A stretch of 64,000 nucleotides of DNA, taken from contig CDMY01000466.1 of NCBI GenBank assembly GCA_001179505.1, positions 62,001 to 126,000 on the forward strand, in the 5' to 3' direction. A program made the translations under genes and the position numbers. Of this stretch, positions 1 to 64,000 are shown in pieces. The first letter of the stretch is position 1; each line of letters opens with the position of its first letter. The notes beneath the pieces are model-generated. The model searched no databases, was not told where the DNA came from, and saw nothing but the letters and a program-made list of their open reading frames with translations. The DNA comes from Vitrella brassicaformis CCMP3155 (Eukaryota > Protista > Chromerida).

Positions 1-45
1 ATGCAGGCTGGCGTGCGGAACACATGACATCGTTCTGTCCGGCAG

Positions 46-2141
46 ATGCTTCGTGGCGAGTTCAGTGAGTCGAGTGAGCGGTCGGTGGTCCTGCGAGAGG
101 TCTCCCGTGACGTGGCAGCGGTGGTGCTTCGGACGCCGAATGACATTGTCAGAGATCTGACACAGGAGGTGAGCAGCAGAATGATTCACTGCTGTCACTC
201 ACGTCTGCGTGTGTGTGGCGCGGCGTGGTGATCGATCAGAACTTCATTGCCTGCTTAGAGGCCGTTGATTTCCTTCAGTACGAGAAGCCACGGAGCATCC
301 TCAAAGCCATCAAACCAAAGGTAGCCACGGAAATGGGAATCCATTCGTTCACCGACTCTCATCATCTGTTGTTCAGGTGGTCCGCAATAGGTGGCTGTCC
401 GACAATGACATCGCCAGTGCGCTGCTCAAGGCGTCCTTCCGGCGACCTCTCATCAGGTTCGTTCACTCGTAGGCATCTTGGTGTGTTGCCTGACCACGCG
501 TGTGTGGGTGTGGGTGTGGGTGTGTATTCAGGCGTTTCATCTCCGAGCATGACGAGGTGCTGTCGGCATGTGGGCCCTTCGTCCTGCAGAGTGCAGGAGA
601 AGTCGCGGCGGTGTGGGACAACGCACCACCATCCACATCCCAAGACGACGGCACGGACAACATTGAGGATGGTGACGGTGATGGGAAGCCCACTGCGGCC
701 AGCAGTGCACCACTCGAGTATGTCATGTCACTGCTGAATCGCCTGTTGCGTTCGTTGGAGGCTGGCACCTATGACGTCTCGCTGTCGAGCCTCAAGCGCT
801 TCGCCACTGACGCGACGCGGTCGGGAAGCTTCCCTGAGGCGGCTGCCGATATCTTCGAGTGCACCAAGTAAGGGGCAAGCAAGCCGCCTTGCATGCTGCA
901 TTCATGTGTGGAGTGGATGCATGTGTGTTATGTATGGCTGTGGACATTTGCAGGTTGTCTGAGGAGAAGGCCGTGGAGATCACGTCACCCGGGGAGGGCA
1001 AAGGCGACAAGACAGATGACGGCCGATACGTCGCCGTTCTGCACGGCAGCGAGAGAGAGTGTGACGCCAAGCTCGAGTTCGACATCCGCAGCGGGCCCTA
1101 CGATGAAGAAAGTAGCAGTGAGGACATGAAGTTGGCCGGCGTCAGAACATTCGACATCACTGCCGACTACTGCGGGCAGGCCAACGAGCGGTCAGTGATG
1201 ACTGTGAGATGACTGAGGTTGTCGTCGAGCTCCTGCTATTCTCTGTCTCGTGTGCAGGACGGTCTTCTGCTATTCGTTTCGTGCGGACATCTCCATCGAC
1301 ACCGACAAGGAGCCCATCAAGATCGAGAAGAAGGAGTTTGATTTCTCTCAAGGATTGGCAAACATGCCAGTGTTTGTCATCGGCCTCCTTTGGACACAGC
1401 CTATCACCAACGTGCTCGTCATCCCATTCAAGGACAGCGAGGCCTTTGAGGGCAAGGACACCACTGTGGCGTCTGTCAAGGCGTCTGTGACGATCCGCCA
1501 CTATCCGATGAGGTGCCTGGTGCTCCACTGCCTGCGCCTGATGATCCGCGAGGGCCAGTGGGCAGACATGCAAGGCGTCGGCGCCGCCATCACACGACAG
1601 GTGCGCAACGTGCAAACAACACATGGCGCCGTCCGGTCTTCATGTGTGTGGCTGTGTGTGTCTGCAGGTAGCTGAGCAAATGGCTGTGTATCTGGCCAGA
1701 ATGACGGCAGACGGCGTGTCCCCGCTGCGTGTGCTGACGTCATGGATGAGCGGCTGGGGCAGCGAGCAGCACTTGGACGAGTGGACCCGCAGTGAGGTGT
1801 CGTACGCCGCCCTGTCCACCGCCGTGATGGAGACCCACATCCGAGACCTGGCGCCCTTCATCCGAGTGTTCGGCCAGCTGATCGCCGACAAAGGCGGCCG
1901 GGACGATTCGGTGGACAAGATAGTTTTGAGGTTGCAGGACGAACCCGACACCCTGCGCACATTCATCGAGTCCATGTTTGATGATGGGGCATCGGGAGGG
2001 CTCAGCACAGCCTCTGGCGGGTCGAGGAAGAGAGGAAGGATCAGCATCGGTGTCGAGTGCACGGTTGGCCGCCAGGAGGGCGGGCACCAAGGCAGTCGGT
2101 TTAGAGCCATGAAAGCGTTGTTAGTCGTATTGATAGACTGA
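46..2141 (+). CDS. BTB/POZ-domain protein, multi-exon, 5' end probably outside the window
   Basis: The exon after ggcag at 46 reads MLRGEFSESSERSVVLREVSRDVAAVVLR, which fits the BTB consensus m..g.f.Es....v.l.dv. It is followed by NFIACLEAVDFLQY. Further GT-AG exons continue to the stop at 2141. Exon joins were only partly checked. Confidence 0.6.
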
Positions 2142-2378
2142 CTGATAGACGGACAGACATGCTACGTGTCAGCTACAATATTCGGTCCAGAGGCAGCAGA
2201 AGAGCAGGGCTTTACTACATTTGCAAACTACACACGTGAGCTTTGAATCACTTCAAGAAGAGAAAATCACTTCAAGAAAGAGAAATTGCCGGCGCTGTTG
2301 GCGCGCGCTTTACTTCGAGCAACTACTGCACACTGCACACGCGCTCGACAACAGCAAAGGAAAGGTAAAAGGGAAGTT

Positions 2379-3293
2379 CTATTCCTCCTTGTCATGCTGA
2401 TCGCAGTCCTCGTCCTCGCCAACAACACAATCGCTGCTATGCTTGAGACGGCGGCCACCGCCTGAATGATATGTCCGAAGACGAGCAAATGGAGACAGAC
2501 ACGCAATGAGCTCTCTGTGTTGGGGTTCGGCATTGCGGTGGTGTGTCCGACCCACCCCCACGGCGCAGCTCTCTCTCATCGTGGTCGTCACTGTCGAGGC
2601 GTCTGCCGCCCCGGCCACGGCGCAGTTCACGCTCTTCCTCCTCGGTCAGGCGGCGGCCACCTTGCAGACAAACAAGACACGTATACACGAGAAAGAAAGA
2701 CGTGCCGCAACGCACCTCCCCCACGACGAAGCTCGCGTTCGTCCTCGTTGCCGTCCAGACGACGGCCCCCTGCACCCAGGAAGCCACACACACGTCCTCA
2801 GTGTGTAAGGCCTTCTGGGTGTGTTGTTTTGCCTGCCCACCACCACCACGTCTCAGCTCACGGCCCTCCTCGCCCTCCTCCTCTTCTGTGAGTCTTCTGC
2901 CGCCGCCACCACGGCGAAGCTCCCGGACTCCGTCCTCATCAGACTCCTTTTCTTCGAGTCTTCTCCCACCGCCACCACGTCTGAGCTCACGGGCCTTCTC
3001 GTCCTCGTCATCCTCCTCTCCATCGAGTCTTCTGCCGCCGCCACCACGTCTCAGCTCACGGCCTTCGTCCTCGTCAGACGCGGCCCCTTCCTCCCCAGCG
3101 TGTTCTTGTTGAGCACGGAGTTCGTCACGCGTAGAGCCTTCTTCAGGCTGTGTCTGAAGATCAACAAATCCGTGCTCAAGGCCACTGGCGTTGAGGTATT
3201 AGTGTTGATGCCTACGTTGAGGCCACTGGCGTTGAGAGAGCTGGGGAAGGTAACCAAGGCAGGCACAGTGAGGAAGACAAGGCGAAGCTTCAT
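2379..3293 (-). CDS. Secreted repeat precursor (about 210 aa): signal peptide, then 7 x RELRRGGGGRRL separated by acidic spacers
   Basis: Five exons (3293-3216, 3153-2841, 2769-2716, 2660-2556, 2461-2379) with GT-AG introns whose phases all match give one open frame. It begins MKLRLVFLTVPALVTFPSSLNASGLN and ends KHSSDCVVGEDEDCDQHDKEE*. Confidence 0.85.
2445..3060 (-). repeat. Coding repeat-spacer array: seven 36-nt (spliced) units encoding RELRRG(G/R)GGRRL
   Basis: Units differ mainly at synonymous third codon positions. The spacers encode DGEEDDEDEKA, EEKESDEDGV, TEEEEGEEG, DGNEDE, TEEEE and DSDDHDE. Confidence 0.9.
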
Positions 3294-3453
3294 CGTGCGG
3301 TCGTTTCCCGAGGAAGAGGCCTCTGGGAAACCAAGATCACTTCTTTGGGGGCCCGCGGGGGGGCGCAGTTGCCGTCTCACCGTTTTTTCCGGTCAACTCA
3401 GTTGACCCTCACAGGCAGCTGGCAACGTATAGCGAGACGGACCTCCAGACAAA
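3294..3453. promoter_or_regulatory. Putative 160-bp bidirectional promoter containing a perfect inverted repeat GGTCAAC-tca-GTTGACC (3391-3407)
   Basis: Divergent ATGs lie at 3293 (-) and 3454 (+). The hairpin was read directly from the sequence; its function is inferred. Confidence 0.45.
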
Positions 3454-6400
3454 ATGAAGCGACAGCCGGAAGAACATCGTACTGATGTGAATGGTGATGG
3501 TACGGGAGAGACGCCTTTGGCAGATCTGCCTGACGAGTAAGCAAGGGGTCCTTCGAGTCACAGAGCAGTGCGCGTCCCACTCCATCCATGTATGATCTGT
3601 TTCCATGTCCTCCGTCAGTCTGTTGGTGTATCTGGAGCACTGTGTGGCACAGTTCGACGCCGATTTCAACAGAGTGGCTGACGAGTTCAAAGGTGAAGTG
3701 AAAGCTGTGGAGTGCATGCGTCTGATGACTGCTCTGTTGTCATGTAGCGCTGGTATCTGACGCTGGCCCAGGGGAAGGCGACGGCTCCTCTGCGTCTCAG
3801 TTCACAGCCGAGAACCTCAGGCGACGATGGCTGAAGCACACCAAGCAGCAGACGAACCAGCCTGCCAATGCCGCTGAAAGTGCCTCCTCGAGACCAGCCG
3901 ACACGGCTGAGGAGAAGGAACGTGATGAACAGAAGATGAATGGGGAAGGTGGCGCCACCGAGACGGAAGGAAAACCTTCAAATGTGTCCGACTTCAACAT
4001 CCTCCGAGACAGCCTGAGAGGTCGGCTTGCCCAGATCCAGGCAAATGCAGCAGCCAACCTGCCGTCGATGGTCGAGGGAGAAGGGACTGGCGGCGATGAG
4101 CAGCCGTCCTCGACGGATGCGCGAGGGGAAGCGGCAGATGAGACACACGAGGACGAGACAGAGAGAGAAGGCGCGGATGGGGACGCGGAGGACGATTCGC
4201 CTGTGGAAATCTACGATGCGACGAGGGCCAGAGTGACCGGCGGCATCCGCCTGCAAGACGCATCCCCACCATCCACTTCATCAGCCCGACCAGCGACCGA
4301 TGAGACGAATGGAGACGCCTCGGTGGTGGTGCAGATGGCCCTCACAGAGACGAATGCGGCACCCATTCCACATTCCCTCCCCTCTGCTATGGACAAGAAG
4401 AGCGACAAGGGTTTGATCACGTCTCCGCCGACAGACTCAACCTTCCTCCCTGAGACGAACGAGACACAGAGTGTCCAGCAGGACACCGACGAGGCCGCCT
4501 TCAGCCAGAAGACAAAAGAACTCTTTGGCACGGACAAAGTGAGGGAGCTGTTTCCCGACCTGCCAAGATCGTGGACTCACCCGATGGCCAGGGACATGGG
4601 TGCGGGACCTTCTGCCGCCGACGAGGAGTCCGCTGCCACGATCCCGAGTTTTGACGCTATTCTGTTGAGCCAGCATGTCAACCCTGATGACCCTGTGGAT
4701 GGGAACTTGGTGCAACTGCCGCCTGTAAGATGAGACATAAACAGAAGGGTATGCATATGGCGACATTCGACGTATGTCTCTGCCCACAGGGGTTGGAGGA
4801 TGTATACAGTGCACTACGGCAGGGACTTGCAGGCAGGAACTACGCTGCCGAGGCTCCCCCGGTGGACCGGCCCCACAGCCAAGCACCGAGGTCTGCCATA
4901 CCGCAGCGTTTCCAGCCGACCATCAAGCGAGTGAGAAGAGAACAGGAAACGGCCCCTGGTGCTGACGGTAGTGAAAGGAGCGAGGCGGTGTGTGATGGGG
5001 TCGAGCGGATTGGGTATGGGGAAGACGAAGGCCCCGATGGAGACGACGAGGACGATGTGGGCACGGAAATATTGGCAAAAGGTACAACTGTTTGTATTTA
5101 TGGCTTCTTCATTCCCGCTTCAGGTTGGTTGGCTGTCGCTTCGTGCTCGTATGAAGCAAAACAGCCAAGACCTACTGTCAAAGAACAACGACATCCAGGA
5201 ACCCACACGGCCGCTCCCACCTCTGGTCCGCACCGATCTATTTCCTCCCGCCCCTCCCGTCCCTTCCACCTTCCCCGAGCCGCCCACGCCCCCACCGTCA
5301 CACGCACCATCGGCCCCTCTGCCCCGCGTCCCATCCCCTGTAGCCATCATGCGCGAGCACCCGACTATGGACGACGAACTGCCCTCGGATGAGGCACCAT
5401 CGCCATCGGCCAGTGTCACTGCAAGTGCCTTCAGAGACGGCAGCACGGGGGCCGACAGCACGTCCCCCGGAGACGCTTCCGTCGGTGTGGCTCGGCTGAC
5501 TCCTCGGCTCTTGACTGAGATCGAGAGGGAGGAGTTCGCCAGGGAGACGGAGAGAAGACGAGACGAGTTGCGGGGGCGGCTGGCTCCAATTATGTTGCCG
5601 CGAAGCCCGGAAACAATCGAAAGGCTGGCTGCACTGACGACACCAGCGGCGACACCGAGTGGTACGGCAGCGGCAAGAGGCAGAGAGGCAATCGGCAGGC
5701 GCTGGATGGTGCAAATGGAGGAGCAGGAAAACACAGAGATGGCGGCATGGACATCAACCAATGAGATCACAAAGAGCAGAGAGGAGGATCAGCCATCGAG
5801 CACCGCCGGCCCGAGTGCTGCACGTGCTGAAGGGGAGGAGGCGGCGCCACCTGAGGTGACGGATGACCAAGCCAGGCAGGCGCAGAAGGAGCGGCTGCAG
5901 TCTCAAATATCAGCGTGGTTCGCTCAGCGAGACGACTTGTCTCTCTTCCACCCATCTGTCAGCTTCGCCCCATCACTGCCGTCGTTTCCGGAGACACACC
6001 TTGACGCCTTCAAGCAGCTTCCGACCACCACGACGTTGCCGCCATGTCTCGCCCGATGCACCATCGCCATCCTGCCGTGGGGCTGCTCGTCTCGTGTGCT
6101 GACCCCGCCATCTGATGTGCAAGTGCTGGTACTGGAGACGCTGTTCCAGCGGGGCCTGGTCACGTCAGTGAGCCAGCTGCCGTGGACGTGTGTGGCGTCG
6201 TCGGCCCTCATGAGGCACCAGATGGCGATAAGGGCGGCCGCGCATAGGTCGGCGGCGGTGCTGCTGTTGGTGCTCAAATGTCAGGACACCTCTTCGGTGC
6301 TAGACGTGGCCATGGAGGGGTCGGAGCTGTCGCTGAGGGACGCGCTGTGGCTGTTCTCTACCAGTGCGGCCCTGCTCAACGACGCCATACCCCTGCTGAT

Positions 6401-9400
6401 GGCACCTTTGTCGTTCTCACAGCACGGGTTTGCGTCGTGCAGTGTCGGCGGGTCCGACGCGCTTGGGACTGATATGCACGTGGAGAGCATCTGTGTGACG
6501 CTGCGCTTGCAACCGAGCTCAGCTCCGACTTTGCTGCCGTGGCTGTTCAAACACACCAGCCAAGAGAGCCTCCTGTGCATCGGGTCGGTGAGACACAAAC
6601 AAGGGCATTTAGCATGACTATTCATTCATCCGATGTGTACAATGCGGGGGCTTCAGGCTTCGTTTGGTATACTCGACGCCGTCAACCATCCAGTCGTCCC
6701 CAACCCTCTCGCTGAAGCGCTCGCAGACGCCTTACCTGCCGACACTGATCTTGGCCTTGAGAGGACCTTTCGCCCTCACCAAGTGGCACGCCATCCAGGG
6801 ACCGGCCGACCCCACACTGGCCAGACGCACTGACCCCTCGTCGCTCAACGCTTTGTATGGCGGCCAGGACCGGGGCAGTGCTGCTGCCACGAGCGTGCAG
6901 GCGCCACACCACGCCATGATGGAGGTCATCTGGGCATTCGGCGGGCGAATCGACCTGACAGACAGTAGGTGGGATGGCTGCACTGTGGGCGTGGGGGATC
7001 GGCTCCAGCAGCTGGTGTATGGGGCGGCCAACTGCAGACAGCTGCTGATGAAGAACAGTCCAGCTGTCTACCGTGTTGCCCTGAGCAACCAGCTGCTCCC
7101 GCAGTGTCTGCCGCAGCTCATTGGGGCTCTACAGTCCCGCTGTGGCGCCCTTCTGAGCATCAGCTCCCTCCCGTCCGTCTCCATCGCCTGTATTCCACCC
7201 CGCACATCGAGTTTCGTCTTCACGTCTGTGTCGGAGGGCGGGTGGGAGGCCCTCTCGTCGATCGAGGAGCACCTGTTGCGCCCACCAGTGCAGACCCAAG
7301 GATGGAGGGACCTCACGAAGGCGGGCGCCCACGCAGTGTCACAGAGACGTGATTCGAAGGAGAAGGACAAAGGGAAGGAATGTGGGGCTCTGCCTCTGTC
7401 CTTTCATCCCTTGGCTGGTGATGTGTCGGTCGACCCTCTGGGGCTGCTCATCCGGGGCGGTGACCTCAGGGGCCGGGGGATGGTGGCCATGGGGTCGGGT
7501 GGCGCAGGAGACGAAGACACGCCAGAAATAGCAGTATTCGGTGCGGAAAGAAGCGATCCCTTTCAGATCGTTGCAATGGGGACATGAGTGTGTGTCTTGC
7601 AGGTGCGTGTGGTTCGCTCGACGAGGCCCCAGGTCTTGCTGCGTTCCTTGCTGACGTCCTCTGCGATGGCAGCATCGCATCCCGCATCCGCGTGCCCGAG
7701 GACGGCAGGGATGACGTCCAATCATTCGACGACATACCACTCTTCGGTGAGACACACTCACACAAAGAGCTCTTTTGCAAGGTTCGTACAAAGAGGCTCG
7801 CTCTGTTGCTTGATGATCAGGTGGCGCCCTGCAAGTGATAGCCTTCACCCTCATCGACCTCAAGTACCACAACCAAATCAGCAACCAGGATGCCGCAGCG
7901 AAGGAGACATCGGCAGCTGCATCCCCACACGACGATCTCTCCTCTCTCTCCTGGGGCGGCGCCGGCAGCCTCTGCAGAGACAATGCCACAATGACGACTG
8001 AGGGGCGAGAGGCGAGGGACAAGGGCATCAAAGCCCTCATGGCGCCCCATCTCTGTGACCTCACCCAGCTGCAGCGAGGCGGGAGCCACCCCTGCCCCCT
8101 TGAGGACGCCCTGCGGCTGCGTGAGGAAGATCTCAAGGACGGGGTGATGTTCCTTTGTGCGGTGCGGGGCGAGCGGGCGATCGAGTCGATGATCGGCCCG
8201 CTGAACCGCACTGCACGTCGACATATATCCCAGCGAGCCAGAGCTCCCCAGCCCCCGGTCAGCCGGCAGCTGAGCGGGTCTCTTTCCAACGGATCAGGGC
8301 CGGTTGTGAGACCCGTTGAGGCCGACGATATCGTTTTCCTCACGCCAGATCAGAAGGTTAGGCGAGAGAGCGGGCACAAAACAGCTCGTCTGTATGGCCT
8401 TTGGCATGATGTATAGGCTGCCCGTGCCATCTGGCGTCTGTTCTTCGGCCGGCACGAGAGGTCAGTGCCGGTGGTGGGTGGCGGGTCGTTCATCGCCCAC
8501 CCCGCCCGCCATCGGCTGTCCGAAGAGCGATACCACCCATCGCCCCCACTCACACACGTGGGGGAGGCTCTCCTGTTTTCTTCTGCCCTGCGGCCTGTCA
8601 TGACATCAACGGTGGCAGTGCTGCTCGCCGGTGGGCTGTCGGCTGCCTCTGGTGTGTCGAATAGCCCGCCTTGTCTAACATCTGCCCTCGAGATGGTGGC
8701 CCATGCGGCGCCGACACACAACATCGAGATCGCTGGAGTGTACACCACACGTAGGCAGCCAGCAGGGGACACATGATGGTCTACGGTGGATGGCCTTTCT
8801 CTGTGCGTGTGCCATTCAGCGCTGCCGTTGACGGATTTGGAGGCTGCCATTTTGTGCAGACAGGAGTTGGATGACAACCGGGCCCACCTGACCCCCTCAG
8901 TGCGGGACAGCGTCACGGCGTTCTTTCAATCGCTGGCGATGTCCGCGCACGATGGCCATTTCATCGTATGGGTCACACTCAAAGGCACCAATGGTAACAC
9001 ACCACACAACGAGAGAGGCACGACATCTCGTCTTGTCTCGTCTGTTCACCGTGTGCGTCAGTTGTGAAGCGGTGGGCCCGTCTGTGCGGCTCTTCGTACG
9101 CCGCCCTCAATACACAGCTGTCCCGACCTGCACTCAAGAACCAGATCGGCCACATCCCACTCTCAACCACACACACACCCACAGCCACAGCCGCAGACAC
9201 CTCGGCCTTTTCTCTGCCCGCCCTGCTGTGTGCGACATCCTACCAAGCAGCCCAGTTTCTGCTGAATCAGCTGCTGCGTCGGGGGGGCAAGCGACGTGCG
9301 AGGGAGAGGGCGGCCGGAAGTGGGCTGGAGGGGTATGATGAGGGTCAGGCCGGGGCCAGTGATGCTGCCGAGGCCAAGACGTGTGTAATTGTGAGCGTGA

Positions 9401-10091
9401 AGGCTGAGGAGTCGCTCGCTGGAGTTCTGGAAGGTAGCTGAGACACGGCCAGGTGCCTCTTTGGGGGTATACGCGGTGGTGTGGTTGGTTTCTGCAGCGT
9501 TTCTTGGTCATGTGTTGCGTGTGGATCCGCCGGTGGAGTTGCGTGCCGTCAAGACGCTGAGCCCGCCAGAGATCCACTCGTTCAGACACTTCCTGGCCCA
9601 CCAAGTCAGTCATAACAAGGCTACCGCATCACCCACTGACTCACTCACTCATCGCCGATCATTGTCTCATTTCCCAGGGTGTCCTGGTGGACACTGCTGT
9701 GACTATGTCTGCTCCGGTGGCGTCTGCTGCTGGTTTGCCGTCTGTTGCTGTGCTGGTCTGCGAGGGCGTCCACGCCGCTGCCAGCATACAGGCACACACA
9801 CAGAGAGAGAGACAGAGAGAGAGAGTGAAAAGACGCTGACCCTCTCCTGTGTGGTGCCTGCCTGGCAGGGTGTGTGTGATCGTCACTATCGTCAGCAGGC
9901 GGCCGTCAAGTGCGCTGTGGCACAGACACCCACCATGGTATGTATCTGCACACCGCCATCCAAGCGGGTGGATGCCATCAGCCAATATGTGCTGTTATCC
10001 ACATGCTCAGGTGGCCCGTGAGCTTCGCGCCTTCTTCCCCGACCTCTATCCGCCCGTGCAGCGCAGCCAGTCCACACGCGCGCGAGGGTAG
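3454..10091 (+). CDS. Very large multi-exon protein: SANT/Myb-like N-terminus, long acidic disordered region, several degenerate nucleoside-diphosphate-kinase (NDK)-like domains
   Basis: NDK-fold motifs: LALRGPFALTKWHAIQGPADPTLARRTDPSSLNALYG (~6730-6860), AVRGERAIESMIGPLN (~8160), AARAIWRLFF (~8420), VTLKGTNG/VKRWARLCG (~8975-9090) and VARELRAFF (~10012). The N-terminal exons from ATG 3454 join in frame (LEHCVAQFDADFNRVADEF..FTAENLRRRW). That the whole span is a single gene is inferred. Confidence 0.6.
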
Positions 10092-10472
10092 CCACTCAGC
10101 CATACACTGATGCAGTGTTTTTGGGATGGGAGTGCTCACTTTGTGGTGAAGTGGAGTGCAGTCAAGTGTGAGCCTTAGATGAGACAAACCAAACGGACGG
10201 ACACCTGTTATCTATTTATTCGTTTAGACTGATGGCTCGGTCTCGGCGCTTTCACGCATCAGTCAACACGACACACACACACGCACACAGACACCAAACC
10301 CCCGACAGAGATCTCGTACTGTACAATGCACACCACCCACCCCCTCGTCTGCCTGTCCCGCCTGTACAACCAGTCAGTCCCATCTGCTGCCTATAACCAA
10401 CCCAACCGACACCGCCTGACCGCGAACCTTACAAGCATCCTCTCTCCCTCCCCATCCCACGGCTCCCCGTTG

Positions 10473-11127
10473 TCATCTCCTCGTGAATGTCTTGAGGTGA
10501 AAGCACTTAGCAATAGCCTCCGACAGGTGCTTGCAGTTGTCGTCGAGCAGCCGATACTCGTTCGGGAACGCCTCAGCGACTCTTATCAGCGTGTCGATCT
10601 GTATCGGCTGCTCGCAGATCTCGCTGGCCAGCCAGACGGACGTCATCATGACGTTGTGCTTCTCCATCCGCAGCCGGAGCGGCTTGACTGACGTGTAGTG
10701 GCGGATGTGTATGTTGCCCGTGTAGGTCTTGTCGACGGTGATGATGCCGCCGTCACTGAGCTCCGCCTGCACCCAGTGGTGGTCGATGTACTCGTAGCCC
10801 TTTGTCGACCACCGCACCGGTGTGAGGGCGTTGTAGAGCAGAGTGGGCGATGCCTTGAGGACGCCGCCGAGCCAGTCAGTGTCGTCGATGAGGATGGGTG
10901 CGGCCAACACGCGCAGGTTGTAGCACCACTGATCCCTCCTTGCTGCCACCTCTGAAGATATCACCAGAGTGCCTGCATGCATATGCACCCGACACACACA
11001 GGCGTCAAAGAGCAGCCGCAGCAGGTTCGTGCCTTAGTCAAAGGAGCCTGCCTTTCTGACCTGATGTGCGCATGAGGCGCAGAGCGCCAATGAGCCCGAG
11101 GGGAGCGAGCGGCAGCAACTGGCTCAT
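10473..11127 (-). CDS. Permuted papain-like (PPPDE/DeSI- or LRAT-like) cysteine hydrolase, about 188 aa, 2 exons
   Basis: Exons 11127-11061 and 10972-10473 join in phase. A His motif (IDHHWVQAEL) precedes the Cys motif (EYRLLDDNCKHLS), the order typical of permuted NlpC/P60 enzymes. The N-terminus is hydrophobic (MSQLLPLAPLGLIGALRL). Confidence 0.65.
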
Positions 11128-11176
11128 CACACCTGTCGCCGCTCAACGCTTCTTGACGCTGGCAGTTCTGTGTTTG

Positions 11177-11186
11177 GTTATATAAA
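11177..11186 (-). promoter_or_regulatory. TATA-like element upstream of the PPPDE/LRAT-like gene
   Basis: GTTTATATAA on the minus strand, about 50 bp upstream of ATG 11127, in an otherwise GC-rich context. Confidence 0.35.
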
Positions 11187-11697
11187 CTGAATGCCAAGGG
11201 TTTGGTTAGGGCTGAGGGTTTGGGTGTGCGAAAGCGAAGTCAGTTTTGGGCTTGTGAGCGCGGCCTACTCCCGGAGCCTGTTAGTTGTTCTGGCCGTATT
11301 GCACCACCATCCTCAGCTCCTCACGTCCACTCTCTACCAGATCCGGCAGCTCTGTGGCAGACAGGGAGGCCCAGTTGCTGGACATCTATTCCCTCGGACG
11401 GCGGTTCGCACAGAGCCGCTTGAAAGAAGGCCGCGCCGCTCCCTCAAAAGAACGTAAGTGAACACATGCCGGTGAGAGCTCACCCAGCGAGGAGGCATGG
11501 CCATGGATGCTTGGTTTCTTGCAGGTACCGGTTTGGTTGGTGGCCACGTGTCGGCTGGCAGACGGGCGTCTGGAAAAACACACAGGTGACCACCAAGGAC
11601 GCCAGCCGCTGCCGGAGTGAGTCCAGTCCGCCTGCCATCTCATCTTTTCCACCCCGCCTGTGTGTGGTTCTATGGTTCAGATCGTAGCTTGTGAGGG

Positions 11698-14600
11698 ATG
11701 AGCTCTCCGCCGTTTCATTCGCCCTTCCCCGCAGGCGGGAGCGGCCAGCCAGGTGCCGACCAGCCAGGTGCCGACCAGCCAGGTGCCGACCAGCCCCCCA
11801 CATCATTCGACCCCCGCATGCCATACCCAATCCCATCGGTGGGTGGCCAGCTGCGTCCCCCTGCAAGTGTGGGCTCCTATCACGCCACACGACCAGGCCC
11901 GCGCCTTCCCTCGCTCTTGTACCGCCACCACTCCTACGCGCCACGTGCTCCGTCGGCCCCACGTGTGCAGTTGTCGCATCGGCCGTCGTATCAGCCAGGC
12001 TTCAATGCCGGTAGGGGCGGCGTGGGTGGCGGCTATCCTGCTCGGCCTCGTCTGTACACCCAGCCACCACCCATGGTTCGTCCCACCGGCAGCTCCACTG
12101 ACGGTTCGGGCCCCGGCGTGACTCACTCTGGCGGTGCGGCTACTGGCGTGGGTGTGGGTGCGGGCAGCAGCTCGTACCGATCGTTTTTCCGGCCTGACGG
12201 CATGCCACCGTGGTTACTCCCCCCTCCCGAGTTGTTCGACCAGCACAGCACCGGCCGCAGTGGGGGTGTCAGCCAGGGGTATGGTGCTTCCATATTGGAA
12301 AACCACAACCACACAGCCATGCCGCGTGCACCGACTGTGGTCCGTCCGGCCGCCAGCGTCACGACAGGCCTTCCTCCTGCCATACGCGGTGTCAGTGGCG
12401 TGGGTGCGGGTTCGGGAGTGGGCAGCTATCGGCCCCCTCCTGGCCACTCTCCGTCTGCGAGCAGCATTTTCCCATACCCATCCCACAGCAGCTCTGGCAT
12501 GCAGGCGGCTGGACAGGCGGCGGGACAGCCAATGATCGGCGGCGGGGTGCGTGACCAGGGCAATGGGCCCATAGCCCTGCCGGTGGTGCCGTGGCGATTT
12601 GTGCCGTGGAGTGTCATGACTCCTTCGGGTGTGCAACTCACTCGTACGGATGTTTCTCTGATGGTGGCCAACATTCTGGACAGGACGACCGGCATCCCAC
12701 CCTGGATCAACGTCCGGTGGGACGAACAAAACATACGATTCGTCGCTACCGTGGAGGTCAGCACACACTCGACACCCACACTCACGCAGCAAAAGTGTTC
12801 TCACTATCCGTGTCGTGTATGTGTGTATCCACAGGGTGCTCAGTGTTCCGCTGTGAGTGCGCCGCACAGCTATGACGCCGACGGTCTGCGCGAGGCTCTG
12901 CACCGGTGCTGGAACGACCTCAGGGTGAGGCACCAGCACGAGGCCGCCGCCGCGGCCGAAGACGCTGCCCCAAACGCCTCTGTCGCAGCCGCTGCGGCCC
13001 CAGCGCGGCACCGTGACATGGACGATGCTTTAGACATGGATGTCGACTTTGACGATAGCAGCTCTGGCGTGCAGCCGACGACAGGGGGCGACATACGTGA
13101 GCAGGGCTATGGGCGTGCACCGACCTCTGGTCCAAGCGGCGTCGACAACAGCTTGCTCCTTGGTGGCGTGGCCCGGCCGCTGGGTGGCAGCCCTGCCACT
13201 GGAGGCATGATGAGTCGTGACCAGGACAACCCCCCTGCTGAGCGCCACCACACGAATTCCCCTTCGTCCCGCCCACCCCCTCCTCATCCCCCACCCCCGG
13301 CCTTTGGTTTGTTGGGTCGCTACCGGCCCCCCTCACCTCCCCCGCGGCCCGCTGTACCCCTCTCGGTCAACCCCCAGCACCGCCGGTCCGATCGCCGCAG
13401 GGGTAGCGATACGGATGACTACGAGTTTGAGGACGTGGATGAGGGCTACTTCGACGACCTGGACGACGACTTCAGTGACATCCCCGTCGAGGTGCTGGTG
13501 GAGATGGAACGAGCACTGCAGCGCGTTGCCGCGGGGGGGCCGGCAGCAGCAGCAGCAGCAGCAGCAGAAGCAGCAGCAGCAGTAGCGGCCGCTGCAAGTG
13601 CGAGTGCGAGTGCTAGTGCGAGTGCTGGTGGGGGCAACACGACACCCAACTTCCCTTCTGTGGTATGTTCCAGCCATATGCACACACACACAACAAGTGG
13701 GCACGCGGATATGCACTGGCTTGATGTGCGTTGTCTGTCGATGGATGGATGGATTGTGTGTCGTTTGAAGGATCGCGAGATCAAGGAGCTCATCGAGTCG
13801 CTGCCCGAGGACGAAATACCCTCCTACCTACCCAGATGCCCAATCACACTGGTACCACAACACACACACACACACACACACGGACAGACAGACAGACAGA
13901 CAGACGACGAACTCTCCATGCCTCTCTCTCTGTTTGTGTGTCATTCCTCCCCCAGGACGTCCCGATCATTCCCGTAGTGACGATCCATGAGGGCCAGGTA
14001 AACAGCAAAGGGCAGGCCCCCTCCACCCCCATCTCATAAGACGCCCCCATGTCTTTACCCCAACAGACGGCCACCACCTACGACTGGACCGCGCTCAAGG
14101 AGGTCTTCAACGGCAATGACCCGCCCCTCTCCCCCACCTCCCGCAAACCGCTTCGTGTGGCCCACGACGTGCTCGCCGACCGACAAACTCGCCGCCTCAT
14201 CGAGCAGTTCGGCCACCAGAAGATGGCCGAGCAAGCCATCGGCAGGAAGGTGGCGGCGGGCAAGAGCGTCAAGGGCGTCAAGGGCGCCAAAGCCGCCAAA
14301 GCCAAGAGGGGCAGGGTCAAGAGGCCCCCAAGTCGCAAGAGGGGCAAGGGCCGGCTGCAGATGGACGACGAGGGGGACAGTGAGGGGGATGGTGGGTGGG
14401 ATCCGAGCGTGGAGCTGCCGTCGGACGAAGACGAGCCACACAAGCGGCAGCGGTCGCGACGGAAGAAGCAGGCCAAGAAAGACATGGCCGACGCTGATGG
14501 CGGTGGTCCGATGGATGTGGCTAAGCTCTTTGGTGAAGACGAGGCGTCGCCGAGTCCCAAGCCGGAGCCGCAGACACAGGCAGCAGCAGCAGCAGCTGCT

Positions 14601-15922
14601 GCTGCGGCCGGACATCCTATCGGTGAGAAAAGCAAAGCGCATCCATCCATTCATCCATCTATCTGCTACGAAAGGACACATTGGCACTCCGTATGCACGC
14701 GCATCCCTCCGTGCTCTGCAGGTGTTCCTCTGCTGTATTCGCCCAGTCCCGGCAGACCGTACGCCAGCCTCATTGCCAGCCTCACTGGACAGACATCCCA
14801 CGGCCCGACAGGTGAGTGAACGCGATGACAACACAGGGGACTTTTAGCTTGGTTTGTGTGTGGTGTGTCCCAATTGACCAGAAATGTCGAGTGGTGACGC
14901 CATGGTCGGCGCCGGTGGGTCAGAGGTGGCTGTGACTGGTGGGCGGAAGTCGGCGCGCGCGGGCAGGAAGCGGCGGCGCCGATCTGTCAGTCCGTGTCTT
15001 GAGGAGGGAGATGAGGAGGCGGAGGAGGTGGCGGAGGGGGAAGAAGACGTAGCTCACAGATGCAGCAAAATGGCCGGTGAGTGAGAGCTGGCCAAGGGCG
15101 TCAAGGGTTACGTCCCTACCTACCTGGGTGTGGGGGAGGGTGGGTGTTTCAGTTACCAAGATGACGACAGGGGCGAGCCCACCAGGCCGCGCGAGAGGGA
15201 TGAAGGCGACCAGGAGGGGAAGGCCCGAGGGCGGCAGAGACGGCGGGTTAGATAGTGTAGAGAATGATCTTGGTGTCGGCCTTCCTCCCCACGCACTGCA
15301 GGGCGAGCACCCTGACACAGGTGTGTATCTACACCCACACACACACACACAACATAACACAGGCAGGAGGCAAAGCAGGCGAACCAACAGACGCAACCCA
15401 ATGTGTCCGTCCCTGTCTGTGTCCGTCAGGCTACGGCACGTTAGCCATGCAGCCCGGCGTGTCACCCGACCCGACGCTACTCACAATGGTACATGGTCAT
15501 GGCAAAGATGGGAGGGAGATGCATGCTCGCCGTGTGCGCGCTCAGCTGGCGAGCCCCGAGTCGGCCGATATTGTCGCCAAGCTGACGGAAATCGCCAATC
15601 CACACAAGCGGACACCGTTCACCGCCACACGGGTGGGTAACCACACACGGACACCAGCATCTGGTGGTCTTGGCGGTATGTGTGTGTGTGTGTGGTTGTG
15701 TTGTGTGTGTGTGCAGATTCGTAGGCTGTCCGACTTCTTAGCTTCGTTGCCTGGGGCTCTGCGCGCGGGGATAGTGAATTGGGTGCACCAGTGGAATGGC
15801 ATACCAAGCGATTCCCTGCTCCTGACTGTTGGACTCACCGGCAGCGAAATGCGCAAGCCACTGGTGCAGCTGCTCCAGGTAACCATCACACCACACGCAG
15901 ACACAACACACAGACACGTGCA

Positions 15923-15953
<31 letters not shown>

Positions 15954-16024
15954 AGGCTGTCGAGGATTGGGGCAAGGAGGCGGCGTCTGCAGACACCAAG
16001 GCGGCTGATGACGGGCCGACATGA
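11698..16024 (+). CDS. U-box E3 ubiquitin ligase with long Pro/Gly-rich disordered regions
   Basis: Spliced exons at 13771-14210 give IPSYLPRCPITL|DVPIIPVVTIHEGQ|TATTYDWTALKEVFNGNDPPLSPTSRKPL...TRRLIEQF, which matches the U-box consensus. Downstream exons run to TGA at 16022-16024. Confidence 0.75.
11746..11790 (+). repeat. 3 x 15-bp perfect tandem repeat (CAGCCAGGTGCCGAC; QPGAD)
   Basis: Read directly from the sequence. Confidence 0.95.
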
Positions 16025-17238
16025 CTCTCAAGACATACACACAGACATCTACACGAGACGGGGGCAGGGGAGAGAGGGGTCGCATCCATCGCATTCGTTT
16101 GTAGTCTGAGGGCGGGAGCTGCAGCTTGTTCCCAAAAGGTGTTTTTCGAGGGTAGACGGTCGATTCTGCATGGCTTCATGGAGTCAAAGGAGATGGCCGG
16201 CTGAGTGGATGTTTGTGTGTGATTCGTTCGGGTGACCGTCTTGACTGAAGATAAGAGTGTGGTTGGGTGTCTTGTTTGATCCTTTCCTGTCTTCGTGTTG
16301 CCTGTCATAATCTCCCCTGCACAGTGTTCACTGTCGCTGTGTAGGGCAGATGGCGACGGGCGGGCCGAAGACAACAAGGCGCGAACAAGACCCGGCACAC
16401 TCAGTGACTGATACAAGTGGATGGATGGATGGATGCGTTTGTCTTTCGATCTGTCTGGCTGTCTGTGTGAGAGAATTTGTGCATTGTGTGGCTGTGATGA
16501 CCTTAGGCCTTCTTTCTCTCTCTCTCCGCGTGCATCCGACGACACCCATGCCTGTGTGTATCCCTTGTGTGTGTGAGTTTAATGCCTTTATCGACACACA
16601 CACCCGTCCAGACGTCAGTCACACCAGTTAGCTCTTTCAGTGACGCATGCCAGCGAGTCTCGCGCCACACACACCGTGCAGTGCACTTGTTGTTGGTGAT
16701 GCATGTGAGCTTCATGTCTGTCTGGTCTCTCTCATCACCCACCCCTGCTACGACCAGACCGACGCAAACACACACACACACATGCAGCCAAGCACACGCA
16801 CACCTATGAAGCCTATTCACTTGCGGCGTTAGCACAGTCACCGCCCAACGAAAGAACAGAAAGGAAATGACCGATGGCGATGAAATGACTGACCATTCAT
16901 CCATTCCGTGGGATGGCAATGATGCACACGAGTCTTGCCGCAATGACTGACGCAGCTCTCCATGCATCAGCTGCTATACATCGGGGTCCGAATCACGCGA
17001 ACCGGACCTGAGAGTCAGTCATTCCACACACACACACACACAGACACTCAGACACATACCTGGGAAGCCTCTTCAGCGGCATTATTGTAGCACACTCACC
17101 TCCCCGCGGTCGCAGCACCAGCACCCTCACGACAAACGGGTTTGCTTCCGACTTGCCCCTGCACACACCATTGACACACACCCATACACACCGTCGCTCC
17201 AGCCGTCGCTGTGTGAGAGGTCGACCTCCTGCGCGCAC

Positions 17239-17794
17239 TTACGTGTCGCCGAACACATTCTCGATGTCCCCCTCGTCGTCAGCGGCCTCAAAGCCAACGA
17301 TCTCGATGTCAGATGGCACTCCGGTGCCCGACAGAAACAGCTTGAGGTGGCGGACGCACTGGAAGGGGCGGTAGAACTTGTACTTGGACACGCTGGTCTT
17401 CATGACGAATGGCGAGTCATCGTACCTGATGTATCGCTGATCTTCCGGCTTCAGCGGGACAGGGTGCAAGGGCGGTCCCCACACCTCTATCCATTTTGCT
17501 TCTTCCACAGAAGTTTTGTACATGTGTCTTTCCTCCTCTGTCGACATCCTCCCTGTGTCGTCGTTGCTGCGGTCAGGCAGAGGAGAAGGGACGGAGAGGG
17601 AAGGTCAGCAGCTGGTTGTTTTGTCGCTACCGTCAAACTGAACTTTGCGACACAGATGCTCTTGGCTGCAGAGAGGTGCCACATCACCGCTTTCAGCTAC
17701 GAACGTCCTTTGTCCCCACACACCGCATCCGTATCCACAGCATGTACGTCAGCAGCAGCGCATCAACCAAACCTGGTCTCTTCGAGACGCGCAT
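17239..17794 (-). CDS. Small protein with a possible PITH-like C-terminus; 5' exons uncertain
   Basis: The last exon reads ...KYKFYRPFQCVRHLKLFLSGTGVPSDIEIVGFE..., which weakly resembles the PITH C-terminal strands (kFqnV.sL.if). The start is a guess. Confidence 0.35.
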
Positions 17795-17921
17795 GCGGCA
17801 CCAACGAACAAATGGCGCCCAAAAAACACACACTCCCTCCCTCTCTCATTTGAATAAACAACACACGCGCACAGACGGACCGACGGACACCACACTAGTG
17901 CTCACACGGCCCCTCCCCCAT

Positions 17922-20085
17922 TCACGTGTGGCCTTCGATGAGGCTGTCGAGGACCTCCTTGGCCAGCTGCAGCTTCACTGGATCAACCGTACGCAGAACC
18001 AGTGCATCATCTGCACACACACACACACAAGGACACAAAGTCAGCACATGACATCCCTGCTTGAAGGGCCACCATCACCCCTCGTGTGGGCATCGCACCC
18101 GCCGCACCTGATTCCTTCTCGAACCCCACGGATCTCAGGACGTCCTCAAACCCAGGCAGAGAGAAGACCTTCTCACTCAACACACGGTTGCTCCGCCGCA
18201 GCCTCCTGTACTTGTCGTCGTAGGGGCTCTGCTGCACGTTGCTGATGAGCTTTCGCAGCAACACCCACCCCTCCCGCATGACGCCCTCCAGACCCCCACT
18301 CCGCCCCTGTAGCACCAGCCGCTGCCGCAGGGTCTCCACATACTTCTGCGTGGCGTCGGCGATTCTTTGGAGCTCGTCGCTCTCGACAGGCATGGCGATT
18401 GGGCTGGTGTCGCCCTCATGCATGTCCTGGTCGGCCTCCTGCGGAGCGGCCGGGGACTCGACTGTCCCCTCCTGCTGAGTTTCGATCACGGTGTCGCCGC
18501 CCTTGTCTGCTCTGTCTTCGTGGCTGTGAGCCTGGTGGTCGTCACAGCAGATCAGAGGCTGGTGTTCGTCGGCCATCTCGGGTGTGGTGGGTGGGATGGG
18601 GGAGGTCGGCTGGGGCTGGTGTCTTCTCTCGGCGGCTTGTGCGGCGACCTCACGAAGGCTGAGGGGATCTGTGGGGGCGGGGTGAGCGCCTCCCAGTGTT
18701 GCCGTGAAGGACCAGTTGTCTTGAGGCTCGGCAGGGCCGCTCTCAGCCATGTTGAGAGTCCCCATTTCGCTCATGCCTACAGCACATTCACACCAACGAA
18801 CGAGTGCATCGCACTGTCGGTCCGGGTCGTGTGGGTCCGTCCGTACCTGTGGTCCTTCCCGCGCTCTTGAACTGGTTGGTGACCTGCATGTAGTGCGCCC
18901 GCAGCTCGCTCATCAAGTTGTAAAAGTCTGAACCGACAACACATCACACAATGGTGCGTGTGAGGCTCTGGTCTGGTCTGTTATGAGTTGTACCTCTGTT
19001 GTGTGGACCGATGCGGTTGTGTGTGAGCTCGTGCAGTAGAGTGTTCAGGATCCTGCACACACCAAGACGATGAGGCCCGTCATGGCTTCATCACGACATG
19101 GACGTGCGGTGCAGTGGGTGTGTGGGTGTCGCTTACACTTCGTATTTCCTGAACCCCTTGAGGTCGTCAGTGCGCAGACGGAGATGAATCTTCTGACCTC
19201 TGACGTAAGCAGGCACACCCACAGCACAGCCACACACACAGACAAGGATGAGATGAGGTGCAACCAGCCCTCAGCTCAGCTCAGCTCAGCTGCCCGTCCG
19301 TCCCTCCCTGATACCTGCCCTCGTTGAGCCCGAGTATACACACGGGATCTTCCCCCACCTTGCCCTCAGGCGGCATCTCACACAGCACCCCCACCGTCCA
19401 CTGGTACTCTCGCATGATGCTCACTATCCCGGGGTCAGTCGCCAGCCGCTGCAGCAGCCTCAAAGCCTCTGACTGGGGCGGGTGGCTGAGCTGTGGCAGC
19501 ACCTCCAGCCTCTCGAAGCGGTAGGTGCTGTCCTGCTGGGGGGCTTTGGTGAGGGAGGCCACCGACACCTCGTACTTCCGCCGAGGGCCCTTGTCGAACC
19601 CTCTGGGGAAGAGCGCACACACAGACAGGCAGGCAGATCAATGCTGGGGTGTAGCTAAGGGTCTGTCGCGGTCAGCCAGTGTGCGCGCACCTGCGCAGTG
19701 GGTCGCTCTTGGAGTTCTGCACCAGGATGATCTCCTCCTCGCGGCTGGCTACCACAAGCACCTTGCTCCTCTCCTGACAACACACACACACACACACACA
19801 AACAGATCACCGATGCTGTCTTCGTGCCTCCATCGTCCTCCTGTGTGTGCCTACGTCGATTCCCGCGTCCTTGATGGTGTCTTCAGCCTTCAGCTGTTTC
19901 CCCTTGACGAACAGGCGGATGTGCTGCTGCTTGAAGGCAAACATGGCAGCGATGAAGTCGAACAGCTGGTCGCACGCCTCATTCGGGTCAACGGGCACAC
20001 AATAGCCCTCCTTCTTGTACGTCACCACCACGTCCACCAACTCCGGACCGCTCCGGTCGACGGACGCTTCCTCCTCTGTCATCAT
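17922..20085 (-). CDS. WSS1: Ubiquitin-like + WLM metalloprotease + PUB domain protein (Wss1-type DNA-protein crosslink protease)
   Basis: N-terminal UBL (QHIRLFVKGKQLKAEDTIKDAGI). WLM motifs include LLQRLATDPGIVSIMREYQWTVGVLCEM, ILGLN and an intact zincin LLHELTHN (19021-19039). The C-terminal PUB reads LLRKLISNVQQSPYDDKYRRLRRSNRVLSEKV. Confidence 0.88.
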
Positions 20086-20681
20086 TACACTCACTTGGCG
20101 ATGCGCGCGGGACGATGCAATCCCGCCTCAATCTTCCTCCGCCTGGCTGTTTTTTGCGAGCTTTGCTGCTTGAAATTGTGTTACGTACTTTAATTTCGTA
20201 CAGCTCCGGCGTTTGCTGACCACCGACAGCTTTCGCGCAGCCACGAGGGAGAGAGGGGCCCATCATTCCTTCGACCAGCCATTTCCGCCCTCTGCTGCCA
20301 CACGGCGCTCTCCGTCCTGCCACGTCCTCGGCTCTCCCCTTCTCTGACACTATGAGGACGTCACATCAGATGGCGCTTGTTCGGTGACACAGGGGCCCGA
20401 GCAGGCACCCGCGGCCCTTCCCTTACGTCACCGAGGGGAGAGAAGCGCCTTCTGTCCCTCTTTGTCCTTCTGTAACGCTGCCCGGGCGGCCCTTGTCTGG
20501 CTTTTTTCGGTGTTTCGGTGCGGTTTTCCTGCCTGCTGACGCCTGCATCGCTCAGGTGGGTCACTGCTGGGGCGAAAAGCCGCTAGAAAAGCACTTTTCT
20601 GATGTGTGGCGTTGTTTGTTCTCTCCTCGCTTCTTCCACTCAGGGATGTGTGTGGGGTGCCCGTCTGCCAGTGGTCTGTAG

Positions 20682-20939
20682 ATGGTCGGCCTGTGCATCG
20701 TGCTGACCTGCTTCGCCCTGACGTTTCTGCTGCTGTGGTGTCGATACTGCCTCTTCCCCAACAACACCTACCTCAAACCAGTGCCTCTCGTCACCCCGCC
20801 CACACCCAACACGCCCGCACTCTCCATCTCGCTCGGCAACAGCCTCCAGCCAGCTGCAGCGTCCGACCTCCGCCGATCTGTGTCGCCGTCCGGCTTGTTT
20901 TGGTCCGCTTCGACAGCTGCCGAGGAGGGAGCCGTGTGA
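20682..20939 (+). CDS. Possible small membrane-anchored protein or uORF (85 aa)
   Basis: ATG-initiated ORF with a hydrophobic N-terminus (MVGLCIVLTCFALTFLLLW), lying just upstream of the CCCH gene. No homology recognised. Confidence 0.25.
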   Translation: MVGLCIVLTCFALTFLLLWCRYCLFPNNTYLKPVPLVTPPTPNTPALSISLGNSLQPAAASDLRRSVSPSGLFWSASTAAEEGAV

Positions 20940-21011
20940 TGCTGCCGGGCATCTAGGATTGGCTCTCTGTGCACACGAGGTGGAGTAAGAGAGAGAGAGA
21001 GAGAGAGAGCC

Positions 21012-24000
21012 ATGAAGCCATCCGGAACAGCAGCAAGGACAGACAAGCAAACGAGCAACAGCAATAGCAATGAGGGTGTGAAGAGGGACGACAGGCCTCA
21101 TGTGGAGGGCGACAAGGCGAGGGAGAGGGGACCACACACCAGCCACAGCAACCACACCCAGCAGCAGCAGCAGCCGCCGCCGGCTAAGGGCCACCCACCC
21201 CCTGTTGCTGCTACAGTCCCCGAGAGCATCTCTTCCGTCCCTCTGCCGCCGTCCATCCCGCCCCCGCCCCCTCCTTGCCCCCCCTACGCCTATCTGACGC
21301 ACCACCAAATCAACCTTCATCCTCACCCACACCCTCACCCTCCCCCACCGATGCCGGGATCCATGGACGCACCCTTCACTCATATGGTCAACGGCGCAGG
21401 GCTGCCATTCCCCATGAGCATGCCTTTCCCCTTCCCCCTCCCGCCGCCGCCAACACCCGACATGATGATGGAGAGAAGGAAAGACGACAGAGAGAGGAAG
21501 AGGGGGCCAGCCGGTCTGGGGCTGAGGGTCGACACCGCGGCCGCGAGGAAGGCGTCGCTCGCGTCAGTGGTGCCGGAGAGGCTGTCGTCGCCTCTGTCGA
21601 GCAGCCCCAGCCCTCCCTTTCGCAACACCTTTGTGGACATCCCCATCGACTACGACAGCGACGGCGACGATTCGTCCCTCAGGGAGCCCATGACCGCCCC
21701 ACCCCCGATCAGCACCATGGCCTCCACCAGCTGGTCGACCTCGTCCTCATCTCAGTCGTCGCTGCGGCTGTCCTTCGCCCCCCGCCCGCCGACCCAGATC
21801 CCCTCGCCGTTCCGGCACATCAGCCGGCAGACGACGCGCACCCCCGCCGCCAAGCGGAGTGCGTCGCTGCCAGAGGTCGATGGGTCGACGTGTGACGCGG
21901 TGCAGAGGCAGTTTGTGGCGGCGTATTTCAAGCCCCCGCACGTCAGCGTGGGCAACGTCAAGGGCAGCAGATCGCGGCTGCCATCCCTCGACGCCAAGGA
22001 GGGGGTCAGTGTCCGTGAGGGCGACACGAGGATGGCCATGGGTGTGGCGAGGCACACGTCGATGCCCAACCTGCCCATGCCGATGGAGGGCATGTCCCCG
22101 ATGCCCCCGCAGTGGGCGCCCTTCGGTCCGCCTGTTGGTGCGATGCCGATGCCGCCCTTCCCTCTGCCGTTCTCAGCCATGGGTATGATGGGCGCCGGCC
22201 GGCCGATGGGCCCCCAGGACGGCGGGGCGTTCGGCCCTTTGCCGTTTCCCTTTGGGTTTGGGATGCCCCTGCCCTTCCCTTTCAATGTCAATATCCCCAT
22301 ACCGATGAGCATGCCGCCGTCACCCATGCCACCCATGCCCGTGGACACACAACAGCACACGGAGAGGAAGAGTGACAAGAGGGACGGTGGTGGTGGTGGT
22401 GGTGGTGGGGTGGTCCCTCCGCCGCCGATGGTATCCCCATCTCTGTCAGCCCCCCTGCCGCCCATCCCGCCGCCGCCCTCACACGTGCCCAAGCAGCCAC
22501 AGCCGCGGCACAAGGAGGAGAGGGAGGTGGTCAGCCCGCCACCGCTCCCACTCGCCGCCCGCAAGAGTGTGGCGGCCGAGGAGGGGCACATCAAGCAGTC
22601 GCCATCATCCAACAAGCGTGAGGATGCGGCCATGGGGAGGGGGAAGGAGAGGGACGCCGACACAAGACACGGACACGACAGCGAGGGAGGGAGCAGCAAG
22701 ATGACCACATTGCGGGCGCACCACCAGCACCAACATCACCACACCATCCCCTCCAAGACCCTCCGTCTCTCATCCGGCCGCCTGGATGAGCCCCCCAACG
22801 GCGGCATGGCCCACCCCATCACGCCCACAGGCGCACCCTTCACCCCGTCCACCGCCTCGCCATCGAGCGACGTCACCTACCGCCTCTCCTCTTCAGGCAC
22901 CACACCCACCGGCACCGAGGGCGGCGAGACCACCGCCCGCTCATCGGCTGGGGGCTGGGAGGGGGGGCGTAGTCCGTCGGACAACAGCAATGGCAATGGC
23001 AATGCGTTTTGGTATCCGCCGTCGAGGGGCAAGAGTTTGACCACAGTTGGGGAGCATGAAGTGATGCGCGATGGGGGCGAGGGTGAGGAAGGCAGCGGGG
23101 TGGCGGGGGGTGACGGGCAGCTGGGTGCTTACGCCGATATGGACAGGGAACTGCTGCAGCAGCAGCAGGACAATGACGACGAGAGAAACAGCGTCAGGAT
23201 ACTCACTGGTACTACTGATGGATGGATGGATGGATCCCCGCACACACACACACAGACAAATCGATGCGTTATCGTTTGTGTCTTTATCTGGCTGGGCTGC
23301 AGATGAGTTGTTGACCCAGATCCCCCGTGACGAGGATGGGAATCTGTTGTCCGTGGGATCCATCGCCCACGCCAAGGGCAACTGCAAGCCGTGTGTGTTC
23401 GCGCACAAGAAGGGCTGCCGCAACGGCATCAGGTGCCTCTTCTGCCACTACCCCCACGCCCCCAAGAAGCGCAGCACCACCAAACACACCCATCCCCACG
23501 CACACCACTCCATCAACTCAGCAGCCAGAAGCGGACTGGCAGCCCTCAAGGCCGGCGGACTGGGCGTGGGCGTGGGTGTCGACACCGAGACGCCCCCCTC
23601 CAAGCCTTCCACCCCATACCCGCGCCCCTTCGCGCTATCGCGGCCTTGCCCCCTCACCCCATCATCTTGCCGAGTGGATCGGTCGCTGTCGTCGCCACTG
23701 CCGGACCCCTCGACCATCAAGCAAATGAAGACAGCCCTAGATGGTGGGCCACACACGCCCTCGTCCGCGCCCCCATTCACTGGCGGCCCGTCCCTGCCGA
23801 TCATCACGACACACGCCCACCACCTGCACCACGGCCATGGGCACGGACACGGCCATGGCCACGGTGATGGTGGCAAGGCGGCGTTCTTGCAGGGGTTCCC
23901 GGTGGGTGGGGGTGGTGGGAGCGGGAAGGGCAAGGAGGGCCAGTATGGCATGATTTCGCCTCTGTACGAGACACCCCACCACTCGTCGTATCGATACGCC

Positions 24001-24322
24001 CACATGCCGCAGCCGTACCATGTGACGGTGAGCAAGCGACAGAGCGAGAAGAGGACTGTGATGCACTCTGTGTGTTTGTGTTTGTGTGTGTGTGTTTGTG
24101 TTTGTGTTTGTGTGTGTGTGCAGAAGGAAGCGCAGCGTCCTCCGTCACCTGAACGGTCAGGCTATCCACCGAAACGCATCGCTTCACAGGTGGGTGAACA
24201 CACACACACACCCGACACAGGTGGTCTCGATGAATGATACCAGCGTGTTTCTGGCTTTCGTGTGCCTCGATCCGATCTGCTGCAGCCTTTCTAGCCACCT
24301 GACTGCCTCCCTATGTGTGTGA
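21012..24322 (+). CDS. Proline-rich protein with an alveolate-type CCCH zinc finger (probable RNA-binding); 3' end uncertain
   Basis: A large first exon from ATG 21012 is followed, after the intron ending at 23301, by GSIAHAKGNCKPCVFAHKKGCRNGIRCLFCHYPH (~23355-23457). Confidence 0.75.
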
Positions 24323-24329
24323 GGCGGCA

Positions 24330-27300
24330 ACGATGGGCGGGGATGGGGGAGAGGGGCGGGGCAATGATGCTATAGATCATCGTATTCATGTCTGCGCGGC
24401 TTGCGCGGCTGTCTCTGTCTGTCTCTTCAATCACACATACAGATACACACGCGTTCGTACGCACACACACTGTCTGTCTGTCTGTCTGACCGAGAGAGAC
24501 TGCGTGGCTGCCCCTGCACACGTGCTGCTTTCATTGTTGTCATGGTGACGGCACACACACACGCGCGGCGACCGATGGATGGTTTACTTTCTGGCACACG
24601 TGAGCACGGCTGCCTGGGCATCTCTCTGTGTGTGTTGCTTATGTGTTAATTTATCAACGAGGACGTGAGTGATGTGACTGATGACTGGGTGGGTGGCTGG
24701 GTGTGGGTGGGTCGTGGGTGGACGGGGTACGGGGTACAGTACCAGTAATTCGCGATCGGCACACATCCATCTCATACATCAATGTCTGCTTGCGTCACGG
24801 GGGCCAGCTGGGTGAGGGAGAGGGAGGGATGTGGAATGCACCATCACACACCATACGGTTGGTCTCAAGAGAGCATCACACTGCAGCATTGACACGACGT
24901 GTACCACGACGATCATGCGGTTGTGTATGTGTACATGTGTACATGTACATGTGTATACGTATACGCATGCACGCATACGTATGTGTATACGTATGTGTAC
25001 GTATTATGTATACGTTTATGTACATGTGTGTGAATAGTGCAGCAGCCGATCGGATCGAGCGATCCAACATCACATTGTGCAAGTACTAATTGACGGACAG
25101 ATCAGATGGACGGGTCGATGGATGGATCGATGGGTCGATGGAAGAAGGAGTGCGTCTTTACGTCTGTAGGTAGGCAGGTAGGCAGGTCGGTACATGTGTA
25201 GGTCTTCAAGCGTGTACGTGTGTATGTCTATTGCGTATGTGTGTATGTGTGTATGTGTCTGTGCGTCATTCAGTGAGCATGCCGTTCAATGAGAGCTTCA
25301 CGGAAATGTTTCAACGGAGGGATGGAGGGACCATGGCTCACGCATTCATTGCTGTCTGTCTGTCTGGATGGATGGATGATGGATGGAGGGTTGTCGGTTG
25401 GTCCTAATTCAGGGTGGAGGTACGTGACGATGGTGACGATGGTGAGAGGGAAGGGCCAAGAGGAGGGGTTTTATGTAACAATCCACATACAGAGATACAT
25501 ACATATACACACATATATACACAAACTGACTGGCTGGCTGGGTGGCTGGGTGGCTGGTGTGGCTGGCTGGCTCGCTCGCTCACGCACGCACGCGCGCTGC
25601 CGTTGTCTTTAATTCACACACACACACACACCGAGGGAGGGTCAGACGCCGTTGCTTCACACTCTCACACGGACCTTCATACACACACATGACGTCTGCC
25701 TGGTTGTCTTGACACATGTCACGGCACACGAGGGGAGGGGAGAGTGGAGAGGGAGGGAGGGCTGAGACGCGCACAACAGTTTTGGAGGACCTGTTTCCGC
25801 GTGAGACCACAAACGGCCGAGTGTACGTGGTGCGGCTGTGGGTGGAATGAACCAGATGCTGGAGGAGCTAATTCGACTGATGGATGGATGGATGACAGGG
25901 GGCACAGAGGGAGTGATGGAGAAGGCAATACGAGGGAGGGCAGGGAAGGAGTGGCCGTCTGTCTGTCGGTCGGTCGGTCGGTCGGTCTGCCTACATACTC
26001 TGCTATTTGTAAATGGCCCATCAAGACTGACTGACTGGCTGTTCGTCCGTTTCCGTTTTGTCTCCCTTTTTTCTGCCGCTGCCTGCCCGGTTGCCTTTCC
26101 ACTCTACCTGTCTGTCTGTCTGTCCTTATGTGCAGCCGGCCAGCCACTCGACCTTCTCTCCTTCCCTGCTTACTTGAGTGCGTGTGTTGGCCTTTCGAAA
26201 GCGATTTTTCTTTATGTCTCCCTCCCTCCCTCCCTCCCTCCCTCCTCCCCTCCACCTCTGTCTCTTTCTTTCTGTCGGTGTGTGTGTGCCTACAAGAATG
26301 TCTATGTGTGATGTGTGCGAGTCCCTTGGGCCCCCAATGAATGCGTGTGCCTTGACGGCTGGCTGGTGTGCGTGTGTCTGTGTCTGTGTGCGTCCCTACA
26401 GACCTGTTTGCACCTCGGTTTGTCCGTTTGTGCGTCTGTGCGTCTGTGTAGTGGTGAGTAAGTCAGCAGCAGGATGTGACATATGTTCTCTGATAGCTAA
26501 TGGCCGTGACGTGACGTGACGTGACTGAAGGATCAATGTGTGAGGGCGGCCCTCGTGCTTCGTCACAGAGTGGAGGCACGGGGGCGTTTTTGGTGGCCAG
26601 CGGACTGACAGACAGATACAAGGGTCTGTGTACATGCGGCTTCCCACCCCCCGTCTGTTGCTGCTGCCGGTGGTGGTGCTGTCTCCCTTCCCCTCTTTGT
26701 GCGGGCGGGTGGCTCTGCAACCATACATGACTGACAGGGGGATGTACGTGTCAATGAGAGAGAGGGTGACTTGCGTGCGATCGATGGAGGGATACCCAGA
26801 CAGACAGACAGCTTCAAGACGGCTGTATGCCTTTTGTGTGTGGGTGCACACTCGTGTGGGTGAATGGAATGGGTGGGCTTATCCGGGCTGGCTGTGCCGC
26901 TGTGTGTGCGTGAGGGCGATGAATGAATGGGTCGATGAGGGCCACTACTTGCTGCTATGCGTGAGTGAGAATTCGGTGGAATAAACTGACAGGACGAGTG
27001 GAATGAATGAATGCATCGAAGGAATGACCAGCCAACACACATCAGAAGACAACCCGGTCATGAAGCCCATTGAAAGTATAAGCAAGCCTGTGTGGTGTGT
27101 GGATGGTCTCGCGACAAGCACGTCAGAAGGGTCCACTCGCACTCACTCATGGGTGTATGTAGGTAGCTCTGCCACATATGCTGAGCTCTCACACACACAG
27201 GCTCCATCCATCCATCCATCCATCCATCCATCTCTCCCTCCATCAAACTAGACTGTACACATCATCGCGGACCCAAAATCGGCTGCTGCCTCGGTCGGTC
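24330..27300. repeat. About 3-kb gene-poor region dense in simple repeats (TG, GATG, GACA, CCCT, GGCT, GTCG, RY tracts)
   Basis: Microsatellites are directly visible. The ORFs here are translations of simple repeats with no recognisable domains. Confidence 0.75.
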
Positions 27301-27308
27301 ATCGCCAC

Positions 27309-28209
27309 TCAGAATTGCACGCCCGGCGCGACCGCCCTCAGGAAAGTGCGTGCGGTCTTGACCTCGAGCATTGGGTCTTCGTCAGGCCCGCCCTCGCCCG
27401 ATCCCATCTTCTTGACCATGTCGTTGTAGTTGGACCTGGCCTTGGCCTCGTCCCACCCCTGGATGTCACTGACGTCCTCCACAAAGGCCATCACATAACC
27501 AGGACCAACAACCGCACCACCGTTGGACACAACTGCAGACAGCCGACACACAAATGGGTGCGGCTTGCGGGTGCGCATGTGGGTGTGAGTGTGGGTGTGG
27601 TCCACTGACCGGCTGAGTAGAGGTCTCCTGCGTTGTTGTATAGCTTGGCGCCGCCCAGTGCGGTGCCGAGAGGCTTCCCCTCCACACGCAGCACACCGAT
27701 GTCATCCAGTGTCAGCAGAACGGGCTCGTGGCCAGGCAGCACCTGCACCAAGACGCAGAGGGATGCCACCAGGCCGTCATGCCCACAGTCCGTGGCACTC
27801 ATTCATTCGCTGTCTGCCTGCCTGACCTCGATATCTCCGACTTCCTTGAGTGGCAGGACCACTCGCGAGGCCTCAAAGCGATAGGTGCCCAGCTCACGCA
27901 CCACCAGCCAGAACTGCAGCGGCTCAGATCTGGACGACGCGCTCATCCGCAGCGGAGATATAGACCTCCTGCACCACACACACACACAGACAGGCAGCCA
28001 ATCAGTCAAATCGGCAGATCTGACCCAATCTTCGCCAGATGCAGGTGCGGCTGGCTCTCTTGCAGACGTGCAGATGGTCTCTCTTACCTCATGTATCTGC
28101 CTGCTGCAGATCCTGGGGGGGTCTGGAGGAAGGCCTGTGATGGTGCAAAGGCATGGGCGAGGCCAAGAGGTGCCGCCGCGAGGCAGATGACCAGCCACAC
28201 CAGCTTCAT
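27309..28209 (-). CDS. Putative plastid-targeted protein of unknown function (bipartite leader)
   Basis: MKLVWLVICLAAAPLGLAHA-FAPSQAF is a signal peptide followed by Phe (ASAFAP-like). A transit-like segment ends in ISPLRMS. Spliced exons continue to ...FLRAVAPGVQF* at 27309. Confidence 0.65.
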
Positions 28210-28419
28210 TGTCAAACCACAATGCCTACTGCCTCTTCAAATCAAACCCAATCCGCACACCACTGCGAGCTGTCGGGTCCCTACCCTCCGTAAAACCCCT
28301 CGCACAAACGCGCGCTCGAATTCCTGTGTGTTGTTTGTTGTCGCGAATTCGCTATCGCTATCGCTGTCGCTGTCTATCTGTGAAGTGCCTCAGCCCGTAC
28401 CGACACTTGAGACCTTTGA

Positions 28420-30631
<2,212 letters not shown>

Positions 30632-31417
30632 ATAGGCCCACATCGCACCACCTCACACCCAAAACACACCACACTTAGATTGCATGACTGACTAGCGAGC
30701 GGTGTTGGAGGCTGACTGAGAGTGCTTCATCGACGGACGGCGGCGCATGGCATCCACACATACCAAACACACAGATAAGTTTCGTTCGACCGAGAGCAGA
30801 CGGGCGCGGTTCGTGGCGTGTGCGCGTGAGGTGGCGTGCGGGAAGTTTTGGCGTGGCTCGTGTGCGCGTGTGGGCGGCCAATCGGATGCCCACCGCGCGT
30901 ATGGTCTACCTGCCTGGCTTCCCGTGACCATTCAGTGCTTGCCTGTCTGTCTTGTTTGGTCATGAGTGAGTGCCGTGTGCGTCGTGGGTGCGTGGGTGTG
31001 ATCTTTTGTGCAGTCAGTCTGTTTGTCGCCTTTTTCTCCCTGATGAGCCCCAGGCTTGTTCATACACACGTCGACGGGCCGTGAGCGCGTGTTTCCCACT
31101 GTGTCTTGTCTTTCTGACTGGCTGTTTGTTATGACTGGAGAGACTCGAGTGTCGGTCGCGCGCGGTTTGTTTGATGGCAGATTGTGTGAGTGTGTGGACC
31201 GATGCACTGCATGCGGAGATCGAACCCATGAAAGCATCTTGCGCGGGAGACGCCTTTCGGAACGAAGCAAGCTAGAGGGTTTGGGTTGCGCGAGCGTTTC
31301 GGCGATCCCGCCAGCGATTCAACAGGGCTAGTCCGTATCGTGACTGGCCCATTGTGACGCTTCGGACGACCCCCCCACTTCATCCGATTCATCGTTCCGC
31401 GTTCGTCTGACCAAAAG

Positions 31418-34400
31418 ATGGCCTCCCCTCTTGCCGTTGGGAAGCTGACCATCCGCGTCCGTAACAAAGCCAACAGCACAGTGCATGTCCGCGTCTGCGA
31501 CGCAAGGGAGCGTGACGTGGTGGAGCAGGACGTAGAGAGAGTGGTGGAGAAGGAGGAGAAGATGATGCTGGGGGGCGGTGTCAAAGCCGAGTTTGGCGGC
31601 GTGGAGATCGGTGTTGAGGCCAAAAGGGGGAAAGACACACGTACGCCGGCATACACTGATGCAATGGACCCTTCAAGTTGGCAGGAAAACCCTTGTCGTC
31701 CTCCGACTGTCTTCAGGTGAAAAGACCGAGGAGAAGGCATTTGTTCGCATTCAGTACGGCAAGCTGAAGGAGTCACGCGACTGGTGAGGGGCGTGAGGAA
31801 GTACGTTGTCGTCAGCTATGTACGCTGGTGTCATCTTACCCCGCAGGACGACAATCGATCCCGGCAGAGAGGCTTTTTTGTCGAGTTTCGAGTCGCCATA
31901 CTTCTCTGTTTTCATTGAGGACTCGCCATACCAGATGCTCAACCAGCTCATACACCCAGAAGACCACCCTAATGGCATCGTGATTACAAGGGTGAGGTGA
32001 AACCAATGGACTTCCAAGACACTTGATTCAGGTGTAATGCTAACTGTCCCTGTTCCAGGCCAACCCTCCATATGTGTCTTTCCTGACCGATATTATCGAG
32101 GCGGCAAACATCGAAGCCAAAGAGGCTCCCTTTCGCTTGAACAACGTGGCCACAAAGCTTGTCCTGACATCGGCAAAGAGCATGGCCCTCGGCGCATCAG
32201 TCGGAGTCGAAAAGAAGAGAAGCCGCGAGACACATGAAGAGGCCGACCCCTCGCAACTGTGGATTCGGAAAATTGATCCGCTCTGCCGTGCGGGTACATT
32301 CCGTTTGGTGCCGGTGGCGTTTGACACAAAGACGCTGGCCGTGAGCCCGCTGATGGATAACAAGCTGGTCGTTGCTCCCCTAACGGTCGAGACAGACCCT
32401 CAAGACAATCAGAAAGAAGCAAAGTTTCAGCAGTGGATCATGGTGCCGGCCGAGACGCAAGACATCGTCCAGCCGACGATGGGCCTATGTGGCGTGCTGT
32501 GCTGTCAGCCCTCCAAGGGACAGCTGCTCGTGTCGCCCGACATGCAATTCGAGCAGGGGCCGGAGCAGAGGAGGGGGAGCAGTCAGTTCGACGAGCACAC
32601 GGTGACCATCAAGTGTGTCGGGCTGCCGGACTATGTGATGAGTGTCAAGACATTGGGCAGGAGCAACAGTCTGGCGCTGACCAAAAAGGACGACAAAGGG
32701 ATCCCAATGGAGGCCTTGTGGCGCTGCAGCCAGCCGAATAAAGCCAAGAAGGGTAACAAGAAACGATACAGACTACATGGACCTCATGTACGCCGTCTAT
32801 AACTCCCATGTCCAGATGTGCTGAAGGTGGCTGCCGTGGCTGCCGCGACGGAAGCCGAGGAGGTCGGCGATATGCACTGACTGAATGGCGGCATAAATGA
32901 TAGTATCATACTGCTTGCCGTCTGTGTCTCGCAGGTGAATCTGTTTGAGGCTTGTGCGGAGGGTAATAAAGATGCCGTCCTGCGAGTCATCAAAGCCAAA
33001 GGCGTCAAGTGCCTGCAGGAATCCGACAAGGCAAGACACCGCTGTGCTGTGTCCTCGATGGTGCGAACATTTGTCTTTGGTGGATTTCAGGAAGGCTTCA
33101 CGCCGCTGCACTACGCCGCACAGAACGGCCACGCAGACATCTGCAGAGTCATTGTACTTGAAGGCGGCAAAGACCTCATCAAAAAGCAAACAAAAGTCAT
33201 GGTGCGCTCTCACATACCGCCACTAGCAGTGTCAATGGCGTCTGATGCATCATCATGATTGCTGTCAGAACGAGCCTATTGTGTTGCATTTGGCAGTCGC
33301 AAAGGGTCACGTGGGGGTAGTGACGGCGCTGCTCCAGCTGGGAGGGCATGGTGTGTTGACGCTCAGAAACAAGGTGAACGAGTGAGAACCAGTGCTCATC
33401 AATGTGATCAGTGTCAGCGTCCCTTCCTTTCCGCTGCCTATGTCCGAGTATGTCGGTAATGTTTGGCTGCAGTACAACAGTACACCCTTCCACACTGCTG
33501 CGCTGACTGGTCAAGTTGCTGTGTTGAAGGCGATGCACGCCAAAGGGGGCAATCTGGACCAGCAGGGCAATGTAGGCGAGGTGGGGGAGGCACACAAGGC
33601 TGCAACGAGATGTCGACCTCTCTGTATATGGGTGCAGGGTGGCTTCTTTGCCATCCACATGGCAGCTATGAAGGGTCATGTTGATGCGGTCAACCTGTTG
33701 GTGGAGCTGGGCGGGACAAAGGAGCTCCAACGCCGGGGCCTGGTCTTTCCATCACATACAACACATCGCCAGGGTCTTGCACTGTGTGCTGTGATGGTTG
33801 TGTAGAACAACAGCACGCCCTTCATCATCGCTGCGCTTTGTGGTCACGTCGGTGTCCTGAGGGCCATGCACGCCAAAGGGGGCAATGGGCTGCTGGACTA
33901 AAAGGGAGGCGAGGTGGGGGAAGAAAAGATTGGCAGACGATTGACGGCTTTGATATGGTTTCTTTATTTTTGTGCAGTACGGCCGCTATGCCATCCACAT
34001 GGCAGCTGACAAGGGTCATGTTGATGCGGTCAATCTGTTGGTGGAGCTGGGAGGGACAAACGAGCTCGATCGGCGGACCCAGGTCTTTCCATCACATACA
34101 ACACATCGCCAGGGTCTTGCACTGTGTGCTGTGATGGTTGTGTAGAACAACAGCACGCCCTTTATCATCGCTGCCATGTTTGGTCAAGTTGCTGTCCTGA
34201 GGGCCATGCACGCCAAAGGGGGCAATGGGCTGCTGGACCAAAAGGGAGGCGAGGTGGGGGAAGATTGCTGCAACAGACAGATCTGTACTCCGGGTGTAGT
34301 TGTGTGCAGATTGGCTACTATGCCATCCACATGGCAGCTGACAAGGGTCATGTTGATGCGGTCAATCTGTTGATGGAGCTGGGCGGGACAAAGGAGCTCG

Positions 34401-35245
34401 ATCGGCGGACCCAGGTCTTTCCATCACATACAACACATCGCCAGGGTCTTGCACTGTGTGCTGTGATGGTTGTGTAGAACAACAGCACGCCCTTCATCAT
34501 CGCTGCCATGTTTGGTCAAGTTGCTGTCCTGAGGGCCATGCACGCCAAAGGGGGCAATGGGCTGCTGGACCAAAAGGGAGGCGAGGTGGGGGAAGATTGC
34601 TGCAACAGACAGATCTGTACTCCGGGTGTATGTTGTGTGCAGGCTGGTTACTATGCCATCCACTGGGCAGCTTGCCAAGGTCATGTTGATGCTGTCAACT
34701 TGTTGATGGAACTGGGCGGCCATAAAGAACTCCACAAGCGCAATGAAGTCACCGAAAACACACACAATGCATCAAGCTGTCTCACTGTTGTAATAATACC
34801 GCTCGTTGATGGCCAATGTTGATGGCTGCTGTAGAAAAATAGCACACCCTTCCACATCGCTGCGCTGACTGGTCAAGTTGCTGTGCTGAAGGCCATGCAC
34901 GCCAAAGGGGGCAATCTGGACCAGCAGAATGAGGTGAGACAGGGCGATATCAACAGACAGAGCACAATAGCGTCTTCATCGTCTGTGTGCAGGACGGCAA
35001 TTTCCCCATCCACTTGGCAGCTTGGAAGGGCCACGTTGAAACCGTCAAAGTGTTGGTGTCCTTCGATGGCGTTCAGATGCTCAGCAACAAAAACAATGCG
35101 GTATGAATATCGTGCCAAACTTATCGCTTGCGTCTCATCACATGTGTTGCGTATTATGCAGGGCAAGACTCCACTGGACATGGCGCAGAGTGACGAGATG
35201 CGCAAACTGCTCAAACAGCTAAACTGGCAAAGAGTGACGACATGA
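31418..35245 (+). CDS. Unknown N-terminal domain + ricin-B/beta-trefoil-like domain + about 13 ankyrin repeats; in-frame TAA at 33899-33901 (truncated allele or pseudogene)
   Basis: QxW-like motifs SQLW, FQQW and EALW lie in 32074-32752. A phase-consistent linker exon (32816-32862) joins this part to one-repeat-per-exon ankyrin exons (GFTPLHYAAQNGH, STPFHTAALTGQ, YYAIHMAADKGH). Confidence 0.7.
33743..34750 (+). repeat. Three near-identical ~335-bp tandem units, each with two ankyrin exons and their introns
   Basis: The intron string gtctttccatcacatacaacacatcgccagggtcttgcactgtgtgctgtgatggttgtgtag recurs at 33743, 34083 and 34415. Confidence 0.92.
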
Positions 35246-35800
35246 GCTACACATAGCCAATGTCTTGTTGGGTTTAGGCTGTTGTTCGTCGGTGTGTCGG
35301 TGTGTGTGTCGTTTCGGTGATCTGCCTAGTATGCCATGTGTCTTGAAATGACAAAAGATGGTATAGGGAGACTGAGCAATCCTTGGCCGAGAGAGACACG
35401 CTGTGTCAGCTTGCACCGGTCTATGCGAACCGGCACAACTAAGCAATAGACACTCACTCGGTCACATCATCCAGCAGCGGCGCTTTGCAAATGAGTGCAA
35501 AGAATTTCTCAGGACGCTCGCCACATCTGTGCTTGCCGCATGGCTGTGTGGACTGATGACTGCACGTCTTGCAATAGAGGCTTGCCTTTTCTTGCATTGC
35601 TGTCGATCGTTTGTCTGTTTCGCGCATATAAACAAACCACTCAGTCGTGACACTAGCTCCGACAAATTGGCAGTGTCTTGCTGGCTTGATGTGTGGGCTG
35701 ATCTATAGGACTGCTGTGGGCTGCCGCACATGTCACCAAGACACACAGAGACATCATTTAACACAGAGACATGATTGAAAGAGCCATTGCGAAGAGTGAG

Positions 35801-36000
35801 CTTCACATTTCCAAATTAACGAGAAAGGTTACAAATCTTATCTTTACCAAGGTATAGACAATCATTTTAAAAATGATGAAAGTGAATGGAGTGGAATAGA
35901 TTTGGCTCTAAGATATAAATTGTATTCTTTAAAATCATCGATAGTTATTTCATTCTTTAAGTATTTATATCTTTCCTCTTTCATTAATTTGTTAGAGTAC
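35801..36000. other. AT-rich island (about 26-27% GC) in an intergenic region
   Basis: Hand count of 53 G+C in 200 nt, with a sharp return to GC-rich DNA at about 36000. Confidence 0.85.
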
Positions 36001-36376
36001 TGCCGCCCGTTCTGTGGGGCGTGCAAGGTTCGGTCGTGTTCGTATCGTCTGCGAATGACCGACAGGTATGTCTCCACGATTGAGGATACCGAGACCTACA
36101 CTACACTAGTCCCGCCAACAGCAAACCAACGTTGTGTCTGCCTGCAATAGCCGCATCTTTCACAGGGCTCATGGCTGTGTACCAACCTTCATTTCATAGC
36201 CAAAGGTGGAACAGCAGATGAGGGCTGTGTGAAGGAGAGAGAGACTTTGTCAGGTCGTTCGCTTCTAACTACCATGGCTGTACACACAAACCCTTGAAAT
36301 GATAAGTCACAGACAAATACTGGAAGTCTCATCGATCGATATCATGCACACAGGAGGGCACATGCCCTGCACACAC

Positions 36377-39300
36377 TCATCGTCTCCTCGCCGCCCCAGC
36401 ACTCTTCGCCAGCGCCAGCAGCCTGGCCTTAGCGTCCTTCACAGATGGGCTGGCTGTGTCGGGCGACAGGTCAGGGTCAAGATAGTCCAGATCCATCGCA
36501 GAGAAGCCATTCATCCGACCCTTCTTCTTGCCCTTGCCGCCCCGTGTCTTCTGCAGCACTGACGATGCGGCAGCACTCGCCTGTTCTCGCCTGACGCGAG
36601 CGGCGCCCAGGTGCGACTGCTCTATCTCGCCATTCATCTCATCTTCTGCACTGCCGTCTTGGGCGGGCGCTGGCGCCTCCTCTGCTCCTCCCTCTCCGTC
36701 TTGCATCTCGTCATCCTGCTCACCATCCTCGCCGTTGTTGTCGTGCTCTTCGTCACTCAGCCAGTGCGACGGCCACTCCTCTTCCTCGCCCTCACCTCGC
36801 TGCCCCTCGTCCATCCCTTCGTCTTCATCTTGATCGTCAGCAGCGTCGAAGTAGCGGCCGCCAGCCTTCCTGCTTTTGACTCGGCGCCGGACACCGGTGC
36901 CTTCCGTCGGTGCCGGGGCGGGGGCAGGGGCAGCAGCTACTGACGGCTGTCTGGCGTCGTCTGAGATGTGTGGGTTGCGGACTCGCGGCATTTGTGTGAG
37001 GTATCTGAGTGTGTGGATGTTGGACGCGTAGACGCGGCTCAGAAAGGAGTGGTGCTGCTGAAGCTGACAGACGCAACACACACAAGGAAAGGCAAAACAT
37101 AGGCATCAATTGGCGGATCGACTGACCGTGCTTGTGCCAGCCCTTTCACCTGTCTGAGGAGCATCAGCAACAGTGCTCGAACGTCAGAGAAGGGACCTGA
37201 CGACAGAAACGACACACCACATCACACATCAACAACTCCCAGATATTCGACTCTTCCCTTGGCCGGCCCTTCCCTCATCCAACTACCGGTCATGACTCTC
37301 TCCATCCCTGACGCCTTCCTGTCCCTTTCCGCACTCCCCAGTGGCAGGCCGCCCAGCTGCGGTCCAATCAGATGGGCCTTGAGGGTCGTGTGCAACCACT
37401 GCAGGTGGTACTGCAGGTGGGGCGAGCTCAGCTGATGCACCTTGGCGCTGGATGACGCCTGTGTGGGTGGGGTGTAGGGCTGCAGGAGGGTGCGGATGAG
37501 GTTGAGGAGGTTGGGCAGCAGGGGGGAGGGGATGGATGGCACCAGCAGGGGGATGGACGAGTAGGGGATCGACTCGTAGACCATCTTGAGAGTGCTGAAG
37601 TGGTTAAGAGCCAATGCATAACTCAGCGCCTGACACACACCAATCGAGCATGCATCCGCCATGTTGAAGCTGGTGGCGCGGTTGTCTGTGCGGGTCGCTT
37701 GCCTTTGCGTAGTCCTTTTTCCTGAGTGCTTTGTGTATGTTGGGGATCGTCACGTCACGCGTCAGCATTGTGGGCCCCGCTCCCTCGCTGCCACTGCCGC
37801 TCACACCCACACCCCCTGACCCGCCACCCTGACACACACACGCACATTCACACACAATACAATACACAAAGCGGATGCTGCTTCTCGATGCCCACTTGCA
37901 GGTCGATGGAGTAGAGGAACAGCCCATGTGACGTGGCGGCAGCCCACTGTCGGCCGTCGAGGGATGCCTGCACCTGCCAGACGGTGAGCTCCTGGCGCCT
38001 CTTGTCGGTGCTCAGCTCCCCTCCCCTAGTGCCGGGCAAAGCGAGAGCCTGAACGAAGACGAAGAGAAAGTACGGAGATGCGAAAGTCCGTGTGTGTGCA
38101 AGTGTACTTGGTTGATTCGTTTCCGCCTCTGTGCTCCCGGAATGGCGTCATCCAGATCAGAGTCCGACAGATCAAACTCCTGCACCCACCAACCAACACA
38201 CACACCCGGTCACCCGACGTGACCCTGTCCCCTCCCCTCTCTGTCTGTAGCATGCCTGTATGGCTATGCCGGCTTCAGTCATGAATCGTGAGTTGAGTTC
38301 CATCAGGATGCCGTCGATCGACCGGTTGTGCGTCAGCTGGTAGTACTGCAGCAGCACCGTCGCGTCGGCGTCATACACACACACACGGGCGGATGTCTTG
38401 GCGGCGGCGAAGATCTGGTGGCCGCTGGCAGAGTAGCAGAGGGACGAGAAGTGCTGATTGGGGTTGACCTTCGACACCTGGTCGATACACAGACAAACAC
38501 ACATACAAACACACATACATCGGCCTCTGTCTACGTGTGGGTATAAGGGAGGTCATGTGTGACAGATACCTTGTTTTTGTTGCCCTTGCCGCCCCAGTTG
38601 TTGGCAGCCGTCTTGTCGGTGACCCTCCTGCCGCTGTGGATGTCGCGCAGACCCTCAATGGAACCCACCACCTGCCCGTCGTCGCACTGCCATATCTGAA
38701 TCAGGCCCCCGAGGTACGACGCAGCGAGCCGCCCGGTGCCCCTTGGGTCGAATGCGACGGCCAGGACCTCAGTGGTGTGCATGAGAGGCTCGCCGGCCCC
38801 TCCCTTGGTGGCGCGGCCGTATATGTCCCACAGGCGGATGGAGCCGTCCCATGAGCCGGTGCAGAGGACGCCTGGCTTGGAGGGATGGGGGTGGAAGGCG
38901 ATGCTGATGATGGGACCCTCATGGCCGCTCAACACTTCCAACACCTTGCCCGTCTGCAGACACACAGACAGACGCACACGACACACATCAGTCTTCCCCT
39001 TCTGTATGTGTGTTGGTTGAATGTTGGCTCTATCACCTGTATAGCCCAGACGAGGACCGAGTATTCGCTGCCCTGAGTGCCAGCGACCACCACCTCGCCC
39101 CCGTTGTCCACGGCCAGGCAGGTGAACTGCACCCCCTCGTTGGGCGACGCCAACGTGCGGAAGTTGCGGTATCGCAGCAGATCGTACGCACGGACCGACC
39201 CGTCCAGCGATGATGACAGCACCGCATTGCCCTGACACAGACACACAGAGACAGACGGCCAGAGACCATTTGTTCTTCTTTTCTCTCTGTGTGGTGTCTG

Positions 39301-41087
39301 TGTATACCTGTGGGGTGAATGCCAGGCCGGTGACTGTAGCGGTGTGTTCGGTGAAGGTGATGAAACAGAAGCCGCTGAGCGAGTGCCACAGCTTGACCTT
39401 GCCGTCCTGCCCACCAGTGGCCACGATGGCCCCGCTGCTGCTGGCCGACGTCTCCAGCGACCGACCCTCTTGCTCAAGCGCAGAACCCATACGCAGCGAT
39501 GTCCCTGCACAATGAGAGAGGGAGGGAGGCCAGGCACTGGCGGTGGGCAAACACATTGGGGATGTCAGACGGCGTACCTGCAGGTGAGAATGCGACGGCT
39601 TGCACGCCGTAGTGGTGTCCCTGCTGCTTGAGGATGTAGGTCTCCGACTGCCACTCCCACACCACCACCTGAACACATACACACACACATACAGAGTGTG
39701 TAAATGATACATGCAGGCAGGCGTCGTGAATGCAGCCGACCTGTCCCATTTCCGATGCCGCGACGGCGAGCCAGTCGCCGGTGGCGTTGACGGCCAGCCC
39801 GTCCACGGGACACTGCCCGATGCTCAGCGTGTGGAGGGCATCGAACGACGGCACCTCATACAGGGAAAACACACCGTGGGTGAAACCCACGAGGAGGAAC
39901 TCGGAACCACCACCTCCAGCAGTGCCGTGGTGGACACACTGGGTGACTTTGGCACTGCCGGGCTGGTTGCAGAAGGCCCTCCTCTCCAGCAGCCATGTGC
40001 CGTCGATGTAGACCATATCACTGGTCGGCGGTGGCTGCTGCTGCTGCTGTTGCTGGCCCTCATCCGTGTCTGCCATGTGCTCATCAGTGTCACCATGAGT
40101 GTCTTCTCTCGCCCTTTTCCTCTCGTGAGGCCCATCCGCCATGTGAGCGTCCTCTGCCTCTCCCATTCCCTCTAGGTGATCTTCCTCCTTGACGCTTCTG
40201 CCGGTGACGCGGAACTTCTCTCTCCTCTGCGCTTGCTTGGGGAGGTTGCGGCTTGCAGGGAGGTCTGCGTCGTCCGATGCTGATGAAGGCTGCCACTTCC
40301 AGGCGATGAGGACGCCCTCTGTGCTGATTGAGTAGATGCGCTGCATGTCATGCGAGAAGAACGATCCACGAACGGGATTCCTGCGCACACACACACATGT
40401 TGGAAGGAGAGAGAGAGAGAAGGCACAGTACAGATGGTGGACCGATACATCCATCGCCCCCATCCCCCCCCCAGTGTAGTGTCACCTGTGGTCGACAAAT
40501 GTCGATGGCACGAAGTGTGTCATCTTGCCCTTGCTGCCGGCCTTCTCCCTCTGAATGGGGTCCCTGCTCCACAGCCGCACCGTCGTGTCTTTGGACGATG
40601 TCACCAAAAACAGCGAGTTGGCACTCCAGTCCACACTCAGCACCTTGTCCAGGTGACCCCCCAGCCTCCGGTGCAGCGAGAAGTGCCACCCCGTCGCCAC
40701 AGTGGGCGTCTCCCAGATCTCTATCCGCTTGGCGCTCGTCAAGGCCACATACCGGCCATCAGGGCTGAACTGGCAGCACAGCACGCGGCACCGGAAGTTG
40801 ATGCGCGCCAGTATGACGTTGGTGCCGCCGCCTTGGAAGGCAATCAGGAGGGCGTGTCCGGTCTCGTCAATCACCAGCAGCAGGTGGCCGTCGGGCGAGA
40901 GGGCCATGGTGTAGATGTCCATGCGGGACTCACACGGGAGAGTGCGTGTGCGGTTGCGGACGAGGTCCAGGGCGTTGACGCGGTTGCCGGTGGGGCAGAG
41001 GAGGCTGTCTGCGTCGGGGACAGTGAAGCAGAGAGGGCCGCCCTGATAGGGAGCGCCGCACACCGAGGCGAACCGATAAGATAACAT
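36377..41087 (-). CDS. PWP2: Periodic tryptophan protein 2 (Pwp2/Utp1), WD40 SSU-processome component
   Basis: The N-terminus MLSYRFASVCGAPYQGGPLCFT...LCPTGNRV matches the Pwp2 start. Other matches: ETYILKQQGH, GQDGKVKLWHSLSGFCFITFTEHT, DGSVRAYDLLRYRNFRT, LEVLSGHEGPI, and the C-terminal SFLSRVYASNIHTLRYL followed by an acidic tail. Confidence 0.95.
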
Positions 41088-44000
41088 CACGACAATGGCT
41101 GAAAGCGATGGATGAACCCACAGATCTGAAGGCTGGCGCTGTCCATATGAGAGGGATTTCTCCAGAAGCGATGGTTTCGCCAGGCGATCGGCATTCAAGC
41201 TCGCAGTTGGCTCGCGTGAGAGGGAAAAAAGGCAGCCTAACAGTACCCCAGAGGTTTTGTGTATCACTTCCGGGGGTGAGAGGTGAAAAAAGCACAAAAA
41301 GAATCATCAAGAAGCGCTACATGTGCTGCCGGGTTGTTGCGCTGCTCGTTGTAGGTGCTGGTCTGTTCATCCTCTCGTCCATTTGACGTCGGGCTCCCAT
41401 GTGGCAGCGCGTGTTGTCGGCCAGCCTCCTTAGCGGCATGAATGAGGGCTGATCTACGCCAAGGGGTCTGAGTCATGACCAGCTTGGGTCCTTCCCCGCC
41501 CTCCGTCATCGACGCGGCCATCTTTCTGCTCTCGTCGCCAGAGGAGCTGCCAGAGGGTGCCCTCGAGAGCGGCCTTGAGGCGCTGGGCGATGCCAAGAGG
41601 CTGGGCCAGGGTGGATACGAGGCCCTGAGGAAGAATCTCCGCAACGGGCGACTCCTGGAGCGTGTGTTCGATGCCTTCACCGATAGCGGCAACACGGCCC
41701 GCCAGGACGCCGCGGCAAACATGTGCGGCGTGCTGATCCATAGGGCAGAGGAGCCCCTCGGCCACCACATCATCCACGTGTGTGGGTCGCCTCAGCGGTT
41801 CATCAGCAGGCTGGCCACACTGCTGACAGAGACCGGCAATTCCACCGTTGCAGACGTCGCCTTCGCGCTGCTGATGGGCGCCATGGTCAAGGGCCGGGTT
41901 GAGGGCAATGCGGCCGACTATCGAGACCATTGTATGCAGCACCACCCCGCCGTCTTCGACAAGGCAGTGGCGGTTGTCAGTGCAGCAAGTCTGGCCTTCC
42001 TGCTGTCGGCCTTTTCGACGGATAATGAATTCGGCCCGGCCTTCCCCGGCCCTTCTGCCGTGCCTCCCCTGGTGTGGGTGGGGGTGTTCCGGGCAGTCGT
42101 GCGCATCCTGACGTGTGAGGACCAGGCAACTCGGGACAAGTTGTAAGCGACGATATAGATGACACACAGCCAGACAGACAGACAGACAGACAGACAGCTG
42201 CACTTCCTTCCCTTTTTTCATGTGTGGCTGCTTCAGTGCTGACTGTATCGAGCACGCCACGGCATTCGTCTGCCGCCACATCTGCTGCGTGACCGGCACA
42301 GGTAGTAAATAAAGTCAGACACACAGACAGACAGACAGACAGACAGACATACAGACAGACAGACAAACTCACAGCACTCTTCCGCCACCTGACTCATTGT
42401 CGTCCCTCGGTTGGCGCAGGGTCGGATGGTGACCGTGCTGCGTACCTGGCTGCCACCCGTGAGGTCATCTACCCCCTCGTCGACACATTGGCAGCCACCC
42501 TGACATCCTCCAACACAGACAAGGCGGTGCGCCACGGGGCCGCCGTCTGCCTCGAGTGCATCTTCACCTTCTGCTGCGCTTTTTTCAAGAGTGCCACGGC
42601 GATTGGTGGGCGGAAGGACAGACAGGCCCGCTCCGTGTGGGAGTGTGGCCTCAGTTGCTGAATGCGTGTGTCCGTCCTTGTGTGCGCCTGTGCAGATGCT
42701 CAGTACTTCAGTGATGCCGACGGGCCCGCCCAGCGGTTGCTGAGAGTGCCCAATGCGCTGCAGGCCTACGTGACGGCCGTCAAGATCCCCACCACTACCC
42801 TTGCCTCTAGGATTAGGGTTCCCACGCAGCCCCTGGCTGTCCCGCAGATGCTGGCCGGTGAGCGAATGACACGAGGGGTCCGTGGGAGGGAAGTGAGCGA
42901 ACGAATGCCTTCTTGTGGCTGTGCTGCGTGAATGTCTGCAGTGTGTGGCCATCGTGATGCCGTGTATTCATCCGGATGCATATCGATGGCGTCGGATATC
43001 GCCAAGCGCCTCGACAAGAAGTCAGTGGCCGAGGTGGGCTCCTGTGCGGCGGCTCTTCAGAACATCGTCGGACGCGACACAGACCTCACCGACGTGCGCG
43101 CCAAGGTCAGCACGGACGGATGGATGGATGCGGCCATGGCCATTGTGTGTTGCTCATTTGCAGATCGCTGTGAGTGATGGCCTTCCCGGAGCCCTGTGTG
43201 AAATGGCTCTGGCCTGCATCAAGAACGGTCAGCTCGACCAAAAGGAGGCGGATTACTTCATAGACTTCGCCGTCAGAACCCTGCGCGCACTTGTCAGGTA
43301 CACACGCACACAGATGCCTGTGGTGGGGGATAATGTGTGTGGATGTCTTGTCGGTGCAGCTATGGTGATCGCGTGAGCAGCCGAGGGGGCAAGGTCCGCC
43401 CCAACAGCGTCACCCAGGCCGTCCTGCAGCACGACTCAGTCAAGACGGTGCGCGCAGCCGGCCAGCAGCCGAAAGGACGACGAAAGGCAAACCGTCAGCA
43501 TCAGGAGCATCTAACAGTGCCCAAGGAGGTGGGAAATGATGCACACGTGACGGCTCACACAGGCAGCGTCCAGTGTACGTGTTGTGCGTCAGTTGTTGGA
43601 GTTCTTCGACGAGATCGAGAGTGCGGCCAGCAAGCGGGCTGAGAAGCTCATCGCAGAGCTGGACGTTGAGGGCACACCAAGTAGCAGTAGCACCACCGAG
43701 GGCGTCAAGAAGAAGTCCAAGGGCAAGAGGGGCGGCAAGGGAGCCTGCACCAAGGAGTCGGCATCACCATCCAGGTCACCGCAGATAGGGAAAGAGCGCA
43801 TCCACAAAAATGAAGGGAATGTGTGTGTGTGTGTGTGTGCCGATCGACAGCTGTGGTGCCATTGGCACATCCGAAGACCACACCGACCACCAGGAGGAGG
43901 ACACCGAAGATCATCATGCCCCCCTTCCAGGTCCCCCCAGCCCGTCGCCCTCCTCCCCTCCCCGACCCTCATCCTCATACTCATCGTCCTCCGCATCGGC

Positions 44001-45071
44001 TGCTGGCGGAACCTCTTTGTCCGTGGGCGGCGGCTGGGGGCAGCAGCAAGGGGCGGGTGGCGGTGGCGATGATGGCGGCGGCTTCATCACCGTCGGCCGC
44101 AAAAAGCGGGGCGGCAAAGGCACTGGCGGCCACACACAGCAGCAGCATACCAACACGGCTGACAAACGAGATGACAAGTGAGACCCACCAAAGCACTCCA
44201 CCACACTGAGCAGAGGATCTCGGTGTGTCTGTGTGTTCAGCTCGAGAGTCTTCCCGTCATCGTCTTCGTCCGAGTCGACGCGGCCCTCATCATCGCAGTC
44301 GTCAGTGTCTGGTGGCCCCCACAACGCGCCAGCCGTGCCCTTCCCTCTGCCGCCCCGCCCCGGCCGGCCGCCCCGCCTCCACAGCCTCCCAACCGACACA
44401 CACCTACACCAGCACCATCCAGTAGCCGTCTTGGCTCTGACGAGCAGGGCCTCGCCCCATTGGCAGCCGGGGGCAGTAGCAGTAGCACTTTGGAGAGGGC
44501 GGTGGAGGTGGAGGGCCGCAGTGGTCACGACAGGTACGCACGTGTCGATGGGCAGAGCAGCCGAGGAAGCAGACAACAGCCCCTGTGCCTGTGTGTGTGG
44601 TTGGCTGCAGGTGTGGTGGTGACGTGAGTGAGTTGGATGCGCTGCGGAAGCAGCTCGAGGCCATGCGGCTGGAGAAGGAGGCCATAGAAAGGGAGAACAA
44701 GAGGTACGTGAGGCGACCCCACACACCTGCAGTGCAGTGGTTGCATGCGCCTCTTTCGTGAGTGTCTGATGGGTGGTTTGCTGCACACAGGCTGGAGGAG
44801 GAGCGCGAGAGCACCGAGTGTGACATCTGCATGGCCTCAAAGAAGTCCATCGTACTCATCCCCTGTGTAAGCCGACTCACAGGCACAACGACTCACCTGT
44901 CCCTCTCGGCCATGCGCTGCCCACGTTTGCGTGTGTGTGTGTGTGTGTGCAGCGTCACTTTTGTCTGTGCAGTGGTTGTGCTGCGGCTTTGATGTCTAAG
45001 CCAGTGGCCCAGCGGCTGTGCCCTCGGTGCCGACAGGCCATCACGGCCACTCGACACGTCTATCTGTGAGT
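40974..45071. repeat. Segmental duplication, copy A (PWP2 5' end + shared promoter + RING gene)
   Basis: Collinear similarity with 51581-56007. It runs from gttgacgcggttgccgg through the intergenic DNA and shared exon/intron sequences to the stop codon. Confidence 0.85.
41475..45069 (+). CDS. RING-finger (C3HC4, IAP/MIB-type) E3 ligase with a helical/ARM-like N-terminus, paralog A
   Basis: The C-terminal spliced RING reads ECDICMASKKSIVLIPC|RHFCLCSGCAAALMSKPVAQRLCPRCRQAITATRHVYL*, with a coiled-coil and low-complexity segments before it. Confidence 0.85.
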
Positions 45072-45653
45072 GCGGGGCCATGTTGTCAGCGACCCACTCG
45101 TCCGGTGCTACGACGCACGAGAGGAGGTGATGGTGGCTGTTGGATGAGTGACATGCCGACAGACGAGCCGTTCATGTTGGGGGGCGGGTGTGGTGGGGGG
45201 GTGAAGAGCAGCTGTGTGTGCATAGCATAGATGTGACTGACTGACTGGCTGACTGACTGACAGAGTGAGAGAGAGGCGTGGGTGGATATGGTCGGTCGGC
45301 CGGTCGCTGTGTACAGACTTACTTAGGTTCCCTGCCTGCCTGGCTGGCTGCTTCGTCCATCGCTCTGGTCACACCAATGACGCGACCTACACGTTTGACT
45401 GAAGCATCCACACACGCTGACAGATACGGTCTCTCTCACACGCATACATATGAAATCTCTGTGCACTGTACACGGCAAAAAGACCCAATCCATCACTCAC
45501 TGACTGACATAAATACACGCACTACCACGACGAGAGAGATGCCCGTCTGCCTCTCCCTACCGACAGCCACCACACAGCCCCTCTCTGTCCCCCTTGCCTT
45601 CCACCGACCCATCGCCCTCCACCCACCGACCTGGCTGCGCCCTCAGGTGGTTG

Positions 45654-46877
45654 TCATCCTCTGCGGTTCTTTTTCTTCTCTTTCTCCACCTGTGCGGCCC
45701 TCTCGGCCTCCTCCCGTGCTGCCCGTGCCGACCGCCACTCCGGGGTGTCCTCCCACTCTTCTGGGCACTCGGCCGCCCGCTCCCTCAGCTTGCCCAGAAT
45801 CCAGTCGACGATATCCTGAGCCTGGGCATATTGTTGTGAATGACATCAAGGCAACACATGGATGCGTTAAAGCAGCTGCCGACACACAGATGTGTGTGTG
45901 TGTGTGCGTGTGTGTGTGTGCGGCTGACCTGGTCATAGGTGTCGAATGTGGTGCATGACTTCATATGGAACAAGCCCAGCCTTTCATCCGGTCCGGGGCT
46001 GTCCTTCTCATCAGGCAGCTCCACCATGTGCCACCGAAGCCCGTCCGTCACCGCGCCATGCTGCAACAAGACCACACACACACGGGGGCGTGTGTGTGAG
46101 TGGGTGTGGGTGTGCCTGTGTGTTGGGTTACGCTGCCGAGTTTTTTCTTGCGGATGTGTACGGCCGTCTTGGCCATGCCGATTTGGCGACCGGTGCCGTC
46201 GAAGGCGATCCAGAAAAACGGCCGAGGATGGTCGTCACCCCATGTCAGGACGAAGGCGGGCCGCTGATATTCACAATAATAGAGGCAGTCCAGGGAGTGA
46301 GTGCTGGCGTGAAATTCGTTTGTGTGGCTGACAGTCTCTCAGTGTCTGTACGTCCGTACCTCTCCCATGAATTTGCCCGTCCGGCGGTTGAACCGCGTCC
46401 ACAGGTAGTACGAGAGCATGCTCAGGTGGGGGTAGCCGGCCATGACCACTTCCTGCACAGTGGGCCACACCAGCGTCCCAAACAAGACGGCGGGGTGGTC
46501 GGACTCCATGCCAATCGCGAAGGATGTGTTAATTCGAGTCCCAAAGTCGTATTCAGAGACGTTGCGGCGGATCTCCAGCGGGTTGAGCTGCCACTCCTCC
46601 TCCATTATGGGGCGGAAGCCGTGTTTGTGCCTGACGTTGCGGAACGTCACCTGACAGGAAACAGACAGACAGGCAGCACACACAGTGTGAGCGTCTTGGC
46701 TGCGTGAGTGCATACCATGTGCATGAGTCCCCTGTGGCGTCGATATGCCTCTCTACGAGAGCGGGCAGCAGCGATGGCAGACCGGCGGGAATGAGGAGGC
46801 AGCTTGAAGCCAAGCACGGCTGCCGCAAGAACGAACAGGCAAGTTGCGAACAGGATCAGGCGGAAAAGGCGCACCAT
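45654..46877 (-). CDS. Putative plastid-targeted or secretory protein of unknown function
   Basis: MVRLFRLILFATCLFVLAAAVLG-FKLPPHSRRSAIAAARSRR is a signal peptide, then Phe, then a Ser/Arg/Ala-rich transit-like region. Phase-0 exons 46877-46716 and 46650-46360 join, and later exons end ...EKEKKKNRRG*. The internal joins are partly inferred. Confidence 0.6.
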
Positions 46878-47253
46878 CGTATCTGCATTGCGACACTGCT
46901 GGTAGATCCAGAGCTTCCAAACAGTCGGAAGGCCGCTTGGGTCGTTCGTTTGACAGAAGCTCGCAAGTGGATCGAAGTCATTGCACTGCAGTGGTGTGCC
47001 GATCAGCCCAGACAGTCGGTTCAATTGGTTCGCCAGCCACACACAGAGACGCTGACTGACCAGGTCAAAACCCACCCACCTAGGGGCAAAACCACTCCCT
47101 CCTTGCCGCCCTCCCCACTGCATAAATCAATCAATCAGTCAATTAATTGATTTCTGCTGGCCTGTCTTCTGCTATGCTGCTGCTGTGGCCGACAGACTGA
47201 CTGACTGCCGATGTGCGAGTGAGTCACAGCCTCTGTCTGCGGGCGGGCCTCGC

Positions 47254-48145
47254 TCACTCATCCACACCACCAGCGCTGCTGCTCCGGACACCCACACCAG
47301 CGGACGACGTCTGCATAATGGAACCACAGAAGGAGCAAACACTCATCCAGGGCCGGTCACACCTTCTTGCAATGTAAGTGTTTGTATGCCTTACGGGCTC
47401 CGAGGCTGCGGCGGCTGCCGTCGCCGCGTTGTTGTTGCTCTGCTGAGGTGGTCCGGCGTTGAGGGATGATGCGGCCTCTCCCCCGCCGCCGCCCCCATTG
47501 GCCGCCCCGTCGACAGCAGCCTGCTCTTTGGCCTGGCGTAGGGCCGTCATGATGGCCTCCACACTTGCCTCGAGTGTCGACAGCGCTGCGTTGGCATCGC
47601 TGAGGGCCGTGGATGCATCACTCTGGAGAGGAGCACCGCCGCTCGACGATGATGATGATGATGATGGCTGTGACTGCTGCTGCTGTGGGTCTGGTGTGGC
47701 CGGGGGAATCATCTCGTAGATGCCAACCTGAGCTCAGACAGCCAGACAGACAGAGGAGTTCCATGGGGCCACTCTGGCACCGTACCCTACCCTGAGGCCC
47801 TCCTTGAGTATTTCAGGCTCGAGGAAGATGACACAGGCCATGATGAGCAGCTCTGCACACACAGACACACACACACAGACACACACAGACAAAGTCCATC
47901 CACTCCGCACAGATGGCGCATCGCATACGTAATGCATTCATTGATCTCACCGATTCCTGGTGTGCCGAGGCCGCCGGGTCCCTTGGCGCACGCAGCGGCC
48001 ATGGTGTGCATGTGCGACGACAGGATGCCCCGACACGCATTGTGGAAGGGCGTGTCGCCGGGGAACAGATGGGAGGGCAGCGCTGCAAACGTCGGCGGCA
48101 GCATATACGAATAAAACTGAACCAACACGGCGCACCACACCCAGC

Positions 48146-48178
<33 letters not shown>

Positions 48179-51100
48179 GTGCAGCTGCTGTTGGTACATG
48201 TAGTAGTCAGTATGTGTGTCTGTCTTGTCTTGTCTTGTCTTGTCATGTCAGCTGTCGCTGTGTACTTACTTGTGCCATGAGGCTCTCGGGTAGCCTCTCG
48301 GTGAGGAAGTGGCCTAGTGGCGAGTCGCGCGGGACGTCCTTGGTGAGTTCGGACATGGCGGCCGTCCACCCCTTCCAGCGCATAACGGACTCGCTTCTTG
48401 CTCCCCTGCAGATACCAGTGGTACGCTGCACACACACACACACACAGACGCCACCCACAAGCAAAGGCGACCACAATTGTTCACACGATTGGTTATGTGC
48501 GGGTGCGTACTTCGGATGACGGTCGCGGTAGCTGGTCTGGATCGAAGGTCGGGCGGGATGGGGTCGATGAGGGCCCCCATGTGCATGTAACTCATCAGAC
48601 GGCCGGGGGAAGCAGAACCAAACAACGCGTCACGCCACAAGGGGGTCTGACGCATCACACACACACACACACACACACGTTCATGGTCGTGTGTATTGGG
48701 GTGCGTGCGCATCTGCCTCCCTCCCCCCGCCCCACCAACTTAGCTTACCCGTGGAATGTGCGAGTTGACGGGCCAGAAGGTCTTCATCAAACACATGTTG
48801 ACCAGCACGCCCAGCAACCTGACATACATCCAAACAAACAAACAAACCAACAAACAAACAAATGCGACACCACCACATTCCAGTCAATCAAGACATGCTA
48901 TACCTTCTGGTGCACCCACCGATTTCGATCCCCAGACGCCACCGCATCGCTCACAGCCCTACACTGCTCGGCTGACACGCTGATGGTCGGTGGGGGTGTG
49001 CTGCCGGGCCCACCACGGCGCACCCCACCGGTCGGGATGCCCGGCGGCCTGTAGAGGCCCAAGAGGCTCTGCGGGCGGCCATCGTGGCGGCGGATGTCGT
49101 GTATGTCGGCCCCGTGGGACACGAGCACACTCAGCAGGTGCGCCGGCTCGAATGCAAGTGGGCGAGTGGCGATGAGATTGTAGAGCATGACGAGGGTGGT
49201 CTCGCCGGCGTGGTTGCGGGCGGAGGGGTCGACGCCCTGCGAGAGAAGGAAGCCCACGACGTCCTCACGACTCGCTGCACACAAGCCAAGACAAGACAAA
49301 TGAACGGGGGCAATGCGTCGTCATGGCATCTCTGCACGTGTTTGACGGCTGACCTACCTGATCCCTGGCGGATGCTACACACACACACACACACACCCGG
49401 GGACACACATACAGAGTGGGCACGGGTGCAGCTTCTCTCGTGAGTGCACGTGTTGCTCTCCTCCCCCACCCCCCCTCGCCCCGCCCCGCCCCGCCCCGCC
49501 CCACCTTCGATGCAGCAGCGTGTTGCCCTTGGTGTCCCGGATGTTGGCGTCCATCCCGTTGGCGAAGAGCTTGCGCAGGAGCGGCTTGTCGTGGAGCCAC
49601 CGGTGCATCCAGTCGCTGCCCACGATCTCGTTCCAGCCGAGGAAGACGGGCGGGTCCACGAAATGAACATTGGCGGGGTCAGCGCGGTTGCGGGTGAAGC
49701 CCTGCACAGCACACAGACACAGATGCACATAGACACACATGGGTGTGTTTGTGTGTGCGAGTTGGTGTTTCGATGTCGTCAATATTTACCTACCTGTGGG
49801 GCGCCTCCTCGTTTGAAGAGCGCCTCGAGGACCAGGTCGAAGGCCGCACTGCACGTGGCCGACCCGCACCCGCCACACTCCTAACACACACATGCAAACA
49901 TACAGACATAGCCTGACGTGCCGCACAGAGAGAGGCAGTGAGAGACAGACACTGACCGACCCTGGCTTTCTTGATGAATCGATGCAGCGGCAGATGGCCC
50001 TCGAGGTTGGCCATGCTCGCCACTTTCTCCGGCACCCTCGGCGCGTCGGGGTAGTGTCTGCCCTCCTTGAGCAGCAGCAGTGAGCCGTCGGGCTGGCGGT
50101 GGATACGGAGGATGGTCAGGATGGCGTCCACGGCGGGGTTGTAGGACCCATCGGGCTTGACGATGGGCCGCGTGAAGTCCTGGAGTGACATTTTGTTGAT
50201 GACCGTGTGGAGGATGGTGTCGCCGTTGGGGCGGATGTCTGAACACATGCACACACACGAATCAGACCACACGCATAGGTGGATGTGCTGGTCTGCCTGT
50301 GGACCTGATCAATCTACCTGTGAGGTCAGCATCGGGGACCTTGATGAGCTGTCGCACCAGCGGCATCGGCAACTCCTGGCGAAGCGAGAACCGCCCCACA
50401 AGCGCACCACCGTCGAGCAGCTTCTCGACGCACTCGTCAATCAGGGCCCTCTCAGCCTTTGCGTTGCAGAGAATGGAGAGCGGCGAGCTGTCGTCATCGG
50501 TGAGGTTGATGTTCGCCAGAGGGATGAGCGTGTCGACGAGCGCCAGGTACTCGGGGCGACCGACCATCGTGACCTTGAAAATGTGCTGGCATGCGTCTCT
50601 GAGGATGGTGATGAGCTCAGGCTGAGGAATGAGGCCGTGCAGCACCAGCTGGTTGACCCGGGACCAATCGCCTGACAGCGGGGGGTGGCGGGGGGGAAGG
50701 GGTCAGGTACAAATTGGCGATGGGGGTCCTGGTCTGTCGGGTGCTTCTGGTTGTGTTGGTACCTTTGTAGAGGAGGAAGCGAATGGCAGACGCCATCCGG
50801 TCGGCGAAGAACTGCACACATTAGATAAAGAGAGAGAGAGAGCGAACACACACACAGACACACAGACAGACACACACACACATGCATCCAGCCAGTCATC
50901 CATTTTCACGACCGTCGATGCACCCTCCCTCCCTCTCACCCATGCCCGACGTGCTTACTTGTCTAATATCTTTTTCCTTGACGGTGCTCCTGGACATGAT
51001 CATCTTGGCCACGGCAGGGCTGGGGTTGATCATGCTCCTGATCTGCCTCCGCACCTCCTCGTCGTTGAGGTCGCCTCCGGTCAGCAGGGCCTCGAGGCCC

Positions 51101-51222
51101 ATCCTCAATGAGTCGCCCATGGCCTCTCGCTGCGTGAGGACGTCCTCGAGGCTCTTTCCCACGGCTTTCCACCCGTCCACCGGCCTGCTGCCGTCCGCTT
51201 CCGTGATACGGTTCACCGACCT
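47254..51222 (-). CDS. Ankyrin-repeat protein, multi-exon; 5' end unresolved
   Basis: Ankyrin motifs NGDTILHTV, EGHLPLHRF, GMDANIRDTKGNTLLH and GVDPSARNHAGETTL. Exons continue to ...SAGGVDE* at 47254. I could not place a phase-compatible first exon upstream of 51222. Confidence 0.7.
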
Positions 51223-51580
51223 AAAGAGAGAAGAAAGGTGCGCAAGTGGATGGATGGATGGATGGAGTGTGTGGGTGGTGGGTGAGGTTGGGCGAGAGCT
51301 AGGTGTATCCACCAGCCGCGGGGGATGACATGATGCCTGCCTGTTTGTGCGCCGCACCCACCTGGTGGTCTAGATCAGCACTCTTGCTGACGACGCAACA
51401 GCAACGTCTCGAACGAACGGGTGCTGAGATGACGCACCGGAGAGCACACGATGAGCAGTTTCGCGATGAGGTTGTCTTGTCTGCCCTGTGGTGTGTTTGT
51501 ACCTCTTGTCAACTCAATGAGATCGGAGAGCGTCGCAGCGCTGTGGCTGCCAATCTACGTCAACGACAGGTCTGAAACAC

Positions 51581-51675
51581 GTTGACGCGGTTGCCGGGGG
51601 GGCAGAGGATGCTGTCTGCGTCGGGCACAGTGAAGCAGAGAGGCAATAGCAGAGAGGCGAACCGATGAGATAACT
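51581..51675 (-). pseudogene. PWP2: Degenerate 5' fragment of PWP2
   Basis: Matches PWP2 40974-41087 (FT VPDADS(I/L)LCP.GNRVN). The ATG has become AG, about 20 nt is deleted internally and there is a 1-nt deletion in the CPTG codons. Confidence 0.85.
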
Positions 51676-52044
51676 GACGACGATGGCCGAAGGCGATGGA
51701 TGAACTCACAGATCTGACGGCTGGCGCTAGAGAAGGAGATCTCCAGAAGGGTGGCCAAGAAGCAACTGAAGCGATGGTTGGAGATGGCGATCGGCATTCA
51801 AGCTCGCAGTTCTAGCAAGGGAAGGGTCGGATCAAGGGTGAGAGATGAAAAAAAGCAAAGAACGATCCATCAAGAACCGCCATCTGTGCCCGCTGGTTGG
51901 TTGTGCTGTTCATTGTAGGTGCTGGTCTATTGATCCTCTCGAGGCTCTCGTCCATTTGGCGTCGGCCGCCCATGTGGCACTGGGTGTTGTCGAGCCAGCC
52001 TCCTGAAGGCATAGATCAGGGCTGATCTAACGCCCAGCCTCTGC

Positions 52045-55000
52045 ATGGGCTCCTCTCGTCCCTCCGACCTCGATGCAGCCATCGCAACGCTCTCGTCGCC
52101 AGAGGAGCTGCAAGAGGATGCCCTCGACAGCAGCCTCAAGGTGGTGGCCAACCATGCCGAGGACACTGTGGCGAGCGGCCTAGGAGGGTGTGAGGCCCTG
52201 GGGAAGAAGCTGCGCAACCAGCATTTGCTGAGGCGGGTCTATCACACATTCCTCGATGGCGGCAACACGGCCCGCCAGCTGCTGGCGGCATACGCCCTGT
52301 GGTTCCTGTTTCTACCCCAGTGGAAGGCTGGTCGGCCTTGGGACATTGCCGGCTATCTCATCCCCATCTCTGGATCGCCGCGGACGTTCATCAGCATGCT
52401 GGCTCCCGTGCTGACTCAGACCTCCGCTGTCCTGGTGGAAATGATCGCATTCACCCTGCTGGCGGGCGCCATGGACCTGGGCCGACGAGAGGGCAACGCG
52501 GTCGACACACGGGACTATCTGGTGGAGCACCATCCAGACATCCTTGACAAGGCCCAATCGAGTGTGACCAAGATAGCAGAGTCACACTGCCCAAGCGATC
52601 GTCCTTGTGGCAGGGCGGCGCTGGCCTTCATCAGGACGGCATTCGATACGGCGCCCGCAGACGGTCCGCCCTTCCCACCCACAGTCATGCCCATCGCGTG
52701 TTGGGTGGGGGTGTTTCGCGTGTTTGTGGAGTGCCTCACAAGTCGGGAGGCGGAAACGCGAGACAAGATGTGAGTGGCTTGCAGTAGACGGAGGGAAGCA
52801 GGCTTGCCGTGTCACTCATTCATTCATTCATTGACTGCATTGCTGTCGTTGTTTCTGCACTTGGTCATCTGTCTGTCTGTCTGTCTTCAGGCGCGATGTG
52901 CAGGGTGTCATCACGTTGCTCTGCTCCAACATGCAATACGTGACCACAAACGGTACGCAGCCGATCTACACGAAGGAGTGAAACTGATCCGCCACTGGCT
53001 GGCCGTCGTGTGCCTTCCTTCAGGGTCGGATGATGAGCGTGCTGCGTATCTGGCTGCAATGCGACAAGACATATTCCCGTTCGTCGACACGTGTTGCGGC
53101 CTGCTGGCCTCCCCTGACGCAGAGCGGGCCGTGCGCGACGGCGCCGCCCGTTGTGTGGGGGACATCTTCTTCTTCTGCGACGCGTTTGCACAGCGCATAG
53201 GTCGGCACATATAGGACATGCAATGGCTGGTGGGCTCTTCGCCCGTGGCCTCTTCGCCCCCCGCCACACGACCACACACACACCTATATGTGACTGTGCC
53301 AACTTGTCTGTGGGTGGAGGTTCAGGTTTTGACTGGCTGGCATCTGGTGATCAGTCGCCTGTGCAGCGACTCATGAGAGCGCCAGGGGCTTTGAAAGCCT
53401 TCGTGACGATCATGAAGGACTCCGTCATTGACCCCACGTGGTGTGACCTAACCGTCCTGCACACACTGGCCGGTAGGTGGTGGTGGGCGGGTCAATGAAT
53501 GCATGGCGGGCCACACCGAATCTATCTGCCGCATGACTGCCTGCAGGGTGTGGCTACCGTGACGAGCTGTACGGTAGCGGGTGCATCTCGCTGGTGTCCG
53601 AGCTCGCCAGGGCCTCTCTTGCAGGAAACAAGGCGGCCATCCTCCTCTACATCAAGCAACTCCCAGTGGTCGTCGGGGGCCCCGCAGAGCTCGTCGACGC
53701 TCGCGCAAAGGTCAGGCAAGGAGGGATGGAGGGAGGGAGCCGTGAAAGAGGGAGACGTGTCAAATACCATGTGGGTGTGGTGTGGGCTGTGTCGTGTTTG
53801 TGCTGTGGTGTGCAGATAGCTGTGCGTGAGGGTCTCCCCGTAGCCCTGTGTCAGTTGTGCCAGCATGTCTTGGTCCTCTCGTCCAAGGACACAAACAAAC
53901 AGGCAGGACAGCGGGGGCTGGGGTGGGTGGATGCCTGTACGTATGTTCATGACGACGAACGACCCCTGTGTGCTGTGCTGTGTGTGCGTTGTATTCCATT
54001 AGGAGACTGACTCGGAGTCGGAGAGGGCACTGCGCCACTTCCTTCCAGTAGACATCAAGCTCCAGTTCGACCTGGCATGCATCAACCAGCCCCAGGTGGA
54101 TAGCTTCATAGACTTCGTCGTCGAGACCCTCCGCGCACTCGTCAGGTACGCATACGCGTACCTGCCTATCACACCACACCAGTGTCTCCATCTGACCCTC
54201 TGTCCATCCACGCAGCTATGACGACCGAGTGAGCAGCAAGAGGGGCGGCGTCTTCCGTCCCAATGTCGTCACCCGGGCCGTCCTGCAGCACGACTCAGTC
54301 AAGACGATGCGCGCAGCCGACCAGCAGCCGAAAGGACGACGAAAGGCAAACCGTCAGCAGCAGCAGCAGCAGCAACCGACAGTGCCACAGAAGGTGATGC
54401 GACACACGGAGGCGGCCATACGGGGCATCATCGTGTGTTGGAATGTGTTGTGTGTCAGTTGTTGGACTTATTTGACGACATAGAGGAGGCGGCCAACGAG
54501 CGGGCCGATGCACTGGCTGAGCAGGTGACAGCCGAGCTGGCCGAAGACGACACGCAGGATGGCGGCAAGCACGCCAAGACCTCCAAGGGCGCCAAGAAGT
54601 CTAAGGGCAAGAGGGGCGGCAAGGGGGACAACAGCACCAAGACGACCGGCACCAAAACAGGGGCGGCACCATCATCCAGGTGACTGAGAATAAATCAATT
54701 GGGTCCTCACTTCACTCAGCTGATGAGTGGTGCGTCTGTTTCTTGACAGTGCTGCCGCCATTGGCACATCCGACGAACACAGCGAGCAGCAGCAGCAGCA
54801 GCAGCAGGACACAGAAGACCATCATTTGCACCTTCCAGGTCCCCCCAGCCCGTCGCCCTCCTCCCCTCCCCGACCCTCATGCTCATACTCATCATCGTCC
54901 GCATCGGCTGCTGGCGGAACCTCTGTGTCGGTGGGTGGCGGCAGGGGGCAGCAGCAAGGGGCGGGTGGTGGTTGCGATGATGGCGGCGGCTTCATCACCG

Positions 55001-56005
55001 TCGGCCGCAAGAAGAGGGGCGGCAAAAGCGGCCACACACAGCAGCAGCAGACCAACAAGGCTGACAAACGAGATGACAAGTGAGACCCACTGCAGCAAAG
55101 CACTCCACCACACTGAGCACTGACATCTCCGGTGTGTCTGTGTGTCATCAGCTCGAGAGTCTTCCCGTCTTCGTCTTCGTCCGAGTCGACGCGGCCCTCC
55201 TCATCGCACCCGTCTGTGTATGGCGGACCCCACAACGCGCCGCCCCTGCCCGTCCCTCTGCCGCCCCGCCCGGCCGTCCCGCCCCCACAGCCTCCCAACC
55301 GACACACACCTACACCAGCACCATCCAGTAGCCGTGGTGGCTCTGACGAGCAGGGCCTTGCCCCATTGGCAGCTGGGGGCAGTAGCAGTAGCACTTTGGA
55401 GAGGGCGGGGGAGTTGGAGGGCCGCAGTGGTCAGGACAGGTACGTTTTGACGGACAGAGCAGCCGAGGAAGGGGGACGGGCAGACAGACACCAGCCACTG
55501 TGCCTGCGTGTGTGGTTGGCTGCAGGTGTGGTGGTGAGGTAAGTGAGTTGGATGTTCTGCGGAAGCAGCTCGAGGCCATGCGGCTGGAGAGGGAGGCCAT
55601 GCGGCTGGAGAAGGAGGCCATAGAAAGGGAGAACAAGAGGTACGTGAGGCGACCCCACACACCTGCAGTGCAGTGGTTGCATGCCCCTCTTTCGTGAGTG
55701 TCTGATGGGTGGTTTGCTGCACACAGGCTGGAGGAGGAGCGCGAGAGCACCGAGTGTGACATCTGCATGGCCTCAAAGAAGTCCATCGTACTCATCCCCT
55801 GTGTAAGCCGACTCACAGGCACAACGACTCACCTGTCCCTCTCAGCTATGTGCTGCCCACGTGTGTGTGTGTGTGTGTGTGTGTGCAGCGTCACTTTTGT
55901 CTGTGCGGTGGTTGTGCTGCGGCCTTGATGTCTAAGCCAGTGGCCCAGCGGCTGTGCCCCCGGTGCCGACAGGCCATCACGGCCACAAGACATGTCTACC
56001 TGTGA
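52045..56005 (+). CDS. RING-finger (C3HC4) E3 ligase, paralog B
   Basis: Same architecture as paralog A. The RING reads ECDICMASKKSIVLIPC|RHFCLCGGCAAALMSKPVAQRLCPRCRQAITATRHVYL*, and there is an extra 21-nt tandem duplication (MRLEREA MRLEKEA) in the coiled coil. Confidence 0.85.
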
Positions 56006-56197
56006 GTATACGAGTAGCGAGTGTTGGTGCCCGGCGCTTAGCTCTGCCATGTGAGACTGCGTGTGCGTGGCCTGTGTTGTGATAGCATTCATGTCGATAA
56101 CGGACGATATATTAGATATCAACGCTGGCCGGATCTTAGCCAAAGGCTGCCTGTCCAAAGGTCTCTCCCTTCTCTCCCCAACCCTTTTGACGAGACG

Positions 56198-56759
56198 ATG
56201 AGCCCAACGAGCTTTTGGCCCCTTTGGATGTTCATTCCTCTGCTCCTCTGGCAGCAAGGAGGCGAGCCCCCTGTCGTCGTTGCCATCATGAACGCCCCCG
56301 AGAAGACAGAAAGGCAAGGCAGTGCACTCTCGCCCCCCTTACCGTCCCCTGCCACGAGAGGCTCAGCCCCGCGACAAGGCGTGATGACACAAATACTCGA
56401 GAACACCACTGTGTCGTCAACAGCCGCCGCCAACGTCAGTATGGTTGCCCATGAGGCCAAGGGCATGACGTCGGCCAACGCCAGCGACGACAGCAGGCCC
56501 GAAGTCACAGTGTGGATGCAGTGGAAAACACCCAAGAGTGAGACAGACAGTGGATGAAGCATGGCAATTGATTGCACTCATTGCATGTGTGTGTGTTCCC
56601 GTGTGTGCAGGCCATCGGGTGTCTTCTGCTCATGGCGAAGGGCACAGGGCTCCTTACCACTGCAACACGACGGTGCAGGAGTGTTCGGTGGACAAAGACT
56701 GCTGTTCTCGTGTGTGTGTTGACAGCGGTGGCCCAGACATGAGGGGCTTCTGCAACTAA
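56198..56759 (+). CDS. Secreted prepropeptide (162 aa) with a C-terminal inhibitor-cystine-knot (knottin)-like domain
   Basis: Exons 56198-56537 and 56611-56759 join in phase 1. The leader is hydrophobic (MSPTSFWPLWMFIPLLLWQQ) and the C-terminus is CNTTVQECSVDKDCCSRVCVDSGGPDMRGFCN* (C-x6-C-x5-CC-x3-C-x11-C). Confidence 0.75.
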
Positions 56760-57149
56760 CTGACCAATGCCGAGCTATGTACAAGAGTATCAGATCCCTT
56801 TGCTTTGGTAGAGTCTATCCACACTCTCTAACACGCAGCATGCACGCGAAGCCCCCTCCCTCGGTCAGCAAGCCGTCAGCTACTGTCCGTGTCTCTCTGG
56901 TTGCCTGGCTGTGTCTCCTCTGGCCCTTCTCGCCCGTCACGCTGCTTTCTGGCGAATTGCGATGAGAGGAAACGCTCCATCCAGAAGGGGGACAGGATTG
57001 GCGACGCCCTATCCCCCTCCTGCTGGCACGCCCAGCAGGTGACGCTGAGTATTTCGACTACATTGTGGTACGATGCGAAGCCGCTCACGCACAGCAGTTG
57101 GTTTGATGTAATGACAAGGACCATGGTGTTGTTGTGTCCCAACAGGTGG

Positions 57150-60100
57150 TCATCGTGTGTGGATGGATTCATCGTCACTATCATATATCTTGGTCTCATG
57201 GACATATGATGGTAGAATCGGCTGCATGTCATATATTCTGAAGTCGTATATCGCGAAGCTGCCGGAATGTCTCTCACAGAACATCCTCCTTGCCTTTCTC
57301 GAATAGCATCTGAGGACACGCACACAAATCACCCATTGCGCGACCGAACACCCTTTGCATGCACTTACATTCAACTTCATTTGTGTCCGGTTCGCCATGA
57401 TGGTCTCCAGCTGATCCTGGACGAACCCCCATAACTGCGACAAGGGAGTCATTCCCACATTGTTGCAATGACCGCGTTGGCGTACCTTTGTCTTCCACTT
57501 CTCTGCTTTTGACCGACTAACACGGCCACTAGCGGGCACCTCCAAAAGTCCCCGGGCTTTCTTCTCTTCTCTAACGCTAAGCGCGATCATGCCCATCCTC
57601 CACTGACAAGACAAGCACATAGATTGTCCTCCCACATAGCACCTTCCTGCCCGTAGTACCTCTTCCTTCCACAATTCCGCCTGCAGACACATCACCGCAT
57701 GCCAGAACACAGCGATACCGTGTGGCTCGAGGTCGACAGCCAAGGTGAGCGCGATTTCGAGCCCATGGATGTCGCAGTCACCGAAGTGGAAGACCTGTAC
57801 ACGAAGCAGGACACACACACCGAATGGGTCTCGTTTGCGTGTGTGTCCCGTTATGTGTGTCACTGTGTATCGTGTTAGGTGTATCTCGCTCACCGCTACT
57901 CGTACTTCTTTGGATATGGCTGTGAGTAACAAGCGAACAGCGTCGCCCGGCATGCCCTTGGCTGAGTAAAGACGCCCATGGCGCAGGCAATCGCTCACTC
58001 CTTTTCTTCATCTATACTTGCGATGACTATGTCGAAGAGGCCCATCTGGTACACCTGGCCCCCCGCTGCCTCGGTCTCAGTAGTGGCGACCGTCACGCGC
58101 CGACCGTCCAGCCAGTTGCGCAGCCCCTCAGAAAAATGGCCCACCAGACCTATGTCACCTGGACATGCAAAAGATACGAGCGACACCTGGTTGGCCTCTC
58201 CGGTCGGTTACTGGCTCGTACCTGTGGACATCGCGTCGGTGAGCGGTGTGCCCTTGGGTTTGTCCGGCGTGACGAATCCCTCGGAGTCTTCTGCTTTGAT
58301 ATTGATGGCAGTGGACCAGATGAGGGCCCTGCTGGCTGAAGAGAGGCCTAACTGATGCGCCATGGCCCCGGTGAAGCGCCCGACACCTGGCACAGATACA
58401 CATCGCCACCACATGACCAGCATATGGATACTGACACGTCGGACACTTACCGTTCTTGAATGACTTCAGATCGCTCTCGAAGTTCCGGGAAGGGAATAGC
58501 CCCTTCATACGATACCCTAGCTGCCGACGATGTGCCGTCTCTTGAGACAACAACGCATCCACGATCGTCAGTTCTGCAGACAATACCCACAACGAAGTGG
58601 CGCTGCCCCGTCTATCATTTCGGTTTCTCACTCACGCGAAAAAGAGGATGTTTGTGTCCTTGTCAGTTGGTTCTCGACATTTCCAAAGGCTGAAGCCGCA
58701 GCTGCCGCAGCAGAAGGCGCGGCCTCGGCCTTGCCCGCCTGCACTCATTCAACGCGGATGGAGAGGGGGATGTGCCGGGTGTTCTGTTTGTGTGTGCACA
58801 GTGGATGCCTGACCTGCTGCGTGGGTTTGTGTGCTTTCTTGCGCTCCCCGTCTTCGTCGCCCTCATCACTATCCTGCATCCATCGCATGGCGGCCCATTC
58901 ACACACACATCGAGTCGTGCCGTCCCATCTCTCTCAACTCCTCTCTATATATCACTGTGTCTGACCTCCTCACTCTCATCATCGTCGTCATCGTAGTCTG
59001 AGTCGCCCTCGTCGTCATCGTCGTCGACCTCCTCGTCACCCAAGGCGGCCGCCTTGGCGAGATAGTTGTCAATGCCCCGCTGTCTCTGATCGCGTCCGTG
59101 AGCGGATGTGTCGAGATCCGCTGGCTCCTCCTTGACCGCACAAACCAGACGGACAATAATGGGCGACGTCAGTCCCATTCACGTCTGTGTACTTGTCTTC
59201 CCACTGACCTCGGTCTTCGTCTTCTTGCGGGGTCGCTGCTGCGGCCCCTCCGCACTGCTCCCCGTCCGACGGGACACAAAGCCATCCAGACACCGGCGCA
59301 CCCACGGCGACAGAGTAGAGGGATCCAGACCCACAGGATAGTCACCGATCGCCAAGAACGCGACGGCGACGGCGGGGATGAGGGCAAGACGCACACGCGC
59401 TTGATCACGCTCTGCAGATAAGCAAATGGATGCTCAATGTGGATGGATGCTCAGTGTGAGCAGACCCACAGACCTTCCGGCGTTCGCTTGCGCAGAAGAC
59501 CCTTGCCGTCGGGCAGGGCGTCCTTCAATCGGTCTCCCAGGTTAGACAGACCCTCGATCGTGTACACGGCCACCATCTCGTGCCACTCCCTCAGGAGGTC
59601 CTCACCCTCCTTATGGCTGAGCTCACTCGCCGCCGCCTCCACCTTGGGGGTCAACTCAGGCTGCAGGCACGACAGCGGACCTCGCGAATCTCTGTACATG
59701 AGAGCTTGAGGTGACCGCAGCGCGTACCAGTGCGTGTAGCGGGTATGTGTCGGCTGCGCGTGTCCCCCGGGGCATCGTGTAGACGAGCCGCACGACCCTC
59801 TTGACGAATAGGCCGCTCTCCTTATCCCACTTGTATGGGGCGGTCGCGGGTACTTCGGGATCTGCACCGTCACTGCGCGCACAGAGGAAGAGCATCTTTG
59901 CTCGTACGTCAGCATGATGTGTGTGCCTCACTTGAGATTGAGGATGCACCTCTTGAGATACGCTGGCACGTCCGGATACCCTTCAGCGAGGAGGCTGAGA
60001 TGTGCGGAGATCGGCGCGCACCTCCTCGGCAGCCAAAGCCAAGAGTCTCGAGAGCAAGTCAGGCAGGTAGCCAGATGCATCCGGCAACGACAGACACGTA

Positions 60101-60243
60101 GCAAAAGCGGAATTGTGGTCATGTGGCTCGTTCCCCGGCACCTCATCTGGTCGATTGGTTCGAGCTTGCTGAAGAGCGCCTACGAAGATCGCTCTGTGGT
60201 CCTTCTCAACCTCCAGCGTCTGCCACGACTCTTCGCTAGTCAT
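57150..60243 (-). CDS. SPO11-like: Highly divergent Spo11/topoisomerase VI-A-like protein with a long N-terminal extension and an acidic tract
   Basis: Phase-checked exons 58573-58451, 58386-58222, 58158-58018, 57961-57894 and 57794-> give: ETAHRRQLGYRMKGLF (catalytic Tyr position), VTVATTETEA (TOPRIM Glu), DIVIATKGMPGDAVRLLL, VFHFGDCDIHGLEIA (DxD) and IALSVREEKKARGLL. The stop is at 57150 or 57274, and the first exons are less certain. Confidence 0.82.
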
Positions 60244-60322
60244 TCTTGCTCTTCACGGCGAGCTTAGCGAGCTAGCCTCTGGATTTACGATTTGGCGCGA
60301 TTCATCTTTGCATTTCGCCAGC
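60244..60322. promoter_or_regulatory. Very short (79 bp ATG-to-ATG) divergent intergenic region between the Spo11-like and AP2 genes
   Basis: ATG at 60243 (-) and at 60323 (+; alternative 60422). Contains the tandem GCGAGCT(T)A GCGAGCTA at about 60258-60275. Confidence 0.45.
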
Positions 60323-61478
60323 ATGCAGGCCGCCGGCGGACAGCCAGCTAGGCGTCTACACCGCAAGCTCAGGCTTGGCGATAGTCCATCTGCCCGCAGG
60401 CCTGACAACGCAAACAATCGCATGGGTGTGGAGGGCGGGGAGGCCGCTGCTGCGCCGAAACGTAAGGCTGAGGCAGAGGTTGTGAGGATGGAGGTGGCCG
60501 TTGACAAAATTCACATGCATCACACCGACGGTGAGGGCGAATCGGTGGAAAAATCCATCTGTGGGGCATGGGCGACGATGGATGTGTGTGTGCAGCCGAC
60601 GGCGGTGGCGAGGTTGGAGGCGACAACTTCGACACATCCATCGCCGCGCGTCTCAAGAGGCGCAGAGCCATCTCCGACCACGTCGCCAAGAGTGCCGCCA
60701 AGGAGAAGGCCAAGCAGGAGCCCACGCCAGGTGACCACACAGAATGGTGCAGTGACATCTTCGGGATACATGTTTGCTCTCTTTGGTTTGATTGATGTGT
60801 TAGAGTTGCCGCAGCGGACTGAGGCGGACCGTCGACCCGCCGGCAATCCACAGTACGCCAGTAATCCCACGTGGGATGCCGCTGCGGGCCCCAGCGAGGG
60901 TAAGACGACGATCAAAGTGGCCCACTACCAGTCCGAGGTCCCAAACTGCACGTACCACGTGGGCCGGCACTCCTGGGTGGCGCGGCCGCCCGTAATCAAC
61001 GGCAAACGACCAGCGGGGAGCAAGGCGTTCAGCATCGACAAACTCGGGGAGCAGGCGGCCAGGGTTCGCGTGAGGGAGGGGAGAGAAAGGAGGGTGCGCA
61101 GATGTGTGCATCTGGTTCAGGATGGGGCGGAGGACTACACACGGCAGCTCGAGCTCAAGCACCGCCAGACAGCACCACAGAATGGCGGCAGGCCTGGCAT
61201 GCGGCGGGCAACACAGGATGGTGGCCCCGTGTGTCACACGCCTGGGGTGACGTGGGAGCGCAACAAGAAGATTTGGCGCGTCACATGGCAACAGAACGGC
61301 TCTCAACGGGAGGTGACCGTCAACCCCCGCCACCACGGCAACAGCGTCGAGCAGGCGATGAACCACGCGATCTCAACACGGGCGGAGAAGGTGAGCTGAC
61401 GCAGGGAGATTTGTGGTGTGAGGGCGATGGACATGTGTGTGTGCATATCAGGAGAGGACGTATGAATTCCACGAGTAA
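60323..61478 (+). CDS. ApiAP2-type transcription factor with two AP2 domains (about 299 aa, 5 exons)
   Basis: Exons 60323-60530, 60596-60730, 60804-61063, 61121-61390 and 61452-61478 are phase-consistent. AP2-1: SEVPNCTYHVGRHSWVAR...SKAFSIDKLGEQAARDGAEDY. AP2-2: HTPGVTWERNKKIWRVTWQQNGSQREVTVNPRHHGNSVEQAMNHAISTR. Confidence 0.82.
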
Positions 61479-61593
61479 CCGGTACATAACCGGTCCAAGT
61501 GATCCCACAACCCAACAACGGAGACACACTCGGTCGACCACCAAACACACACAGACCAGACCCCAGTCCGTCCCGCACAGAGACAGACCAGTG

Positions 61594-63751
61594 CTATCGA
61601 AGGCCGTGTTGTATGTCCGCCTGCCTGCATCCATGGACTTTCGTCTTGCTTGTGTGAATGGACGGTTCAATCAACTGGTATATCGAATGGGCTGGGTCTG
61701 TATCGGTCAACGAATGCATCAATCAAGGGCAGACAGACATGTATGTGTCTTGTGTTGCATTGCTTTGCTGCACACATTCAAACCAACGCAACAAAGCGCG
61801 ACAAGTCGATTTCTGCGGCACATGTTCAGCTCCAGTATATGGGTTCCCTCACCTTGGCGACGAAATCGGTCGACAGCGCAGCGGTGAAGATGGGGCCTGT
61901 TGCGAAGATCACTGTCCAGTAGACCCATGGCGATGACTGCACCCTCCCATCAACGCTGCACAAAGACGAATCGACAAAGACAAACAGAAAGTGAGCCACA
62001 GGGATGACAACACCAAGAGGCTCACGCACTCGGCAGCGTCCATGCTTCTCCGAACACCTTTCAGGACGACATCGTGAAGCGTATATGCCACGAGCGAATG
62101 CGTCCCCCATCTCGTCATGCGGGAAGGCCAACGGGGCACGAACACACAGATCGACACAGCCAGCACACTCGCCAGCTGACGAATGACAGACAGAGATACG
62201 AACCGTCCATCATGCTTTCACGCGCGGGCTTACAATAAACTGCGCGACGGCTTTTCTGCCCCAGACGAGGTAGTATTCCAGTTTTGCTCCAGAGGAGAAG
62301 TGTTCGCGCAGTGGGTCATCGAGCGGCGGGCTGCAGCACTGCTGGTAGGAGGCTGATTGCATATACGGGTGGAGCTCCTGCTTAAAGAAATGCCGAAATG
62401 CGGGCGATAGCAGCGTTAGGCAAATGTAGACCTTCAGAAACACCACCCCGCCTAGCTGCAGCCATCCCTGCACACGGAATTCACCGGGAAGGATGCACAC
62501 GAGCACATTCCCATCCACCGGTTAGAATACGTACCATTCGGGTGTGTTGCTCGACGGCCCTGTGCAGTGTCCGTGGGGGCGTGATGAGGCCCATGGCGAA
62601 GTAGGGGAGGAAGTGCAGCCCCATGCTCAACCACCATATCACCGGCGAGGGTTTGACATTCCAGGCATAGGGGAAGAACAAAGAGATGCTCAGACACGTC
62701 GATATCACATACCTGCAAAAAAGAGGAGAGAGGAAACACAACAGCTTGCTTACCTTCCCGACACCAATGGCTCATTCAGGCATGCGGACGTACGTACGTT
62801 CGTTTGAAGAGCAGCAGTGCTGGTGCGAGCAGCCTCCACATGACGAGAGAGCCGAGGTACCACAGGTGATGTGATGGACGCTCAGCACCCGCATAGCTGA
62901 CATACACCATGTAAAGGATGAGAGGGAGAGGAGGCATCAGATGCGTGTTTTGTGTGTGTCTCACCATTGTGCAAACGTGACAAGGTCCTTGGCTCTCACA
63001 GAAAAGGGAAGACAATGCGCCAACACCTACAGCACATGAAGTTCATTCCACGTCAGCGGTCACAACAAACCATTTCACCTACTGTGAGCTCGGTGACGAG
63101 CCAGAAGGGGACGATAAGAGAGCTGACCACACGAAACAGCCGCTGGGGGGCGAGGGCGCCCTTTGAGCAATAGCCGCTGGTAAAAGCATACATAGCGATG
63201 CACGGGGGGTTCAGCACCATCTCACGGAAGCCTGGCACCCAACTGACACGTACAGGCAGAAATGGGCGTGGGTACGGTGTGCCGGGTGCGGAGATGAATG
63301 AATGTCCATTCACCTCCATTCGTTCTCAAACGGGAAAGCGTAGAATGGCGACACGTAGTGAGAGGAAACCACCAGACACTGCAAGAGGACACCATCGCCT
63401 AGATGAATGCGCTTGCATCTCTCTACTGACCTGTGCGATGTATTTGAGGTTGTCGAGGTACGGCAGCCGCTTCCTCTCTGCCCCGTCATCACCTGATAGG
63501 GTCTCTGTGTCACTGGCTCCAAGCAGCGACCTGAATGGTTTCTCGTCTCCACCTCCTTCTGTGGCCGGCCTCTCCTCCTCTGCACGACACGCACACAGAG
63601 ACTAGAGGGCACATCAGACAAGATCTTTCGCGCTGGTCTGGTGTGGTGTCCTACCCAGGAGCTTCCCGGCAATGAATGGGACGGCGAGGACAACGCAGCC
63701 CAGAACGGCGCACACAACGGATGCTGGTGTGACTTGGCCAAGTGCTGCCAT
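61594..63751 (-). CDS. Acyltransferase family 3 (OafA / fucose-4-O-acetylase-like) polytopic membrane O-acyltransferase
   Basis: Spliced motifs RLPYLDNLKYIAQ|CLVVSSH, MYAFTSGYCSK, HLWYLGSLVMWRLLAP, FLPYFAMG and MTRWGTHSLVAYTLH occur in the canonical AT3 order. The last exon (LIEPS...*) is tentative. Confidence 0.82.
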
Positions 63752-64000
63752 GGGGCGGCAGGGAAGGTCAAAAAGCGGCGGGTGTAAACTTCTGAGCGCG
63801 TAAACTTCTGGGGAGGGGAGTAACAACGAAGGGCCGGGAATTGAGCCGATTGAATGGAGGAGACGATGCTACTCATCAATTCACACTTTCTGGCCGAAGG
63901 CACTCTCATATCCACTGACTCATATCAACAACAAGCACCACCATCCTCTTAACCACGGATATTTCGTCAGCGCTGAACTCGTGCGGAGAGGTGCGTGCGT

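Follow-up and report, generated by a model that had tools for sequence, protein, structure and literature searches.

A five-exon orphan gene of Vitrella brassicaformis with seven near-identical Arg/Gly cassettes between acidic spacers: a possible precursor of short peptides processed at RRL

In Vitrella brassicaformis, a chromerid and a free-living relative of the apicomplexans, a gene on the minus strand (3293..2379; all coordinates are those of the window, that is, of the whole 64-kb stretch of DNA that was analysed) encodes a protein in which a block of twelve amino acids recurs seven times, and in this cassette very strong purifying selection acts on the peptide rather than on the DNA. The gene is real, it is spliced at least at its first intron, and it is weakly expressed. 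It is also an orphan, with neither a homologue nor a fold detected in the libraries searched. By analogy with known polyproteins, the explanation that we tentatively prefer, with a probability of roughly 0.45, is that the product would be a precursor from which processing at RRL releases several copies of a short Arg/Gly peptide. What is new is the orphan cassette sequence; the layout of a multi-copy precursor is already known.

The model was rebuilt from the sequence and comprises five exons (Table 1) with a coding sequence of 633 nt, which corresponds to 210 amino acids and a stop codon TAG. In a three-frame translation of the unspliced minus strand (3420-2250), six RELRR and six G-RRL pieces are found across all three frames, and these pieces come to share one reading frame only after the removal of four short segments, all four of which have the ends GT..AG. 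Once the first has been removed, translation continues in the frame of the cassettes. The exon that follows contains a tandem array (2843-3079; period 66, 3.6 copies, 76% matches in TRF) and, within its acidic leader, a degenerate RDELRA. Introns 2-4 all split the run of glycines, and each of their junctions rebuilds the exact 12-mer from two half-cassettes; exon 3, whose frame differs from that of exon 2 and which makes sense only when spliced, is exactly one unit of the form GG-RRL-spacer-RELRR-GG, and exon 4 is exactly two. The gene shows, in this way, the growth of a repeat by symmetric phase-1 exons. A first-pass annotation of this DNA had described a gene visible only after the splicing of four introns, with a product of 210 residues, and the rebuilt model agrees with it in every particular; the three phase-1 introns that it had placed within GGGG could be located in cassettes 4, 5 and 7.

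Table 1. Parts of the cassette gene, in the order of transcription, with the RNA evidence or the basis for each part
Part	Positions	Strand	Evidence
5' UTR, minimum extent	3294..3333	-	RNA contig of run X5 extends to 3333, without upstream ATG
Exon 1: start codon (3293-3291) and signal-peptide-like segment (MKLR, core LVFLTVPALVTF, PSSLNA/SG)	3216..3293	-	
Intron 1, 62 nt, GT..AG, phase 0	3154..3215	-	joint 3153/3216 in X5 RNA contig
Exon 2: acidic leader, cassettes 1-3 and first 22 nt of cassette 4	2841..3153	-	X5 contigs over 2840-3153
Cassettes 1-3, in exon 2	3060-3025, 2991-2956, 2925-2890	-	
Cassette 4, first 22 nt, in exon 2	2862-2841	-	
Intron 2, 71 nt, GTGGGC..TGCAG, phase 1, in Gly 3 of cassette 4	2770..2840	-	predicted
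Exon 3, 54 nt: end of cassette 4 (2769-2756), spacer DGNEDE, start of cassette 5 (2737-2716)	2716..2769	-	
Intron 3, 55 nt, GTGCGT..GCAAG, phase 1, in Gly 3 of cassette 5	2661..2715	-	predicted
Exon 4, 105 nt: end of cassette 5 (2660-2647), cassette 6 (2631-2596), start of cassette 7 (2574-2556)	2556..2660	-	
Intron 4, 94 nt, GTGGGT..TTCAG, phase 1, in Gly 2 of cassette 7	2462..2555	-	predicted
Exon 5: end of cassette 7 (2461-2445), 21-aa acidic tail, stop codon TAG (2381-2379)	2379..2461	-	

Four sequencing runs were aligned to positions 1400-4600, and one of them, X5, has the character of RNA, since two GT..AG introns (3537-3618 and 3691-3745, of 82 and 55 nt) of the plus-strand neighbour are spliced out in it. 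The transcript of the head-to-head neighbour begins at about 3382. On the gene itself, an X5 contig joins 3216 to 3153 and skips 62 nt, whose ends, CT..AC on the plus strand, are GT..AG on the minus strand; this junction therefore confirms that intron 1 is removed, that the minus strand is the coding one, and that the frame shifts into that of the cassettes. Since an X5 contig reaches 3333 without any ATG upstream of 3293, the protein truly begins with the signal-like segment. A second X5 contig covers 2840-3047, and its match to the genome ends just where the donor of intron 2 is predicted, followed by three letters that do not match. The depth of X5 is about 3.6 over the gene, against 35-100 over the neighbours; no RNA contig of this run was found over introns 2-4 or exons 3-5 (across 2256-2790), and a search of the runs over 2379-2769 gave only DNA-like matches. 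Thus, the splicing proposed in the first-pass annotation is seen in RNA at intron 1, while at introns 2-4 it rests on the logic of the sequence: these three introns are predicted from their canonical ends, their neighbour-like sizes, their uniform phase and the exact restoration of the cassettes from three frames.

Read from the N- to the C-terminus, the product opens with a signal-like segment, which is followed by an acidic leader of about 35 residues, by the seven cassettes with their acidic spacers, and by an acidic tail with two cysteines, spaced C-x7-C. The signal peptide that had been postulated for it is in keeping with the sequence of the N-terminus, in which MKLR, a hydrophobic core of 12 residues (with a maximum of 2.4 in a Kyte-Doolittle window of 12 residues) and SLNA/SG follow one another as they would in a signal. 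The repeats were recounted, and the earlier description of six identical 12-mers and one variant, between acidic spacers of 5-11 residues, was found to be correct: RELRRGGGGRRL is present six times and RELRRGRGGRRL once, with starts at residues 58, 81, 103, 124, 142, 159 and 178, the odd copy being cassette 6, with a single change of Gly to Arg, and the spacers between cassettes measure 11, 10, 9, 6, 5 and 7 residues. The cassette is made only of R, E, L and G, its core LRR-GGGG-RRL is a palindrome at the level of the peptide, and its net charge is +4 (+5 in the variant copy); the spacers, rich in Asp and Glu and scarce in Ser, have net charges of -4 to -7. In the whole protein there are 5 Lys and 9 Ser, and for the mature chain a net charge of -18 and a pI of 4.9 are computed, with blocks of charge that are strongly segregated.

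The action of selection is seen when the copies of the cassette are compared with one another. Their DNAs have a mean nucleotide identity of 75% and their peptides one of 99%, and the variable sites are confined to codon position 1 (that of Arg, CGN or AGR) and to position 3. The proposal that the copies differ at synonymous positions while the peptide is kept is upheld by the codon-pair differences, which are synonymous in 134 cases and non-synonymous in 6, all 6 arising from the one change of Gly to Arg. Likewise, 42 nucleotide differences separate the copies from their consensus and just one of the 42 alters an amino acid; when 42 differences were placed at random, in 200,000 trials, the mean was about 25 amino-acid changes and the minimum 14. 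The spacers, with an amino-acid identity of about 33%, vary in length, yet they are always acidic and their charge is roughly matched to that of the cassette; that is, they are constrained only in charge. It is because the substitutions are almost all synonymous while the spacers drift that the cassette peptide must be considered the object of purifying selection. The antisense frames of the cassette are less conserved (for example, SLLPPPPRLSS / RRRPPPPRRSS), and a degenerate pattern that covers the cassette's first 20 nt has 6 matches in the 64-kb window, all of them within the gene, with 0.02 expected. Such exact conservation, residue by residue, in a disordered chain points to recognition of a specific sequence by a protease or a receptor, and not to bulk composition; taken together, the perfect conservation of the motif, the drifting and charge-matched acidic spacers and the signal peptide suggest that this recognition would occur in the secretory pathway. 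In this gene one sees, in clean form, how selection can keep a short motif perfect at every residue within a disordered orphan protein.

Homologues were sought with the product of exon 2 as the query (104 aa with 3.7 cassettes; 2842-3153, minus strand). Among 1.84 billion cluster representatives, phmmer found no related match and did not return the gene's own product; its sole match (E 6e-8) was a bacterial repeat protein whose C-terminal end is OmpA-like; the sequence was read, and the match was rejected as unrelated. A word-indexed protein library, which covers proteins of 57-182 aa, gave 1925 candidates, none of them significant; Pfam recognized no domain in the exon-2 product; and the best score in the ESM Atlas, 0.64, belonged to viral and bacterial repeat fragments and represents noise. 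JGI metagenome contigs, searched with a degenerate DNA pattern of the full cassette, contained no true relative: the four matches were bacterial, at 68-73% GC, with one copy each, no acidic spacers and Arg/Ala-rich junk frames, and are attributable to chance. The missing relatives are weak evidence as regards intron-rich eukaryotes, given that the libraries did not return the gene's own product either. Within the window, a scan of its whole length found no other reading frame of comparable density in RRL. As for the fold, AlphaFold2 gives the exon-2 product a mean pLDDT of 57 and a pTM of 0.17, mostly as coil, and the product is predicted to be intrinsically disordered; the idea of a helix-hinge-helix was abandoned, as just two weak helices of low confidence appear in the model.

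With regard to the possible sites of cleavage, the protease ASP5 needs R-R-L at P3-P1, tolerates variable P1' and P2', and acts at N- or C-terminal positions (PMC4764566). The seven RRLxx sites (residues 67, 90, 112, 133, 151, 168 and 187) all fit this rule, and three of the seven, RRLEE and RRLTE twice, also fit the PEXEL pattern RxLx[EQD], the first of these being the site at residue 90; the misfits are RRLDG (twice), RRLDS and RRLKH. Therefore, of the claim that the repeat is built from PEXEL and TEXEL sites, the part that stands is that RRLEE and RRLTE are exact PEXELs and that the TEXEL rule applies throughout, while the PEXEL pentamer is confined to three of the seven sites. In a published assay ASP5 left a REL site, RELLD, uncut (PMC4764566), and by analogy the published enzymology would favour RRL as the site of cleavage. 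When the protein is digested in silico, cuts at RRL are predicted to give seven near-neutral peptides (net charge -3 to +1), each ending in a cassette; cuts at REL and RRL, six RRGGGGRRL and one RRGRGGRRL plus acidic 8-14-mers; and cuts at RR, of which fourteen pairs flank the Gly4 runs, 15 fragments that include six GGGGRR and one GRGGRR. The label of RiPP, which had also been attached to the gene, finds no support: over the first 9 kb of the window seven large ORFs, taken as raw ORFs, gave no Pfam domain, so no candidate modifying enzyme adjoins the gene there, and residues that could be modified, such as Cys, Ser, Thr or Tyr, are missing from the cassette. Nor did the analysis yield support for the roles of pheromone, signal or wall cross-linker that had been suggested for a released peptide, or for a connection with the way in which export motifs arose.

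The course that we infer for the product, from its secretion through each step of cleavage to the identity and the role of what is released, would be as follows: (i) the protein would enter the secretory pathway by means of its predicted N-terminal signal peptide; (ii) it would do so as a charge-neutralised polyprotein, in which seven cationic 12-mers (+4) alternate with acidic spacers (-4 to -7); (iii) by analogy, it would then most likely be cut in the ER/Golgi at its seven RRL sites, by an RXL/RRL-specific endoprotease such as has been inferred for the precursors of diatom biosilica and shown for the apicomplexan ASP5/plasmepsin V; (iv) dibasic cleavage or trimming by a carboxypeptidase may come next; (v) and finally, a short Arg/Gly peptide with an LRR-GGGG-RRL core would be released in seven copies, the acidic spacers being neutralising pro-pieces. 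A peptide of 9-12 residues of this Arg/Gly type, with a Gly4 centre, is to our knowledge unlike any known signal or antimicrobial peptide, and a search of the literature found no statement that chromerids possess a clade-D aspartyl protease.

The earlier comparison with multi-copy precursors holds as regards layout. The closest overall plan, which was missing from that reading, is that of Sil1p of the diatom Cylindrotheca fusiformis: behind a signal peptide come an acidic region (residues 20-107) and then seven basic repeats, whose RRIL/RRNL ends no longer form part of the mature peptides; for frustulins, cingulins and silacidins, RXL has been put forward as a processing motif of general use (PMC4557024). 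Like the precursors of the silaffins and of the Thalassiosira silacidins in diatoms, the Vitrella protein has a signal-like N-terminus, an acidic N-terminal part and seven basic units ending in RRL (RRIL/RRNL in Sil1p), and its products are predicted to be charged and disordered. In contrast, there is no detectable sequence relationship with them (in the cluster representatives, the word-indexed library or Pfam), Lys and Ser, which could be modified with polyamine or phosphate, are missing from the cassette, and the acidic stretches, which in Sil1p are only in front of the units, are also found between them. We know of no silica formation in Vitrella brassicaformis.

The known TEXEL/PEXEL substrates of ASP5/plasmepsin V enter the ER by means of a signal peptide (PMC4764566, PMC4501334), and the product studied here resembles them in its predicted entry into the ER, in the fit of 7/7 RRLxx sites to ASP5 and of 3/7 to RxLx[EQD], and in belonging to a close free-living relative of the apicomplexans. 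However, those substrates have one site, rarely two, beside a functional domain, whereas this one has seven in a repeat without domains, in an alga that has no host cell as a target for export. Basic peptides separated by acidic propeptides are found in the Ib-AMP precursor of Impatiens (PMC10136942), and this polyprotein and those of the insect apidaecin type share with ours the signal peptide (here predicted), the repeated Arg-rich peptide, the acidic pieces between repeats and the approximate cancelling of charge. The Ib-AMPs, however, are 20-mers with two disulfides and spacers of 16-35 aa, in contrast to a Cys-free 12-mer that has no hydrophobic face and spacers of 5-11 aa; nor is there homology to either type, the apidaecin clusters scoring 0.42 in the ESM Atlas, at the level of noise.

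The in-silico rule for fungal Kex2-processed repeat proteins (KEPs) is that cleavage at KR/RR should give at least 4 fragments with a repeated motif (PMC6339444). Formally it applies to this protein, which has no transmembrane segment and gives 15 KR/RR fragments, 7 of which are GGGGRR or GRGGRR, and the near-identical repeats with dibasic sites and the predicted secretion are features of fungal KEPs and of the yeast alpha-factor precursor alike. Nevertheless, the host is not a fungus, the RR pairs, two to each conserved unit, are internal to it and do not separate one unit from the next, and no STE13-type XA/XP signature follows the RR pairs. Oomycete RxLR effectors have a single RxLR(-dEER) soon after the signal peptide and then a C-terminal effector domain, for example WY. 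Here, RELR is present seven times within the repeat, Pfam gives no C-terminal domain and the fold is disordered, and the suggestion that RELR is an RxLR motif comes down to a coincidence of four letters with no effector domain behind it. Thus, the gene resembles the RXL and dibasic polyprotein precursors in layout, and it is a member of none of them, either by descent or by chemical hallmarks.

It counts against the precursor that the positions of the introns put the boundary of the module in the middle of Gly4, and a structural repeat of the beads-on-a-string type fits equally well. In the second explanation, which we consider quite possible though on the whole doubtful, the product would be a secreted block polyampholyte that is never processed: the intact chain would be functional, with Gly4 hinges joining RRL-acidic-RELRR units, and it would serve as material of the wall or matrix, as an adhesive or coacervate former, or as a multivalent binder of anionic polymers by means of seven Arg clamps. 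The predicted disorder would be in accordance with this, as would the segregated blocks of charge (net -18, pI 4.9), the palindromic clamp LRR-GGGG-RRL, and the phase-1 introns, whose splitting of Gly4 suggests that the evolutionary module is the unit between glycines (GG-RRL-acidic-RELRR-GG). However, composition does not explain why 12/12 residues have been fixed through saturated synonymous change while the spacers drift, and every unit has, besides, an RRL site of textbook form with acidic residues after it.

If the protein is indeed processed, it would be conceivable, with a much lower probability, that the acidic spacers are the products, as in the silacidins of diatoms, and that the cassette is a disposable module for cleavage and trimming. 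The silacidin precursor is highly repetitive and releases Asp/Glu-rich peptides, with RXL at the ends of the repeats, and in the silaffins the RRIL/RRNL ends are discarded (PMC4557024); for the Vitrella protein, the acidic 8-14-mers obtained in silico by cutting at REL and RRL would be the counterpart of such products. Against this, an invariant block of 12 residues with a Gly4 centre far exceeds what a protease site needs, the spacers do not have the Ser-rich phosphorylation character of the silacidins, and the REL site was left uncut by ASP5 in vitro (PMC4764566).

Rather less probable again would be cuts of the kexin/furin type after RR which, with trimming by a carboxypeptidase, would lead to tetraglycine, possibly as Gly-Gly-Gly-amide. 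By the classical rule for neuropeptides, the Gly-basic-basic of X-Gly-Arg-Arg is a signal for amidation, and the fourteen RR pairs that bracket Gly4, with the six GGGGRR and one GRGGRR that they give in silico, would suit this outcome; however, the fixed Glu and Leu residues would be left unexplained, a triglycine amide carries too little information for a specific signal, and a literature search for an amidating enzyme together with the genus Vitrella found nothing. Least credible of all is that there is no functional coding gene as modelled, be it that the real product is an antisense, plus-strand Pro/Ser-rich ORF, that the repeat is decaying or that transcription stops after exon 2: although a plus-strand ORF of 189 aa (2543..3112) overlaps the region, and RNA contigs are found only over exons 1-2 and at a depth of about 3.6 against 35-100, the orientation of intron 1 is that of a minus-strand transcript, the antisense frame is the less conserved, half-cassettes from three frames rejoin exactly via GT..AG phase-1 introns, and decay is excluded by the synonymous-only pattern. 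The 189-aa ORF, considered as a gene in its own right, was rejected for the strand of intron 1 and the weaker antisense conservation.

Were the protein to remain unprocessed, it would still be an unusual charge-patterned repeat protein of the secreted kind. To return to the multi-copy precursor processed at RRL, a broader proposal, which on present evidence we judge unlikely, is that the gene would be one substrate of a genome-wide housekeeping pathway of RRL/RxL maturation, by an ER/Golgi protease of the ASP5/plasmepsin V type, in free-living chromerids, and that LRR-GGGG-RRL would be a new secreted peptide for signalling or defence. If this were true, the PEXEL/TEXEL cleavage of apicomplexans would descend from an ancestral processing of peptide precursors, and its logic would be shared with the RXL processing of diatoms. 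Secreted proteins with a perfect RRL site at the border of each repeat, in a free-living relative, would provide simple natural substrates with which to ask what role the PEXEL/TEXEL-cleaving proteases had before parasitism, as well as a possible link between the RXL processing of diatom wall proteins, which is of long standing yet enzymatically unexplained, and a candidate class of enzyme.

The cassette gene, a minus-strand gene whose predicted secreted product carries seven Arg/Gly 12-mers, stands head-to-head with a plus-strand neighbour that has its ATG at 3454 and that is the more highly expressed of the two (contig depth ~35). The 5′ ends of their transcripts are ~50 bp apart, and therefore a bidirectional promoter is probably common to both genes. 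The large ORFs of the neighbour (3936-4733, 4730-5392 and 4959-6617) contain no Pfam domains.

Features at and around the cassette gene (positions in the window)
Feature	Position	Strand	Evidence or remark
Direct tandem repeat, 19-20 nt, two copies, 95% matches, consensus unit AATCACTTCAAGAAAGAGAA	2246-2285
ORF, 189 aa, with PPPPRLSS repeats, antisense to cassette gene	2543-3112	+	Spans exons and introns
Neighbour gene, head-to-head	3382-4600	+	RNA contigs
Neighbour intron, GT..AG, 82 nt	3537-3618	+	RNA-confirmed
Neighbour intron, GT..AG, 55 nt	3691-3745	+	RNA-confirmed

As regards the short repeats, the tandem repeat is located ~100-130 nt past the stop codon of the cassette gene, which places it in what is likely the 3′ UTR, or else the convergent intergenic region shared with a plus-strand gene ending near 2141-2191. 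At the other end of the gene, a period-14 repeat is called at 3183-3236 because CTCAACGCCAGTGGCCT is present there twice (minus strand), once where exon 1 finishes and once within intron 1; the junction in the RNA contig is the canonical GT..AG one (3216/3153), not a repeat-to-repeat deletion.

Intron 2, exon 3 and intron 3 together form 180 nt (2661-2840, minus strand) that are stop-free in the frame of exon 2, such that the retention of both introns would keep the frame through to cassettes 6-7, with a hydrophobic, Cys-rich insert of 60 aa substituting for cassette halves 4/5. The open frame may be a coincidence of GC-rich sequence, or it may reflect an alternative isoform. In the acidic leader, RDELRA (residues ~35-40; 3120-3105, minus strand) is a degenerate look-alike of RELRR, the N-terminal half of the cassette, and is possibly what remains of an eighth unit. 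The antisense ORF is rejected as a gene, since it mirrors the Arg/Gly cassette in GC-rich DNA, and its conservation is lower than that of the sense frame.

Finally, DNA near-identical to 2379-2769 is found in marine sediment metagenome runs (share of words 0.78, 0.10 and 0.07); therefore, either the alga itself or a strain very close to it occurs in these sediments, beyond the cultured isolates.

What the first reader, a model, noticed from the sequence alone, without database searches (positions are those of the whole stretch)
57150..60243. Cryptic, extremely divergent but catalytically intact-looking Spo11/TopoVI-A homolog with a ~350-aa N-terminal extension
Seen: manual splicing, including a 56-nt intron at 57962-58017 that removes an apparent stop/frameshift, recovers the Spo11 motifs in the right order and spacing. 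These are AHRRQLGYRMKGLF (compare tkRdiYY...lF; Tyr codon 58512-58514), TETEA (compare VEKEA), VIATKGMPG (compare liTgKGyP), FHFGDCDIHGLEIA (DxD), LSVREEKKARGLL (compare Lt.rD.kka..ll) and probably SYVHETKI (compare Ylp.Ki). Upstream is a long unknown helical region plus a D/E tract (59045-58965). Established: Spo11/Top6A use a winged-helix Tyr plus TOPRIM Glu/DxD to make covalent double-strand breaks. Canonical copies are well conserved and usually lack such an extension. The FGDxDxxGLxIA variant resembles bacterial Wadjet JetD/DUF2399-type TOPRIMs more than the eukaryotic vD.DP.Gi.I. Inference: this is an extra, fast-evolving paralog that may work without TopoVI-B, as a lineage-specific meiotic, genome-defence or rearrangement nuclease.
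Basis: partly seen in the sequence, partly recalled or inferred. Interest (0 to 1): 0.85.

Follow-up and report, generated by a model that had tools for sequence, protein, structure and literature searches.

The report
Divergent Spo11-like gene beside AP2
A transcribed, many-exon gene of the alga Vitrella brassicaformis encodes a very divergent relative of Spo11/topoisomerase VI-A, the enzyme that cuts both DNA strands; it belongs to a small family private to this alga in which every copy lies head to head with an AP2 DNA-binding gene, and what the family does is unknown.

Summary
The spliced ORF has at least 570 codons and carries, in Top6A/Spo11 order, R-x3-Y, the Toprim Glu, KGxP, DxD and the LS..EEKK motif. 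Two details are wrong. 'SYVHETKI' lies in the 3' UTR. The real stop (TGA 57274-57276) replaces an Arg codon kept by a close paralogue, so about 16 C-terminal residues are lost. The 5' end and ATG 60243 have no RNA support.

Homology to Top6A/Spo11 is significant for the Toprim half: hhalign E 6e-8 for the family, 2e-5 for the window protein alone. It is only suggestive for the Tyr domain alone. Pfam does not detect this copy or the other full-length paralogue.

This is probably not the ordinary SPO11 orthologue. Vitrella has at least two full-length copies, one Toprim-only copy and one fragment. Each lies head to head with a co-duplicated two-AP2-domain gene. Nothing similar turned up elsewhere among 1.8 billion representative proteins.

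Most likely it is a Mg2+/Tyr DNA-cleaving subunit working with its AP2 neighbour; that function is inferred, not shown.

The scan already reported this family on other DNA of this genome (s1-201631, s1-199303, s1-199304, s1-205553, s1-201901).

The parts
57153..57273 (-). 3' UTR.
   Evidence: The X1 transcript contig runs to 57153. The translation after the stop matches the P0001 C-terminus.
57274..57276 (-). Stop codon TGA, premature relative to the paralogues (CGA Arg in close paralogue L001).
   Evidence: The A>G at 57276 in run X2 is best explained as the L001 paralogue's transcript.
57274..59872 (-). RNA-supported coding region of 14 exons: 57274-57309, 57369-57434, 57486-57602, 57660-57794, 57894-57961, 58018-58158, 58222-58386, 58451-58573, 58636-58738, 58814-58873, 58966-59130, 59209-59411, 59474-59660, 59728-59872. 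It gives an open frame of 570 codons. The 5' edge of the last-named exon is inferred from an acceptor whose position and phase match intron 1 of P0002.
   Evidence: 13 spliced joints in RNA contigs. Boundaries and translation. Nine intron positions and phases are shared with P0002 (plus alignment).
57962..58017 (-).
   Evidence: Joint 57961|58018 appears in both RNA runs. P0002 has an intron at the same position and phase (434.1).
58452..58571 (-). Exon encoding the putative 5Y-CAP helix with Arg 58524-58526 and the candidate catalytic Tyr 58512-58514 (R-x3-Y).
   Evidence: It aligns with the Top6A TKRDvfY motif in hhalign and MAFFT. This domain alone is not significant (P 0.023).
58019..58156 (-). 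Exon with the Toprim Glu (58076-58078, TTETEA).
   Evidence: It aligns with the VEKDA Glu of Top6A.
57660..57959 (-). KGMPG (57948-57959) and the DxD strand FHFGDCDIHGLEIA (Asp 57777-57779 and 57771-57773), separated by the 99-nt intron 57795-57893.
   Evidence: hmmsearch with an archaeal Top6A HMM scores 20.8 bits on this block after splicing. K, G, P, D, D, G and I are invariant in alignment A6.
57369..57602 (-). C-terminal part of the Toprim domain: LSVREEKKARGLL and QMKLN (the KaEieal-like motif).
   Evidence: P0001 is 82% identical here.
58814..59045 (-). Acidic D/E tract (26 of 35 residues), spanning the end of exon 58966-59130 and exon 58814-58873. It is absent from P0002.
59209..59872 (-). 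Conserved part of the N-terminal extension (37% identical to P0002 residues 90-254). Fold unknown. It contains a hydrophobic stretch of about 18 residues.
   Evidence: E 9e-22. No Pfam or Atlas match.
59873..60243 (-). Unresolved 5' region: candidate first exon from ATG 60241-60243 and a possible small exon near 59932-59995. No RNA contig covers it.
   Evidence: Depth is 0 in X1/X2. Several in-frame GT-AG models exist. Third-position GC favours a frame switch near 59986.
60308..61681 (+). Divergently oriented partner gene with two AP2-type domains. It was co-duplicated with the Spo11-like gene.
   Evidence: Pfam AP2 scores 37.3 bits against a cut-off of 33.3. It is homologous to the AP2 genes beside every other copy. 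Homology with L001 ends at 61681.

Best explanation
The locus is a transcribed, correctly spliced member of a small Vitrella-specific family of extremely divergent Top6A/Spo11-type proteins. Each full-length member has an N-terminal extension of about 300 residues with no known fold, then a 5Y-CAP-like module with R-x3-Y, then a Toprim domain with Glu, KGxP and DxD.

By analogy with Top6A/Spo11, the protein most likely dimerises. It would then cut duplex DNA by Mg2+-assisted attack of the Tyr of one protomer at the Toprim metal site of the other, leaving a covalent 5'-phosphotyrosyl link.

Every copy is kept head to head with a gene for a protein carrying two AP2 domains, and the two genes were duplicated together. 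I therefore infer that the AP2 protein is co-expressed from the short shared intergenic region and supplies DNA-sequence recognition, giving a two-gene, site-directed DNA-breaking module.

This particular copy has lost about 16 C-terminal residues to a CGA-to-TGA change, so it may be weakened or on its way to decay.

Shown: transcription, splicing, homology of the Toprim half, conservation of the catalytic residues, copy number, and AP2 linkage.
Inferred: catalysis, dimerisation, the covalent intermediate, and cooperation with AP2.
For: - Transcription and 13 spliced introns. Open frame of 570 codons.
- Homology: family versus 28 Pfam-verified archaeal Top6A gives hhalign probability 94.7%, E 6.4e-8, 210 columns, with Tyr, Glu, KGxP and DxD aligned. 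The Toprim half alone gives E 8e-7, against 0.04 at best for controls. The window protein alone gives E 2e-5 and hmmsearch P 8e-9.
- MAFFT makes KGxP and DxD..G..I invariant, and R, Y and E nearly invariant.
- ESM Atlas for paralogue P0002 residues 290-616: feature score 0.93, with all best clusters Top6A/Spo11. The Atlas's own alignment-free model matches Spo11 clusters at TM 0.58-0.62 over residues 303-607, which include the Tyr region.
- The Toprim-only paralogue passes Pfam PF21180 (30.3 bits against 24.1) and hits NCBIfam Top6A at E 6e-7.
- Fold search with the model built on alignment A6: Top6A 1d3y Z 10.0, 2zbk 9.4, 2q2e 9.2, yeast Spo11 8uru 9.0; the next hit is MksG at 6.4.
- Long-term constraint: the window protein and P0002 are only 39% identical, yet both keep R-x3-Y, Glu and DxD. 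Nine intron positions and phases are shared.
- AP2 linkage holds at all four loci seen here. Coding starts lie 53-217 nt apart at the two loci with annotated full gene models, L003 and L037. The AP2 partners show the same branching pattern as the Spo11-like partners (68% versus 26% identity, against 82% versus 41%).
- The window/L001 duplication unit ends exactly at the edges of the gene pair.
Against: - No biochemical evidence exists.
- The 5Y-CAP module alone is not significantly similar to Top6A (P 0.023).
- Neither AlphaFold model is confident there. pLDDT is 48 with the shallow alignment and about 50 in that region with alignment A6.
- The A6-based model and its fold matches are partly circular, because most rows of A6 are Top6A.
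- Pfam, NCBIfam and PDB sequence searches find nothing for the window pieces or for P0002.
- This copy carries a premature stop, and its 5' end is unproven.
- One paralogue lacks the Tyr module altogether and still looks like the best-conserved copy.
- Head-to-head linkage could reflect only small segmental duplications in a compact genome.
- No B-subunit partner was examined.
Confidence: 0.55

Rival explanations
1. This copy is a decaying, non-functional paralogue (a transcribed pseudogene) in a birth-and-death gene family. Only other copies, if any, are active.
For: - A CGA-to-TGA nonsense change removes the C-terminal helix that all three paralogues keep.
- The 5' region has no RNA support and needs unverified splicing to join ATG 60243.
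- The family contains a 3' fragment (L001, which lacks the 2.84 kb matching window 57703-60539) and a Toprim-only copy.
- Exon and intron divergence between the window and L001 are similar in the short stretch compared.
Against: - All 13 tested introns are spliced. 570 codons remain open. Every catalytic residue is intact.
- The stop lies in the last exon and removes only about 16 residues outside the catalytic motifs.
- The same stop allele is in the X1 transcript contig. Its strain is coded, so this shows no age.
Confidence: 0.2
2. It works like the Wadjet/MksG nuclease subunit (JetD/MksG). That is a CAP-plus-Toprim protein that cuts DNA hydrolytically through the Toprim metal site, without a covalent tyrosine intermediate.
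For: - PADLOC JetD models hit the GDxD block: E 7e-8 for the Toprim-only paralogue, 0.005 for the window piece, 0.009 for P0002.
- Pfam JetD_C and DUF2399 give sub-threshold hits.
- A Toprim-only paralogue exists without any Tyr module.
- MksG (8b7f) is the next fold match after Top6A/Spo11.
Against: - The JetD matches cover only about 75 residues. The Top6A matches cover the whole Toprim domain, including the C-terminal L(S/T)..D/E.KK and K.E motifs, and run on into the Tyr region.
- R-x3-Y is conserved in both full-length paralogues.
- Fold Z is 9-10 for Top6A/Spo11 against 6.4 for MksG, and JetD 7til has Foldseek E 0.39.
- No SMC-type neighbours appear among the genes called at the three annotated genome loci L001, L003 and L037.
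Confidence: 0.12
3. It is simply the alga's ordinary meiotic SPO11-1 or SPO11-2 orthologue, poorly annotated.
For: - It has the Top6A/Spo11 architecture and catalytic residues.
- Alveolates usually keep SPO11-1 and SPO11-2 (PMC9665070, PMC11302465).
Against: - There are several copies in one genome, and each is paired with an AP2 gene.
- Neither Pfam Spo11/Top6A model detects it, whereas real Top6A proteins score E 1e-60.
- Only three relatives, all from Vitrella, were found among 1.84 billion representative proteins.
- A homology-based survey already finds Spo11 in Vitrella (PMC7522995), and such a survey would hardly have picked up this family.
- It is transcribed in ordinary culture transcriptomes.
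Confidence: 0.05
4. The AP2 plus Spo11-like pair is the cargo of, or derives from, a mobile element. The Spo11-like protein would act as its DNA breaking-and-joining enzyme and the AP2 protein as its site selector.
For: - The pair recurs at several loci as one unit, and the window/L001 homology stops exactly at the edges of the pair.
- AP2 domains accompany homing endonucleases in other lineages (established knowledge).
- Type IIB A-subunit relatives (Topo VIII, Mini-A) are carried by prokaryotic mobile elements (PMC7671362, PMC4117785).
Against: - No terminal inverted or direct repeats flank the pair in the window, L001 or L003.
- The copies are old (26-41% protein identity) apart from one duplication, and the genes have many host-type introns at conserved positions.
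- Nothing similar was found in the metagenome contig collection or on plasmids.
Confidence: 0.08

Closest known systems
Topoisomerase VI subunit A / Spo11 (type IIB topoisomerase A subunit; Pfam PF04406 TP6A_N plus PF21180 TOP6A-Spo11_Toprim)
   Same: - Same order of modules and motifs: R-x3-Y helix, Toprim Glu, KGxP, DxD..G..I, L(S/T)..(D/E).KK and K.E.
- Significant profile-profile similarity over 210-216 columns.
- Best fold matches.
   Different: - About 15% identity, and invisible to the Pfam models for the full-length copies.
- An N-terminal extension of about 300 residues with no known fold, and an acidic tract in this copy.
- The DxDP proline is replaced (GDCDIHG).
- Multi-copy and private to Vitrella.
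- Always paired with an AP2 gene.
- No B subunit shown.
- This copy is C-terminally truncated.
JetD / MksG nuclease subunits of Wadjet-type SMC defence systems (Pfam PF09983 JetD_C, PF09664 DUF2399)
   Same: - CAP-plus-Toprim architecture.
- The (F/W)GDxD..G(L/F).I(A/L) form of the metal-binding strand.
- Weak HMM hits.
   Different: - The hits are short and below Pfam thresholds.
- JetD lacks the catalytic Tyr motif (established knowledge), whereas this family keeps R-x3-Y.
- No SMC/kleisin neighbours.
- This is a eukaryotic gene with many introns.
Mini-A and Topo VIII (stand-alone or fused type IIB A-subunit relatives on prokaryotic mobile elements; PMC7671362, PMC4117785)
   Same: Highly divergent Top6A-like proteins outside the canonical TopoVI/Spo11 clades; Mini-A has no B subunit.
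   Different: - Those are prokaryotic and carried on plasmids or viruses.
- No sequence comparison could be made here.
- The Vitrella genes are nuclear, rich in introns and linked to AP2 genes.
Vitrella protein CEM16296.1 / A0A0G4FQ08 (P0004), named by UniProt 'Topoisomerase 6 subunit A/Spo11 TOPRIM domain-containing protein'
   Same: - Paralogue of the window gene (about 41% identity over the Toprim half).
- Also head to head with an AP2 gene.
   Different: It has only the Toprim domain (243 aa) and no Tyr module or N-terminal extension. It is the one family member that automatic annotation already recognises.

Membership tests
Top6A/Spo11 (type IIB topoisomerase A subunit) | Toprim domain with the catalytic Glu and the DxD metal site, followed by the family-specific C-terminal motifs | tested here: met
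   hhalign of the Toprim half gives E 8e-7 against 0.04 at best for controls. The window protein alone gives E 2e-5 and hmmsearch P 8e-9. Glu 58076-58078 and Asp 57777-57779 / 57771-57773 align with the Top6A Glu and DxD.
Top6A/Spo11 (type IIB topoisomerase A subunit) | 5Y-CAP (winged-helix) domain carrying the catalytic Tyr, with Arg four residues before it | tested here: inconclusive
   R-x3-Y is present in the window protein and in P0002 and falls in the Top6A R/Y columns. The Atlas model aligns to Spo11 from residue 303. The domain alone gives P 0.023, no better than shuffles, and model confidence there is about 50.
Top6A/Spo11 (type IIB topoisomerase A subunit) | Score above the curated Pfam thresholds for PF21180 and PF04406 | tested here: not met
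   No hit for the window pieces or for P0002, even at E 10. Only the Toprim-only paralogue passes PF21180 (30.3 against 24.1 bits). Archaeal controls score E 1e-59 to 1e-65.
Top6A/Spo11 (type IIB topoisomerase A subunit) | Dimer with a composite active site that forms a covalent 5'-phosphotyrosyl DNA intermediate | not testable with these tools
   This needs biochemistry or a confident multimer model.
Top6A/Spo11 (type IIB topoisomerase A subunit) | Works with a Top6B or TOPOVIBL-type partner | not tested
   The only lead is an unchecked note from the earlier scan about a TopoVIB-like gene elsewhere in the genome (s1-218707).
Meiotic SPO11-1 / SPO11-2 orthologue | Single or low-copy gene of ordinary conservation that groups with alveolate SPO11-1/-2 | tested here: not met
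   There are at least four loci in one genome. Only Vitrella relatives were found among 1.84 billion representatives. Standard models do not detect it. No tree with eukaryotic SPO11 could be built, because no such sequences could be fetched.
JetD / MksG (Wadjet nuclease subunit) | Score above the curated threshold for the JetD C-terminal Toprim models | tested here: not met
   Pfam JetD_C scores 13 bits against 22, and DUF2399 17.8 against 23.4. PADLOC JetD gives E 0.005-0.009 for the window and P0002, over about 75 residues only.
JetD / MksG (Wadjet nuclease subunit) | Encoded next to SMC-like JetC, kleisin JetA and JetB | tested here: not met
   The called neighbours at L001, L003 and L037 are AP2, RNase P p29, peptidase M3, kinesin and other genes. 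None is of SMC type.
Mini-A / Topo VIII | Sequence membership in those clades and carriage on a plasmid, virus or integrated element | not tested
   No reference sequences were available. Plasmid tblastn gave only chance-level hits, and no element termini were found.

The most novel reading that the evidence does not exclude
Vitrella carries a previously undescribed two-gene DNA-breaking module. An AP2-domain protein reads a DNA sequence and recruits a dimeric, B-subunit-independent Spo11-like transesterase, whose novel N-terminal domain is the docking or regulatory part. The module makes programmed, site-specific double-strand breaks. The module has been duplicated and diversified, with each copy possibly having its own target. 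It would serve a lineage-specific process such as developmental genome rearrangement, mating-type-like switching or genome defence, or it would behave as a selfish homing-like unit.
Probability: 0.2. Interest if true: 0.85.

Novelty: new variant of a known kind. Interest (0 to 1): 0.6.

Why it matters
Spo11/Top6A is the only eukaryotic enzyme family known to make programmed double-strand breaks through a covalent tyrosine link. It is normally a well-conserved, low-copy gene tied to meiosis or to topoisomerase VI.

Here a close algal relative of the apicomplexan parasites has a private, multi-copy and extremely divergent branch of that family. The branch keeps the catalytic residues, has gained a large unknown domain, and has stayed physically coupled to an AP2 DNA-binding gene through duplications old enough to leave only 26-40% protein identity.

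If the coupling is functional, it would be a new way of aiming a Spo11-type nuclease at specific sequences. It would also give the much-studied AP2 family of apicomplexans and chromerids a role beyond transcription.

On the practical side, standard annotation misses these genes. This copy has no full-length protein in the searched collection, and its full-length paralogue is listed as 'uncharacterized'. Surveys of meiotic toolkits and of topoisomerase VI should be aware of them.

Tried and rejected
- Pfam, NCBIfam and PDB sequence searches with the unspliced ORFs, the in-frame Toprim piece, P0002 and a five-row family profile gave nothing useful.
- Word-indexed protein searches with P0002 (whole, and residues 405-505 at E 10) and with the Toprim-only ORF returned only the queries' own clusters. 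This gave no route to eukaryotic SPO11 sequences, so no phylogeny with SPO11-1/2/3 was built.
- An alignment of separate exon translations with P0002 was misplaced by MAFFT and discarded.
- AlphaFold with a five-row alignment was too poor to use (pLDDT 48).
Plasmid tblastn gave chance-level hits only.
- RNA editing of the stop codon was rejected. The A>G at 57276 in run X2 sits 31 nt from a contig end. Paralogue L001 is identical for 52 nt downstream and differs 4 and 7 nt upstream, so the variant contig is best read as the paralogue's transcript.
- A frameshift in exon 1 was rejected as unproven. Similarity of any frame to the P0002 N-terminus is not significant (z about 1), and canonical two-intron models give an intact frame.
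- A transposon with terminal repeats was not supported.
- The supplement of PMC7522995 holds trees only as images, so the accession of the canonical Vitrella Spo11 could not be read.


Full report
**What is in the sequence**

The window has 59% G+C. Its relatives come from Vitrella brassicaformis CCMP3155, assembly GCA_001179505.1.

Two runs that the tool guessed to be RNA (X1, X2) carry contigs that skip 13 segments. All 13 have CT..AC ends on the plus strand, which is GT..AG on the minus strand. Contigs of DNA runs X3/X4 are colinear with the window. After placing the cuts on GT/AG, the introns are 57310-57368, 57435-57485, 57603-57659, 57795-57893, 57962-58017, 58159-58221, 58387-58450, 58574-58635, 58739-58813, 58874-58965, 59131-59208, 59412-59473 and 59661-59727.

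The spliced message has one open frame of 570 codons running from the acceptor at 59872 to TGA 57274-57276. It holds these features:
- Arg 58524-58526 and Tyr 58512-58514, in AHRRQLGYRMKGLF
- Glu 58076-58078, in TTETEA
- KGMPG, 57948-57959
- Asp 57777-57779 and 57771-57773, in FHFGDCDIHGLEIA
- LSVREEKKARGLL and QMKLN
- an acidic tract with 26 of 35 residues D or E

**Corrections to the observation**

'SYVHETKI' lies in the 3' UTR in another frame. The transcript contig ends at 57153.

The stop is premature. Proteins P0001, P0002 and P0003 continue for 16-25 residues past this point. The close paralogue L001 has CGA where the window has TGA. The window's next 16 codons still spell the same peptide as P0001.

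An A>G at 57276 seen in one X2 contig is best explained as the transcript of that paralogue, not as editing.

No RNA contig covers 59850-60243. ATG 60243 cannot be joined to the proven frame by reading straight through, because TGA at 59983-59985 intervenes. It can be joined by several canonical one- or two-intron models. Third-position G+C suggests a frame switch near 59986. No frame resembles the P0002 N-terminus significantly. The 5' end is therefore unresolved, and the protein is somewhere between about 577 and 655 residues.

**Relatives**

An exhaustive phmmer search with the in-frame Toprim piece against 1.84 billion representative proteins found only three proteins, all from Vitrella:
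- P0002, 616 aa, CEM09875.1, listed as 'uncharacterized'
- P0001, a 91-aa fragment, 82% identical
- P0003, 150 aa, from an MMETSP transcript contig. Its genome version is P0004, CEM16296.1, 243 aa.

The window protein and P0002 are 39% identical over the catalytic half and 37% over the N-terminal extension. Nine intron positions have the same phase in both genes, among them the 56-nt intron site.

P0004 and L002 encode only the Toprim part.

L001 keeps only the last 480 nt of the gene and lacks the 2.84 kb that matches window 57703-60539.

Notes from earlier in this scan describe further copies in the same genome (s1-201631, s1-199303, s1-205553, s1-201901). I treat those as leads only.

**Is it Top6A/Spo11?**

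Pfam, NCBIfam and PDB sequence searches see nothing for the window pieces or for P0002.

To obtain a reference set I scanned prokaryotic genomes with a degenerate DNA pattern for EK.A.F ... KG.P ... D.DP.G. From the hits I extracted 28 ORFs and confirmed four of them as Top6A with Pfam, at E 1e-59 to 1e-65.

Profile comparisons against that set gave:
- Family catalytic part: probability 94.7%, E 6.4e-8, 210 columns. Tyr, Glu, KGxP, DxD and the LS..D/E.KK motif all fall in the matching columns.
- Toprim half alone: E 8e-7.
- Reversed and 20 column-shuffled controls: P 0.04 at best.
- Window protein alone: E 2e-5 over 216 columns.
- An HMM of the archaeal set scores the block IVIATKGMPG...FHFGDCDIHGLEIAL at 20.8 bits, P 8e-9. 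That block exists only after introns 57962-57917 and 57795-57893 are removed; the first of these is 57962-58017.

An independent MAFFT alignment makes K-G-x-P and D-x-D..G..I invariant, and R, Y and E nearly invariant.

The Toprim-only paralogue passes Pfam PF21180 (30.3 against 24.1 bits, covering 4-159 of 170 model positions). It also hits NCBIfam Top6A at E 6e-7.

ESM Atlas gives a feature score of 0.93 for P0002 residues 290-616, with all best clusters Top6A/Spo11. Its own alignment-free model matches Spo11 clusters at TM 0.58-0.62 over residues 303-607.

**The weak point: the Tyr module**

Taken alone, the Tyr module aligns to the right part of Top6A but only at P 0.023, which shuffles also reach. 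AlphaFold is not confident there.

The better AlphaFold model has pLDDT 60 overall and 80-92 in the Toprim core. It finds Top6A and yeast Spo11 first: Foldseek E 6e-5 to 9e-4, and VIA Z 10.0, 9.4, 9.2 and 9.0, with the next hit MksG at 6.4. Its alignment was mostly Top6A, so this is not independent evidence.

**JetD or Top6A?**

PADLOC JetD models do hit the GDxD block: E 7e-8 for the Toprim-only copy, and 0.005-0.009 for the window and P0002.

Those matches span only about 75 residues and stay below Pfam thresholds. The Top6A similarity covers the whole Toprim domain and continues into the R-x3-Y region. I could not obtain JetD sequences for a direct profile comparison.

**Context**

Every copy seen here lies head to head with a gene that has AP2 domains:
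- window: 60308-61399 and onward, Pfam 37.3 bits against a cut-off of 33.3
- L003: 6344-7783
- L037: 4124-5947
- L001: 3228-5888
- L002: 230-1201

 Coding starts are 53-217 nt apart at L003 and L037, the two loci with annotated full gene models.

The AP2 partners show the same relationships as the Spo11-like partners. Window/L001 are 68% identical against 26% for window/L002; the Spo11-like proteins give 82% against 41%. So the pair has been duplicated and kept as a unit since deep in the family's history.

The window/L001 homology ends sharply at 57215-57219 and at 61681, the outer edges of the pair. No terminal repeats were found.

I noticed the linkage, before reading note s1-199304, which reports the same pair at three places.

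**Interpretation**

The gene is not the ordinary SPO11. The literature credits Vitrella with a complete meiotic set including Spo11 (PMC7522995). Recent surveys of TopoVI/SPO11 diversity do not mention Vitrella or chromerids (PMC9665070, PMC11302465).

R-x3-Y, Glu and DxD are retained between paralogues that are only 39% identical. That argues for a conserved catalytic function, most simply Spo11-type Mg2+/Tyr cleavage by a dimer. The persistent AP2 linkage suggests sequence-directed targeting.

Both of these points are inferences. This particular copy may be impaired by its truncated C-terminus.

The N-terminal extension has no detectable relative.

I rate identity as a divergent Top6A/Spo11 homologue at about 0.9. 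I rate the full mechanistic statement at about 0.55 or lower.

Noticed in passing
L003:10020-10067: The annotated model of paralogue P0002 (CEM09875.1) translates a 48-nt stretch, GTAGGC...TTTTCAG. It sits at exactly the phase-0 position where the window gene has its RNA-proven 99-nt intron. It is probably an unrecognised in-frame intron, so the true protein would be about 600 aa from 14 exons.
   Followed up: partly
L037:4124-7283 (CDMY01000477.1) and L002: A Toprim-only paralogue (P0004, 243 aa) has no Tyr module or N-terminal extension and lies 53 nt from its own AP2 gene. The MMETSP contig L002 spans both genes on opposite strands. This copy is the least divergent from canonical Top6A (it passes Pfam PF21180), and UniProt already names it accordingly.
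   Followed up: partly
L001:5913-6410 (CDMY01000282.1): This is a 3' fragment of a close paralogue, 87% identical in DNA to window 57219-57702 and annotated as the 91-aa protein CEL99501.1. It appears to be transcribed in run X2, and it keeps the Arg codon where the window has its stop.
   Followed up: partly
window 59209-59409 (minus strand); P0002 residues about 210-228: A hydrophobic stretch of about 18 residues (LALIPAVAVAFLAIG / VGVLCAVGALVLATG) is conserved in the N-terminal extension of both full-length paralogues. It could be a buried helix or a membrane-associating segment.
   Followed up: no
window 60244-60322: Only about 80 nt separate ATG 60243 of the Spo11-like gene from the first ATG of the AP2 open frame. 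Either the two 5' UTRs overlap or one of the assumed start codons is wrong.
   Followed up: no
window 56198-56759: Another first-stage note (s1-235930) flags a cysteine-rich knottin-like open frame just downstream of this gene's 3' end. I did not examine it.
   Followed up: no
L004-L036 (prokaryotic genome contigs): The degenerate pattern EK.A.F..KG.P..D.DP.G recovered Top6A genes mainly from Asgard (Heimdall-, Njord-, Sif-, Borr-archaea), Thermoprotei and Nanopusillus genomes. The Heimdall-type proteins carry an extra N-terminal domain of about 100 residues. Two bacterial hits (L012, L028) and one from Clostridia (L013) were chance matches without an ORF.
   Followed up: partly
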